DNA of 63,546 nt, the filler included. It is 13 parts of 13 records of this genome, joined end to end, with 100 filler letters (N's around TTAATTAATTAA, not from the genome) between each part and the next. Parts side by side here need not be neighbours in the genome. Positions count along the whole stretch, not along the records: positions 49,020 to 54,545 come from SRR7504441_7341; 12 more parts are not named here. The stretch is one strand, 5' to 3'. The position numbers and the translations under genes are program-made. The notes below the pieces were generated by a model that did no database searches, was not told where the DNA came from, and saw only the letters and a list, made by a program, of their open reading frames with translations. Position 1 is the stretch's first letter, and each line of letters begins with the position of its first letter. Below, in pieces: positions 1 to 63,546 of this stretch.

Positions 1-130
1 CTCCCCGCAGGGTTAGGTCCACCATTGATAAGGTCTTGATCATTCTGACACAGTCTGTCCGTTGGGATCAATTGATCACCCTAGCGGCGCTGCGGTCCTG
101 CCGGCCTCACTGCGCAGGAGACGCCGGGAG

Positions 131-1447
131 ATGGCGTCTCCTCCTGCGGTGCGGTGCGCGTTCTGCCACCAACTGCAGGCGGCACTGGACGGGCTAATGG
201 ATAAGCACGTCGAGGCGCTCCGAACAGTCTCCGAGCTGCAGGACGAGAACCAGATGCTTAAGCAGATGGTGGCTCACTTTAAGGCGCACCTGCACCCAGC
301 CATATCCCAGGAGCAGGCGACAGGCCGGCTCGGCCAGTCCCCGCCGCCGCAGCCGCCCCCGCCGCAGCCAGGGCAGCTCGAGCTGCACAACAGGCCCGGC
401 GGACGAGTGCAGCTCGACTACGGGCCCGGATGCGAGCCCGGGTGCGCTGAGGCCGACGCCGACTGGCTGGCCGAGATGACGAAGGCCCCCGAGCCTGATA
501 CGATACGGGCCCACCTGGCGTACATTACGCGAAACCCGCAGCACCCGATAGGGTCGGCGATCCGATCGGCGGTGGGCCGATTCGAGATTCAGCTGGGCGA
601 GAGCCCGGTGGGGGGCTTCAACGCGGTGGCCGCACGGCTGACGGAGTATATAGCCGGGCTGCACCGTCAGATGTGCCGAGTGTTCAGTCCAGTGCTAGAC
701 GCCGAGGAGCGACAGCGCGTCTCTCTAGTCCCAATAGAGGCGGCAGTGCTCTCGCCGCTCGCTGGGCTGTTGCTCGATATGTGCAGAGCCGAGTGCCTGC
801 CGCAGGACCGGGAGTACGCGGCCAGCATCAGCCGGCTGCGTGTGGCCGGGCCGGCTCAGATAGGAGTACCCACCAGGTTCAGCAAAGGACTGAGCCAGAG
901 CCGGCGAGTCGGGCGCGAGGGCGACGTGGCCCGATGCGGGGTGCTGCTCGGGCCGATGAGGGCCCTCCGGAAGGTTTCGAGTGCCGATTCGCCGTTTGAG
1001 AAGGTCTCGATTATAAAAGACGCGTGCCGGTCGATAGCCGAGCAGCTGGCCGCGCCAGGGGTGGTGCTCGGGGCCGACGACATGCTGCCGCTGCTCGTGT
1101 TTTGCTTTGTGCAGGCCGATGTGCCGCAATTGGCCTCAGAGCTGCACTATATGAGCGAGTTATTGATCCAGGACTTGAAGGATGACGAGCTCGGGTATTT
1201 CCTCGCTTGTGGCGCGGCCGCTCTCGGGCGGATTATTGAGCTAGGCCCAAATAGCCCAGAGGTGGCTTTAAACGGATCGACTCCGAGGTCCTCTTCCGAT
1301 CCGGAGTTCAATAAGCTGGAGGAGGCGGTAGCAAAGATGGAGGCACTCGAGGGACAACTAAGTGCAGACACTCACCGCGTAAGCGAGACACGCGAAAGCA
1401 TCCGCGAATCACGCTTTAATAGTTTTAAAAATGAATCATGGAGTTGA
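131..1447 (+). CDS. VPS9-domain protein (Rab5-type GEF) with N-terminal coiled coil
   Basis: VPS9 core motifs SPFEKVSIIKDACRSI, GADDMLPLLVFCFVQA and ELGYFL; first ATG at 131. Confidence 0.8.
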   Translation: MASPPAVRCAFCHQLQAALDGLMDKHVEALRTVSELQDENQMLKQMVAHFKAHLHPAISQEQATGRLGQSPPPQPPPPQPGQLELHNRPGGRVQLDYGPGCEPGCAEADADWLAEMTKAPEPDTIRAHLAYITRNPQHPIGSAIRSAVGRFEIQLGESPVGGFNAVAARLTEYIAGLHRQMCRVFSPVLDAEERQRVSLVPIEAAVLSPLAGLLLDMCRAECLPQDREYAASISRLRVAGPAQIGVPTRFSKGLSQSRRVGREGDVARCGVLLGPMRALRKVSSADSPFEKVSIIKDACRSIAEQLAAPGVVLGADDMLPLLVFCFVQADVPQLASELHYMSELLIQDLKDDELGYFLACGAAALGRIIELGPNSPEVALNGSTPRSSSDPEFNKLEEAVAKMEALEGQLSADTHRVSETRESIRESRFNSFKNESWS

Positions 1448-1476
1448 GTGCTATACATGGTAATATTTTCATAGCA

Positions 1477-2154
1477 TTAGCCCAGGCCGTCTGCGTTCAA
1501 GCCCTTCTTCCACTCGGCATACCGGACCATTTCAACTGAGGCCACACCACCCAGCACGGCTCCGAGCACCGCGGCATCATCTGCCAGGCCGACCACCGGT
1601 ATGGCGTCCGGCACCATGTCGAACGGCGACGCCAGATAGACCAGCGCCGCAGAGACCGCGGCCACGGCTGCCCATCGGGACGGCCTGTACCGGCCGGTGG
1701 CGCTGTCTCTGACCATCCCCACGCACTGGCTCACTCCCTCTCGTAGCCGCACTGGTAGACTGGCCCTCTGTCGCTCGATCGCTTCAGGCTCCGCCAGCCC
1801 AGCCAGCACCCGCCGAGTGGCAGCTCCCTCCACCGTCGCCGCGATCCGACCCGCCGCCAGGCGTTGGGCTGCTAGCCTCCGCCGGACAGCTCCACCTCGC
1901 AGCGCCGCCCTCAGCACAGCGCTGGCGCCTACTGGCCCGCCCCCCGAGGCCATAATGATCTGGCGGAGCGCCCGGTTCGGAATAAGCCCGGTGTGCGCCA
2001 GCGGGAGCCCCGTGGCCGGCGAGAGCCGGCGCTGGGCCAACCAGGCCGAGATGGCGTGGCGCTCGTACGAGAAGCCGTCAGCTGCGATCACTGGGTCCAC
2101 CATCAGCTCCAGAGTGATGGGGCAAGTGCACGCCGCCTCCTCGTCCCCCTCCAT
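1477..2154 (-). CDS. U-box E3 ligase fused to a C-terminal DUF1232 (YkvA-like) membrane domain
   Basis: U-box CPITLELMVDPVIAADGFSYERHAI..W...SPATG..L....LIPNRALR; DUF1232 ALVYLASPFDMVPDAIPVVGLADDAAVL. Confidence 0.8.
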   Translation of the reverse strand: MEGDEEAACTCPITLELMVDPVIAADGFSYERHAISAWLAQRRLSPATGLPLAHTGLIPNRALRQIIMASGGGPVGASAVLRAALRGGAVRRRLAAQRLAAGRIAATVEGAATRRVLAGLAEPEAIERQRASLPVRLREGVSQCVGMVRDSATGRYRPSRWAAVAAVSAALVYLASPFDMVPDAIPVVGLADDAAVLGAVLGGVASVEMVRYAEWKKGLNADGLG

Positions 2155-2300
2155 AGCTACGATAGCTACGAAGAGAGGTGCTCATCACCTCGAAAAAAAG
2201 GAGCCGAAAAAAAGGAGCCTACGAGTACAAGTACTGGAATACCAATTGCTACGGCAGTAGGAATTCCTAGACAATTACATGTACCGTACTTGTTAGATTA

Positions 2301-3671
2301 CTAATGATCACCGCGACGGCCGCGTGCACCGCGTATACGGCCGCGTGCACCGCGTGCACGTTCGGGTGGCGCGCGAGGTTGGTTCGCGTTCAGCCCTGCT
2401 TGGCGTGTAGCTCGCAGTTCAAACCCGCTATACGAAACACAGCTGGCATGCGACCGGCCCGTCAGCAAGTTTGGCCCGTACTCCCACTCGTTCTTCTCGC
2501 AATCGAATATCTCAATTGTCTTGTGCCGCTGGAGCGCGGTGCCGTTCTCTGCATCAAAGCACTGCCCACCGACCACATACACGGCCCCGTTGTGCCAGAC
2601 CGCAGACGCGGCCGACCGAGGCACGTGCATCGGCGCCATCGCGAACCAGCAGTCGGCCTGAGGGTCGAATATCTCAACCGATCTAAAATAGAGATGCTCC
2701 TCATCACCCGTTGGATCGTGTCCGCCCGCCACTAACAGCTTATCTGTGGGCGTGGCAGCCACCGACGGATACGCCCGGGCCTGCTGCATCGGCGGTATCT
2801 CTTGCCAGCAGCCGGCAACGCAGTCCCACCGCTCCACGCTGTTGTGCACTGTATCAAACGACTCTGAGCCTCCGACCACGTACACGCTGTCCCCTAGCAC
2901 GGCGGCAGCGCAGCGGGCTCGCCGGCCACTCAGCTCGGGCCCGGCCTCCCAGTCTCTGCAAACTGGGTCGAACACCTCCACAGACTGCAGCGCGTTCAGG
3001 CAAGGCTTGGTCTGAGAGTAGCCTGCCCCCCCCCCCCTTCGGCCCTGGGCTAGCAGTCATGAGGCACCTCCAATCATCCACAGCTTATTTTGAAACACCA
3101 CGCCAGCTGCGCACCGACCGACCATCATCGGCGGAAGCTGCTCCCACCGGCCGGTCGCGGCCTGGTAGCGCAGCCCATCCGCGAAGATTGCAGCCCCGTC
3201 AGTCCCACCCAGCACGTACAAATCCCCTCCAAACACAAGCCCCACGCCAAGCGAGCGCGGCCGGCCCATCTGAGGGGCAACCCGCCACTGGCCGGCCATG
3301 AGCACCTCGGCGTCGTCCAGCCGCTGGCTGTCGCTCCTGCCGCCGATGCAGACCACCGGCCGGAACCGATCGATCAGACTCTCCACTTCCACTAGCGCGA
3401 CGGTGGCCTCCGGGCAGACCCCGTAGTCATGCCAGCTCAGGTCCGAGTCGAGCACCGACTCGGCGAAGACGAGCACGAGCTGGTCAGCATAGGCCAGCGG
3501 GAGTTGGACCATCGGGGCCAGGCGGTGCTTGAGCTCGCCCACCTTGGCCGAGAGGTGGACCTGCAGATCGAGCGCCTGGCCGGTCGACTCGACCAGCACT
3601 GTGAGCGGCACCTGCTCCTCGCCCGGCTCCAGCACCACGTCGCCCTTTCCTGTCCGCATGCACTGTCCCAT
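2301..3671 (-). CDS. Ubiquitin-like domain + Kelch-repeat protein (intron 3023-3067)
   Basis: UBL-like LTVLVEST..ALDLQVHLSAKVGELKHRL..LVFAESVL...DYGV; six Kelch blades (YVLGG, YVVGG, VE.FDP..W). Removing GT..AG 3023-3067 joins the two ORFs in frame. Confidence 0.8.
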
Positions 3672-3761
3672 TGCTTTCTCAGCTGCCGGCCGTCGTGAGC
3701 TCGAGCGGGGCCGTTGATTCCGGATTGATTCGCAGCGGCCACGCCACGCTGTGCCTCCTCG

Positions 3762-4392
3762 ATGCTGCAGGCGGTTTTGCTCACAGTGCATACTCCAAGG
3801 GGGTGGGGCAGGTGGAATCGCCGCCGGTCGACGCCCGCGACATCGGTCGGAACAACGGCCCAGCTCTGCTCGACTCGCCGCCCTCCAGGCGCCGGCTGGC
3901 TGGCGGGCAGCGACGAGCTGTGGGGGCAGTCCGTCCAGCGGCGGGATCCTTTACAACAAGTGGAAGCAGCGCTGCCTGTTCGGGCTGCTGCACAATGACG
4001 CGAATCTAGTCAAAGAGGGGCTCAGCGTGGAGGCGCTCCCCCCGAATGGGGCGCGGCCAGCGGGGAAGCAGGGGGCCGAAGTGAGCCTTTATCTGGAGCA
4101 GGAGGAGCCGGATATCTGCCTGGACGGGAACAGCAGCAGCAGTCCGACCTCTGGTCGGGTCGGGTTCTTTCCAAAGTACATTCTGACCGAGGGCGCCGGC
4201 CAAACCATGCTGCACTACGCCGCAGCGCATGATTACCCCGAGGTGTGCCAAGTGCTGCTCGATGCAGGCAGCCGAGCGAGCCAGGGCCGGCCTGAGGGCC
4301 GGGCAGGGGCCGAGCCAAGCACCAAGTCCCGGCAGGGCCAGACGGCGGTTGAGGTGGCCCAGGGCGCGTGTGTGTCGCTGTTGAGCAAGTGA
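3762..4392 (+). CDS. Small ankyrin-repeat protein (start uncertain; GC-AG intron 4268-4306)
   Basis: GQTMLHYAAAHDYPEVCQVLLDAG; removing 4268-4306 gives LLDAGAEPSTKSRQGQTAVEVA, a canonical ankyrin junction. Confidence 0.65.
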
Positions 4393-4596
4393 CGAGAATC
4401 TTTGTGAGAGATGTATATTAATGTATTAGACCAGAGCGGCTGCACGGCAGTGGCCATCCACTATGGCAGCTTGCAGCTCCTGATGTAAATTATGACTGAC
4501 AATGTAATAAACATGGACAAATATTGTATTTACCTTTGGAATTGCTCGCCCCCATTCAAATTTAGGGTAGGTTAAACAATTAATACCAGGGCCGGG

Positions 4597-5172
4597 TCAG
4601 CCTGATGTGACGTACAGCGACTCCATCTCGATCCCAATCATGGCGCTGGTCACCGCTTGCACCGTGTACGCCTGCCGTGTGATCCGGCCTTTAGAAAGAA
4701 TCCCGATTGCCCCTTGGTGCATGCCGATCTCAGCGTCGCCCGTCAGACCGGTAGCCACGCAAGCCTGCGAAAGGTCGTCGCCCAGCCGGATCCGCTCGGT
4801 AATCCCGTCGGGTAACCGGAACGAGCAGCTCCAGCCCACTTGATACCTCTCCGGAGCGCCCTCTGCCAGCACCGCCACCGCGCATATGTCATACAAGGAG
4901 CCGTCGACCTCGAACAGCCCGGACTCGATCCCAAAGGCAAGCACCGCCGGCTCGCCCGCCTCGGCGGCCGCCTGCAGCGCCGCGCGAGCCCGGCACTTGG
5001 CGCCGCTCAGAGTCTCGTTCATCGTGAGCGGCTGCTCGCTCACCTCCGAAGCCACCGAGTACCCACGCACCTGCGGGCTCGCGCCGAGCCGGTCGTACGC
5101 TGGATCGCCTGCCAGAGTCTGCTCCACTGCTCCGACCTTGCACGGGTTGCGACTGCCCACGGCGACCATCAT
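4597..5172 (-). CDS. Non-canonical purine NTP phosphatase (YjjX/DUF84 ITPase-XTPase family); may extend upstream
   Basis: VAVGSRNPCKVGAV, SEVSEQP, ETLSGAKCRA, GIESGL and GAIGILSKGRITR match YjjX family motifs. Confidence 0.8.
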   Translation of the reverse strand: MMVAVGSRNPCKVGAVEQTLAGDPAYDRLGASPQVRGYSVASEVSEQPLTMNETLSGAKCRARAALQAAAEAGEPAVLAFGIESGLFEVDGSLYDICAVAVLAEGAPERYQVGWSCSFRLPDGITERIRLGDDLSQACVATGLTGDAEIGMHQGAIGILSKGRITRQAYTVQAVTSAMIGIEMESLYVTSG

Positions 5173-5288
5173 TTTGGTCCCGAGGCCCCGGCCGATCCGT
5201 TAGATCTGCGCTGAGCGGGCTGCAACCCAAGCTGTGCCTGGAGGGGTTTGAGGTGCCGCTGGCTTCGGAGGGCACTGCACCGCCGAGG

Positions 5289-5388
5289 NNNNNNNNNNNN
5301 NNNNNNNNNNNNNNNNNNNNNNNNNNNNNNNNTTAATTAATTAANNNNNNNNNNNNNNNNNNNNNNNNNNNNNNNNNNNNNNNNNNNN
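5289..5388. other. Artificial contig-join spacer. Identical spacers at 11768-11867, 15889-15988, 19177-19276, 22801-22900, 28450-28549, 33121-33220, 37278-37377, 45693-45792, 48920-49019, 54546-54645 and 59811-59910
   Basis: Each is 100 nt with the same all-frame stop linker TTAATTAATTAA between N runs; genes are cut off at these points. Confidence 0.98.
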
Positions 5389-5643
5389 CAGCTGAGGTGG
5401 AGGACGCCAACCGCTTCTACTCAGGCCGAGCCAGGGCGCGGATGGGGGGTGCCAGCTGAGCAGCCGATTCAGATCCACCCATCTTCTGGATTGATTCGTA
5501 AGTTCCGGAAGGCGTGTACTACCTTACCGTGCCGGCAGGAGCAGCTGAAGCAAACCTGCGACATGAGGCTGAAGTCGATGCGCAAGACTTTTGGGCGTTT
5601 GTTTGCGACAACCGGCAGTTCGTGGCACCGGCCGCGGTGCTGA
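5389..5643 (+). CDS. 3' fragment of an unidentified spliced gene
   Basis: Coding-like composition and plausible short introns at the contig start; no recognisable domain. Confidence 0.25.
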   Translation, partial: QLRWRTPTASTQAEPGRGWGVPAEQPIQIHPSSGLIRKFRKACTTLPCRQEQLKQTCDMRLKSMRKTFGRLFATTGSSWHRPRC

Positions 5644-6222
5644 ACACTTGACAAGTCAAAAGTGACTCTTGAATGCAGGCTGTGCCCAAGGAGCTGCCCG
5701 GTGGTTCCCAAGTCGGTGGCTATGGCTTTAGGCCGCCCCCGCACCATAACTTCCGGAGATGCCATGCATGCGAAATCCACGATCACTTCCCGGCGCGTGA
5801 GTTTGGCTTCTTGTGAAGTCCTTACACCGTACATAACTCACTGTTATGAGCACCTTTATTGCATAAATGACAAATTGTACAATAGAAGTACTCGTATCTC
5901 GTTCTCTTTGGCGGTGGACTGAAGTAGATCTATACGAGTACATAGCCGTTGCCCAACGTAAACCAGTGTGTGCGCAGGGATATTATTGGTTATGCGCTCT
6001 CTTTGCTATCAGAAGAGTTCTATCACCAATTTTCGAGGCAAGCTTGTGATAAGCTCAAGTATGTTAATTATTGATCCATTGATCAATCGTGTAGCTACAC
6101 TACGTAATCACTGATGTAATCAGTTATCTACTTGTATTATAATATCGAGGGTTTAACATCGCATTGAAAAACACCTACTAGGTTATCTATCTTAAAGACA
6201 TCACAGCCGTCCCAGCGAGGTC

Positions 6223-7620
6223 CTATTGTTTGCACAGTCCCATGTTGGCCAGCGCGTCTGAACAGCAGCGCGACGGGCAGAGCGGGAAGCTAGGAGATGG
6301 CACGCTACTGCTGCCATTGGCGGTTGCGGTGGCCTCCCACTCAACTCCGGTCTGCTCATCGTGCCCGTGGGCTAAGAAGGCCTCGAAGGCAGCCCATTCT
6401 GTGTCCCCCTCCAACGCCGTGGCAAACCGCTGCAAGATCTTGAGCCCAGCTGCCTGCTGGGTGAGCCGTGGCAGCGAAGTGCAGATGTCGTAGCTACACG
6501 CCCCCTCGACTGGAGTGGCCCAGAAACAGTGGTTGGCCTCCTTAATCACAACGAGTGCCTTCTTCTTGGAGCGCAGTTTGCGAAAGGTATCGATCCCGCG
6601 AAGGGGCATCGTTGGGTCGTTGATACAGTCATTGGCGCCCACGATGACAACTGTAGGCGTGTCCACTTTAGTAGCATCCGCATTTGGATTGCCGTACAAC
6701 CCTGGGGCAAACAGGGCCAAGCCACCAACAGCTCCGCCAATTGCAGGCGCTGCAAGAACAGAGGTGCCGCCGCCCATTGAGTGTCCAGCGAGCAGCGTGC
6801 GACCTGTGAGCCGACCACGCAGAGCCTCGAGCTTTGGCAGCGCTGTCACTAGCACTGCAGCGTCGCGTGCAAGCGGACTCAGCAACGGCGGCTGCACAGC
6901 CGGATCCTCTAGAGTTGTGTCAATGATGGCGACCACGAAATTCTGCCCGTCCACCCCCCCTGCAAGCTGCCTGCAGAGATAATCGTAATCCTCGCCGGCC
7001 ACCCTCCAGCCGTGACTGTAGATGAGCAGCGGTGACTGGAGCTTCTGGTCCGACGGCAGGCATACGGTCGCATTGACCATCCGTGAGGACGAGTCCGGTA
7101 CGCTCACAGTGAGCTTGCTGGGTGGTGGCTGGCCGTTCACGTCGTCCTTCACTCCACCCCCCGAGTAGACGCGGAGCGACTTGATCTTGGCGTCTGGTGT
7201 GAAGGACCACAGGTTGATGTTGTCGAGCACCGTCGGCGTGCCGTCAACCAGCGCGCCCTCGAAGTGCAGCGGGGTCGAGGCGGTCAGACCAGTCGGGTCC
7301 ATCACTACCTGCACCGCGCGTGCCGACCGCCGAGAGAATGCAGGGATCAGCTGGGCGTAGAACTGTTCGAGTGCCGCCCGGCCGGAGACGACCCCGCCCT
7401 GGATCTTCATGGCCGGGAACGGTGGGTAGGTGCCGGTCGCGTCCTCCGCAAAAAGTGCCGCAAGGGCAGTGGCGTTCCCGATGGAGAACAGGTAGAAGTA
7501 GGAGTCGATCAGGTCCCGGTTGCGGGTGGCCAGTGCGCTGTCGGCCGGGCAGGTGCCATCTGCGAGCGCGGTGAGCGCGGCGACCCCCAGCAGCCACCCG
7601 ACCCGAACAGCCCAGCGCAT
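6223..7620 (-). CDS. Secreted SnoaL/NTF2-like domain + alpha/beta hydrolase (chlorophyllase/cutinase-like) fusion
   Basis: Signal peptide MRWAVRVGWLLGVAALTALA; SnoaL-like ALAALFAEDA...GRAALEQFY...FTPDAKIKSLRVY; hydrolase YSHG, nucleophile elbow GHSMGGG, GAND and ANH. Confidence 0.75.
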   Translation of the reverse strand: MRWAVRVGWLLGVAALTALADGTCPADSALATRNRDLIDSYFYLFSIGNATALAALFAEDATGTYPPFPAMKIQGGVVSGRAALEQFYAQLIPAFSRRSARAVQVVMDPTGLTASTPLHFEGALVDGTPTVLDNINLWSFTPDAKIKSLRVYSGGGVKDDVNGQPPPSKLTVSVPDSSSRMVNATVCLPSDQKLQSPLLIYSHGWRVAGEDYDYLCRQLAGGVDGQNFVVAIIDTTLEDPAVQPPLLSPLARDAAVLVTALPKLEALRGRLTGRTLLAGHSMGGGTSVLAAPAIGGAVGGLALFAPGLYGNPNADATKVDTPTVVIVGANDCINDPTMPLRGIDTFRKLRSKKKALVVIKEANHCFWATPVEGACSYDICTSLPRLTQQAAGLKILQRFATALEGDTEWAAFEAFLAHGHDEQTGVEWEATATANGSSSVPSPSFPLCPSRCCSDALANMGLCKQ

Positions 7621-7674
7621 GTCACACCAGCGCTCTGGGCGGCCGGCGGAGCCGTTGCAGGGCCATCCATCCTC

Positions 7675-10174
7675 ATGGTGTCTCATCAGGTTGGATGGAT
7701 TCTGGTGCTCCTCTCACTCTCTGGAGCGGCCGCGTCTGTGGCGCTGACCGCCATCCCGCTGCCCATGTCAGCAGTGAGCCTGTACGGCGACTGGGCCGAG
7801 AGCCAGGCCCGGGACCGCGAGGTGCTGATGGGCATCAATGCCACAGCGCTCACCTGCCACTTCACGAGCACCAGCAACCTCACCAGCTGCTCCCCGGACC
7901 AGGCGGCCTGGCAGACGTACGAGAAGAACGCGACCGGCGGCTGGGGCCCGGTGATGGCCGGCTACCTCCAGCAGGGCAGCGACTGGCAGCCCCCGCAGAA
8001 CGCCAGCTTCGCCAGCTGCCTCGGCCTGTGCGCCACCAATGCTTCCTGCGTGGCCGTGACATTTGAGAGCGACTCGCCGGTGCCCACCGGGGACGTGCTG
8101 TGCTACCGCAAGACGGCGGCGCACTTTACGCCTTACAAAAGCAACTGCGTGGCGGCGGGGGGCACGGGCAAGCCGGTGTGCGCGCCCCTCCCAGGAGAGA
8201 TGGGGCTGGGTGGGTATTTTGGGCACTACCAAGGGCACTGGCTGTCGGCCACAGCGTTTCTGATTGCCAGCACCGGTAACCAGACTATCAAGGACAGGGC
8301 GGATGCGGTGATTCAGACCTACGCCGACGTGATGGAGAGCTGGAAGAGCAAATATGGATATGATGGCTACATGTTCCCGTACGATCCCCTGGTCTTCGAC
8401 AAGCTTTTGGCCGGGCACGGGGCGGGGCCTTACTACACGGTGCCGTTCTACACGCTGCACAAGCTGATGGCTGGATTGCTCGATCAATACGAGCATGCAG
8501 GCTCGTCGCTCGCTTTCGATCTGGTCAAGCGGATGGCTGGCTGGGTGCACACCGTGGTGGAGCGGACGATCGCCACGGGCGGTCAGGATCTGTGGCAGCG
8601 GGTGCTGCTCACCGAATGGGGCGGCATGAACGATGTGCTCTTCAACCTCTACAGCCACACGAATGATCCGATCCACCTCGCCACTGGGCGCAGGTTTAAT
8701 GGCTGGGTGTTCTCGCAGCCTCTGGCCGACGGGGTGGATAACCTCGGCGATCTGCCTTTCCCGCATGCCAATTTCCACCTTCCAGAGGTTGTCGGGTTTG
8801 CTCGAGCGTACGAGCTTTCCGGGAATGAGACCGACAAAGCAATTGCTGATAACTTTTACAACGAAATGTGGGCCAATCACTCTTACTCGACTGGAGGTTC
8901 TAACTCCGGCGAGTGCTGGCAGCGCCCGCGCGACCTGGGCGCCTTTCTGAGCACGCAGACTGAGGAGTCGTGCACACAGTAAGCCGAATTGGGCTGCGTG
9001 GCTCTAACTGAGGGCAGGTACAACATGCTCAAGGTGGCCAGGCGGCTTTTCCAGCGGGCTGCCGACCCCCAGCTCGCCGACTTTTACGAGCGGTGAGGCT
9101 CGGCCAGAGCCTGGACTGAGCCAATGGCCAGTGCGATTTGGAACGGTATCATTGGCAATCAGAACCGACAGGACCCCCACATGACGTCTTACATCTATGT
9201 GAGCTAGCTTTGGGCTAGAGCTTGCTCACATTGCGGCAGATGCTCCCTCTAGGCGGAGTGGTCACCAAGCAGTGGGGCAAGAGCGACTACGGCTTCCCGT
9301 GCTGCTGGGGTGACGCAGCTGGGCAGCATGGGGCGAGCTAGGCTGGGCCAGGCACGCTCTCTGAGAGCTTCGCAAAGCTCGGGGACTCTATCTACTTCAT
9401 TTCACCGGCGCAGGATACGCTATATGTCAACATGTTTGTCTCGTCAGAGGTAATCCCCCAGCCTGCAGCCCGGCTGAGCGGCCACAGGTGGCTATGGAGC
9501 AGCTTGGCGTCGTGGTGCAGCAGCAGGCGGGCTTCCCTGCCTCGCCCAACTCAACCACCGAACTCACAGTGACCGTGCTTCCGACGCCGTCCCCGGCCCC
9601 AGCGCCACCGCGGGCCGTGCAGTTCACAATGGCCATCCGCGTGCCTGGCTGGCTCACTCAAGCCGGATCAGTCCGAGTAAACGGGCAAGAGGCGGGCGGA
9701 GCTCTGAAGGCTGGCTCTTACCTCCAGCTCAACCGGACCTGGCGCCACAACGACAAGGTGACCGTGCACTTTCCGCTCTCGCTCTGGACAGCCCCGCTCA
9801 ACGACTACCACCCGGACTACAACGGCACCATGTCGTTCATGTACGGGCCGCTGGTGCTCGCAGGCGTGGACATGCAGAGCGACATATGGGTGCCGAAAGG
9901 CAATCAGTTCAAGAGCGATCCGAGCAGCTTCATCAGGCGAAATTCGACCAGCGTGCTCGAGTTTGAGGCAACAGCCGCTGATGGCAGCCTGATACGAATG
10001 ATTCCGTTGCGGGATGTGATGGAGGAGCAGTATGTTGCGTATTTCATGACTGCAGGCTCCAAGCCGGCACAGCCGCCGGTTTACTACTGCCCACATAGTC
10101 ACAACGAAGAGGCAAGCGGCCACGGGATGGACTGGCACGTGAAGGACGGAGTGCACGCTTGGAAGCACCACTAG
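7675..10174 (+). CDS. Secreted GH127/GH146-type beta-L-arabinofuranosidase-like glycoside hydrolase, 6 exons (introns 8979-9017, 9093-9131, 9199-9239, 9310-9351, 9450-9487)
   Basis: GHYQGHWLSA, YTLHKLMAGLLD, EWGGMND, HANFHLP and YGPLVLAG; splicing restores ESCTQYNMLK, DFYERAIWNGI and CCWGTLSESFAKLGDSIYF. Confidence 0.9.
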
Positions 10175-10375
10175 TCTCAAGATTGTGTGTATCGCCTTCC
10201 ATAAAAACCATTTTAAGCATAATAGTAGAATTATCGTTTCAGTGCACGAGTTCATCTTTATTCATTCTAATTACAAGACCTATACGTATATAATTATCGG
10301 TGCACGATGTGCGTACGTAGTTGAGTTGCAGCTGTCTCCGCAGCTTTAGGTGCCTCCTCAGCTGCAGCTGTCCCC

Positions 10376-11272
10376 TCAGCTTCGGGTGCCTCCACTCAGC
10401 TTGACGTGGGCCTCTATCCACGGAACTGCCCGAGCAAGGCGAGTTGGTGCGCCAACATCTGTGTCGACATCTGCCCCACCAGAAATCAGCGGCGGCGGCG
10501 GCGGTGGCAGCACCTGTTCCCAGCTCCGCTGGAACATCGCGTGCCCCTCCGCCGTGAGGGGGCACGGCGCACGCTCGTGGCGCGCGATAGCTGGAACGCG
10601 AACCGGCGACATAGCTGGGCCTCCAGCCCACATGTGCCCACCGACGAAACGAATCGGCGAGCCATGCAACGCAATGGCGCGCGCCTGCATCTGGTCCTGC
10701 ATCTTACTCCGCAGGACTTCGTCCCGGACCTCCGCCTGTCCCCGCGTCTCAAGCCACCCTAGGCCGGCACTCACGGCTGTCGCGAAGGTGTATGTGCCGT
10801 AGCACACGCCGTCGATCTGGACCTTCCACCTGCCAGATGGCTGCTGGTAGAGGTACTTTGTCGACGTTGCGGCCTCTTCGGCGACCGGCTCGACGGCGTC
10901 ATCGCCGCCGAGAAGCGACGGCTCGACCGCGCTATCGCCGCCGACCGCGCTATCGCCGCTGACCGCGCCATCAGCCGCAGATACATCCACCAGCTCGGCC
11001 ATCATGATGAGGCTGTCCTCACAGTTGGCATCATGATGGGGCGACGCCGCCAGCGTCGTGTTGGCTGCCTCGGGCGGCGCGCCCGGCGGCGGCGCGCCCG
11101 GCTGCGGCGTGTCGGCCGCCTTGCGGGGCGGGGACGCTACCCTGTCGATGTCCGCGTCGAGGCGGGCGGCCACCAGCTCGTCCATCTGCTTGTTGGTGGC
11201 GGCCACATCGGCGGCGAGCTCCTTAAGCGCGCGCTTGTTCATCGCGATCATCTTGCGGTTCGACTGGGGCAT
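10376..11272 (-). CDS. Intronless hypothetical protein with an AP2-like segment
   Basis: Long ORF from ATG 11272; KYLYQQPSGRWKVQIDGVCYGTY resembles the AP2/ERF three-strand motif; internal GDSAV repeats. Confidence 0.4.
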   Translation of the reverse strand: MPQSNRKMIAMNKRALKELAADVAATNKQMDELVAARLDADIDRVASPPRKAADTPQPGAPPPGAPPEAANTTLAASPHHDANCEDSLIMMAELVDVSAADGAVSGDSAVGGDSAVEPSLLGGDDAVEPVAEEAATSTKYLYQQPSGRWKVQIDGVCYGTYTFATAVSAGLGWLETRGQAEVRDEVLRSKMQDQMQARAIALHGSPIRFVGGHMWAGGPAMSPVRVPAIARHERAPCPLTAEGHAMFQRSWEQVLPPPPPPLISGGADVDTDVGAPTRLARAVPWIEAHVKLSGGTRS

Positions 11273-11867
11273 GGTTGGTTCCTTGATTACGTCTCTGTCC
11301 CGCAGCTCTCGCAAGCTTGCGTTGACCAACGCAAAGCGAAGAAAAAAGCAAGGCTTTGGGAGACCAACCAATAAAGAACCCCAACTACAACCCCACACTA
11401 ATTTAGCAATAGCTTATGGCTGATGCTCTTGATTGACTAGCATTGTAAACCCTTGATTTAGTAGTTACATGACGCACTATATCGTAGCGAGCTTGATCTC
11501 CTCGCTTGAGAATCTTCCGAATCGTCGCGTTCTCGCCGATAGTAGCCGATAGCGCGCTGTCTGGACTGTCGTTATACGGTCTGGTGGGGAGCTCAACCGA
11601 TATGCTCGATATGCTCAAGCTTACAAGAAAGATTCCCCACGCCCCAAACCAAGCTGATAGGACCCGCCCGGTAGCCTACAGTCTAGCCCGTGCACCAAAG
11701 CCAACGGAGCAAGAGCACAACAATGCGGAGCAAGGGCTAAAGCGTTCGGATTTCAGGGCCAGATTGGNNNNNNNNNNNNNNNNNNNNNNNNNNNNNNNNN
11801 NNNNNNNNNNNTTAATTAATTAANNNNNNNNNNNNNNNNNNNNNNNNNNNNNNNNNNNNNNNNNNNN

Positions 11868-14800
11868 CTCGGCTCGCTCGGCAAACCTTGTCCACCCGCT
11901 TGCTGTTGTCCTCCATCTCCATCTCCTGCACCTCCTGCAGCACCTGCCCCTCCGCTCGACCCGCGGCCCGACCGCCCTCGCACCTCCAGCACCGACACAG
12001 CCAGCTTCCTGAAATCGTCCCCGATCTTGACCAGATCGAACCGATCCACCCGCGGCGTCTTACCTGCCCGCGGTTTAATCCACACGGCCGGGCCAGCACC
12101 GCGCTCTAGCTCCGGAACAAACGTCCTACTGGCGTGGTGGAGCAGCGGGAGCATAACAAGCTCGAGAACTTCCATTGCATACAGCGGCGGCCGGTCCCGG
12201 AACGGAGGCCCCTGTCCTGTGATGGAGCCAGCAGCCCGGAACCTCCAGCAGTCCCATAGGCTCTGGAACGCCTGCAGGAGAGCTGAGCCCGCGGCGCGGG
12301 ATTAGGTGCCTGGAGCGAAGCTGGGCCGGGGACTAGCAACTCCGATGCACACACATCAGTCATCGGGGCGACCCAGCTCTCAAGCCAGGGCACGCTGACT
12401 GCCGAGCAGCCGACGAGCAGCTGGTGCCAGGCGAGGCCAAGGTACTCGATCCGGGCACAAACTTTGGCAAGCTCCTTGTGCTCGCACAGCCGATCCTCGT
12501 ACGCCACAGCCAGCTGCCAACTGCTCAGCCCGGCCTGTGGCGGCGGGTCACCTCCGACCAGAGCTTGATCACGTGCAGCGACTGCTGAGTGGCGTCCAAC
12601 ACGCTGGCCTGCTCGAGCACAGCCGTGTACCCGCGCAGCAGCGTATGGAACACCTCCAGCGCCGCCACCATCGCGCCCTGCACGTCCTGGACTGCAATCG
12701 AATACTCGACCAGCCTCAAGTACACCAGAGCATACGGGAGCTCGGTCGGCTGGTGCACCTGCGACACTAGATGCGCGCACCGCCGCTGATCGTTCACGGC
12801 CTCGTTCAGGTCGTCGGCCGCGTACGAGCACGCCGCCCGCACGCCGTGCACCTCCATCAGGAGCCCATTGGCGCAGGGCCAATCGAACGGCTCCGGCTCT
12901 GTCTCGGCTTGGCTCACGGGACTCAGCTCAGCGTCGACCGCGTCCAACCCGCTCACACGACTCTTCATCGCCTGTCCAAATAGGGTTCGACCCCTATATG
13001 CCCGCTGGACCCACCGCAATCTTGCGCGCCTTGCGCTTTTTCTTCTCGTCCCGCCGCTGAGAGCGCTGCTCGGCCGCTTGCTGCTCGGAGGCCTCCGCGT
13101 CGAGCACCTGTTGCCGCTTGGCCGCCCTCTTCTGCCGGACGCCCTCCAGCGATTTGGTCTGCTTCTTGACCCGGGGCTGCGTCTTGGGCTTCTTGGGCTC
13201 TCTGTTATAGACAGGCATGGGCGAGATCGGGACGAGCCCTGTGCTCTCGGACTGGATCCGTTGCTCACACCACCACTTGATTGCATCAAACAGCTCGAGC
13301 TCAGACAGCTCCCCAGGCCGCTCGGCGGCAAACATCATCACCGTGCTCGGTAGCAGCGCCTTGTCGCTCTTATCATATAGCCCGAGCGACCGCAGACTCG
13401 CCTGCTCGCAGGTTAGTTCTCACAAGATCTGAGCGAGTGCCTTGAGAGCAGCCTCGGGCTTGGCTTGCCAGTTCTCACTCGCAACCCTTACCTTCAATAC
13501 GGATCAAGCAGGCCGGTTCAGGCCATTCGCACCAGCCCAGGCAAATCACGGAGTGCCGCTGTCGCCTTTGCCGCCTGGCGACCTGCCTCCGCTTCCACGC
13601 CAGCGACCGCCTCCTCCTCCACCTGCTGCCCACTAAGCCAAGATCGCCACCTACCCGTGCCTGTGCCAATTTAGCCGCCATCCGCCACTGCCGCCGGCAA
13701 GCTTCCCTCCAGCCCGGCGGCTCGGGCCATTCGCCGAGCAAGCTGGTGGCTGCTTTCATGAACTCGGCAGCAGTCACCCCGACTGCAGGCTCGGCCACAA
13801 ACTCATCAAGCGCTTCAGCCAGCCGAGCCTCGCCCAGCTCGACTGGGATCTGAAACTCGGCCACTGCCGCCGCCAGCGCCTCGCGCAACGGATCCCCGAG
13901 TGGCACAGCCCGGCTCTTGGGGAGCAGCACCGCACGGAGGTCTTGCAGCAGACTCCTGCCAGCCTCCTCGAGCGGAGGCCCGTCCACGCAGAGCTGCTTG
14001 AGCCCGCGGGTAAAGCAGCGCTGCCACTCGTGCAGTGAGACGTAACCGTCCCGGTCCTGGTCGAGCGCCATGTGATACTTGAGCGCAACGGCTGCTTGCT
14101 TGATCTTGGCGTTGAGTTCCTTCGAACTGAGCCTGCCCCACCTGCTTGCCCGCTCCCAGCACCGGGCCGGCTGCCTGCGGTCGCTGTTGGCGTCCACTTG
14201 ATCAAACAACTCGATCAGCTCCTCGTCAAACCACCCAGGCACGCGCACACTCGCCAGCTGATTCTCATAAGCCGCCGTCTGCCTCGCAGCCCGGCCTCGC
14301 AGCATCGCCTGCAGCCTGACCGCCGCCTCACCGCGCCGACCGCGGAGCTCGTCCTCGTCCTCCGAGAGCGAGGACCAGTCGTCGTCCTCCCACTCTGAGC
14401 CCAACAGCAGCACCTGCCCCGGCCGCTCGCAACAGCATCAAGCAGCACAGGCACCCGGTTACGCCGCCACCGTATCACAACCCACCTGAGTGTGTGCTCT
14501 CTCATGGCCACGATGATCATCTTCATCAGCAGCTTGGACCGGCCGATCAGCACCCTCCGGTCAGCGAATTTCTCCCGCGCAAACACGTAGCCGTTCTCCC
14601 TCTGGATCATCCTAAGCTTCTCCTTCCTCTCATGCTCTTGCTTCCGCTTGATATCCCAAGGCCGCCAGATCAGACGCTCCTGCCGCTTGCACAGCCGGTC
14701 CTCCTCGAGCATCGCCCGCCGGCCCTCCCACTCCTCAGTCCGCTCCCGGTGCTCTGTCGCAAACTCCTTTACTGTGATCTCCACAAGACTCTCCAATCCG

Positions 14801-15390
14801 TCCGTCAGAGCCCGGCACTCGAGCAGTCTGAACCGCTCGATCCCCGGGATTTCCGTGCAGTCCCGCACAAACTGACACGCGTGGTGCACCAGCAGCGCCA
14901 CAGCCCGGCCACGCTCCGCCGGTGAGCCGGTTCGCCACGATTGGCCCGGTCCGTGCCACGAGTGCGGCCCTATCAGCTGGCCGGCGAGCCGCACGGCCTC
15001 GCAGACCGCGTCGATCCGGCCGGCGCGCTGGGCCGTGGCGGCCAGGCAGTGCAGGGCGGTGAGGGTCGGGCTGAGCTTGCTCTCGGCAGGGTTTAGGTCC
15101 CCGACCACTAAGTCCAGCACCGAGGTCTCGGCGAAATAGCCCGGCAGCTCCTGGATCGGGCCGGCGTCGGGCACGAGCACGCAGGCAGCCTGGTTCCCGA
15201 GGCTTGTCTGGAAGGCCAGCTGGCTCGGGGTGCCCGGGTCCCACTGGGGCCAGTCGGGCTGGGCCAGCCGGGCGAGCCGGTCGGTAAGCTCCTGGCCGGT
15301 GCCGTCCGGGTCGAGCTCGACCGAGGCGCGCTGGTCGGTTCCAAGGAGCCGGACCGTCACCCGCAGCTTCTTGGAGAAGAGCAGCCCCAT
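11868..15390 (-). CDS. Large multi-exon protein: myristoylation-like MG start, ubiquitin-like domain, IQ motif, EF-hands (3' end cut by contig edge)
   Basis: MGLLFSKK start; IQ motif AAVRLQAMLRGRAARQ; EF loops DANSDRRLSSKE (after removing GC-AG 14133-14174) and DQDRDGYVSLHE. About 40-nt introns link the ORFs in frame. Confidence 0.6.
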
Positions 15391-15501
15391 CGGACGCTAC
15401 CGGGCTCGCCCTCCTCGCGGGTGCGCAGGCTGCACATGCATAGGATCTCAAATCACCAGACCGCCGAATTTTGCATCAAGGGCTCGGGGCTCCTTGCAGC
15501 A

Positions 15502-15888
15502 ATGCAGGAGGCGGACAGCGCGCTCGAGGCGGCGCGGGCGTGGGTGGTGGCCAAGGGCTGGACCCTGGAGCACTACACCGTCAGCCGGAGCCACGTCCAG
15601 TCCTGCCCGGCCGGTGCGGCCCGCCTGCCGCCCGGCCAGCCCAGGCCGGCAGGCTGTGTCAGCGTGGACGTGAGCCACAGCGGCGCCGCCTCCGACGACG
15701 AACTGGACGACGTGGAGGCGCTGCCGGTGATGTCGCGGGAGGAGGTGCTGATGCGATCGCGCATGCTCGAAGTTCGGCTGCCGGCGGGGCCGGTGGAGAA
15801 CGTCCTCGCCGCCAGGGACACCGATAAGCTCCGGGTGCAGATGGGTGGCAGCCGCCGGCCGGGCCAGGCAGAGCGGGGGGGGGGGGGG
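15502..15888 (+). CDS. Hypothetical protein, 5' fragment
   Basis: ATG at 15502, divergent from the previous gene; open to the contig edge. Confidence 0.4.
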
Positions 15889-16085
15889 NNNNNNNNNNNN
15901 NNNNNNNNNNNNNNNNNNNNNNNNNNNNNNNNTTAATTAATTAANNNNNNNNNNNNNNNNNNNNNNNNNNNNNNNNNNNNNNNNNNNNCGTCCAGCCGAC
16001 TGAGCAGGCCGGCCATACTCGAGAAACAGATTTGTATATATATAGATATATATATAAGTAACGGAATTACAACCGCTCCTCCGCG

Positions 16086-18751
16086 ATGCGGCAGAGCGCA
16101 GGCCCGGGGAGTGACCCGCGGCCGTGCCACGTGCGTGGGGGGTGGGGGGGGAGGGTGCTGAGCGGGAGTTGTGCCCGGCAGAAAGGTGCTCGGTGCAAGC
16201 GTAAGGACTGCCGGTTCCAACATCCCTCCAAGACACCCCAGCGCGCCCCCCGGTCCCGGTGGACCTCGGCCCGGCGCCCCGTCGAGCCAGGGCGGGGCAG
16301 CTGGCGGCGGCTGGGCAGCTGGTGGCAGTTTCCGTCGGACCACTTGCCGGTGGCCCGTCTGCGCTGCCCGATAAGGAAGGGCGGGACGTCACAGGTGGGG
16401 GCGCTGCTGGAGGACGGCACGAGGATCGTTTCATGGAACGTTCTGGCCTCGTCGCTGGTGGCCGACACGGTCAGGACCCAGCTGGATTTTAACGGAATTC
16501 AACGGGCAGGCCAGCAGCATGGGGCTGGAGGGCTCGATGCTGACCGAGCAGAACCTGCCGGCGGGTGGCGGCTTCTACCTGTCCGGTCTGACTTGGCGGG
16601 ACGCCACGGTGCGGCTTTGTGGCCCAGAACGGCCCGGCCGGCGGGTTGTGGCTCAGAATGGCCGGGTCAGGTGCTCCAGACGGTCCTGTGCTGGCTGGAA
16701 CCGTCGAACTCACCAGTGGCGGTGATTGCACTCCAGGAATGCTCGAGGGAGCTGCTCCAGGTGCCAACGGATGGTCTATTTATAAATAGTGGCAGGTGCT
16801 GGACGCCAAGCTGTTGTATGGACCGTACCGGCGGGCCGACCCTTCAGTGTATGGCGATGCTGTGTTAGTCTATCACAGTGACATCCTGGTATATTGATTA
16901 TTCGTTAGTACTTGTACTTGTAATATAGTAGTAATAGTAGTAGTAGTAACATAGTAGTGATAGTAGCGATGCTGTGTTAGCCTATCACAGTGACATCCTG
17001 GTATATTGATACTGATTCAATGTTTGATCCGGTCAACTGTTCCACTGATTGGCGGTCTAGGTGTGCACCGAGTTCACATTACACCAGCACGCCAAGTCGC
17101 CTTTCACCAGCCGCAAAGGCGGGACCGGTCAGTGGCTCGCCCCGCAGCCAGCTCACCCAACAGGCCAGGCAAGCCGCTGGCTGTCGCCACGTTCGAGCGA
17201 ACCTCGGGGCCATACAGCGGAGCGGTGCGTGCCGGTGCGATTTTCCGTTATTTTAACGGACAGAGCGGGATGTTCCGGGTGGTCGCTGGGAAGATTCCAG
17301 GGAACCCGACAGGGTAAGTTCGTTATTTTGAGATTTGTTTTGATTCATGCATTATGGCTGATTGGTGGCGGGTGCAGAGTGCATCTTGGAGAGTATTCGC
17401 AGTTTCTGCTACAGGTGTTTAGTGGTTGGGTCGGTTAGTTGACTGGTCATCTGGCTGCAGCTCTTCTCCCGATGCAACATCCGCACTCTGCTGGTGCTCC
17501 CTGACTGAACGTCTCTACAGCGTCTCACTCGCTGCAGGTCGGAGACTTTAACTTCCGCGAGCACGAGGCGATTTATTGATCAATAACCGCCGTATTAATT
17601 AATACCCACCCCCTCAGGTGCTCAAAGCTCTCTCAGAAGTCCAACTGATTGGTTGGAATGGAATGGTCGTCACCGGGCCCGAGCGGTGCTCCCTACTCCC
17701 GGGGGGTCCTCACCGGTGGCAGCTACCCGACCAACCTACAACCGGCGGGCGAGCAAATCCCGACTGGGTTTGGGGGCGGGCCACTCGCCCCAAAGCGGAT
17801 CGATCACGTGCCAACTGACAGGCTGCGTGCTTGTGGCCTATGTGGATTGGGCAGGTGCTTCAGTTGGGCGGTTCGCCTGGGCATCAGTGTCTGTTGCTGG
17901 CGCCGGATCAGGTCCATGAGCCGTTGGATCCGGCGCTAAAAGGGCGCGGCAGGTGCTGAATGGACTGAGTTCCCTTGTGCACCTGATGGTGCCTACCCTG
18001 CGCTAACCCGCCCTTATCATAATAGCTTGTCGCTTAAGCCGAGGGCTCACAGATGCACCAAACCCGACCGGACCCACCGCCACAGCAGCCAATATGGCAG
18101 CAGGCGATGACACCGGACCAGGCAGCTCGCTCTGTCTTGTGCCCTGGCTGACCAGTGTGCAGTGCCAGCAGTTTCTAGCTGATCAGGGCCCGGGCCAGCC
18201 GCCCACCCACCGTCAAAGGTCCAGCTCAGACTTGGTAAAGCATACGATATAGTATGAGCTCTGTGCTATTCAGCTCGCACTTGGCACTGACCTCGGCTGA
18301 TCGCTCACGGCAGGTGGCCGGAGCGGCCAACGTTCCCCGCGCGCTAGCCAGGGTGTCACTCCTGCCTAATTAGGCAATGACCGTTAACAGGTGGCGCTGA
18401 ATAGACCAGAAGTGGCCTTCTCAGTATCTCGCGAGCACGCCGCGGTGAACTCGCTGGACTGTGTCCCATAAACATAGCCTGCCCTGGGGATGTTTGTCGT
18501 TGAGAGTGAACTGAGCGCCGTTCTCATGCCTTCCTACCCAGGTGGAGTGGATACTGCACCAAGACCTGAATAAAATAGCCGAGCTGCTCCAGGCTTCTTC
18601 GCTCACTTCTCCTGGGCCGTTCCGCCACTCGCCCTGGTGCCTGCCCTCGAAGCTGATCGGCCCACTTTGCGCAGGGTCTCGCCCGACGGCTCACCGGAAG
18701 GATCTCCGGGGCCACCTCCGGAGGTCCCCAAGGCGAGAGCCGGTGGGGTAG
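16086..18751 (+). CDS. CCCH zinc finger + endonuclease/exonuclease/phosphatase (CCR4/nocturnin-like) domain + C-terminal UBA-like domain; many introns, start uncertain
   Basis: C..K..RCKRKDCRFQH; RIVSWNVLA; VIALQEC; VGDFN; KRIDH; spliced VAGAANVPRALARVALNRPE...AAVEWIL is UBA-like. Confidence 0.6.
16854..17010 (+). repeat. 45-bp direct repeat (16854-16898 and 16966-17010, one mismatch) flanking a TAG-rich microsatellite
   Basis: gcgatgctgtgttag(t/c)ctatcacagtgacatcctggtatattgat occurs twice. Confidence 0.9.
18353..18390 (+). mobile_element. 38-nt intron made of the palindromic GTTAAC-family element (candidate introner copy)
   Basis: gtgtcactcctgcctaattaggcaatgaccgttaacag shares the core CC.TCC/TGCC-n4-AGG(C/A)AAT-n4-GTTAAC with five introns on the 49-54 kb contig. 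Confidence 0.55.
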
Positions 18752-19276
18752 TGCGCGACTCGGGCCGTACAGGTGCCTCCGGAGAGACCCAGGCCACCGC
18801 CTCCACTGGAAATAGGGATCCAAAGGGCTCCTTCAAAGGTCCGGTCCGGTTTAGGGTCCAGTCATCCCGGGACAGGAACGGCCGTTTGCTCTAGAGATAA
18901 CGACGCCGACAGACAAGGATCCGCCTGAGCTCTAGTTTAGTTGTAGTTTGCTCCCGATGCCCGGTATCATCAACATGGCGTGTTGTTCAGTTCTAGATAC
19001 TTATTTGTACTTTGATACCAATTTATCGCACGGACATACATGTAAGCTCAACTTAAGTTTAGCTCCGACCTCAATCGCTTCCGAAGTGTTTTGGAACAGA
19101 AAACTTACAAACCTAGTACCGTAGATGTGTATCAGTGTATCGACGGAGCAGTGCCCCCGCCGGCTTGTTGTACCGGNNNNNNNNNNNNNNNNNNNNNNNN
19201 NNNNNNNNNNNNNNNNNNNNTTAATTAATTAANNNNNNNNNNNNNNNNNNNNNNNNNNNNNNNNNNNNNNNNNNNN

Positions 19277-21068
19277 AGCAGGAGGCGCTGGAGGCGACCG
19301 AAGTGGGCTGTCAGCGAATGCATCTTCAAGCATGGCCGCAACAAGATCGGGCGACTCGAGATGCAGCTCGGGGTGCAGCAGCTCGGGATGCAGCAGTTCG
19401 GGAGGGGAACTTGGGTCTGAGATCAGCTGCTCTGGGCTGTCAGCCAAGTGGTCGGACTGCACCAAGGGCAGCTGGCTCCTGGTCAGCTCCGGCTTGTGCG
19501 CTCCCTGGGGCACCGGCGAGCCTGCGATTATGGTGCAGTAAAGCTGCCGCTCGAGCAGCCTTCGAGCCTGCGACCAGCAGTGAGCCACAGCCGCTCCAGA
19601 GCACACACCTCTCTCTCCTCAGCAAGCTGCTGCTGGTTCTGCTCAAGCACTGCCGATAGCCCGGCCACCTCGGCCTCCAGGTCGGCACACCTGCTCCGGG
19701 CTCAGCCAGGCCTGTTCCCAGGGCGCTGCCTGGTTTGGCGCTCGTCCAGCTTCATCTTGAGCCTCTCCTCGCCGTCGATGTGCCGCATCCTCGAGGCCAG
19801 CAAGTCCTCATCCGGCGCAGAGGCTGCCAGCTGCTTCTCGAGCGCTTGTTCGAGCTGGCTCACAGTGGACGCCGCCTGGGCCGCAATCAGCCTCGATTCC
19901 TCGTACCGCTGATCTGCTTTCTCTATCTCCAAGTCCCGTAACTCTAGCTCCTGCTGCAGCTGCTCTACCAGCTCGAGCACCTCCGCCTCCCGCGCCGAGT
20001 ACTGCTGCGCAATCCGGCTCTCGGCGGTGTGCTGTGCCCCGCAAGCTCAGCCGGGCCGGCCAGCCTGCGCACCAATCTGAGCTGTGGGAGCGCCTGAGTG
20101 CTGTGAAGGATCTGTGTGCAGCTCGGCCTGTTGGCGGGGTCCTTCTCGAGCATCTTGGACACCAGGAACCGCAGCTCCGCAGAGAACCTGCCCTTGTTTA
20201 GCTGCTGGTGGTGGCCGGGCGCACTGGCTAGGAAGCGGCTCTGGCTGGTCCTTGACAATCTTTCGGGCAAGCGCGACTTGGTTAGAGGCCTGCCGCTCCG
20301 ATCACACGGCATGCTGCTAACAGTCCCACCCGGAACGGCAGTTGGAGCGACATGAGCTCGTACAGGACGCACCCGAACGCCCAGACGTCGCTCTTTTGGT
20401 TGTAAGGCAGGTCCTCGCAGATCTCTGGAGAGAAATAGAGCGGGGTGCCCACCCCTGTGAGCGCGAAGCTCGAGTCCGGGCTGAGTCGGCGGCCCAATCC
20501 GAGGTCTCCGATCTTGACGGCGTTGTCCTGGTCCAGGAACAGGTTGGTGGGCTTGATGTCCCGGTGCAGGATCCGCTTCGAGTGCAGGTAGCAAAGCCCC
20601 TGCCCCAGCCGGTCGCCCGCGCGTCAGCCCGGTGGCCACCTGGGCGATCTGGACCAGGAAGCGCCACACTTGCTCCTCGCTGAACCCGCAGCTGCTCTGG
20701 GCGGCGATCAGCTCGGCCAGGTCGCCGCCGGGGCAGTATTCCATAAGGATGTGCAGCCGGTTGGCCTGCACAAAGGACTCCTCGTACTTGATCACGTTGA
20801 AGTGCTCCACCTGCCGCATCACCTCGCACTGCCCCGCCCGCTCAGCCGGTCGGCGCCCGGGGCAGCGGCGCCTCGTTGAGGGTGTCGATCCGGTCCTGCT
20901 CGGACAGCCCCTCGAGCGGCACGCGCTTGAGCACCAGAACCCGGCCGTCGGCCAGCCGCCGGACCTGGCTCACGTGCCCGTACGTCCCGCTCCCGAGCGT
21001 CGCGAGGACCTGGGCGCTGGGCGGTCAAGCACCCCGCAGGGCCGTGGCCGGACCTCGAAGCGATCCAT
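19277..21068 (-). CDS. NIMA-related (NEK) Ser/Thr kinase with C-terminal coiled coil (3' truncated)
   Basis: Spliced MDRFEVLATLGSGTYG, VLKRV, LNECEVM, LHILMEYCPGGDL, HRDIKPTN, KIGDLG, GTPLYFSPE and YNQKSDVWAFGC. Confidence 0.9.
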
Positions 21069-21152
21069 TGCCAATCAAATCCAAAAATTGCCAAAATTTC
21101 ATCATCCGCGTGTCACGGCGTGTGCGTGAAGCCGCAGGTTGCTGGCCTCTGA

Positions 21153-22773
21153 GATGGCTGTCCTGGTCGTGTTGCTGTGCCTCCTCTGCTGTGCGGCGGC
21201 CGAGCAGCTGCCGTTCGTCATCCTGCCAGCTGCCAGCGCGCAGGCGGCCGTGGCGTACCGCAATGCCTCGGCCGTCTCGTGGGCCGGATCGGTGGCCCGC
21301 GGGGACGACGGGCTGTACCACGCCTTCCTGGACCAGATGAGCCTCGGCTGCGGGCTGGGCTACTGGCAGACCAACTCGGAGAGCATTCACGCGGTCGCGG
21401 ACTCGCCGGCCGGGCCGTTCAGACAGTCCGGTGTGGTGCTCGCGCCTTTCAGATCTAACACGCGCCTCGCCCGGGCGGCGGACGGCACCTGGCTGCTGTT
21501 TACCATCGGACAAGGGCCGGCAGCTCCGGTAGACTGCCGTGCACACGGCCACCGGCCAGCTGGCCTGGCGTATACTGGGGATCAAGTGGGTGTGCACTAC
21601 GCGGACAGCCTGGGAGGGCCCTGGCAACAACTGGTGGTCAATGGCAGCACTGTCATACTGGACGGGTTTACCAATCCGTCCCCGGTGGCTCTGTCTAACG
21701 GCACAGTGATCGTGGCCGGGATCCCCCAGGGCTGCTGCCGCGATGGCTACTTGCATCTTGCGACAGCGCCTACCTGGCGCGGCCCGTACACCATCCACAC
21801 GAGCCGTCCTTTGCTTGGCTGGGGCGCTCGGGACAACGGATTCGTGTTTGAAGAGTGAGTCTGCCCCGGGCCTGCCCTGGCTGACGGCTCGAACAGTCCG
21901 TTCCTGTGGTTCGACGGAGCCGGCCAGCGGTGGCGGCTGTTGATGCACCAGTACAATGCCTCAGATCCGGCTCATCAATTTCTGGTGGGCGGGCACGCCT
22001 TCAGTTCGAGCAACGATATCTGGTCCGAGTGGTCTTGGGGCTCGTGGATTGAACCTCCTGCCTACACGGCTAACATCAGCTATGCCGATGGTGCGCACAA
22101 GAGTCTCTGTGTGGTGTTTGGATGACGGTATGGGACAGGGACGCATCAAGTGATGCAGCGACGTGAGAGGCCTTTCATCCTATTCAACCACACCACTGGG
22201 CAACCCGAAGCGCTGTACACGGCAGTGTGCCCACCAGGCGATTTGACCAACAACAAATGCTACACTGCTTACAATCCGCTGCAGCCTCGCGTAAATCTTG
22301 GGACTGGAGAGCCCCGCACTCAGGCTATATACCTGAACTTTCAATGCTATTATGATGGTGAGTTTTGCATGGTTTGCACAAAAGGCGTGCTCTCAAAGGT
22401 GGGAGACTACAACCTCACAGTGGTTGGATCGATCAACGACGAGGTTGTCAAGATCGTGTATGATCCAGCCTTGACCACGGTGCAGCTCCTTCTCGACAGT
22501 TATTTCGACCACAAACTCAACGACCACAAAATCGGCGGTGCAGTGATTTGGACCACGACGGACGCTCAGACCACTGCAGCCGAGGCGTACTTGAAGCAGC
22601 ATCGTCATACCATGCAAGGCGTGCATGTACGGCCCTTTGCGGCCGACAGCCACATGTGGCAAGTAGCGCCAGATTCGGAGCAATGGTTTTGGACTCGCAT
22701 CGGCAAGCATTGCAGTAGCGACTCAAGCATGTGTGGTAGCGAGTATAGTGACGAGGTGATCAGCGATTCATGA
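21153..22773 (+). CDS. Secreted five-bladed beta-propeller glycoside-hydrolase-like protein with a C-terminal MsrA-like domain (2 introns)
   Basis: Signal peptide; SWAGSV..DDGLYHAF, HAVADSPAGPF, TNPSP, spliced FEDPFLWFD and RRERPFILF; C-terminal EVVKIVYDP..TTVQLLLDSYF and AVIWTT..Q are MsrA-fold-like. Confidence 0.65.
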
Positions 22774-22900
22774 TCACTCATATCGGGCATAATTATATCG
22801 NNNNNNNNNNNNNNNNNNNNNNNNNNNNNNNNNNNNNNNNNNNNTTAATTAATTAANNNNNNNNNNNNNNNNNNNNNNNNNNNNNNNNNNNNNNNNNNNN

Positions 22901-25766
22901 TCCAGAACTCTGCCCGGCGGATATTCACGTTGTCTGTCCTCAGCCGGAGGCTCCAGATCATCCCGCCCCACCTCCCGGAGCAGAACATCCGCTCGACATA
23001 TCTGGAGCAAGCACACACTCAGAGCACGGCAGCCAGCTGCAAGCACCTCCAAACAGACAGCCCGGTGCCAGGTGGCGGTGGCACACAGAGGAGCTTGTAC
23101 AGTACGCGCACAAACATCCGGCCAAAGCAGCCACGGTGCGAACTGTCGCGACTCTGCGCGTCTTGCTGGAGGTCTTGCAGAATTAAATCGTAGTCGGACC
23201 CACTGCTCTGCACCACGAGAGTGCCCGCGTTGCCGGCTGGCTGATTGACAGCGGGGTTGATCGGCTGTTGTTGCGCTGGTGCCTGGTGGAACTGGTTTCC
23301 AGACGCATTGGCCGGATGATATTGATCAAAGTGCCGCCAGAGCTTTTGAGCCTGTTCCTTGGACTCGGCAAACGAGCCAAGCAGTTCAAACACGGCAGCC
23401 TTGAACTGGATGGTCAGCTGACTGTAGCAATTGCCGATCAAGTCGAGCAGATGGTCAAAGACGCCATAATCGAGTAATTGATCACGCCGGTCTGCAAAAG
23501 CCTCCAGTTGCTCAGGGGCACAGCCCTCGGAGCTGATCAGTCGATTCACGCACGAGAAACCAGCAAGGAAGACCTGACCCCTCGACTCAACAGCGGCTGA
23601 CCGGGTGTGCGCGCCTGCTGCTCCCACTGCTCAATGCCGGTGAGAGTGCGGGCCTTGAGCTGGGTGGTAATCTCGTTCAGAGCACCAAAAAGGTATTGGA
23701 AATTGTTGCCAACCGATTGCTCAACGTAAAGCCTGCCCCTAACTCACTCTCCTGGCAGGGCGGGGCGGCACCAGTGGAATCCGAGCTGGGCGCAGTCCAG
23801 TGTGCCATTGGGCAAGCCGGCAGGGCACGCGGGCCCAGCCACCGCAGCAAGCATTCTGAAGTGCGCCTCATTGTAGAAGGGATGCCACTCGAGCACTTCG
23901 ATCGGCATGCAGGTCAGCTGCTCAAAAAACGGCTGGCCCGGCTCCCAAAACTCCCGCCGCTCGTCGAAGCAATCCTCTCCACAAGACTTATATAGCCCGG
24001 TGAGTACTGTGAGCAAGTCCAGCAGAACCTCCGGCCGACCAGTCTGCTGCCATTCCCAAAGCGTCCGGCTGCCCACTCGGATCAGCCACCGGGGCTGCCC
24101 AGGCACTCACCCGGCCGCCACATCCCCGAGCACAGCGTCGGGAGTGAGAGGGAGCTCCTCGGGCCTTTGCTGCCTGTTGAGCCAGCGTTCGGACCAGTCA
24201 ACCACAAGGGTACTCGATAGCCCGGAGTAAACCATCTCCCGGAGCAGCGCCGACACGATCCCCTTCATGAATCGGGCCGAGGTATGGAAATAGCCCTCCG
24301 GCCAGTCAGACCTGTCCCAGCCGCTCATATACTGGTGCAGGCTCCTGCGTTTACCAAAACGCAGGCGAGTAAGTCACTAGCAGCCCCAGCGACCGCAGCG
24401 CGTGCTGCCAGCCGCCCAGATCGCTCTCGCGGGCCAGTCCGTCCCCGAGGGCCAGATGCACCCGCTGGGATCCGCCAGCCTCGCCTACAGGCAGCCCGGT
24501 CCCCATCTCGAGCAGGCCTAGCGCGAGGTTTAGGATGGCGCAGCAGTCATCGAGACTCGGCGTGTACATGTTGCCCTCCACCGGCGGGCCCGGGTCCTTC
24601 CGGTGCTGCTGCTGCCCGGTGTAGCTGTCGAGCGCCTGGATGAACGGCTGCAGTTGCTCAAAAACCTGCGCGTGCCGCTCCGAAGGCGCGAGCAGTGCAG
24701 AGAGCATGGCAGAGAGGAGGGCCATCAGGATGCACGGGACCACGATGTGACGCACCTTCTCGTCCTGGTGGTACAGCTTCATCAGCTCGAACAGGTGGTG
24801 AGCCTCCGAGGCCTGATCCTCCGGCTGTAGCCATCCCTGCGAGCTCGCATGGTAGTGTGTCCAGAAGAGCGCTGTGGCCAGGTGCTCCTTCTCGATGCAT
24901 ACAAACCCGCCGTACCGGGCGTCGGCCTGTGCGCACTGCGGCACCGGGAGCATCGGCTGCTGCTGTGGGAGCATGCTCTGTACCAGCAGGCAGGGCAGCT
25001 GCTGCGCCCTGTACTTCTCCCTGCTCTGAGCGTCATGCGAGCTGTCGTTCGGGAGCACCCACTTCTCGAACGGGGCGATCAGCCACTTGTTGAACTGGGT
25101 GATCTGCTGCTGCACCCCTCCCTGGCTGCCCTCTCCGAACGAGGCTGCCGTGAGCAGCTGGAGCAGCACCTCTAACTTCATCCGCCGCTCCGTGAAGAAT
25201 AAGTCGACCACCCCCCAGAACGCCGGCCAGGATTCGACCCCGCCGAGCCCCTGGGCCAGCCGCCGCCCGAACTCGGTATCCCGCTGCTCGAGCAGCCTGA
25301 GCACTTCGAACTCTGAGAGCGCGAGCAACTTACTCATGTGCTCCACCACCAGCTTCTTCTCGTCGTCCATCGGGATGGTCCGCCCATTGGGCCAGACCAG
25401 GCTGTACCCGTTGCCCAGCGGGTCGTGATTCGGGTCCGGCAGCGTCAGCGAATTCACCTCCGACGATTTGATCTGCGGCCCCGGGTGAGCGCTGCCCGGC
25501 CGCCGGCGCACCCGGGCGAGAGCCTGGTCGCTGTTGGGGGACCTGCGGGCCCAGAGGCGGTGGGTGCGGCTGCAGGGGGTAAGGGAGCACCTCTGGAGCA
25601 GCTTTTTAAAGTGCAGGTGCTTCTTCACCTCCTCCAGCTTGTCGGCCAGCGTCTCCGCGTTGGTCGGCAGCCCAGCGTCGGCCTCCACAATGCATCGCTT
25701 GAGGTCGCCCCACCAGTCGCGGTCGCTCGAGCCGTAGATCGCAGCCACCCCGGCCTGCGTCGACAT
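22901..25766 (-). CDS. Nucleoporin Nup205/Nup192-like, N-terminal part (3' truncated)
   Basis: Large helical protein; MSKLLALSEFEVLRLL, FFTERRMKLEVL, FKAAVFELLGSFA and E.REYP resemble Nup205 segments; multiple short introns. Confidence 0.55.
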
Positions 25767-25938
25767 TCCCCCGCCGCCGACACACGCCGAGTCGGTGGCC
25801 CGTGCCTCGGGGTGCTTCCGAACAAATAATAAAATAAAAATAATAAATTCAGCGCCCCGGGCTTAGGCGGTGTGACTGACTGGCTGAGGGCCGAGAGCTT
25901 CTCCTTACTGTGCGAGAGCAGCAGCGCAGGGCGCAGCG

Positions 25939-28250
25939 ATGGCGGAGGCATCCCAGGCCGACGAGGCCGGCGAGGTGGCCAAGCTGAAGGAGCAGCTCAC
26001 CCGGGCGATGCGCGGCTTCCAGCAGATGAAGCTGCAGGTCGGCACACCACTGTCCCGGCGGGCTGACCCACTCACCGCAGGCTGACAAGCAGGCTGCCGA
26101 GCTCGCGGCGTGTCAGCAGGCCCGGGAGGCGGCCGAGCAGCGGGCGGCTGAGCTCTCCACCCGGCATGACGACGCCCAGCAGGTGGCGTGTGCGGGGCCG
26201 GCGGCTGAGCCGGGGGGCAGCTGGGCGGGGACGAAGCCGAACTGCAGGTGGAGCTGGAGCTTGCCAACGCCCGGCTGTCGGAGAGCACGATGCAGCTGGA
26301 GGGGGTCCAGCTCGAACTGAGCCAGCAGCAGCAGCAGGCCGCCGACAAGGCGCCCAGGCCGGCAGCCGGCAGAGCTCTGACCGGTCCGGGCAGATATCCG
26401 ATCTGAATAAAAGGCTGGAGGCCCAGGAGCAGCTGCGGGTGTCGTCTGTCGAGAACGCAGTCGCTCAGGTCAGCCCCCCCCCCGGGGGCGCGGTAGATTG
26501 GCCGCAGGAACGGGCCAAGTTCAGCGACGCACAGATGGCGCAGGCCAAGGCCGAGAAAGAGCTCATCCTGTTGCGGGCGAAGGCGCGGGAGCGGCCGGGG
26601 CGGGCCGAGGCGCCGCAGGTGGATGAGCTGGAGGATTCGACCATGGTGAAGGCGAACGAGTCGATGAGCGCTATGGCGAGGATCGAGGCGACTGGCGCTG
26701 TCGACAGTGGCGTGAGTGAGCGCAGGTACTAGAGGGGCAGCTGCGGGATGCAAGCCACGGGTGGGACCTGGCGAAGGGGCAGCTCACGCTGCGGACTAAG
26801 GAAGTGGAGGTGATTTAGGAGCCACTGCACGGGCTGACACGAGTGTGCAGAAACTGCAGGCAGCAGGGGCTGAGCTGAAGGACGCCAAACTGCGAGTGGA
26901 AGAATCGCTGAACCAAGCGGAGCAGCAGCTGACCTTCACCAGCCAGGAGAGGGACTTAGTGCGTGCTGAGACCGAGGAGCTCAAGAACATGGAGCAAGAC
27001 AGCGCCACACAGATAGGCCAATACGAGAAGGTAGCTGCCGGGCTGTGCAGACCAATAAGGCTCTGGGTGTAGCGGATTGCAGCGGAGCAGGCCGAGCACG
27101 CGCAGGCGCTGGAGAGGCTGGCGATTGAGCTGAGTGAGGCTCAAGAGGCGGCTCAGACTGCTTCGGAGGTAGCCAGTCGGGCTGATTCCTGCTTGCTCAG
27201 TGGGCTGTGACAGGAGCTGGAGCAGGCCCTAGCAAATCAGAGCAGCAAGGCGCACCTGGAGGGGAAGATACAGGCTCTGGAGCGAATCAATAGCAAGCTG
27301 CAAGTGCGAGTGGACAGCTTTGATGCACAGGCATGCGGACTGGCTGGACTGGACTGACAGGGTCTTTATTTTAGTTGGATGAGCAGGATACACAGCACAA
27401 GTTGAATGAGAAGAAGAACACAAAGATGATCCGAGAGCTCAAGGGCCAACTGCTCAAGCAAGTCGAAAGGACGCGGACGCTTGAGGAGGAATCAAAGGAA
27501 CTCAAGTGACTCCATAAGCACAAGAGTGTGTGACTCAGGGCTGGTTGGGATAGGGCCCATCAGGAACATCGGAGCGCCATTCTTTCAAACAGGTCCCGGA
27601 GCAACACGGTGGGATCCGCGGGGCGCACGACCCCCGGCTCGACCAGGCAACCGCTGCGTGTTCTGGCAGAGCTGAGAGCAAGGGGCAGGAGTGAGGTCGA
27701 AGATGTGGACAATATGTCCCCAGATACACTCAACTTCCAACTAGAAACACAGGTGCCACGAGCACCTCTGAGATGTCCCACTGCGCCCCAGTCCTGCTGC
27801 GCTTGGTGTTAGGATGTGGCTTATAGCTCTCGCTGAGTGGGGCCACAGCTCGAGGAGGCGCACGAGGAGCTTCAGAGAAAAGAGGAGATGCTAAACCACT
27901 ACCTCAGGTGCTCTGCTGGGCCTTTGAGTCGGGTTGAGTGTGTTGGCTTGCAGGAATGCCCAGACTAAAGGGTTGACCTCCATGGAGAGTGATATTCTGG
28001 CATCGCAGCAAGGCCTAGAGGAGATCAAGTGCAATGCCGGGATTTGGGGAATGTTTGCTAACCAAAAAGAGATGGTGCCCGCTTGCCAAGAGACTGGCTT
28101 CCTTAGTGTTGACAGGTGGACGGCGATGTACATAACAAGCTCAAAGAGGTGCTAGAGGAGACGCTACTTGAAAACATTCGACTAAAGCAAGACGTGGAGG
28201 CAATGGGCAACGAGGTAGAGCGATTAGCGAGCGAACTACAAAATAAATAG
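25939..28250 (+). CDS. Long coiled-coil protein, GRIPAP1/GRASP-1-like C-terminus; many introns
   Basis: Heptad-rich exons; C-terminal NKLKEVLEETLLENIRLKQDVEAMGNEVERL. Confidence 0.55.
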
Positions 28251-28549
28251 TGCTCACTATACGTATATTCCACAATCATCAGGAGAACTGAACAGCACGT
28301 GTGTGTATATTCTCCAACAACAGACATTAATTAATTTTCATCGACGCCACGATTTGGACAACCCTGCACAGGAACTAGATCTAACGGAACTCAACTCTCC
28401 CGGCAGACTGGGACCCGCAATGCCCATCCGGCCGTGGCCGACTCTGGTGNNNNNNNNNNNNNNNNNNNNNNNNNNNNNNNNNNNNNNNNNNNNTTAATTA
28501 ATTAANNNNNNNNNNNNNNNNNNNNNNNNNNNNNNNNNNNNNNNNNNNN

Positions 28550-29321
28550 GCTTCATTATCCACCGAGCCAGCTCGGCCGAATTGGACGGCTCCACATCGC
28601 CCGGCCCGACTGGTACCGCCTCCTCAGCCGCCTCAGCTGCAGCCGGCTCCTCCGCCGCGTCTGGTTCGGCCCCTCCCGATTCCTCCGTCGCAGGCGCCTC
28701 GAGTGGGGCATCGGCGCTGATCCAATCAGCAGCCACCCTCTTCGCAGGCGACGTGGGCTCCTCCGGAGACACCGGCGCCTCCACATGCAACGGCTCAATG
28801 TCGCTGAGGTCGCTACCTTCGTCCTCGTCCACCGCCTGCATGGATGCCTCCTGCGGCGGCCGCTCAGCCCGCAGCCCGGCCCCTGGCACACCTCGCCGGC
28901 CGCGGGCTCCACGCTGCTGACCTCGATCGAGCGCGCCCCCTCCTTGCGCAGCTGTGTCACCCACGGCTGGGCGTGATCCACCGACGGCCAGCTGAGCTCC
29001 CACCGGATACTCTTCGATGGCGAAAACAGCGCCGGGGCGGTCGCCTCGATGTAGAATAACGCCGGAAACTTGGCAGTTGGCCCCCACTGGCGGACCGCCG
29101 AGAGTCGGGCCAGCTCAAGCCGCCGGTACGGCTGCTTGCCTTTGGGGTAGTCCTCCGACCGCTGGAACCAGAGCAGTTCCGTCTCGGTTAGAACAAAGAA
29201 TCTGCCCCCGCCCGCTCTGGCCGGCGCCGGCGGGCCGAGCGTGCCTGGGCTTGTAGCGGACATGGAAGGTGCCGGTGCGGGCGTGCACCCGGCCCGAGAA
29301 TACCACTGCCGGCTCTGACAT
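28550..29321 (-). CDS. PH-domain protein (3' truncated; GC-AG intron 29202-29244)
   Basis: Spliced VVFSGRV....FHVRYKPRFFVLTETELLWF...WVTQLRK fits a PH fold. Confidence 0.7.
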
Positions 29322-29443
29322 CCCTCCCCCCTGCGCAAACAACCAGGCCTACCCCAGCAACCAGGCCACCCCCAGCTGGAGCGCTCCCGCAACGGCAACA
29401 GCGAGCGCGCCACAGGGCGCAGTGCTGCAGCCGCTGCGGGAGG

Positions 29444-30150
29444 ATGGTAAAAGTCAACCCGTTGCTGACCCGGATCAGCAACGCCAAGGCCGCCACCGAG
29501 GAGGCCAAGGGCGATACGAACGATGCCAAGGGGCTCAAGGTGGACCTGGCACTCAACGCAGAGAAGTGGAAGCTGGAGGGGAAGAACAAGAGCAATCGCC
29601 CGCACAAGAGCCGGAAGGCCCGGTGCGGGCGGGCAGCGGGACTGCCAGCGAGGCTGGGTGGGCGCAGGTTCTCGTCCACGATTAGCAAGAACAAGGTGGC
29701 GACCTTCGCGGAGCGAATGGCCGAGAAGCAGCGCAAGTCGGACCTCAAGGCCCGCGAGAAGGAGCTGGTCGACGACCGGGTGGCGGAGAAGAGGGTGCGG
29801 GCGAGCCGGGCACGCGGTCCGAGCGGGCCGGGGGCAGCGGCAGCGGGAGGCTCGGAAGGAGAAGGAGGCGAAGAAGCGCGAGAACGAGATCAAATCGTCC
29901 ACTTTCCAGAAGATTTCATCGGACAAGTCCGGCACGACCGACCGACAGGGGCGATTCGGGGGGCAGGGTGAAGAAGCTTGGTAAGAAGCAGCTGCGGATG
30001 ATCCAGAAGGTGGACTTTGATCAGATAAAAGACGCCAGAATAGGGGTTGGGATGCGGACTGCGTTTGGCGGTGATCGGCCTGGCTCGGCTTGGCTGAGGA
30101 CCGCGGCAGGGCTGAAGGAGCGGGGCTCAAACGGAAAGACGCGCCGATGA
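29444..30150 (+). CDS. Small Lys-rich protein, Cgr1/CCDC86-like (rRNA processing)
   Basis: FAERMAEKQ..DLKAREKEL, KKRENEIKSSTFQKI and VKKLGKKQLRMIQK, after three short introns. Confidence 0.7.
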
Positions 30151-30425
30151 CAACAGCCGTGCCGCGCATACCGCAACGTATTTGCGTCTAACTTAAAAGA
30201 CTATTTACTTCACTGTACTGGTACGTACCTACGAGTAATACGATACGAGTACGCCCTTGTGTGAATGCTGGCATCTGGCCTAAGCCACTGTGCTGTAAGC
30301 AGTTGTAGGCGATCAATGCGTATCGGCTCCCTAAAACACGCTAAAGTCAGCGGCATGGACCGCAGTGAAGCCTCTCAAAGGTCGGGAGCCCACAAGCCTC
30401 CACAGGCCACAAACAGTGACACCGA

Positions 30426-31748
30426 ATGGCCGGCATGGCAAAGCGGCTCCTGAGCTTCGGCTGGCTGCTGCTAGCGGCCACCCACGCGCTGCGCATCACC
30501 AACTGCACCCAGCAGCGTATCCGTCCAGGCGCCAGTCCCCTCGCCTCGGCCCTGAGCCCCCCGCAGGCGGACACGCAGCGGCTTCAGTACAAGACAGGTT
30601 CGCCTTGTTTGCCCTGGACGCCCCCAAGGACGCGGCCGACGCCGGCGCGGTGGACATCTACGACGCCGAGCAACGGAAGTGGACCGTCAGCCGGCTGGCT
30701 GGCGGGGGGCGGACCAACATGTGTGCCACCCAGTGGGAGCACCTTGCCGTCTTCGCCGGGGGAGGCCCGCACAGGGGTGAGCCCAAGTCCCGTTCGGTGC
30801 TCGCCAGCGGCTTCTGGTGGACCCGGAAGGCAGGTGGACGCGTGGGACAGTCGGACCGGAGAGTGGCGGCTGTACAATATGAGCCTGGGGAGAGATTTGC
30901 TCGCCTGCGCGTCGGTCGGGCCATTCACGCTGTTCGCCGGAGGCTCGGCCCCCCAAGCCAACCAGAGTGAGGTGTGGCCGAGCGCGGCGGCCCGGCCTGT
31001 GAGCCGAGTCGCGTGTGCAGACGGCTGTGGTTGAAATCTGGGACCATCGCTCCGACAGCTGGTCTATGGCCAGACTATCCCAGCCTCGCAAAAAGCCCGA
31101 AGCGGTGACGGTTGGGACTAAAATTGTGATTGCTGGCGGAGAGATCGCCAAGCCTGGGCTGTTGGGTGGATACACGGATGTGGTGGATATCTTCGATAGC
31201 CAAACAATGAAATGGACCAGCGCTCGGCTCTCAGTTGCCCGCCAGTATTTCGGGGCGGCGATGGCCACGCCAGAGCTCGCCGTGTTTGCTGGTGGGTTCG
31301 CGCCCGCCGGAATCACCAGTCGTCTCGGAGTGGTCGATATTTACAATGTGACTTCCGGACTTTGGAGCACTGCAGCTCTTTCTGTTAACAGATCCAACTT
31401 GCATGGAGCCAATGTGGCCGGGCGGTATGCAGCATTTGGCAGTGGAAACATCGACGCCGCCAGCAAAATGGCGTTCGACCTCTTTGATGGTCTCACCGGC
31501 GAGTGGCTCGGGTGAGTTTTGAGCCGTTGATAGACTGATTGATCCGGACTGAGTAGAGGGATTGGCAGGACACACGGGCATCATCTGGACTTGCCAGCTG
31601 TGGCTGGGGTGCGGAACCTGGCGCTTTTCGCAGGGCAGGATGGGAAGGTGCCTTCATAGCTGAATAGACTCTTGATAGACCCTGATTGGCCTGTTTGATG
31701 AAGGTGGATGCGCTGGCCATCGACGGTGATTGTTCGGCCTTGCCATAA
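30426..31748 (+). CDS. Secreted Kelch-repeat protein (end approximate)
   Basis: Signal peptide; repeated VDIYD...W..A.LS..R and LFAGG blades. Confidence 0.7.
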
Positions 31749-31938
31749 ACTTGCCATACACTACGGGGGAAAATTGAGTATGAGAAGAAGGACTTTACAC
31801 CCTTTACTAAGACATGAAACGACCAGCTATGCATGCGTTATGGTCAATTAAAGCTGAACATCGACGAGCCTAGCTTAGTCTTGTGGTATGTGAGTTATAT
31901 GTGAGCACACGGTCGGTCAATCTACGGTCAATCATTAA

Positions 31939-33089
31939 TCAGTTGGCTTTCATCATCTTGAACAGGGGGAAAGTCTCCAACGGAGCATCCACCACCGAGG
32001 TGGTTCCTCCTTGGTACACCTTGCCAGTGAAATGGTGCTGCCACTGGGATCCTGCGGGAAAGTAAACCTGGCGTGACACCGCCTTCTCGACGTAGACTGG
32101 CGCCGCCATGTATTCACGGCCAAACATGTACTGATCTTGAATGCCCCACGTCTTGCTGTCTGCTGGAAAGTCGAACCACAGCGGCCGGTTCAGCGGGAGG
32201 CCAGAGTCGGCTGTCTGGCTGAGCTCTTGCACAATATAGGGCTTGAACTCTTCCCGCAGAGCCATGATCGCGCGCACGATTGTGAAGGAACGGTTGGATA
32301 GCAGCCAGGGCTCGGTGGCACGAGCCCCGTGTTGCCGGAACAGCGGGCAAGTGAACCCGAATTGGAACCAACGTACGATTAATTCGTTGAAGCTTGGATC
32401 GGCTGGATTGCCTCCCGCGTATCCGCCAATGTCTGTGGTCCACCAGGCAATCCCACTGAGCTGAACATTCTGTCCAGCTTGAATAGCGGTCGTGAGAAAA
32501 TCGAAATTCGAATGGGTGTCGCCGTTCCAGAGAGCGGCATGGTGCTTGCTCATACCTGCCCACGCGCTCCGGCTTAGCATCATAAAGTCTTTAGTCCCTG
32601 CTGCACTCATCCCCTCAAAGTAGGTTTGCGTGTGGTAATAAGGGAACATCATTCCCGTACGCTCGAGCGAGCCTGCGTGCCAGCTAGATCCTGGAGGGGT
32701 GCCCTGCATCTGCTCGGGCTCGGCCGCATCCAGCCAGAAGATCTCAATTCCGTAATCGAAATAGCCCTGCTTGACTTGACTCCACCAGTACTCTCGAGCG
32801 GCTGGGTTGGAAGCGTCGTACAGATAGCACGGCTTGCCACACACCCCATCGGGCCAGTCGACCGAATCGTGCACATCTGCTCCGGTGTAGACGGCGTACC
32901 CTTGCTGCTGGAGTGGGTGGTAGGTCTTGCTCTTGCCCTGGGAGAATGGCCAAGTGCTGACCATGACCCTTGTGCCGTCCTGCTTGAGAGAGGCCACCAT
33001 GGACTTGGGATCCGGAAACTTGCTCGGATCAAATGTCAAGTTGCCCATTACCGCCCAGTTGAAATAATCAATCACGAACACTGCCACCT
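31939..33089 (-). CDS. GH31 alpha-xylosidase/glucosidase-like, C-terminal part (5' truncated)
   Basis: VIDYFNW, FDPSKFPDP, FWLDAAEP (nucleophile), WNGD, TTDIGGY, RWFQFG and DQYMFG. Confidence 0.9.
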
Positions 33090-33220
33090 GACACACAGTA
33101 ATCTATCACACAGTAATCTTNNNNNNNNNNNNNNNNNNNNNNNNNNNNNNNNNNNNNNNNNNNNTTAATTAATTAANNNNNNNNNNNNNNNNNNNNNNNN
33201 NNNNNNNNNNNNNNNNNNNN

Positions 33221-33588
33221 TCCTGCACCGGCCTCCCACTCAACTCGTCGGTGGCGTAAAAGGTCCACGAGTCGCGCTGGCGCCGCATCTCGCCTCCCAG
33301 GCCTCCCTGGTCCACTGTGACTAGTGATTTCTGCCAGTTCCCACGGGCCAGGCGCAGCAGGAGGTCGCATTCCGCAGGCGTGAGCAGGTCCTCGATGCTC
33401 CAGATCATCGGGCTGTCGGCCAACAGCACCGGGACCGCCGGCCCAGCTGGTGCCGGTTGGTGTTGGCGGGCACCCCACAGCGTGGCAGCCAGCCCGGCCA
33501 CCAGCCCGGCCGACAGTACCCCCAGCGCCCACAGAGCCCCACCGGTCGCTGACGGCTTGACTGCCGGTTCCCGCGGCCGCCGCGGCAT
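33221..33588 (-). CDS. Prolyl 4-hydroxylase-like 2OG oxygenase, N-terminal fragment
   Basis: N-terminal TM anchor, then SPMIWSIEDLLTPAECDLLLRLA...KSLV...RDSWT. Confidence 0.7.
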
Positions 33589-33672
33589 CTCCCACAGGTG
33601 AGTTGAGGACCCCTGTCCCCCAGCAGGCCCGAGAGTGAAATAACGGCAGCAAGGTCGCGGTCAAGTGGGTCA

Positions 33673-35772
33673 ATGGCGACGCTGCCTGAGGTGCTGGCAG
33701 AGGACGTGCTGCTGGCCACGCTGCAGCACCTGCCCGGGCAGCGGCTTCTCGACGTCGGGGCCACCTGCGTGCTCCTCCGGCAGCGGGCTCGCCACTCTTG
33801 CTTCCTCTGGCGGGCGGTGGCCCACCGGTGGCTGGGAGATTCTCTGGTCGGGCTGCACGAAGTCGGCTGGGCCCAACCGCTGAACGCCTCCTTCTACTAT
33901 CGGCTGTTCAAGGCGGCCCGGATAGGAGATAGCTGGAGCTTCCACCACAAGATCCGGCGCACATGCGTGGCGAGCTTGCGGGACGAGATGACCGCCAGCA
34001 CGCCCGGGGCGCCCCCCAGCCCGGCGGAGGTGACGGACAAGCTCCGGGTGCTGCTGGCGGCCTCGGGGCACACGGCGGTGGCGGTCAAGCACCTCGTGGT
34101 CAAGATGGGCGGCTGGACCGGCCACCAAGCCCCGGCCGGCCAGAACTTGGCGGACTGCACAGCCGTGATCGACCTGCAGAAGCTCACGCTGTTCCAGCCA
34201 GAGTTCACCCCGACTGAGCTCAACCCCCCTGCCCGGCTGCGTCACGCCATGTGCGCCATCCGGCCGGCCCGGCTGTCGGGCGTCGCTCGACGAGGTGCGT
34301 GCTTCTGAGCTAATGCGGGCTGATACATGGGCAGCTGGGGCGATGCCGTGTGTGCTGGTGCTCGGAGGCTGTAACATCGAGTCCAAGGAGCCGGTGGGCA
34401 ACGGGCTCCAATCGCTGCTGATCGCCGAGTTTCTCACCGATGACGGCCGCAAGATGGTCAGACCGCCCGCTGTGCTGCACTGAATCTTCATGCGCCCCAC
34501 AGGCCTGGCATTGCACCGAAGCGTCCGGGAGCGCCCCCGGCGCCATATGGCACCACGGCTGCGGCTCGTTCAGCGCCGGGAAGCGGGTGGTGGCGTATGG
34601 CGGCGACATGCCTCTGGAAGATCCAGAGTACAGCCACATTGCAGACCGCCAGACAGCGCAGCATGTTTACGTACTCGAGGTGCGCTGGCGGCCAGCGTCT
34701 GGCTCGACCGGTGCGGGCAGGTGGACCATGCGGTTTGGTCCCGGGTGCACACGGCCGGTCCAGGCCCGTCATGGCGATCTCTGCATGTGGCGGTGCGGAG
34801 CAACGCAGTGCGAGGTCGAAATCAAGGTCCAGGTGACTCACTCGGCGTTCGAAGACTCGTCCGAGTGTTTGATTGTGTTTGGCGGCACCGAGGAGCACTT
34901 GGAGATTTTCAGCTCCGGCCCGGTATGCGTGACGCGCTGCTGTGGCACTGAGTCTGCGCAGGTATCAGACATGCTCCCGTACGCGCTCGATTTGGCGAGC
35001 ATGACTTGGCGGCAAGGTTAGATCGTCGCCCGGTCAGGCTGATCAGGCACAGGCGACCCGACCAAGATGTGTCCGGCGCCTCGGCTGCGCTTTGCTGCGG
35101 AGCGGTCGCTGACGTGACGGCCTGCTGGCTGAGCGGCGGGGCAGGTATGGCCAGCACCTGCTAGTGTACGGTGGGCACGGCGACAGCGGGCACCTGCCGG
35201 ATGAGTAGGTCGCTGCAGTGCTCGGCCCTGAGCAGGTGGCAGGGACCAGCTGCTCAAATTGGACTTGGCCAGGCTCGAGTGGCACAAGGCGGCCGTGCAT
35301 AACAGTCCATTTGGGCACAAGAACACGCCCGCCTCGGCACTCGCTGGTGGGTGCCTGATCGGAGGCGTGGACATGACCGGTTTTGGCATAAGACCGGTGA
35401 CGGTCGGAGCGTGCGGTCTGAGGGTGGACAGGTGCCCAAATTTGATGTGCTGGTGCTTGCGGGCGAGGGGGTCGACGTGGAGGAGCCGGATGTGACGGAG
35501 GCGCTGGAGGAGGAGCAGCAGCAAGAGCTTATGGTGCCTGTGCACCTGCAAGACGAGGCCGGGCACATCACGGTGCGGCGGCTGGGGCCAGGCGTGAAGT
35601 CTGGAGGCAGGTGGTGCAAGTGCCGCAGCATGTGCTGATGCAGCTGATGCAGCAGCAAGCGGCGGCCGAGCCGGGCCCGCAAGAGAGCTCGTCCGAGTCA
35701 TCCGACGCATCCTCGGATGATTCTGAGGAGGAAGCGCCGCCGCAAGGCGAGGAGCAGCACGAGCTGGCATGA
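33673..35772 (+). CDS. F-box-like + Kelch-repeat protein with acidic C-terminus
   Basis: N-terminal LAEDVLLATLQHL..QRLLDVGATC....LW; Kelch-type PARLRHAM, VLGG, APGAIWHH and IVFGG. Confidence 0.6.
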
Positions 35773-36007
35773 GATCGAATTAAGATAAATAGTTGGCGCC
35801 GACCTCCTCCAATAAGTCTCCAGATGGTTATGAAAAGAATTATTGTACTACCGGTACAGTACATTATTACATGTACATGATTGTATTTAAATCGTTTGCG
35901 TGTTCTTGTAAGTGTTTGAATTCCTCGTACTACTCGCTACGACTACTCGCTTGGCGGCTATCGCTTGGAATGAGTTAAAAACGATCTACATGCGTATTAT
36001 AGTATCA

Positions 36008-36764
36008 TTACGGTCCAAACAACATATCCGCGTCGGAATCTTCGTCACAACCCCCTGCGGCTTCTTGTAAAGCTTTCACACATCTCTTGAGCTGTTTGGT
36101 AATGTCCTTCATGCCTGCTTGCACTCCGCATTCAATACTGTCGGTGATACTTTCAGCATCATAAGGATGATCCTCTAGATAATTATTAAGCGTGCTCAGC
36201 TCTGCAGTCACGTCGCTCAGGTGGTCGGCGACTCCTGTGATCCCCTCTCTGTTGGTAGACCCCACGTGTGCATTTTTCACATGCATGTCCACCTGACCAT
36301 CAATCTGCTGACACAGCCCCTGCCCCAGGTTTCACTGAGCTCGCTGGCATCACAAGCACCTGCAGCTGGTAAAACTCCGCCTCGAGCCGGAGCTCCATCA
36401 GCTGACACGGTGGCAGCAGCGCTGACACGTCAAACTCCTCCTGGTTTCTGTTTCCCGATATCGGTCAGCCCGTCAAGGCCTTGTCGTACCGTCGTTTTGA
36501 CTTACCCGATATCGTATACGGCGGCCGCCGGCCCGGCATTCGGGCGCCGCAGCGGAGGTAGTTGAGTATGTGCCGGAAGTGTGTAGGGTCGCGGTCCAGG
36601 AAAACGGCCTCCGACTGCAGAATGAGGCGATGCTGCAGCAAGGCGGTGAAGAAGTTGGGGCCGTCGTTGTTCAGGGTGGTCCGCGTGGTGTGGAAAAGCT
36701 GCCCGCCCACATCCAGCTGCACCCTGTCGGTGCTGCCCTGCTCCGGAGGGGCAGCGCAGCTCAT
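36008..36764 (-). CDS. BTB/POZ (KCTD/T1-type) domain protein
   Basis: VQLDVGGQLFHTTRTTL...NFFTALL...FLDRDPTHFRHILNYLR. Confidence 0.85.
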
Positions 36765-36809
36765 CAGGTGCCGGAATCTCACAGCTTAACGGCAAACACG
36801 CCGAGCGGG

Positions 36810-37277
36810 ATGTGGCCCCGGCGGGTGGCACTGGTGGCGGTAGCTGGGGGCGGCGCGTGGCTCCCGGGATTGCGCGACCGGCTGCGCTGCGACGCCCCAG
36901 GCACAGCTGAGCCACCGGAGCCGCCAGCTCGCGACGATGCCGCACCCACCGGCGCCGTCCCACCGACAGCCAAAGGGGTAGGGCCGTCCTCGTCGGCCAG
37001 CAACCGGGAGAGCTGGGTGCTGCGGGAGGGGCTCAAGCAGGTGTACAACGGACACATCCGGCCGCTCGAGACCCGATCGCTGTTCGCCGAGTGGCAGAGC
37101 AAGCCGTTGCAGGCCTCGGACTTCGAATCCAAGCCTAACGTCTTGGTGCTCGGGCAGTACTCGGTAGGCAAGACCAGCTCGCTCCGGTACCTGCTCGGGC
37201 AGGACTTTGCCTCGATGCGGATCGGACCGGAGCCTACCACAGACAACTGGACGGTGGTTTTGCATGGGAGGGACGAC
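36810..37277 (+). CDS. EHD/sarcalumenin-like dynamin-family P-loop protein, 5' fragment
   Basis: LKQVYNGHIRPLE, KPNVLVLGQYSVGKTS and RIGPEPTTD. Confidence 0.85.
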
Positions 37278-37377
37278 NNNNNNNNNNNNNNNNNNNNNNN
37301 NNNNNNNNNNNNNNNNNNNNNTTAATTAATTAANNNNNNNNNNNNNNNNNNNNNNNNNNNNNNNNNNNNNNNNNNNN

Positions 37378-39339
37378 TCCCTTCATTGGGTCCTTCTGCT
37401 TCTTGGCTCCCGCCTTGAGGATCTCATCCACCAGCAACAGCTGGTTTGCAATCACAGGTGCCGAAGCCAGCATGTGCCGCTTTGAGATGTAAGTGTCCAG
37501 AATGCCGTTTGCGACTGGATCTAAGACCTCGCCCGAATTAACGTCAAATCCCACAGGGACCTCCGGATGAGCCCGGACCTGCCACACAGTCGGCCCGAGC
37601 CTGAGGCCTTGCTCACCTGCTCCTGCAGCTTGATGATAGAGTCCTGCACGTCGTACCCAGAGTTCTCGGAGATCGCCTTGGGAATTACCAGCATCGCTTC
37701 GGCGAACGACTGCACGCCCAGCTTGGCCCGGCCCTGCAGCACCGCTGGTCAAGAGTGCCTGGTGGCCCGGGGCACCTCGGCTTTATCCAGGTTGTCCAAT
37801 AGGTACTTTGAGCAGCCGACCTCGAACGAGCCGGCCCCGGCCACCACTGTGCCGTGTTCTATCGTGTTTTTGACCGTGCGCAGCCCGTCCTTGATCGCAC
37901 TGTTCACCAGAGAGATGGTGTAGTTGTTCGGACCACGGACCAGGATCGTGCACGCATGTGGGTTCTTGACCTTCTCGAGGAAGGTGTACTTCTCGTCCCC
38001 GAGCTGGGTCTCGTACAGCAGCCCGGCCTCGCCCAGGCAGTCTGCGTTGAGGTCCTTGTACGAGTTCACACAGGTGGCTCCGCAGATCAAGTTGAGCCGC
38101 TCCATGTTCCTGCGCTTGGCCCGCCGGAGCGCCATGATGCCCTCCCGCGCAAACATGTCGAGCGAGAGCGGGTCGATCCCGAGCAGATTGATCACCACAA
38201 AGTTCTTGTCAGTCCCCTCACACACCTGCTGCCCGATGAGTGGCGCGCCCGGCCGTGTTGCGCGCCTTCTTCTTGAGCGCTATCACGTGCTCGACGCAGG
38301 TGTTGACCACTTGCCGCTCGGCCTGGATCTGGCTCTCGCGCTGATCGGCTGTGTTGTAGTACCAGGCCGAGTTGACCTCGCTGCGCACACACCGCTCAGC
38401 AAGTCGGTGAGGGCGGCACGCACGTCTTCTCATACTCCATCTCCAGACTGCAGGTGAAGATGAACGCGTTCTCCACGCGGGTGGGCATGTCCGGATGCCG
38501 CGGGCCGTGGTCGAGCACCAGCCCCCGCACCAGCTTGGTGTCAATCCCTAGTCGGTGCTTGAGCGCTTGCATCTCAACCATGTGAGCGTCAATCGGGATG
38601 CCCTCTTGCCGGATCGTCAAGATCGCGTCGACCACGATGTCTGTCAGCAGGTTGCACAGCTCCGGCGAAACCTGCACCGGCCAGCTCGCCCGGCAGCGGC
38701 GGGTGGCAGCAGACCTTGGTCTGCAGTGTTGTCCTTGCCACCGACAGGAGCAGCTCTCTGTCTTCGCAGTCGCGCTCCATCTTCACCTGATCGAGGTACT
38801 CGAGCGCCAGCGCCTTGGCCACGTCGAAGCCGTCGGCGATCAGCCGCGGGTGCACCCCCTCGGTCAGGTAGCGCTGGGCCTGCTTGAGGAGCTCCCCGAT
38901 AAAGACCACGCACGAGGAGGTCCCGTCGCCCACCACGTCGTCCTGGGCCACCGCGGCCCGGCTAATCAGCTGCGCTGTCGGGTGCTGGATTTGCTGCCCC
39001 GCGGATGAGGCACGGTCGGGGCAGGGGCGATACCATCGAGGCCAGCAGGTGGCTCCCATCCTTGGTGAGCGTGATCTCGCCCGCACCGTCGACCAGCCTG
39101 CCCGAACGCCTCAACGATACTGGACCGGCCGCCGGGCGATTACATCTTCATGGTGCCGGTCGGCCCGATGTTGGATCGCATCACGCTGGCAAGCCCCTGG
39201 GCTGCCGCGCTATTGATTGCGAGTGCCTGTCCCTTGTTGGTGACAGCATCCGCGTTCGGGTTGACCATCTGGCCGTGCAACACACGCGCGTCAGAATTCC
39301 ACGCGCCTGCCAGCCCCCCACCTGCAGAGCGGACTTCAT
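37378..39339 (-). CDS. CCT6: T-complex protein 1 subunit zeta, 9 exons; stop lost at contig edge
   Basis: Spliced [64 protein letters not shown] and QLLLVDEI. Confidence 0.95.
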
Positions 39340-39949
39340 CTTTGGCCGCGACTTTGCTCTGTGCTGCGGTGTGGTGCCCCGGTTTCTCGAGCCCGGCCGA
39401 GTTGCTTCTATCTTGAGCTCGTTCTGACGACGACGTTGTTTTTGCAGTGCAGCTGCACTCCGGCCGGCTCGTCGATTCCGTCGATTCAGTTGTGCCTTCA
39501 GATGGCATTTGTTGGCGTACGTACACTGAATGGCTTGAGGCGGCTCTCAGTCTGCTCTGTGACGGTTTCAACCCCTGGCTACCCGATAACTACCATTTTT
39601 GGCGATCTGGCATTGAGATATTATTGTTGCGTTGTTGCTGCGTACGCGTTGCTGCCGCCACTATGCCGCCACAACACGGAGCTTCGTCCGCAACACTCGT
39701 ACAACACTCGCACGCTTTGACGACAAGGACGGGTGCAGTACCTAGTAGTAGGCTTAATGAGTTAATGTACACTGCCCTTAGTATCTAGCATGGTATCTAG
39801 ACTACCCTACCGGTAGACACGATCAGTCTAAACACTTTAGAAAGTGGCCAGCGGGCCAGCATGGTGGCCAGACTTTTGGCGAGAATTGGCTGGCGTAATA
39901 GTCTAATAGTGCCGAGGGCCCAACCGGCCCGACGTCCAGCGGGGCGGCG

Positions 39950-41578
39950 TCACAGGCTGTCGAGCGGCCGGTCGGCGTACTCGACGGCCTTTTGGGCCCC
40001 CCACCAGGTGACAAACCACGGCCAAAACAGCACCCGGAGCAGCGACGAGCGGCCCCATTTGAACTTGATGAACCCGCAGACCAAGTAGAGAAGCACGCTG
40101 CAGCCCAGCTTCCACTTGTTCTGGTATGCCACGATCAGCCACGAGTTGATATTAGCCTTCCGCAGCGACCGCTGCTTGGCCCAGCTGCGGCCCGCCGCTC
40201 GGGCATGGCCAGTCGGGCGGGCGCACCTATGCAGGCTGGGCGGCAGGCAGGTGGGCGGCGGTTCCGAGACCCACCTGCAGCCAGGTGAGCCAATGGTTTG
40301 GCAGTGGCAAGCACTTGGCCAGGTGGACGGCGATCTGATGGACCCACTGCTCGCCTTTGGCGTCGTTGTGCAGCTCGTGGCAGCCACCGTTGATGATCAT
40401 CAGCCTCTTGGACTCGATCTTTATCGCTTGCCAGAACTCCTCCGTGGCCCGGTGAGACGCAAACATGTCATCGTCCCCGTGAAGCATCAGAATCGGCACC
40501 GATATCTGGCTCGGGTCGCTGCACACGAGCTCGGCGCACGTGAGCACTTCGTGCGCTAGCTGCACCTGCGTCCCGGCTGGCAAAAGAGCCACGTGCCAGC
40601 CACCGTGATGAAATGCTGCCAGAGAGGGTCTGCCATCAGCTGCAACGGCACTGAGCCCGGCCGGCCCGGCCGGCGGACCTGAACGTTTTGCTGGTGTGAG
40701 TCGCACACGGCGAATGGGTCGAGCACGCTCACCTGCAAGTCGAATAATCAAATAATAATAATTGGATCACTCGAGCACCTGAAAGTCATCAAGCGCCCCG
40801 AACATCGAGCGCATCAGCCAGCGCTTCCACCAGGGCACCTGCCCGCGGATCGCGCCGGCGCTGGCCATTGCCGGTGCCACCTGGCGGACAGTGCGGAGGA
40901 GTGGGGAGCTGCAGACTATCCCGTCTACTTGGGCCCCGTTTAACATCACATAGCAGAGCGCGACCAGCCCACCCAGGCAGTGCCCGTACAGAAAGCACGG
41001 AACCGACTGATCGACCATCTTGTGCATCAGCCGGACGTCCGATATCAGCGAGGCCATGTCCCCGTCCCCCCGCACCTACCCCCGCCGGTCGGCTGGTCCC
41101 ACCCGCCCGGCACCCCGCCCGACTGGCCGTGCCCCCTGAAGTCGAACGAGTGTACCACCGCCCCGGCCTCCCGGGCCAGCTTGGCGGCCACCTGCCCGGC
41201 CAGCTCCGGGGGGCTCGGGCGGCCGGGCGCCTTGACTAGCCGGCCGGAGTGCCCTCCGAGCCCGTGCAGCATGAGCACCGAGCACCTGGGCCGGGGCTTG
41301 CTCTTGCAACGGATCCGGCGGTAGTAGAGCGGGGTGCCGTCCTCGGCCGACAGGTGCTCGGCGTGCTCCTCCACCGGGTCGGTGGCGTCCAGACCAGCGC
41401 TTCGGGGGCTCGAGCTGCCCAGGAGGGAAGGGCTCTGGCTGGGCGAGAGCTTGAGCGGCTTGCAGGCGGGCGGGACCGGGAACGGGTTGGAGCCGAACGG
41501 CATGGGTGAGTCCGGCCCGCTCGAGCTGAGCTGGAGCATGTCGAGCGAGTGGCTCTTGCTCCGCGTCGGCGCTTGCAT
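39950..41578 (-). CDS. Monoacylglycerol lipase-like alpha/beta hydrolase (Hydrolase_4) with C-terminal TM; Cys at the nucleophile position
   Basis: HGLGGHSGR, FDFRGHGQSGG, GHCLGG, LMLHGDDD and GGCHELHND. Confidence 0.8.
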
Positions 41579-42029
41579 GGTGGCCGAAAGGTCCGCGATG
41601 AGAGAAATGTGATGAGAGACAGCGAGATCGCGATTCAGGACTGCGGGTGGTCAGATATTGCACACCGCGTACCGGTACAGTCTGGCACGTGTTGAGCTGA
41701 GTAGCCAATTAAATCTATAATTGGCAGCACCCTTATGGTGCATTAAAAGTTATAATTGGCAAGCTCAAGACTGAGGACTCCTCCAGGCCAAGTCAACGAG
41801 TCAAGTATCAAGACGACACCATAGACGACAGACCGGTCCCGTCGTCCCGTTGGCAGTTATCGCCGCCGGATCGCTCCCGGCCGGCGCTCCCTGGCCTCTA
41901 ACCCATCCAATTCCATCCCATTCAGTTCCAGAGCGAGCTCGGCGGCTCGGCCTACATGCTGAGCAACCCTCTGAAACGCTGAAAGATCTGCCCAGGAGGG
42001 ATCCGACTCGTCCAGATCTTGGGAGTGAG

Positions 42030-43769
42030 ATGCCAAGCCCCTGCAGGGTCGCTGTGGCGGTGCTACTCGCGGTGGCGTGCTGCCAGCGGGCGTATGCCGA
42101 GGCTGGACCTGGGGAAGAAGGTGCCACCGACCCACCCCGCCGGCTGCCCGGCTGACTGGCCGGTGCCAGAGCCGGATGACAACCGGCCGGTCGATGAAGC
42201 GTACATGGAGCATGGTGCCTGCCCCGGGGACTGCCCGTGCTGATATGGTGCCCCTGTGGCCAGTGCAATCCATCTTCAGCGCCATTATGGAAGGCCAAGG
42301 CCAGGTGGGCTCGGCTCAGGGCCCCGGGGCTGAGCCCAAATCTCAGGGCTCGTTCTCGGACCTCAACCCTCAAGCGGTGGACGTGCACACCATCTTGCCC
42401 CGGATCCCGGCGCTGAAGGTCCAACGCCCATTAGTGTGCCCCCGGGCCGATGCTGACGTTGGTATGCCCCCGCAGCTCGGTATGAACGCCATGGGCCACA
42501 AAATGCTGCACGTGCACAGCGACGAAAGAGGCGACAACGACAAGTGGTCCTCCGAGATCCTTTCGAGCGGCTTCACAGCAGGATTTGCCCTGACTGATCG
42601 TGTCAAGGGTCTACAAAAGGGCGACGGGAAGCCTGGCACCCAATGGCTCATGTACTCACAGGCCAAAGCATACCGCCTCAAGGTCGCTGCGGTGGGCTGA
42701 AAGCATGCTGACAAACTGTTGCAGGACGAAGGTGTGGGCGATATCGTCCTGGTCAAGGACGGCTCCATGACCCTCCAGGGGAATAAGGGAGCAGCATCCG
42801 AAAAGCCGAGGTTGACTATTTCTGGCGGCAAAACCAGTGTGCCACGGGTGACACTTGTATCAAAGACTGGGGGAGTCTCCTCATTCGTGTCCATGTACAA
42901 CCGTTATGGAAAGTTTGGGATCTTTTCAGGTCCGAGCGATCAGTCGATCTTCCATCTGACGGCAGATGGGTCCGAGGTGGCCTTCAGAAGGGCTTGGTGT
43001 CTAAATTGGTGTTGTGTGGCAGATGGCTCTGGTGTCTGGCAATGTGCAGCCCCACCTTCTTGTGGAATCCACTGCCAAAGCTTCATCGCAGGAGGTATGG
43101 CTGCGAGGAGAGAAGTCGCAGATGAATTTGTATCACAAAGCAGGCTCTTTTGGCATGTGCCATCAAAAGACAACACCAGATGCACAGTGTAAATCATTCC
43201 TTCAAGTCACTGGCGATGGCCAAAAGTGGAATTTGGCCTCGCAAACCGATCGTATTGGCGTGAAAATTTCCCACTCCATCAAGGGTGGGACTGCAGACCT
43301 TGAGCTTGTGAGCTTGGATAAAGTCGGAACTGTGACAAGCACGACGCTGATGAACAAGGCAGCCACCTTTGCAATCAAAACTAAGGTGGGCACCACGAGC
43401 ACCGACGTCTTCGAAGTTTCTAAGACCGGCGACGGGACATTCCATGGTAAGCTGGATGTGAAGGGGCAAACAACCATGCACAACAATGTTCACGTAAAAG
43501 GAGACATCCTTGTGTCTGGAGTCGTGACAATGTCAGGTGGCGGCGGCGAGAAGACCTCCTTAGCTGATGCCCTCGCCAAGATGGAGCATCTTGAGCGTGA
43601 TAACAAAGAGCTGCGCAGATCACAGGAAGACCTTGTCCAAGAAATGAGCGATGTGCGCAACGACTTGCGCTCTGCAGAGGTGGAGCGTGACACTATGAAA
43701 AATCAGATGCAATCAATGCTGCGTACTCTTCAGATGATGAAGGAGATGCAAGAGATGTCTACTCACTAG
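42030..43769 (+). CDS. Secreted beta-repeat fibre-like protein with C-terminal coiled coil
   Basis: Signal peptide; about four beta-rich repeats; GDGTFHGKLDVKGQTTMHNNVHVKGDILVSG; heptad-rich tail; about 40-nt introns. Confidence 0.55.
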
Positions 43770-44091
43770 CAAGGGTGAACCTTAAAGTCTGACAAGAGTT
43801 TGAGCCATACAGTTGGCTAAGTTGACTATGATATGATTGTCGTTGTAGTCGTGCGCAGGCTTAATCAAGGCCGAATTAATTATGAGTAGAAATCACTTAA
43901 AAATGAAATAGATGCATTTATCTCAATTAAGGTACTGACATGAACTACGTACTGGCATGTACATGTAATTGTTATCTGTTTACTATTATCTAGATTGTGG
44001 AACATTGAATATTTGGTCTAGCTGTAGTCTTAGAGCCCACCCGTGGCTAGGCTTGGACTAGTCTTAACTAGATTTCATGCTGCATCTCGGC

Positions 44092-45656
44092 TTAGAACTC
44101 TACTGCTCTCCTGCAGCCCCACCGTGCCGTCCTTTTTTTAGCGACAGTAACTTTCCAGCGACACCAATTGCTGTTAGTGAAGCCTTCACATTCCGACCCT
44201 GCACAGCGATCAGATATCAACAGAGGGCAGGACCCTGACCTGGTCCTTCTTTGGTACGGCCCGATCCAGCACCTTCCCGAAGTACTCCACACGATGCCGC
44301 ATCTTTGAGGTTGTATACTGCTTGGCTGCCTGCACCGCTAAAGTCAAGACCAGCTGACCAGGTCAATTGCACCTTAATGTGAAACGAGAGCAGGTTTCGC
44401 CAATTGTGCGCCTGCCAGACGCCCACTCTCAGCGGTCATAAGCCGGGCGTTCACCTGTAGCACAGCATGGTCTATCTTGTTGCCCGCAACATTGTGCACA
44501 AAGTAGGTCGCAACCGACCAACCGATTTGCGCATCCTCGGAACCAATTTCTGCAGCGCACGGGTCAGATCTGGACGTGCGGTTCGGCCTGAGCTGACCGG
44601 CTGGTGCCGTGTCTGAGAAGGCCACTTGGGGCGCGGAAGCCCCATACTTGGCCGTGTTGACAAACCCCTGAAGCATCAGCTTTGCGATCACCCTGCAGCG
44701 ATAATCAGCCAGGCCGGCTGGCGGCAGCGCACATCGATTCCTGGTCGAGGAAAGCCAGGGAGTATGCGACGATAACCTTGTCGGCGGCGTTGATCACCCA
44801 GTAACTCTGCCAGGATCGATTATACAGCATCGCCGCGCTGGCAATCACCTCGTCCGGTCGACTGAGCACCTTCACTGGCGCTGATGGCTCCATTTGCCCT
44901 GCCACAACGGTGGGCTGGTGCACAGGTTGGTGCGGGCCGCGAGGCTAGTCGGAGGGTGGGGTGGGTGTCGGGCTTACCTTTGGGGCCGGCAGCGTCAAGT
45001 CTGCCAAAATGGTGGTAGAGTGTCGCACCCTGTTGCCCGTGCGTCAGACCAGACCAGCCAGGTCGCACGCACCGACACTGTGCACGCTAGCCGCGCCACC
45101 CGCATCGCGAACTCCTCTGGACGCCGCAGCCCGCTCAGCAGGCCGGGGCGCGGGTCTGGTGCCTGCCGGCTGCGGGGGGGGCGCGTCGATATTAAACTGG
45201 ACCGAAACGTCGAATCCGGAGACTGGGTCGACCATCAGATCGGAGTAACGCTCCTCCAGGATCTGCGCGCACCGGTCGCAACCTCTACGCCGGGCGAGGG
45301 CACACCTCCGACACCCCGACCTGTTTGTTCAGCCCTGGTACCTTCACCGACACGCGCATCGTGTCCTGCGCGCGGCTCGCCCCGAGGCCACCAGCAGCCG
45401 CGGGCCGCACCGGGATCTCGGCACTGTCCAGGTACTGGACGGCCCAGGTAGTGCCGCCGAAGTCGCTGTACAGCTGGTCGCCGCGGGCCCGGTGCTTGTG
45501 CGGCTCTGCCAGCCGGCAGCTGTCAGCGCGGCAGGCGAGACGGAGAGCACCACTGTTGAGGGCGTAGAGCACCGCATCGTACACCAACCGGTTGTGCGAC
45601 TCCAGCACAGAGTCCTGCCCCCCCGTCTCTCTCCCGGGAAGCTGAAGCTTCACCAT
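44092..45656 (-). CDS. ARPC2: Arp2/3 complex subunit 2 (p34-Arc), divergent; end approximate
   Basis: LESHNRLV, YSDFGG, VDPVSGFDVSV, DKVIVAYSLAF, IAKLMLQGF, APQVAFS, NWRNLLSFHIK and KVLDRAVP align with ARPC2 motifs. Confidence 0.75.
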
Positions 45657-45792
45657 TGCCGTTGTCGGTGTGATTGCCGTGAAGGGAGTACTNNNNNNNN
45701 NNNNNNNNNNNNNNNNNNNNNNNNNNNNNNNNNNNNTTAATTAATTAANNNNNNNNNNNNNNNNNNNNNNNNNNNNNNNNNNNNNNNNNNNN

Positions 45793-48700
45793 CATCATAG
45801 GCAGTCCTCTGATTGTGTGCACACAAGTTCAACGTCCTGGAGAGGGACGGCAGGGTAACAGACGACCGTAGGCTGCCACTTAGTAACAAGTTAGAGTTGT
45901 CTCCGGAGAGCGAGTTGCCGTTCACACAGCCAAGAATGCTGGAGGGACAGCTTACTTCTAGCTGATGTGGCGAATGAAGCGGCAACGATACCGCTGGGTG
46001 CCTATCGATGACTTGTACTGGGGTCTGAACTTGTGCCTGCGGTGGAACTGTGTGGTGCGAAAGCATCAACGCAGTGGTGAATGCTGCCATCAGCCCTGAT
46101 GCAGATACAGTATGTCCAAACACCGCCTTGTGCCCAGATAATATCAGGGGGGTCGGGCGGCCGGGCAGACAGAGGACTTGTAGGACCTGCCATGCCAAAG
46201 TCAGAGTCAGGGACAAATATCACTCACCGCTCGGACTTCGGGGATATCTGCAGCTGGATTCCCCACTGAGTGCAGATGGGCGACTGAAACTTGATCGACT
46301 GCCATGCCCATGGCACGTTCAGCGACACTGGAAATAGTTGTCTCGCAGGGTACTCCAGAAGGCAGTCTGGCGGTTGTGCGACTATTAGCCCAACCAACAA
46401 GACCTGCATAGCACTGCACTGGATCAGCGCATACTTCCAATACAACCGCTCCACAACCTTCTCCCATGATCATGCCGTCTGCAGAGACATCCAACGGACG
46501 CAGATTACCGCTGCGCGAGAGCATGCCTGCCTGGAGCAGGTGTGCCTGCAGGTCAGCATTGATGCTGAGCCCGGCCCCACCAACCACACAGCCACTGGCT
46601 TTGGAGTCACGTAGCGTTTGTGCAGCTTGACAAAGCGCTAGATAACCCGAAGCACAGGTTACGTCGTAGTTCCCATGTGGACCAAACAAGTTGAGCCTAT
46701 TCGCAAGCCACCATGAAATTTTCCAAGAAGACATCCGCATCAACATGCGTTCAGGCTCTATGGCCGAAAACAACGCCCAGTCTTCTTTGCATTGCGCAGA
46801 CGCAGCGTCGAGAAGTGCTTCCTCCATGAGGCTGCCTGTGAACCGCAGGTGATAATCAGTTTGCTCTCGACCATGATGCATCTTCATGTCAGCCAGGCAA
46901 ATGAACCCCCCCGGAGGACAGTGTCGCATGCGTGCATTCACACATGCACGCGCCCAACGCGTAGGCAAGTTGGTACGCCTGAAAGTGACCCAACCACTCA
47001 AAACAGCGTGCCAAAGCTGTGCAACACTCGAGACCTCTCCAGGCAATCTGCAACTCATCCCAGTGACGGCTATTTCAGTGGGCCAATCAGTAGTGTGTTG
47101 TGCCATCGGTAGTACTGGCACGTGCATAGGGCTACTCCCAGCGGCATAGACGAGGTACATGTCTCTACACGCTGGATCTGGCTCAATCGCAGTAAGAACA
47201 CAGTAAGCCTCAATGAGGTCCTTCACCTCGGCCAAACGGCGGTCGCCCTGCACCTCTACAACCAGGTTACGTACCAGTGGCCAATGGCGCGGCTCGATCC
47301 CTCGGAGCACGTCCAACTCAGCCCTCTCAACATCGACCTTTAAAAGGTCAATACACCGCAGCTTGTACTCGTCAATCACAGATGACAACGTCCGTAGTGC
47401 ACACTGAACAGTCTCAGGCTCGAGCACTCGTGTAGCCAGTGCCCGCTGCTTTGCGGCATCCCGGCCAGGGTGCATGAAAGCATCGTACTGCCTAAATGTC
47501 TCCAAATCAGACTCTCGATCGGCATATCGCCCAGAGAGAACTGAAAGCCCGGGGTAAAAGATGAACTCTGCCCGGTCTGCTGCCTCTGCAAGTCCGCAGT
47601 TGTGATGCACCCCAGCCACCTGATAGCTCTCGCGATTCTTTGTGGACACAGCGTAAATGGCAGGAATGGGCTCAAACGAGTGCACCACCACATTACTTGC
47701 TAGCCCGGAGGCAAAAACTGAGAAGAGACCCTGATTGGCCCCCACGTCGAACACAACTCCGCCATCAGGAACCGAGGCGCCGTGCTGCAGGTAGCACCTG
47801 CGTCGGAAAATCTCCTCGAAAGTGTACTCCACCTCGCTCGGATGGTTCAGATAAAAGAAGCTGAGCGGGCAATCATGCACGCGATGAAGATTCTGCGCCC
47901 CCGGTTGAGGCCTGCTTTGTATCACAAGTGTCTCACACACGCGTTCGAAACCAGGGTTGAGTTCGGCAGCGGTTGGCAGCAAGTTCTCATCGGTAGGGGC
48001 ACAGAGATCGGGCTGTAAAGCTGCTTGAAGATGCTCTGCAAGCAGCCGCGGGGTGTCATAGTTGTACAGCGCAGTGATTCCCACCTCCGTTCCCAGCTCC
48101 GAGCCTAGCTCCTCAGCTGCACTGATCAGGTCGAAAGAATCCATCCCAAGCTGGGCAAAGCTAGTCTCCGGCCACCAGCTGCGCCCCTCAGTAATCTCGT
48201 CTAGCACCTTACTCACTGCAAGCATCGTGTCGCGCGGCGTGTGCGCCGGTGTGATCGAATTGCCAGACGGATCGAGCTGATACTGCACCAGCGCGCCGAT
48301 CCCTGCATTTTGCACGTCCTCAGGTCGGTATCCCATCACCAGCTGGTGAAAAATGGCGCCGCGTGCGGTGTGGAACTGAATCCCAGGGTCGCCCGACGCG
48401 ATGTGCCGGTGCATCGCAGCAGCCACGTCCTCGCACGCACCGCACTCAAACGCCCTGCAGCGTGTCACTGCAGCAATTGTCTGGATCTCACACTGGCGGG
48501 CTGCGCTGAAGGCATGGTCTAGCAGCAGGCTGCCTGCACCAGCCGGCAGGCCTGGAGCCACTTGAATCCCCACCAGCTGGAGCACAGCTCCGTCATGCCG
48601 CTGCAGCGACCCCAACCCAGCGTACTGTGCCGCCGCGAGCAGCTCCAGCGACCCCACGCGCTGGGTGTACAGGCAACCGACCAGCCCGGCCGGGCCCACC

Positions 48701-48919
48701 AGCCCGAACTGCCACCCGGGGCTGCGCTGGACCCGGCCGAGCAGCACCGGGCCCGGCTGGCGCATCCTGACCGGCCAGGCCAGCTCCAGCTGCTCCAGCC
48801 GCTCGGCCAAGTTGGCATCGGACATGTCCTGCCGCAGCGCCCCCAGCGTGCGCACCTCGAGCGCAGGACTGGTCGGGCCAGTGTTCCCCTCAACGTTCGA
48901 TGCTGGCGTGTGCTTAGAA
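45793..48919 (-). CDS. Type I polyketide synthase fragment: GNAT-like decarboxylase, ACP, FkbM methyltransferase, ketosynthase; intron 46187-46227; open at both contig ends
   Basis: GNAT AVTRCR, QFHTARGA, YRPEDVQNAGIG; ACP LGMDSFDL; FkbM FDVGANQGLF, FEPIP, IDLLKVDVERAE; KS IAVTGMSCRLPG, DVTCASG, DGMIMGEGCG, GHKAVFGHT. Confidence 0.9.
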
Positions 48920-49071
48920 NNNNNNNNNNNNNNNNNNNNNNNNNNNNNNNNNNNNNNNNNNNNTTAATTAATTAANNNNNNNNNNNNNNNNNNNNNNNNN
49001 NNNNNNNNNNNNNNNNNNNGGGGGGGGGGGGGGGGGGGGGGGGGCAGGGCGTTGCGGTTCCTAAATTCAAG

Positions 49072-49284
49072 TTGCCGGTGGACTTCCTGTACGCGCAGGC
49101 GACCTCACCGGGCATGGAAGCGTTCGTTGGCTGTCCGAATAACATGTCGTGGTGGAGTTACTTAGTATACCGCGCGCTACTGGAGCGAGGCGCCACTACT
49201 AACATCGTGGAGGTATTGAATGACGCCTCCAAGCAATTTGTAAAACAACTACCGTCTGTACAACAGCTGCAGGTGGGAGCTTAA
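49072..49284 (+). CDS. C-terminal exon of an unidentified gene
   Basis: DFLYAQATSPG..AF...SWW resembles the caspase/metacaspase-like small-subunit motif; weak. Confidence 0.3.
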   Translation: MPVDFLYAQATSPGMEAFVGCPNNMSWWSYLVYRALLERGATTNIVEVLNDASKQFVKQLPSVQQLQVGA

Positions 49285-49573
49285 GCTGAGCGTTTTTTGG
49301 GGGTTACTGGTTGGTTGGATGGCAGGTCAAGCCACGCATCGAAAGTTTCCTCAGGATGAAACTGTTCTTGAGACGAGCAGATGCATTGCAAGCTTAATTA
49401 AGTAGAAACTAACGTAATTCGTTATCGTGCGATGTGGCGACTTATGATTAAATTATGATTAAATCACGATTAAATCTCAATAGAAATTTAGTCTCTACCG
49501 ACCTATCGCCTTTCGGTTTATACGTCGCTGCTAAAAATAAGACTCCTCCCGCCACTTATAACTACTGCATAAC

Positions 49574-52047
49574 TTATAAAGTCCCAACTTGATAAGAGTC
49601 GACCTGTCCGGGTATTACCGCCTGGCAACGGATTCTAGCAAATCTATCACACCTTGAACGCAATCTGCTTCGAAAATCGCTTCGGTGCGTCATTCTCCCC
49701 CAGAACCTCGAGCACCTGACCAACAACAACAATCACCACCCGGAACCGAGCTGATCAGCGATGATTAATGCCGTTAACTATCGACCAAACAACGCACCTC
49801 CATGCTACACATCGTCGACGGACTTGTAAACCCGACGTTGACTGGGAAAAACTCCGCGTGATTCGCCGTCGGAACAGCGAATTCCAGCGCTCCGGAGCCA
49901 TTCGACTGATCCATACTCGGGACTCGCCAGAGCAGCTCGGCGTTCTGCCGTTGGATCAACGGACAATCGGTTGGGATTGATTCGTAATTATGGATTCATG
50001 TGACCTTGGAGTCGAAAGTGGCCTCGCCGTCGCAGTCTACGATCTCGGGTGCGTGCGCGGACGAGCCCGGGATGGGCACGCGAACAATGAAATCCTCCAG
50101 CTCGGCCAGCACCTGCGGAATAAATCACAATCGCGCGCGCCAATAAACCACAGCGCGGTGAATTACAATTAATTATTATTAAATTATTATTCACCTCGCC
50201 GAGTTGGTACTCGAGGTTGCAGTGGGTTTTCCCCGCCTGATTCGACGGCCAGCAAGTGACGGAAACGGGGCTCTTGGAATCGTCGCTCGTCTGCGCCCAG
50301 TCAGGCAATAGCTTAACACACCTTCCTAATTAGGCAATAGCTATAGCGTAACGCACCTGGTACCGCCACTTGAGGATTCCGAGTGCGTTGCCACATGGGA
50401 AAGCCCGGTCCTCTTTGGCTAGCCGCAGCCAAGGGTCGCTGACCCCGAAGAATGCCTCTTTTTTAATATTCGGGTGAGTCTGCAGCAACGGCAAGTGAGT
50501 GAATCCCAACTGACAAAGGCTTAATTATTGTTAATTAACTCACGTTGAACTGAAAGTCCGAAGTGGCCGAGTGCGCGATGTGGATTTTGCACTTGGCCTG
50601 CTCTTTGTCCGAGATCTGCACCGATAGTTAACTCACCTTCCAAATAAGGAAATAGTCTGTTAACAGCCCGGTGAGTTAACACCTGTAGGAATATCCGGCC
50701 CTGTATCTGCATGTTGTTAAAGTTGCCGTCTTCGTCGTAACTGATATTCGCCGACTCCTCCACCGTCAGGTTAATCGCCTGCGGAGCACCACCAGCAAAT
50801 CAATAATAAATCAATAATAAATCAATGAATCATAAATAATCCGCCAGCGCGCACCTCCAGTTCGGCCGCGTTGCCCGCCTGCTTCGCGACCGGATCCACG
50901 ACCGCGGTCGGATCTCCCATAATCTCGCCTGTCCGTTGCGGTCAAAAGCCGTTAAACGCCGTTGGTCCGCGCACCGTCCTTTTCCAGTTGATCGAGCAGC
51001 ATCGAGCCCTTTTGCGCTTTCGACTTGATGGACATTTTCATCGACGGCTTTTTCACTTTCGACTCGTTCACCGGCGCCGAATCGTAAAACGTCTCGCCTG
51101 CCCCCCCCTCGCTCCGCCCCCCGCCCCCCGGGGGCAGCAGCCACCGTACTCGGCCGGCTTGGAGATGATCCCGCTGCCCCCGACGTCCGACATGCTCCCG
51201 ATCTGCCCGCCCTGCGCCGTCGAGCCAAAACCGGTGTTCCCGAGCCCGCCTGTCGGTTGGAATTAACGGAAACCAACGGTTTCGAATAATAATACCGTTG
51301 CCGAACTTGCGCTCGGTGGCCCGCTTTGCGTCCATCTCCTCCACCCTCCGCTCCATGTTGGCCCTGGCCTCGGCCTTCTTGGCCTCCTCGAGCTCCTTGT
51401 GCATCTGATACTCCGAGGACGACATCTCCATGTTGGTCCGCACTTGGGCCACTGTCACCTGCCCAGGCTCACCCCATCCGCCGCCTCTACGAGCCCCGCC
51501 CTCTCTATCTATCTCTGTGTGTGTGTGCAGTGCGTGGCACCTGCTCGCGATAGCCGTTTGAGATGAGCTCGTCGAGCGCGTTGACGAACTCGAACGTGTT
51601 TTCGATCTGCCGGTCCTCCTCGCCCTCGTGCAGCTCCGGACAGTACTCCACCCACAGCCGCGACATCCTGTACACACACACCCCGCACACGTCAGCCCGC
51701 GTACCAGAGCGGGGGGGGGGGGGGAGGTTTAGCAACGGACAGTTTCAGCGTCTCGAGGTCCTCCACGATGTTCGACTGCTTGGAGGTGATCAGGATCAGG
51801 TACAGGTCCTCCAGCGGGTGGTACAAGTACCGCACATTCCCCGTCTCGACAAAGGTGTGCTGGGCCCCGGCCCCGCCCAGCAGCTTGGGAAAGGCGGTGA
51901 TGAGCCCCTCCACCCGCATGCGGGTCATCTCAACGAACTGTCGGGAGACCAGCAGCTTGCCGTTCCGGCTGGTCACCGCCGCCGCGAGCACCACCTGCCA
52001 TTACCACACCAGCTCGCCCGGCCGCCACACAGAAAACGCCGCACCAT
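49574..52047 (-). CDS. ARCN1: Coatomer subunit delta (archain), about 15 exons
   Basis: M|VVLAAAV...LVSRQF.EMTR.RVEGL..AFPKL, QHTFVET.NVRY.Y.P, SNI.EDLETL; mu-homology FNTHPNI, LKWR, VTCWP, GALEF, FFPVNV; ends [10 protein letters not shown]. Confidence 0.95.
50291..50356 (-). mobile_element. delta-COP intron carrying the GTTAAC-family element (50312-50352, antisense to the gene)
   Basis: Plus strand cttaacacaccttcctaattaggcaatagctatagcgtaac; aggcaatagct occurs twice in the intron. Confidence 0.6.
50616..50682 (-). mobile_element. delta-COP intron carrying the 38-bp element (50627-50664) and an 11-bp inverted repeat (50627-50637 / 50670-50680)
   Basis: gttaactcaccttccaaataaggaaatagtctgttaac; gttaactcacc...ggtgagttaac is a perfect inverted repeat. 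Confidence 0.65.
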
Positions 52048-52463
52048 GTGCTTCTTCCGTTGTGGAAAACACCAAAGTCGTTGCACTCACAGAGAGAGAA
52101 GAGGGCGCTGCGCCACACTGCGGCGGGAGGCAAAGCCAGATGAGAAACCCGTTCGAGACCACCCAGCTGGCCCGAAGCGACTGGCAGAATGCCGTTGGAT
52201 CGCGCGAGCCCGCCCTATTCCGACGCTACCGCTCCACCGACGCCGCCCAATATTCCGTTGGCCAGCCGATCTTCGGCGGCACCGTGGCGGCCATTGACCC
52301 ATCCTCCGGCTGCGTGGTGGTCAGAGACGGCCGTTGCCGGATGGACGGGACGCCGGTGGCTTGCCGGCGAGAGTCCCGTCCAACGGACTTTGCCGTTGGC
52401 GTCCCGGCCCGGCTGTTCACCCCGGGCGGCTGGCGGTGGGTGCTGCCGGTGGCAGTCGATCCG

Positions 52464-54165
52464 ATGGCCTCCGCCATCTACTACGACGCCCACCGGGAGG
52501 TGGAGCCGCCCGGGGCAACGGAAAGTCCGTTACCGTCCGGCGTCCAACGGCAATCGGGGGTGCCCCGGCTCGAGCTGAGCCCGGGAATGTTGAGCCAGAC
52601 CAAAAAGGGGCTCCATCACGAGACCGGGCACGACCGGCTCAAGAAGAGCTTAACGGATAGCGATAACGGACAATTGAAGCGGCACATGACGCAGGCCATG
52701 TCCATGCTCGGACAGCTCAACGCTGACGTTGACCCTGACGGCGATGGTTGGGGATTCCTCGGCGGTGGGAGCGCTACCGAGGCGGCGCCGCAGTACCGCG
52801 GCCGGTCGAGCCAGGTGACAACGGAATTTTGGGCGTCCAACGGCATTTGGTCTGACCGTTGGGGATTGCAGGCGCTGCTGCAGCTGATCGAAGACGTGTT
52901 TGAGTACCTCGATTCGTCGGGAGACGGCGTGCTGCACGTTTCCGAGGTGATTTCGAATTGTTTTTATTAATTGTTTTTATTAATTGATTTAACGGCAGGT
53001 TCTGCACTCGCTCGGCCAGAAAATGAGCTCGAGCAACGAGGAAGAAGCCCAAGCCGATTTCGATCGGATCGAACGGGCAATGGCGAGAAACGACTCGCGG
53101 AGCGAGCGGGACGGGCAGGTTAACTTAACAGATATGCCGAATAAGGAAATGAGTGTTAACGGCAGATCGACTTCGAGGAGTGGCAGGAGTACTGGGAGTC
53201 CACGGCTGCCGGGACCGAGGAGCTGGCGGCCATGTCCACTCTCCAGTCGATGCTGGTATTATTATTATTTATTATTCTTGTTCCGAACAGGCCCGGCGGT
53301 TGGGACTGATGCGGTCAACGGCAGAAACACCTGCGGCTGCAGCCCGGCAACGTCAAGGAACGCCCCGGCTCGCCCGGGCTCTCGGGCATGGCGATGAGCA
53401 AAGGGTGAGTAACTGTTTTCAACTGCTATTCCGTTGACCGTTTCTGTGGCAGCCAAGCTGCCGAGGCCAAGGCGCAGGCTATGCTCGAGCGAAAGCAACG
53501 GCTGAGCGTCCGACGGGTGTCGCGAGAGGAGGTTAACAGCTCCTTCCTTTAAAGGAAATGACTGTTAACACAGAGCGAGAAGGCGAAGGCGATGGAGTTC
53601 AGCGAGGAGATGATCGCTCTGATCGTCGGCGACAAGGTGTTAACAGCACCTTCCCGATTAGGCAATAACCACTTAACACAGGAGCTCAAGTTCAGCTTCC
53701 GGAGCACCACTCCAAAGCTCGAGGCCCTTGCCACGGAGACGTTTTCTATGCTCGACGCTGACGGGAACGGAATTTTGAGCTTTCCGGAGGTCCTCGACTC
53801 ACTGGGCGAGCTGGATGAGCACGGCGGGTGAGGCCGGCGGTTGGGAATTGCCGTTGACGTGTGCTATTTTTAGGTTTTACAAGCTGCTCGAGCGGAAGAT
53901 GGAGGCGAAAAACATTTCGGAGTCCGAATTGTTCAAGGTTTTTTCATTTAAATTGCAGCTGTAACGGCCGGCAGTTGGAATTCCCGGTCGAGCTGTGGTT
54001 AGACTACTGGCAATCGACGGAACTTCCGGAATCGCGCGCCATCGCGCTGCTTTCATCGGTACCCCCCCCCCCCCGAATAAGGTTGGTGAGTGACGGCAGA
54101 TCCGGCGGCGAATGATAAAACGGCAAAAGCCTAGCGAATTGCCGCACCTAGGTGCCAAGGCCTAG
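52464..54165 (+). CDS. Multi-EF-hand calcium-binding protein, about 11 exons
   Basis: EF loops DSSGDGVLHVSE, spliced RDGQ|IDFEEW and DADGNGILSFPE; frame is maintained only by removing the AT-rich introns. Confidence 0.75.
53119..53165 (+). mobile_element. 47-nt intron containing the element (53124-53160)
   Basis: cttaacagatatgccgaataaggaaatgagtgttaac; its removal restores the EF-hand DGQIDFEEW. Confidence 0.6.
53532..53573 (+). mobile_element. 42-nt intron that is essentially the 38-bp palindromic element plus acag
   Basis: gttaacagctccttccttt|aaaggaaatgactgttaac pairs at 15 of 19 positions; it has an in-frame TAA, so it must be spliced if the gene continues. Confidence 0.7.
53637..53681 (+). 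mobile_element. 45-nt putative intron containing the element (53639-53677)
   Basis: gtgttaacagcaccttcccgattaggcaataaccacttaacacag, with gtgttaa/ttaacac terminal inverted repeat. It is in frame and stop-free, so splicing is inferred. Confidence 0.6.
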
Positions 54166-54952
54166 GCTATCTATCATCCGGAGCTGGCCAACCGAACAAA
54201 TTCCAACGGCTTTTATTGCCTAACGGCTTTCTCAAGTCAAGTGCCGCGGAGGAGCGGCCGGATATTTTATTTAGTAATTTATTGTCATGAGGAGTATTAA
54301 TTATTCGTGCTGGCGTGATAAGTTGCCGATTACGACGAGATTCTATTCATTAATTGTATTCTCAACTGTATTGTGCCGGGTTTTCTCAACTGTAGTTACA
54401 CCCGGCCTGGGTCCACCGACGACTGACACAGCGCCCGGCCGCCCGCAGTTCGGCACATTTTCAGCTTGCTCCGTGGGTTCAAGTTCACAACGGCACAGCA
54501 AATGCCAGCTGGGCTGATGGGCGGCGTCCGTTAGGATGGGCGGCANNNNNNNNNNNNNNNNNNNNNNNNNNNNNNNNNNNNNNNNNNNNTTAATTAATTA
54601 ANNNNNNNNNNNNNNNNNNNNNNNNNNNNNNNNNNNNNNNNNNNNGGGGGGGGGCAAAAAGACTCCAGGGAAATTTCATCGATTTCGGGGCGGGGCGGGG
54701 GCACGTACGTAACGTACGTAAAGGTGAAGCAAGCCGTGTCCCCGTCTGCGGCATTCGATCAACTGGATCGAGACCCTTGGACCCTTGTGGCCTCTTCGAG
54801 TCCTGCACCTTAGATGCCAATTTCCACACACGTGAAAGGAAGAGAGTGAGTTTTGAGCATGAGCATGAATCGATCTCATGCAATGCCAATTACGTGGCCA
54901 ATTACAAGTTGAATGATATAGAGAATCTTTTATATACGGTGAGCATCACGTG

Positions 54953-56420
<1,468 letters not shown>

Positions 56421-56526
56421 CCTCGCCGCCCACCACCCGCACTGCCGCCCACCCAACACCGCGACACTGCTCGCCTCTCGTGCGGTGAGGGGAGCTTCCC
56501 GCCAAAGCAAGTCATGTCGATGCTGC

Positions 56527-56691
56527 ATGGAAGCTATGGAAGCGCTGGTCAAGCTGTACGGCTGTACGATTGAAGATAGTACCTCCGGCACGGCTCGGAC
56601 GCGGCCAGACCGCTGGCCGGTGGGCAGTCTCACACAGCTCACTGCGCTCTACCTAGAGAACAACCGGCTGAGCGGCTCGACACCAGTATAG
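56527..56691 (+). pseudogene. Isolated leucine-rich-repeat fragment
   Basis: ALVKLY...W..GSLTQLTALYLENNRLSGSTP*: a single plant-type LRR in an intergenic gap. Confidence 0.35.
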
Positions 56692-56782
56692 TACGGTACC
56701 AGTACGGTACTAGTTGACCGGATAGGGTTGCGAAAATAATACAATGTTGACCGACGATGAGGTCGTTCCCAAACCTAAACTC

Positions 56783-57817
56783 TCACATCATTCGAGTCCG
56801 TTGAAGCGTCCGCTTGAGCTCCAAGGGAAACTGCACGGCGAGCTCCGATCGAAGCAGCAGCGCCACCTTGAGCGCATATAGCCTGCTCTTGAGCAGCACA
56901 ATCCGATGCCGGTCAAACTCGGCAGTGACTAGGTCGCCCTCGCGCGTCACGCTCACCGAGAACGGTCCAGCAAGCTCGCAGTCGGTCTCAATCGTCCTCA
57001 CGGTCAACTCACCTCTTTGATCCCTCTCGAGCACACGAATCAGACCATTGTCCGTATCGGCTACGAATACCTGCCCGGTCACCCGGGACAAGGCCAGCCC
57101 CCTCGGGCCGCGAAACAGAGCTCGATCGGCGCTCCCATCGCGCAGGCCCTTCCGGCCGTCGCTCGAACCAGCCACATGACTAACGTGGCCTGTCCGCGGA
57201 CAAAGCCTAACTATTCTGTGGCCCATAGTATCACTGACCAGCAGCCGGCCGTCCGGCATCGTAAGCACGCCTTCCGGCTTGTCCAGCCGCTCCCCACTCC
57301 GATCCATCCTCTCCACCGGCCCTCCGGCCGGCCGCACCCGCCGCACCGCGTCGTTGTCTGTATCCATCACCACCACGTCCTCCCCCAGCAACGCGCAGCC
57401 CTCCGGGAAACGGAACCGGCCCGGCGGGCCCTCGCAGTACCCCTCAGAGTCGTCGCCGGCCAGAGTGGTCACCCGGCCGCTCCGCAGCTCCACCCGGCGC
57501 AGCGCGTGGCTGCAAGTGTCGGCCACCAGCACCTGGCTATGCCCGTCCGTGGCCAGCGCCCCCGGGTTGTGAAAGCTGGCCTCCCCGGCCGCTCCGTCGG
57601 CGCAGCCCTTGGCCCCGCTGCCGGCCAGGGTGCGGCAGTGGCCGTCCGGCTCCACCAGCCTGATCCTGTGGTTGAAGGTATCCGCCACCAGCACCTGACC
57701 GCTCTCCAGCGCCAGCACCCCAACCGGCTGGTCGAACTCGGCCACAGCCGCCGGGCCGTCCGCCCAGCCCCGCCGGCCGCTGCCCGAAAGCCGCACTACG
57801 CACACCGGCGCCGCCAT
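56783..57817 (-). CDS. NHL-repeat beta-propeller protein
   Basis: Repeats FDQPVGV..VADTFNHRIR, FHNPGAL..VADTCSHALR and FRGPRGL..VADTDNGLIR; ATG at 57817. Confidence 0.85.
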   Translation of the reverse strand: MAAPVCVVRLSGSGRRGWADGPAAVAEFDQPVGVLALESGQVLVADTFNHRIRLVEPDGHCRTLAGSGAKGCADGAAGEASFHNPGALATDGHSQVLVADTCSHALRRVELRSGRVTTLAGDDSEGYCEGPPGRFRFPEGCALLGEDVVVMDTDNDAVRRVRPAGGPVERMDRSGERLDKPEGVLTMPDGRLLVSDTMGHRIVRLCPRTGHVSHVAGSSDGRKGLRDGSADRALFRGPRGLALSRVTGQVFVADTDNGLIRVLERDQRGELTVRTIETDCELAGPFSVSVTREGDLVTAEFDRHRIVLLKSRLYALKVALLLRSELAVQFPLELKRTLQRTRMM

Positions 57818-57844
57818 ATCGACGCCGGCGGCTCCGCCGGTATC

Positions 57845-59668
57845 ATGCTGTGGGCAGCGCTGCTGCTGCTCGGCTGGGCTGCCGGGGGCGCGGGCTGCCC
57901 GGTGCGCGCGGTGCTCACCGGGATCCCGCTTCGGCCGCGGCTCCGTTTGGCCCCGGCCGAGTGCACCGCCGAGGCGATTAGCGCGGCAGCCGCGGCCCGT
58001 CTGGGAGGTGGCTGGCCCGGATGGCAACTCGAGCCGGCGATGGCCCAGGATGGCCTCAGCCCACTGCCCGCCGCGCCGGACCACGGGGAGCTGGTCGCCG
58101 TGCACGCGCTGGAGCCGCGCAGCCACCGCCAAGGCTGGCTTGAGATCGTGGAGGCAGTATCGCGCGAGACCGACACGGACCAGGCGACGGCGGTGCTCGA
58201 GAGGCTGGCGGCCGCGGATCCGGGGCTGGCGCAGGGGTGGCAGTTGGAGTATAACCGTGGCGTGCTGCACAGGATGGCTGGGCGGTACCTGCAGGCCGGC
58301 CAGGCGATGGAGCGGGCGATTGAGCGAGGCTGCGGCTGCCTCGAGAGCGTTGTCGAAGCTGCTGAGAGCTTTAAACTGGGCGGGCAGCCCGAGCCGGCCA
58401 ACAAGTGGTATGAGACGCTCTTCCGGACGGTCCGTTTCACCCGGGTGAGCGATCTCAAGGTCCGGCTCCCGATGCGGAGCTGCCAGGACGAGTTGTCGGT
58501 GCTCCGTGCAGTAACGAGTGGATTCGTAGAGAGATTGTTGGAGAAGGACGAGCTCATTACAGTGCTCCGGGTGCGGCACGATCTGAGCCAGCTGGAGTAC
58601 CTCAGCCGGTCCGCCGCCGGCCTGCTGCCTGGGGTGCAGATGCTCCGCACGCTTCAGAGCCAAGTAGACAGCGTGGCGCCACCTCTCCAGCTGCCGTCTG
58701 ATGGCCCCCGAAGAGACAGCTCCAACGTCTCAGACCCTTCCATCCGGCTGCCGGCCGGTTGGCGCCAGCAGCTCGCCCCGTGGCACGGTCGGGCCGTGTT
58801 TGTACGGCCCACGCCGGCGATTGCTCGCGCGATCGAGCCGAGAACTGACGTGGAGGCGATTGAGCATCAGTACGCCACCGAGCGAGTGACACACGTGGAT
58901 GGGCTGCTGACCGACGAGGCGCTCCAGGCGCTCCAGTTGTTTGTGACGGTGCGTGGTGTGCATCGGACGGGCTGAGAATGTGCTGTTAGGAGAGCACGAT
59001 TTGGTTTGAGACGATGAAAATCGGGTACCTGGGCAGTTACTGGCACGACGGGTTCTCGAATCCGTTGCTGATCCAGGTGGCCAACGAACTCAGCCGTACT
59101 TTCCCCAACATCTTTGAAGGCCGGCCTCTGATGCAAATGTGGGGTTACAAATACGATTCGAACGCGAGCGCAGGAATCCAGGTGCACGCAGACGAGGCCT
59201 CGGTCAACGTCAACTTGTGCGATCCCCCCGTCCGCGCGGCTCGAATTCCCGCAGGTGGCTCACTCCTGACGACGCCGTGCTGGATAAGAGCTCCGGAGGG
59301 CTCAGGATCTTCCTTAAAGGCGGGTCCCGCGACGGTTGAGCTGCTGAGCCGGGTGCAGAGGCGCCCGGCGACTGGACGTTTGAAGACTATAACAAGGACC
59401 ATAAGAAGATTTTCAGCTTCCTGGACGCGGATGGAGGGAGCGAGGAGGCAGTGATCCCGTACAGGACCAACCGCGCGGTGATTTTCCACTCCAACTTCTT
59501 CCACACCACAGATCAATTCAGGTGAGTGAGCGTTTGTGGGCGGCTGGTGCGGGAGCGGAGCGCAGGTTCAAGTGCTGCAAGTATAACGACCGGAGGATCA
59601 ACGTGACCATGCTGTTCGGCAAGAGGACCGGCTTCAAACGGACAGATCGGGCCTCCTCGACGAGCTAG
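57845..59668 (+). CDS. Secreted TPR-like + 2OG-Fe(II) oxygenase-like protein
   Basis: Signal peptide; TPR-like YNRGVLHRMAGRYLQA; WGYKYDS, IQVHADEASVNVNL, PYRTNRAVIFHSNFFHTTD and RRINVTMLFG (HxD...H...R). Confidence 0.75.
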
Positions 59669-59910
59669 ATTCTGTTAGTTGTTTTAACACGTCACACCGC
59701 CAAACTTAGCCACAACCAGTTACCTTACAATTACCTGGCTGCACGGTTCGACTTAATTGGAAGTAAGTATTAATAAGTAGTACTCGTAAACATACTCGTA
59801 AACATACTCGNNNNNNNNNNNNNNNNNNNNNNNNNNNNNNNNNNNNNNNNNNNNTTAATTAATTAANNNNNNNNNNNNNNNNNNNNNNNNNNNNNNNNNN
59901 NNNNNNNNNN

Positions 59911-60982
59911 TGGGACCCGGTGCTTGCCACGCACAACTGGTCCTCCCATAAATGTGGTCCTCCCATATGTCATCTACAACACACTTTTCCCGATTCTTTT
60001 CCGAATAGCAGTTGCTGGACTCTCGATCACAGGGATGCAAGACTTTGGCGGGCTCCGGGATTGCGCCAACATGATATGGATTGGTACAGCGGGCGGACTC
60101 CTCGCTGGACTAGCCCTCAGGCGCTCTGCATTAATGTTTGTGAGTACTGAATTCTTCGGGCTCAACCAGACTGATGCTTCAAACGTGTGGCTTGCGACAG
60201 TGGCAATCGACGCAGTTGTCACTGCTGCAGCGTTAGCATTGGGAGTAGTTGAAGCTTTATGCCAGCAGAATATGGAGAATGCTCGAACTGAGAATAAGTC
60301 AGCATATGCTATATGCAACCGCACAGCAAGCCAGAATGCGGCCAATAGCTCACAGAATGCCGATAGCTCGCAGCAGGTGGTAAGCTCTGTGACACCATTG
60401 ACAATACTGCAAGAAGAGCCGGGCAGGCGAGCGGGTGGCCCGCCGGCGCTGCTTCAAGTGATGCAGGTCAGCTGGGATCAAGTCGAGCCAGTCACCGCCG
60501 CGCTGGGCGCCTCTTCGAGCAGTGGCCAGTTTGGGACCATGTTGAGATCCCGGCTCTCGTCAGTCGGATACAGCGGCCGGTTCCCGTCTGGTGCCACCAT
60601 CACAGTGCAACAAGTGGTCAGATTGGGGGAGGACGACGACGGCCAGATATATGTGGACTGGCCGTCGTCATCCTCTCCCAATCTGGACTCAGATGACAGC
60701 GACAATGCGACACTGATGGTAGCTGCCCTAGTGGGAAGTGGGGCAATTCTGGCGCTAGTGATCGCCGTGGTGGCTGGGCTGGTCTACATCTACAGGCAAG
60801 GGAAGCCAGTGGCTCCGGACACGCAGCATCAGGACACCGAGCCAGGGGCGCCGCAGGCTACGATGGGCAGCGTGGGTGTGGCGACTGTGGAGATGAATCC
60901 AATCGCATGTAGCAAGACCGATGGGGTCAGATGCCGCTCACTATCCCGCTCACCGCGAGGTGCTTTTAATTTTGAACAGTGA
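59911..60982 (+). CDS. Multi-pass membrane protein, C-terminal part (5' truncated)
   Basis: Intronless ORF with several hydrophobic helices and a final TM segment. Confidence 0.5.
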
Positions 60983-61218
60983 CAGCGCATTCATGAAAGT
61001 AATTAGTTCTAATTAAAAAGAACGAATCATTGAAATCATTTATCAGACATCTTTGTACATTGATGCCTTTCCCCCTTGTATTGTGTTGCTGTATCTAGAC
61101 ATGATTTGAACGTAAGCATGATCGATCCCCACATGTATGTACGAGTACCGCAAGGCGCCCTACTGCAGCTCTCGTCACTCGTTGAGCGGTTGAGCTCATT
61201 CGCTCTATCTCCGCTCCA

Positions 61219-63339
61219 TCAGCGCGGTTTGGTCGCAGGAGGCTTGCTATGAAACGCAATCAGATCTTTGGTCAGCAAAGTTTCCTTGGTCGTCGTCGGC
61301 ATCGGCCGCACCGCCCCGAACTTGGCCGCAGCTTGCTTGCCTCCCTCCCGCGGGACCGGTGCCGGCTTGCCTCTCCTGGCTGCATCGTACAGCGCAGCTC
61401 TCTCCCTAGCCCGCGAAGGCTGCGAGTGGTTTAGCGGATTGGTACTGAACGGGGGAGAATTGGCCTGGGGAGAGAGAACTTTCTCGAACGGATCAAAGCC
61501 GGGCGGGTTGGGCTCCGGCGTGGGTGAGAGCGGCTGTCTAGGGAGTCCCAGAACCGCCGTGGTTGTGTTGAGCCTTGGTGCAGGTGGCCGCTCGACAGGC
61601 TTGGGCGTGGTCCGGCTGGTAGTAGCTGCGGCCTGCCCCCGGTAGTCAGCGCTGCATCTGGCCAAGCTCGCCTGTGAGAGTTCCTTGAGGAACCTCTTTC
61701 GGTCCATCATCTTGGAAAGACCCAAGCTCACCAGGTCTTCAGTGGTCAGCTGGGCTCGCACAGACAACAGATCTGCCATAGTCCGGAACCCCTCCGACGC
61801 AAACCGCCCGGCCAATTCGCCCAGCGACAACTGCTCCAGCAGCTCCGACACCGGCGTGTCTTGCTGGCTGTTACCATGGCATGGCTGGGCTATACACGCC
61901 CTAGCGCGCTGCGGTGACCGCGACTTGGATTTCAACGGCTTGGGTCTCTCCGCGGCCGGGGCGCCTCCTCGGAGGCGGGACGCAAAGTATGTGTGAGAGG
62001 TGGCCGTATTCGGCAGAGCCTCAGCCGGCTGCCTTGCCTGGGGCGGCGGCGGCGGTATCGCCATCGGATAAGATTTCGCCTGGACCGGTGGCGACAGCGA
62101 GGCCGAGCGCGAGGCGGAAGAGGCCACCTTGCGGTTCTCACGCTGCCGCAGCTGCGGCATGGTGATAGCCTCCCGTTCCGCTGGGGGGAGCAGAACTCTC
62201 CAGGGGGAGTGCGAGAGCATATTGAGGAAATCTGCAAACCTGATCGTGCCAGTGCCCTCCGAATCGAACTGGGCTAGCGTGTGCTGGACCACCGCCGGCA
62301 TCCGTTGCTCGTACGCCGCCGGCATCTCCCTTCCCATCTTTGACCAGAGCAGCATGACCAGCTGTCGTAGCTCCTCCCTGCCGAGCTCGCCAGTCCCTTC
62401 GCTGTCCACCGAATCAAACACCTCCCACGCCGCCCGCTCCACCCCGCGCAGCCGGCTCGGCGACCACCGGGCCGGCGCCACGGGCTCCGGTGGCGGGCTG
62501 GCCGCTGGCTTGGCCTTGGCTGTGGTGCGGTTAACCCACTCGCAGTTTCTCCAAGCTTCGTCGCCGCTCCCGCTCTGCTGGATGACACGCGCGGCGTCGA
62601 GCCGGTGAGCCGGCGGGAGCAGGACCCGCCAGGGCGGCTGGGCTATCATCTCGAGGAATTCGGCCCAGTTCACGTAAAACAAATAATCATCAAACCTATC
62701 GAACCGAGCTTGCACCCGCGCGGGGAGCGCGCCGGGCTCGAGGGCTGCCCCATCCCAGCTGAACCGATCGCGCAGCCCGGCCCAGAGCCGCTCGAGGTAC
62801 TGGCCGAATTCGGCCTTGCTCAGTTGGCCTTTGATCTTGGAGGCGCTAGCCGAATCTTCGGCATCCCACAGCTCCTTAGCCCATAGCAGCACAGACGCCA
62901 GCTCCGGCTCGGCCGGCCAGACCACAGTCCGAGCCAGCGCGGCCAGGTCTAGCCCGGATGCCGCCGGGGCAAGCTCCGGCGTCCCGAGCAGCATCACAAA
63001 CTGCTGGAGATCCACGCAACCCTCCGCTGACCTGTCCAGCCCGGCCAGCGCTGCGCTGACCGCCGGCTTGAGCTGACCCGCCGGCAGCCGGGCGCGGGTG
63101 TGGAGCAGCGTGTCGAGTGCGGCCACCGCCCGCCCCACCGCCCCGTCCTCCAGCACCCCGCGGCCCTCCGGGTCCCCGGCGGCGAACGCCTCCCGGAGGA
63201 TCCGCTCGGGGTTGGCGCTCAGCGGCACCGGGGCTGTGCGCAGGTCGGCCGGGCGGGCGCAGTCCTGTGGGCACCCGGTGGTGTGCCGGTGTTCCCAGCC
63301 CGCCGCAGGCCGAGCCGGGTGAGCGGCACGGGGCGGCAT
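61219..63339 (-). CDS. EF-hand repeat + SAM-domain protein with Pro-rich linkers (start uncertain)
   Basis: DSEGTGELGREE and DSEGTGTIRFAD; SAM-like VSELLEQLSLGELAGRFASEG..EDLVSLGL..DRKRFL. Confidence 0.75.
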   Translation of the reverse strand: MPPRAAHPARPAAGWEHRHTTGCPQDCARPADLRTAPVPLSANPERILREAFAAGDPEGRGVLEDGAVGRAVAALDTLLHTRARLPAGQLKPAVSAALAGLDRSAEGCVDLQQFVMLLGTPELAPAASGLDLAALARTVVWPAEPELASVLLWAKELWDAEDSASASKIKGQLSKAEFGQYLERLWAGLRDRFSWDGAALEPGALPARVQARFDRFDDYLFYVNWAEFLEMIAQPPWRVLLPPAHRLDAARVIQQSGSGDEAWRNCEWVNRTTAKAKPAASPPPEPVAPARWSPSRLRGVERAAWEVFDSVDSEGTGELGREELRQLVMLLWSKMGREMPAAYEQRMPAVVQHTLAQFDSEGTGTIRFADFLNMLSHSPWRVLLPPAEREAITMPQLRQRENRKVASSASRSASLSPPVQAKSYPMAIPPPPPQARQPAEALPNTATSHTYFASRLRGGAPAAERPKPLKSKSRSPQRARACIAQPCHGNSQQDTPVSELLEQLSLGELAGRFASEGFRTMADLLSVRAQLTTEDLVSLGLSKMMDRKRFLKELSQASLARCSADYRGQAAATTSRTTPKPVERPPAPRLNTTTAVLGLPRQPLSPTPEPNPPGFDPFEKVLSPQANSPPFSTNPLNHSQPSRARERAALYDAARRGKPAPVPREGGKQAAAKFGAVRPMPTTTKETLLTKDLIAFHSKPPATKPR

Positions 63340-63546
63340 TTTTCAAGCAGCAGGCCGCCAACGGCTCTCAGGTTGCCAACTGGGGCAAGCCGGCAAGGCA
63401 GCAGCTGGGACAGAGATGGAGCGCTCGCTCAGCTTGTCGGTGGAGCCGATCCGGAACGAGCCCGAGCCGGAGCTCCCGTGGCTGCGCGAGGCGCTCGAGG
63501 GCGATCTGGCCTTTGAGATCCCGCCCGCCGACGACCTGACCGGTGC

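Follow-up and report, generated by a model that had tools for sequence, protein, structure and literature searches.

The GNAT-like domains of the curacin, saxitoxin and gephyronic acid polyketide synthases (PKSs) decarboxylate malonyl-, methylmalonyl- or dimethylmalonyl-ACP without acyl transfer, and Thr355 and His389 are reported as essential for decarboxylation by the CurA-type domain (10.1101/2025.03.07.642089). The domain is represented in the PDB by CurA (2ree/2ref) and GphF (6mfc/6mfd), and in both systems an ACP comes next. SxtA has the order methyltransferase-GNAT-ACP-aminotransferase, with a C-methyltransferase and an aminotransferase-type domain at the end. Its GNAT, if PDB entries 7ucl/7uci are SxtA as we presume, follows ~526 upstream residues in 7ucl. 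GNAT-bearing sxtA homologs occur in dinoflagellates (10.1101/211243), from which a GNAT of another kind, described as an acetyl transferase, has also been reported (PMC8283056). In the lyngbyapeptin start (LynB1/LynB2; also BarF and JamN), MT lid-GNAT-ACP-KS-AT and a separate O-methyltransferase-ACP yield a 3-methoxy-2-butenoyl unit; the O-methyltransferase is a separate protein after KS-AT with acetoacetyl-ACP as its substrate, and the text available does not name it FkbM (PMC10127204). Among FkbM proteins in MIBiG, four are shown and 25 are likely O-methyltransferases, with one N-methylating exception (PMC9259500). The motif DVGx(N/H)xG belongs to type II Ser/Thr O-methyltransferases such as KtzH (PMC8341866), and a route from hydroxymalonyl-ACP to methoxymalonyl-ACP has been described (PMC3679948), as has a modular PKS of a fungus whose methylated start is unusual (PMC13749307). 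By number of type I PKS genes per genome Telonemia come second, and their PKS genes are expressed; in the single-cell genomes KS, AT and ACP were counted by Pfam, and the accessible text describes no GNAT or FkbM module (10.64898/2026.04.17.719054). In the literature searched, from which subscription journals were mostly absent, we found neither a GNAT and an FkbM domain in one PKS (the accessible text of PMC7196800 and PMC9802089 mentions the terms separately), nor a methoxyacetyl starter unit for polyketides (related text concerned extender units), nor a described PKS module or product of Telonemia.

The gene fragment described here shares with CurA and GphF the GNAT domain (E 4e-17 to 8e-20), its Thr/Ser, His and Arg positions and the adjoining ACP. 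However, an FkbM domain lies here between ACP and KS, the other GNAT-bearing proteins passing directly from ACP to KS in 37 of 42 cases, and here the host appears to be eukaryotic and the gene has a predicted intron. SxtA and its dinoflagellate homologs likewise combine a GNAT decarboxylase, a methyltransferase and an ACP; in contrast to SxtA, the methyltransferase is of the FkbM type, comes after the ACP and is followed by a KS. No PLP-enzyme match was found in either reading frame (Pfam, NCBIfam), the SxtA order is absent, and the contig bears no sign of a saxitoxin pathway. The lyngbyapeptin start offers the same domain set for an O-methylated starter, namely GNAT, ACP and KS with an O-methyltransferase (PMC10127204). 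KtzH and ColG, adenylation-domain type II side-chain O-methyltransferases, and the methoxymalonyl-ACP FkbM enzyme share DVGx(N/H)xG with the FkbM domain here; unlike KtzH and ColG, the present domain lies outside an adenylation domain and in a separate, fully supported clade, KtzH being compared by motif. All parts of the gene fragment are known domains.

The fragment occupies one whole contig (GC 0.58), one of several short contigs joined in the window, that is, the 63,546-nucleotide stretch of DNA analysed, filler included (Table 1). A single stop-free minus-strand frame of 897 codons (P0001) runs from the contig edge at 48918 to 46228, and a second minus-strand frame of 131 codons (P0002) from 46186 to the other edge. 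Neither has a start or a stop, and the frame is open at both contig ends, just as the preliminary description had said. Its domain series, an ACP with GMDS, then FkbM, then KS, was borne out as well: Pfam, NCBIfam and phmmer place four domains in P0001, and PF00550, TIGR01444, PF05050 and PF00109 all score above their cut-offs. The contig finishes 27 codons past the KS. As no Met occurs before residue 32 of P0001, the gene likely starts further upstream, beyond the contig. Neither an acyltransferase nor a source of hydroxylated malonate was found on the contig. Of the 18 sequencing runs containing part of the stretch, four were compared with the contig (DNA run X1; RNA runs X17, X9 and X11). 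In these no independent contig bridges any domain junction, and the ACP-FkbM and FkbM-KS links come from this one contig. At a depth of 2-4 the parts that lack cover, FkbM and intron included, are uninformative; RNA-library contigs do cover pieces of the KS and of the GNAT. A 38-nt intron-like string at 48216-48179, whose splicing would cut the protein after the GNAT, was rejected, since its translation looks like the first helix of the ACP and strings of this kind occur at about the chance level.

Table 1. Features of the PKS gene fragment, in coordinates of the window
Feature	Position	Strand	Evidence
Whole contig, 3,127 bases; PKS gene fragment, open at both ends	45793..48919	-	assembly linkers on both sides (45693-45792, 48920-49019); neither frame has a start or a stop
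Pro/Ser/Thr-rich linker ahead of GNAT	48859..48918	-	frame translation; first Met not before residue 32
CurA/GphF-type GNAT-like domain, predicted decarboxylase; Trp48 (48777), Thr152 (48465), His183 (48372), Arg198 (48327)	48265..48858	-	phmmer to 6mfc, 7ucl, 2ree; 31/38 strongly conserved columns
Acyl carrier protein; Ser261 in GMDS (48138-48136)	48013..48234	-	PF00550; own ACP profile
FkbM-family SAM methyltransferase; DVGANQG from 47748	47134..47886	-	TIGR01444, PF05050, structure model vs 2py6
Diverged ketosynthase, exon 1 part; Cys755 (46656) in DVTCASG, His883 (46272) in HSVGN	46228..47082	-	PF00109; KS profile alignment
GT-AG intron, 41 nt, predicted	46187..46227	-	splice signals, frame restoration, host intron sizes
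Ketosynthase, exon 2 part; Lys (46129) and second His (46114) in KAVFGH; NGNSLSGDN in place of SFG	45875..46186	-	PF02801; profile positions 339-426
Post-KS linker running to contig edge	45794..45874	-	131-codon frame

The N-terminal domain had been described as a GNAT-like domain of the CurA type. When the N-terminal 220 residues of P0001 were compared with the PDB by phmmer, the four best matches were GphF (6mfc, E 8e-20), 7ucl and 7uci (1.4e-17) and CurA (2ree, 3.7e-17), and the next stood at E 0.025. No ordinary acetyltransferase was matched in the PDB below E 0.02, nor was there a Pfam acetyltransferase match, and identity as an ordinary N-acetyltransferase was rejected because the similarity to the CurA/GphF GNAT lies far above all other PDB matches. 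The motifs quoted for the domain are all present; its proposed extent, 48810-48270, lies within it, but the fold, at residues ~21-218 of P0001, begins near 48858 rather than at 48810. We indeed observed that Thr152, His183 and Arg198 align with Thr140, His174 and Arg189 of the CurA chain, where the spacing of 34 residues between Thr140 and His174 equals that between Thr355 and His389. Arg404 is presumably the CurA position that belongs alongside these two. P0001 also matches 31 of the 38 columns whose residue at least 80% of the other GNAT domains share, including the invariant His, Arg, Asp, Asn and Tyr columns, and the catalytic His is present throughout the comparison set (43/43 GNATs). Judged by its sequence, the domain is a CurA/GphF-type GNAT with kept catalytic positions, placed directly ahead of an ACP, and decarboxylase activity is predicted for it. 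In the GNAT tree, which is unrooted and has protist-like rows in two separate groups, P0001 and a 344-residue fragment, P0006, are sisters (100/88). In two word-index searches for proteins, the GNAT region found 2 and 1 weak matches; as both missed P0006, little can be read from them.

The ACP is recognised by PF00550 (E 1.2e-7; 32.3 bits against a cut-off of 20.8) and by our own ACP profile (E 4e-14), and the FkbM domain by TIGR01444 (79.7 bits, cut-off 37.7) and PF05050 (44.9, cut-off 22.7). A model of the latter from a 44-row alignment (pLDDT 95.4) has a class I SAM fold with an intact SAM motif, DVGANQG, which matches DVGx(N/H)xG. Superposed on the FkbM structure 2py6 it gives Z 14.9 and rmsd 2.2 over 168 aligned residues, a score tied with those of other class I methyltransferases, and Foldseek ranked 2py6 34th. 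In a tree using 65 of the 118 FkbM domains, the domain falls within carrier-associated domains of bacteria, for the most part embedded in adenylation domains, to which it is ~35-45% identical. P0001 and P0006 are again sisters (99), within a long-branched clade of eight rows (support 100; with P0013, P0015, P0105 and cluster members) that are 51-72% identical to each other's query region. No PDB sequence matched this clade at E 1, and it contains no characterised enzyme. The FkbM domain may well O-methylate a carrier-bound hydroxyl, a fair guess by analogy with its family; the O-methylated product suggested earlier is likewise a fair guess from the family records (PMC9259500, PMC8341866).

The ketosynthase is present, as had been claimed, but it is not an ordinary one. 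Exon 1 matches PF00109 (87.3 bits) and exon 2 PF02801 (E 7.8e-7), and when aligned to a profile of the matches' KS domains, Cys755, His883 and, in exon 2, Lys20 and His25 show that the Cys-His-His set and the Lys are kept. Three motifs, however, are replaced, DYHLR standing for DPQxR, HSVGN for HGTGT and NGNSLSGDN for SFG, which are retained by 234, 250 and 236, respectively, of the 267 KS domains compared, and ~30 residues are absent from the N-terminal half. Identity reaches 24-30% at most to its eight best counterparts among the 267, no close relative was found by HMMER (best 150 of 22,361 matches), and the end branch of 3.0 makes its placement in the KS tree meaningless. The lost threonines and phenylalanine normally serve extender binding; the KS may therefore have no elongating role.

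We searched 1.84 billion representative proteins with HMMER, obtained 22,361 matches at E 0.001 and examined the best 150 (at least 159 bits). The domain map covers 157 proteins, that is, the best 150, two earlier matches, three cluster members, P0297 and the query. The order GNAT-ACP-FkbM-KS is absent from the best 150 of 22,361 matches; because a two-domain protein at typical bacterial scores would reach only about the list cut-off and intron-rich genes are poorly called in such protein libraries, this absence is fair rather than strict evidence. As far as the sets examined go, the order is unique to this gene. In most of the 102 FkbM-bearing proteins the FkbM domain is embedded in an adenylation domain or belongs to a loading region at the N terminus; in four (P0058, P0131, P0147, P0149) it follows an ACP, in three of them at the protein end, and never precedes a KS. 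GNAT and FkbM occur together only in P0006 among the proteins mapped; it is 60% identical to the query and leads from GNAT to FkbM through ~60-70 residues without an ACP match between them. Because P0006 joins the same domains without an ACP, the GNAT-FkbM pair is, as read from these two proteins of two organisms, a conserved unit. The alignments of P0006 and P0105 stop abruptly mid-domain, as read-through into an intron would cause, and on this ground we infer that both are eukaryotic. P0078, which has a GNAT, a weak ACP, a KS, an AT and reductive domains, belongs to the GNAT clade (97/85), where its branch is long, and the KS domains of P0078 and P0297 group together (98). Both carry SSFGYSGTIAH, which we take to be a motif typical of protist PKSs, and GNAT starters are thus likely in these other protist synthases too. 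The unusual order noted in the preliminary description therefore stands, the whole being unmatched in the sets examined, but its protist novelty holds only in part: GNAT starters are not new to eukaryotes, being present in dinoflagellate sxtA homologs (10.1101/211243) and in the protist-like P0078/P0297, and ACP-FkbM occurs in the four proteins above. Two candidate features of relatives were discarded, a methyltransferase in the 504-residue gap after the ACP of P0099, which resembles KR regions, and an adenylation subdomain in the tail of P0015, whose resemblance is not significant (E 0.06).

The fragment likely works as a starter-making module. A carboxylated acyl group would be loaded on the ACP by an acyltransferase encoded off the contig, the FkbM domain would O-methylate an aliphatic hydroxyl of the carrier-bound group, the GNAT would decarboxylate that group, and the KS cysteine would take the product and pass it on, possibly without elongation. 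In the simplest chemistry, with the substrate a guess, hydroxymalonyl would become methoxymalonyl and then methoxyacetyl. Because P0006, the sister in both trees, joins GNAT directly to FkbM, the arrangement suggests that the two domains serve one carrier. That they act on it together to give a decarboxylated, O-methylated starter accepted by the KS is our best explanation, to which we assign about an even chance. Against it are the lack of a gene start, an acyltransferase and a hydroxylated-malonate source on the contig, the unbridged domain junctions, the loss of DPQxR, HGTGT and SFG from the KS, the low GC3 of the KS, the fact that P0006 is a single fragment and the lack of a characterised enzyme in this FkbM clade. 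The most serious competitor, doubtful in our view, is that the product of GNAT-ACP is a simple acetyl or propionyl starter and that the FkbM domain in the linker methylates the first extension product on the next carrier, giving a methoxy-butenoyl or -butyryl unit as in lyngbyapeptin, whose start has the same domain set (PMC10127204). The ACP-then-FkbM proteins, with FkbM at the protein end in three of four, fit such a scheme. However, the lyngbyapeptin enzyme is not called FkbM in the text available (PMC10127204), P0006 keeps GNAT adjoining FkbM while dropping the ACP, and the KS here may not elongate.

Action of GNAT and FkbM on one carrier is also compatible with a further, unlikely explanation, in which selection has relaxed on the KS or on all of the 3' half, the working part being GNAT and FkbM, and the KS a decaying or purely structural remnant of a shuffled PKS. 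Besides the three lost motifs, the missing residues, the long end branch and the lack of a close relative among the best 150 matches, GC3 falls along the gene from 0.79 (GNAT) through 0.64 and 0.60 to 0.51 (KS), compared with 0.85 in a CCT6 exon of a neighbouring contig of the window, and the GC content of the intron is 49% against 67-79% for the CCT6 introns. Two other long frames of the window are similarly low, however (GC3 0.57-0.59), and the KS frame stays open over 285 codons in exon 1 (chance ~7e-6, against 5-13 stops in the five remaining frames) and 131 codons beyond the intron, with Cys, His, Lys and His all kept, good intron signals and RNA-library contigs covering the KS. Residue-changing variant codons in other runs (4/8, p 0.24) do not separate selection from drift, and the single-sequence fold of KS exon 1 (pLDDT 34) says nothing on its fold.

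Given the Met-less linker before it, the GNAT may be internal rather than N-terminal. A fuller version, that it sits inside a giant synthase and decarboxylates malonyl-ACP to provide an acetyl donor or to restart a chain in mid-assembly, would agree with the open upstream frame, the linker-like sequence and the second, internal GNAT-ACP of P0074; yet the GNAT precedes every detected KS, ACP, A, C and AT domain in all 42 other GNAT-bearing proteins, and as many as 531 upstream residues are usual for starter modules (at least 430 residues in 19 of the 42), so that we regard it as quite improbable.

The intron (GTGAGT...GCAG, with CTGAC inside) uses the best donor among seven frame-restoring GT/GC-AG pairs, and its removal brings the C-terminal half of the KS (PF02801) into frame. 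Its size was said to be typical of the genome, and the six predicted CCT6 introns on the neighbouring contig indeed measure 40-46 nt. Run X17 has RNA contigs that skip host introns of 42, 43 and 57 nt; across the PKS intron itself no RNA contig was found in the runs compared, and its splicing is predicted. The largest exon of CCT6, a chaperonin gene, has 16 matches at 79-99% identity, Telonema subtile among them, and then at most 65% (among 120 listed of 695); the 17-row clade has SH-aLRT 99. Although this placement uses one exon of one gene and few named outgroups, the host is likely a telonemid, a marine single-celled eukaryote. In DNA run X1, three pieces of the PKS contig occur at depth 3.6-3.8, along with host-contig pieces at 2.6-5.7 (one short repeat piece at 13.4), and RNA run X17 contains KS pieces together with spliced host pieces. 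Because of the intron and of these two runs with pieces of both contigs, the gene is likely nuclear in a protist, as had been proposed over bacterial contamination, and the contig probably represents a fragment of a nuclear telonemid type I PKS gene. No donor was identified for the bacterial origin that had been suggested as possible, and a bacterial or viral source was rejected, the best bacterial FkbM locus being 45% identical among 79 listed and the best viral one 34% (n=16), with a GNAT in none of the 95; two metagenome scans found no locus. A chimeric contig, or one mis-binned from another organism, might be argued from its shortness, the GC3 gradient, the absence of a bridging contig and the RNA runs X9 and X11, which hold PKS pieces but only short or unlike pieces, none long and near-identical, of the host contig tested; either is scarcely credible, however, given one stop-free frame over three junctions, the GNAT-FkbM link repeated in P0006, the agreeing depths in X1, the joint presence in X17, the host-like intron size and the ceiling of 45% identity among the bacterial loci.

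Without gene ends or a product, and with a worn KS, the find is of limited value. It nevertheless shows bacterial-type starter domains reshuffled inside protist genes, in a group, Telonemia, that is apparently PKS-rich (10.64898/2026.04.17.719054) and yet has no module or product described in the literature searched. The GNAT-ACP-FkbM part, with three domains, is small and expressible, and its reaction can be tested. Should the two enzymes share a carrier, an O-methylated starter would join the set of acetyl, propionyl and isobutyryl, which would be useful for PKS engineering. The fragment also predicts that telonemid cultures would yield a methoxy end group. A bolder proposal, which we hold to be rather unlikely, is that telonemids and related uncultured protists have a new starter module in which FkbM and then GNAT act on one carrier to give a methoxyacetyl-type starter, with a non-elongating KS. 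Were it true, its chemistry would be absent from the literature searched, and this would be the first defined biosynthetic module of Telonemia.

The FkbM domain of the PKS contig, whose single frame reads GNAT, ACP, FkbM and KS, has relatives in a distinct FkbM clade, formed by the database proteins P0013, P0015, P0105 and P0155-P0157. The FkbM domains of these proteins are 51-54% identical to that of the contig, and one clade member is carried on a 127-kb contig. No member was found among the 79 bacterial loci in the matches listed. A bacterial-type KS-AT-ACP-FkbM order, in which the FkbM domain forms the protein end, was observed in P0131, P0147, P0149 and the locus L078, and from these domain orders it reads as a small, recurring architecture.

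Other GNAT starter proteins were also recovered. P0074, from Logan, has the order GNAT-ACP-winged helix-AprA MT2-like methyltransferase-GNAT-ACP, and domain mapping of this protein revealed no KS; by its predicted domains it is a doubled starter without KS, resembling the saxitoxin starter protein SxtA. P0078 and P0297/P0298 show GNAT-ACP-KS at the start of protist-like PKSs, followed further along in P0297/P0298 by an FSH1 serine hydrolase domain.

Removal by splicing of the intron-like string in the ACP of the PKS contig would end the protein just past GNAT.

Other features of the window, with the intron-like string
Feature	Position	Strand	Remark
U-box domain and DUF1232 fusion	1480-2181	-	
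Kelch repeats preceded by ubiquitin-like domain	2304-3950	-	ubiquitin-like domain weak
SnoaL-like domain, then PETase-like alpha/beta hydrolase	6226-7713	-	single frame; weak Pfam matches
CCT6 (chaperonin zeta) gene	37378-39160	-	short introns
CCT6 intron	38265-38226	-	GC-AG type, one among the short introns
Intron-like string, ACP helix 1	48216-48179	-	38 nt; probably chance occurrence

The largest exon of CCT6 groups with Telonema subtile, and it is likely that this grouping gives the lineage of the whole bin.

Follow-up and report, generated by a model that had tools for sequence, protein, structure and literature searches.

Does a short repeated sequence that fills several very small introns of an uncultured marine eukaryote represent an element that makes introns? 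The window, by which we mean the whole stretch of DNA analysed, comprises 62.5 kb of the bin of this organism, as 13 contigs joined by N spacers. It holds six copies of a shared sequence, some 38 bases long and palindromic in part. The copies lie in very short introns or intron-like stretches at three loci, in unrelated genes and on two contigs. Five of the six are on contig 11 (49020-54545), packed into 3.4 kb, and one is on contig 4 (15989-19176). We refer to the copies, and to the introns or candidate introns that hold them, as A to F:

49574..52047, minus strand: gene for delta-COP (coatomer delta), with 527 codons and 14 introns (46-82 nt)
49773..49783, minus strand: lone arm fragment CGATAGTTAAC, within the 82-nt delta-COP intron 49716-49797
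50291..50356, minus strand: intron A of delta-COP, 66 nt, phase 0; core 50312-50352 in plus orientation (antisense), with a partial extra right arm before the core and a direct repeat, AGGCAATAGCT, at 50303 and 50332
50616..50682, minus strand: intron B of delta-COP, 67 nt, phase 0; core 50627-50664 in plus orientation (antisense), with a perfect 11-nt outer inverted repeat (50627-50637 / 50670-50680)
52140..54165, plus strand: EF-hand gene of 532 codons, modelled with 9 introns and containing an internally repeated EF-hand module
53119..53165, plus strand: intron C of the EF-hand gene, 47 nt, phase 0; element core 53124-53160
53532..53573, plus strand: intron D of the EF-hand gene, 42 nt, phase 0; element 53532-53569 plus ACAG
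53637..53681, plus strand: candidate intron E, 45 nt, phase 0; GT, then element 53639-53677, then ACAG
18353..18390, plus strand, contig 4: copy F, 38 nt, GT..CAG, putative intron; left end a degenerate GTGTCAC, right end CCGTTAAC plus AG

The first-pass annotation had described these as six introns sharing one motif. Its quoted sequences are all in place (six of six) and the six-copy motif is real, but only A, B, C and D have been demonstrated to be introns or have good support as such.

The repeat family

The family was recovered by an unprompted repeat search of the window (repeats D3 and D5). The window has 12 GTTAAC sites where 4.64 are expected, a count reached in 0 of 100 shuffles, and nine of the 12 are on contig 11. 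In leave-one-out nhmmer searches, where a model built from the remaining copies was used to seek the held-out copy in the window, each held-out copy was the top non-training match, with E-values of 8.8e-6 (A), 1.9e-5 (F), 1.4e-4 (E), 6e-4 (B), 3.4e-3 (D) and 0.14 (C, the weakest member). No unrelated match had an E-value below 1.9. Pattern and profile searches of the other 11 contigs for extra copies gave none. In composition, contigs 11 and 4 stand apart from the rest of the bin, which makes the denominator uncertain.

All six copies lie on the plus strand, in one absolute orientation, so that in delta-COP both A and B run antisense to the gene. A model of C, D, E and F scores A at 14.2 bits and B at 11.6 bits on this strand, and gives 6.8 bits or nothing on the minus strand. 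The antisense placement in delta-COP proposed earlier therefore holds for A and B; the EEP gene named as host of F does not, as Pfam gave no match to an EEP domain in the contig 4 host. The two arms of the core differ in a constant way: the left one has CNCC-TTCC, the right one GGMAAT-NA. Read by eye, this difference is identical in six of six copies, which favours common descent over independent hairpins. The element ends are (GT)GTTAACAG ... CTGTTAAC(AC). Comparison of the copies supports a single family that lies in either orientation relative to the gene. Mean pairwise identity is 65%, a level that carries no sign of recent activity, and the copies are old.

To look beyond the window we scanned three collections with TTAACN{6,9}CCNNNWWAGGMAATN{4,7}TTAAC, a pattern of 18 specified bases derived from the window copies. 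It has four matches in the 62.5 kb of the window, and because it was built from these copies the comparison of densities with the collections is partly circular. Metagenome contigs gave 69 loci with one match each, a GC content of 25-51% and no shared flanks. GTDB genomes (596 Gb of prokaryote sequence) gave 34 single matches, in bacterial or archaeal records throughout, and viral contigs gave five loci with one identical sequence in all. A search of the viral contigs for delta-COP relatives found none. The matches from the three collections are chance only. The window's own four copies are absent among the metagenome matches, which places the organism outside these collections and is silent on further copies.

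Host genes and splicing of the copies

RNA data came from Logan contigs of four metatranscriptome runs placed on contig 11. The delta-COP model has eleven RNA joints and a full-length identity of 67-73% to P0001-P0004, and its matches are named coatomer subunit delta; the closest relatives are transcript-derived proteins, and the named matches are below 50% over the full length. Intron B is spliced, with an RNA joint at 50615>50683 in three runs from three studies (X2, X3 and X5). The RNA contigs do not reach intron A, which contains an in-frame TAA and over whose junction (...WRYQ|TSDDS...) the transcript-derived P0001-P0004 align gap-free. The partial end reported by the first-pass annotation is present as the arm fragment CGATAGTTAAC, inverted with respect to the same 11-mer adjoining copy B, and the intron around it is confirmed by an RNA joint at 49713>49796 (cut +2).

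In the EF-hand gene, three introns have RNA joints, the internal repeat has a blastp E-value of 9e-11, the relative is P0121 and Pfam places an EF-hand match at 53685-53828. Intron D is spliced, with a joint at 53529>53572 (cut +2) in run X2, and a loose end at 53531 in X1 matches the start of the following exon; it carries an in-frame TAA. RNA joints have thus confirmed splicing, as the first-pass annotation had proposed to check, for B and D. Intron C lies outside the reach of the RNA contigs. Its length is not divisible by 3, and its excision gives ...ERDGQ|IDFEEW..., an EF-hand loop that is uninterrupted in P0121. TTAAC is doubled at its left, and GGCAG flanks the GTTAAC...GTTAAC block on both sides. 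Protein alignment and reading frame support A and C as probable introns.

Candidate intron E has GT..CAG ends and is in frame and stop-free; no RNA contig crosses it, and P0121 is uninformative there. Protein searches aimed at E and F found nothing, and the region that hosts F gave no homologues. Beside F there is no clear coding signal, by a codon-usage model that was trained on about 2.4 kb and is too weak to decide. Phase 0, claimed for all six, stands for A to E, and F has no support as an intron.

Intron ends and the origin of the copies

In C to F nearly the whole intron is element, whose ends lie 0-5 nt from those of the intron, leaving at most 9-10 nt of non-element sequence in each. 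A and B have the core internal to introns of 66-67 nt, with extra arm pieces beside it. GT starts 24 of 24 modelled introns and CAG ends 23 of 24, all of them ending in CAG or TAG. TTAAC falls in the final 20 nt of five of six element introns against one of 18 others, as expected from the earlier proposal that the element provides both the GT and a TTAAC near the 3' CAG, and in the first 12 nt of four of six against none of 18. The 18 others thus make the shared ends something other than a general splice-signal constraint, and we infer that TTAAC is a putative branch point. The modal intron size of 38-43 nt given previously does not describe this locus, where the 18 other introns of contig 11 span 37-82 nt. 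The exon upstream ends in AG for five of five element introns and eight of 18 others (p=0.038), and in CAG for three of five and one of 18 (p=0.021), p-values that compare 5 with 18 introns, with duplication confounded with the universal CAG acceptor.

Our tentative reading, put at a little under even, is of a small, old, introner-like and MITE-like family that would bring its own GT and a branch point, TTAAC, and gain its 3' AG from a short CAG/AG duplication. It would consist of homologous elements of ~38-42 nt, built as imperfect inverted repeats. DNA-level insertion directly after an exonic (C)AG would set the element's GT at the 5' end, and the inserted DNA would then be excised exactly, as a minimal spliceosomal intron. 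Since the two ends are inverted copies, an insertion in either orientation would present GT(G)TTAAC as its 5' end and hold a TTAAC close to its 3' end. Both insertion as the origin and the CAG duplication are inferred steps. That the copies are spread over unrelated genes and two contigs, and stand both sense and antisense to transcription, is more readily explained by DNA insertion than by reverse splicing; the internal core and extra arms of A and B defeat a simple insertion model for those two. Six old copies cannot prove mobility, but the likeliest account of the family is a very small mobile element that makes introns, of a kind known from marine protists. We are more doubtful of a stronger statement, that this 38-42-nt near-palindrome is among the smallest self-sufficient intron-generating transposons, supplying a donor site and branch point whichever way it lies and making up about one-fifth of introns (5/23, contig 11) in the intron-rich part of the genome. 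A scan of the window's 63 long frames found no transposase domain.

piggyBac-type transposons and their MITEs are TTAA-specific, and TTAA had been suggested as a target site here. The likeness extends to TTAA at both core ends in four of six copies, and to the TTAAC that tandem pieces have in common in A and in C. Unlike in piggyBac, both TTAAs leave with the spliced intron and the exon retains none, and the ends inside the TTAA are here CAG...CTG. The suggestion is not supported, as no exon junction has a TTAA and the delta-COP relatives show no indel at A or B. With both TTAAC inside the intron, this makes TTAAC part of the inverted ends of the element and not a duplicated exon target.

It is also conceivable, if on balance unlikely, that a once-mobile or still-mobile repeat entered existing introns, or replaced their sequence, and did not create them. 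In a gene-dense genome with little other neutral DNA a repeat would survive in introns, and non-coding space is scarce here, the starts of the delta-COP and EF-hand genes being 92 nt apart. Intron C lies at, or at most 2 codons from, the position of intron 53938-53974 in the internal repeat, both being phase 0, and the next intron pair of that repeat (53256-53324 and 54059-54099) has an equal 2-codon offset, which suggests that the position of C may be older than the element. The cores of A and B, with other intron sequence around them, also fit this account. For C to F, however, it needs near-total deletion of the host intron four times over, with the element's ends left exactly at the splice sites and at most 9-10 nt of other sequence, where the shortest other introns measure 37-41 nt.

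Copying from intron to intron with no transposon, by local gene conversion, duplication or reverse splicing among neighbouring introns, we consider improbable. The packing of five of six copies into 3.4 kb of two adjacent genes, in one absolute orientation, is what such copying would give, and the copies are short and have no clear target duplication. Against this, F sits on a separate contig and its nearest copy is A (75%), with 20 of 22 core bases identical, copy pairs inside one gene are not more similar than pairs between genes, and the flanking exons are unrelated. Reverse splicing moreover predicts sense copies only, whereas A and B are antisense.

Slightly more improbable still is that selection maintains a motif in several introns, be it an RNA hairpin joining the intron ends or a palindromic DNA site (with a CCTAATTAGG-like core) for a dimeric binding protein. 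Hairpin introns with joined ends are described in Amoebophrya and euglenids in the accounts of PMC7789003 and PMC11282704. Invariant columns are concentrated in TAAC, CC and AGG.AAT, as such a motif would have them, but their number, 13 of about 38, is near the neutral-decay expectation at 65% identity by a rough estimate of our own. The hairpin folding claimed for the element is significant in D (z -4.6) and B (z -3.1), which fold better than shuffles, and not in the other four (z -0.95 to -1.6). Only D is a good palindrome: 15 of its 19 fold-back positions are complementary, where the remaining copies reach 7-11 of 15-19. Its terminal inverted repeat, GTTAACAG/CTGTTAAC, is a perfect 8 nt, and that of B is the perfect 11-nt outer one; those of the other copies are degenerate. 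A hairpin would also sequester the 5' splice site and branch point, the antisense copies would give a different RNA, and an Rfam search with the hairpins returned no match. Chance resemblance among minimal introns that share splice signals is largely refuted and very improbable, for although TTAAC fits the branch-point consensus and introns here end in CAG or TAG, leave-one-out E-values go down to 8.8e-6 with no unrelated matches, 18 other introns lack the motif and its core, CCTTCC-N3-WWAGGMAAT, is not a splice signal.

Comparison with known intron-making elements

Set beside what is expected of introners, the copies are similar introns in non-paralogous genes, four of six being supported as introns, and the similarity ends at the intron boundaries in C to F (0-5 nt) and not in A and B. 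RNA removal is seen for B in three runs and for D in one contig and one loose end. A target duplication is consistent with the upstream CAG (three of five against one of 18) and with GGCAG on both flanks of C, in few copies and inseparably from the CAG acceptor.

The introners of Micromonas pusilla and Aureococcus are non-autonomous DNA transposons. As they are described, they share with the present family a repeated sequence that forms introns in unrelated genes, inverted ends, one carried splice site with the other plausibly from a target duplication of ~3 nt, and exact splicing that leaves the protein unchanged (here seen in the indel-free A and B junctions). They differ in number, as we have six diverged copies only, and in size, 38-42 nt here and some 100-190 nt in the M. 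pusilla families covered in PMC9860276.

Introner families as short as this one do not make a new category, as those reported in PMC9860276, some from Tara MAGs, already have median lengths of 30-654 nt, and the element sits near the lower end of that range. Introners as outlined there and in PMC11282704 carry one splice site and gain the other from the duplicated target, a logic that our reading matches. The Tara MAGs of PMC9860276 include short families that combine inverted ends with target duplications, and those it describes resemble ours in an uncultured marine eukaryote host, a GC-rich genome, very short GT-AG introns and an inverted-end repeat.

Two further systems are alike in their ends. 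In the marine protist Amoebophrya, introner elements have 8-20-nt inverted repeats at the intron ends that fold into hairpins, comparable to the inverted ends here, and 3-5-nt direct repeats over the exon/intron boundaries (PMC7789003). As that account presents them, they are mostly non-canonical introns with no family-specific inverted repeats, whereas the introns here are canonical, GT...CAG, and have one shared sequence. In euglenid nonconventional introns, as portrayed in PMC11282704, inverted CAG/CTG near both ends pair and join the intron ends, and similar pairs are found here; a MITE origin is proposed for them in the same source. Their junctions are non-canonical and their removal is spliceosome-independent in that description, whereas here the junctions are GT...CAG and the CAG/CTG stand at other distances from the ends.

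At present, this is a plausible small family to set beside the hundreds already catalogued for this phenomenon. If confirmed genome-wide, an element of ~40 nt made of two mirrored splice-signal arms would mark the lower size limit for intron-making DNA and would show that one element can make introns in either orientation, which would be relevant to the bursts of intron gain in marine protists.

A recurrent element with inverted ends

The motif is real: the six sequences quoted in the first-pass annotation all lie where it placed them, and its observation is largely correct. The window's 63,546 bases comprise 13 contigs (3.1-8.3 kb each, separated by N spacers). They hold 12 GTTAAC sites against 4.64 expected, nine of them on contig 11, and the family emerges unprompted from a general repeat search (groups D3 and D5), which aligns copy F on contig 4 with copy A on contig 11 at 20 of 22 bases. 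When each copy in turn was left out of an nhmmer profile, a search of the 13 contigs ranked that copy first among the non-training matches in six of six cases (E-values: A 8.8e-6, F 1.9e-5, E 1.4e-4, B 6e-4, D 3.4e-3, C 0.14), and no unrelated sequence had an E-value below 1.9. No seventh copy was found in the 13 contigs, only arm fragments.

Element copies, arm fragments and genes (positions along the window)
49020-54545, contig 11, with the five copies A-E
15989-19176, contig 4, with the sixth copy, F
50291-50356, minus strand, delta-COP intron holding copy A
50616-50682, minus strand, delta-COP intron holding copy B
53119-53165, plus strand, EF-hand gene, copy C: G + TTAAC + element + GGCAG
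53532-53573, plus strand, EF-hand gene, copy D: element + ACAG
53637-53681, plus strand, EF-hand gene, copy E: GT + element + ACAG
18353-18390, plus strand, copy F: element + AG
49773-49783, arm fragment, CGATAGTTAAC
Preceding copy A, arm fragment, extra right-arm piece
Following copy B, arm fragment, extra inverted left arm
49574-52047, minus strand, delta-COP gene, 527 codons, 14 introns, RNA-guided spliced model
52140-54165, plus strand, EF-hand gene, 532 codons, 9 introns, model

On the plus strand every copy reads (G)TTAAC(AG), CNCC-TTCC, about 3 nt, WWAGGMAAT, 2-9 nt and (CTG)TTAAC. The two arms form inverted repeats, with CNCC on the left facing an ATGA-like sequence on the right in all six copies, and because they differ alike throughout, one asymmetric ancestor is indicated rather than independent hairpins. 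Copies A and B had been called antisense to delta-COP, and a model of C, D, E and F indeed matches their plus strand at 14.2 and 11.6 bits and barely registers the minus strand. The copies have diverged: pairwise identity averages 65% (range 51-75%) and is no higher within genes than between them. The proposed hairpin, folded as RNA, holds against shuffled sequences for D (z -4.6) and B (z -3.1), but not for A, C, E and F (z -0.95 to -1.6); D, with fold-back complementarity at 15 of 19 positions, is the only good palindrome of the six.

Genes and intron status

The gene models of contig 11 are based on aligned contigs from four marine metatranscriptome runs (three studies), and 14 of the 15 RNA joints listed there have GT..AG or CT..AC ends. 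The delta-COP product aligns end to end with four transcript-derived relatives (P0001-P0004) at 67-73% identity, gap-free at every junction. The two genes stand head to head, their start codons 92 nt apart (52048-52139), and a 50-nt delta-COP intron lies immediately 3' of the ATG (51995-52044). Exon 1 of the EF-hand gene (52140-52946) encodes an N-terminal part of about 230 residues that has no Pfam match, has only six relatives among 1.8 billion representative proteins and appears, by eye, twice in one relative, P0123; it is an uncharacterised conserved domain fused to the EF-hand modules.

All 24 listed introns begin with GT (16 with GTG), and CAG closes 23 of them. In the contig 11 introns, branch-like YAAC motifs are found at a distance of just 5-18 nt from the acceptor. 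The spliced introns 51098-51144, 51668-51740 and 54059-54099 contain extended homopolymers of C or G (C13-C14, G-rich tracts), with no evident branch-point motif. The minimal signals resemble those of Trichomonas and Giardia, in which branch and acceptor motifs are fused.

The claim that all six copies are introns stands for A-D. Copy B is excised in metatranscriptome contigs from three runs, each of a different study. D is excised in one RNA contig, and another run has a loose end that continues into the next exon. Copy A contains an in-frame stop and falls at ...WRYQ|TSDDS..., which is gap-free in P0001-P0004; removal of the 47-nt C joins ...ERDGQ|IDFEEW... into an EF-hand loop, uninterrupted in the relative P0121. 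Copies E and F are only candidates. E (45 nt) is stop-free and in frame, RNA contigs do not cross it, and P0121 is too divergent there to decide. F has GT..CAG ends as its sole intron feature; the EEP gene assigned around it dissolves, since Pfam gives no EEP domain and only a weak CCCH finger (E 0.021), a protein search found no homologues, and a codon-usage model gave no clear coding signal next to it. Phase 0 was confirmed for A-E, and is shared by 14 of the 18 other contig 11 introns. Those 18 span 37-82 nt, which does not bear out a modal intron size of 38-43 nt.

Composition and provenance of the contigs

Pfam matches on long frames (VPS9, U-box, Kelch, kinase, GH31, TCP-1 and a PKS module) show that the host is a eukaryote. 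The bin may be mixed, because contigs 11, 4 and 10 deviate in tetranucleotide use: correlations with other contigs are 0.44-0.77 for contig 11 and 0.65-0.85 for contig 4, against mostly 0.84-0.95 among the rest, with contig 10 a third outlier. Contig 11 has 23 introns in about 4.6 kb, whereas frames on other contigs run for 470-900 codons free of stops and carry contiguous Pfam domains. CCGTTG/CAACGG is over-represented in the window (68 sites against 36.3 expected; reached by none of 100 shuffles), with 26 of the 68 on contig 11, some within the first EF-hand exon. AACGG/CCGTT occurs at 8.1 per kb on contig 11, 4.1 on contig 4 and 1.1-2.2 on the remaining 11, and YAAC[GC]G-N0-5-CAG, just 5' of the acceptor, has 11 instances on contig 11. 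The hexamer could be a branch-point motif or a Myb-like one (YAACGG). On contig 4, two 45-nt direct repeats (16854-16898 and 16966-17010, 98% identical), each with a small inverted repeat CTGTG...CACAG, surround a TAG/TAA-rich low-complexity stretch and may be another repeat family.

The organism is absent from the scanned metagenome, viral and GTDB collections. A pattern of 18 specified bases, matching four of the six copies, gave 69 single matches in the metagenome collection (all in contigs of 25-51% GC, and none of them a copy from the window), five viral loci of one identical sequence, and 34 single matches in GTDB genomes, all bacterial or archaeal.

Origin of the element introns

An introner-like element is the best single explanation, albeit unproven, and we hold it at slightly below an even chance. 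The element makes up nearly the whole intron in C-F. In published introners, according to the available text of PMC11282704 and PMC9860276, one splice site comes from the element and the other from the duplicated target, and the same division would apply here. Upstream exons end in AG in all five contig 11 element introns against 8 of 18 others (p=0.038) and in CAG in three of five against 1 of 18 (p=0.021), and C has GGCAG at both flanks, although at so few copies a CAG "duplication" is inseparable from the acceptor consensus. With its mirrored ends, the element presents GT(G)TTAAC at the 5' end and TTAAC close to the 3' end whichever way it faces; the intron of antisense copy B begins with GTGTTAAC, as does sense copy E. 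TTAAC fits a branch-point consensus, and YAAC-like motifs precede the CAG by 5-18 nt in other introns, so the right arm probably serves as branch point.

Against the introner reading, there are only six copies; all are old and share one absolute orientation, and five fall within 3.4 kb. The main rival is that the repeat colonised pre-existing introns. A and B are compound, the core being internal to introns of 66-67 nt. Part of the EF-hand gene is repeated internally (33% identity over 94 residues, E 9e-11), and intron C lies at most two codons from the position of intron 53938-53974 in the second module, the next intron pair having the same two-codon offset; the position of C may thus predate the element. 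Colonisation must, however, account for at most 9-10 nt of host intron being left in four cases. Splice signals do not explain the likeness of the copies, because GT(G)...CAG is all that the other introns have in common with them and the core is unrelated to such signals; TTAAC falls within the first 12 nt of four of six element introns against 0 of 18 others, and within the last 20 nt of five of six against 1 of 18. Spread by reverse splicing is disfavoured because antisense copies exist. A piggyBac-type TTAA target is not supported, since exon junctions lack TTAA, both TTAACs leave with the intron and the protein alignments run through A and B without an indel; TTAAC belongs to the element's inverted ends, and Pfam found no transposase domain among the long frames of the window.

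The introner reading has close precedents. The available text of PMC9860276 describes 548 introner families in 175 genomes, Tara MAGs included, with median lengths of 30-654 nt, 5 to more than 2,000 copies and, in many families, TIRs and/or TSDs; its method allowed for opposite-orientation insertions, and one of the families it lists, from a Tetraselmis MAG, is 55 nt long and was scored positive for TSD as well as TIR. The introner elements of Amoebophrya carry inverted ends of 8-20 nt and boundary repeats of 3-5 nt (PMC7789003). Since introners in these accounts already span such lengths and inverted ends, a hairpin-like introner of about 40 nt would be a small example of an established kind, and no new category.
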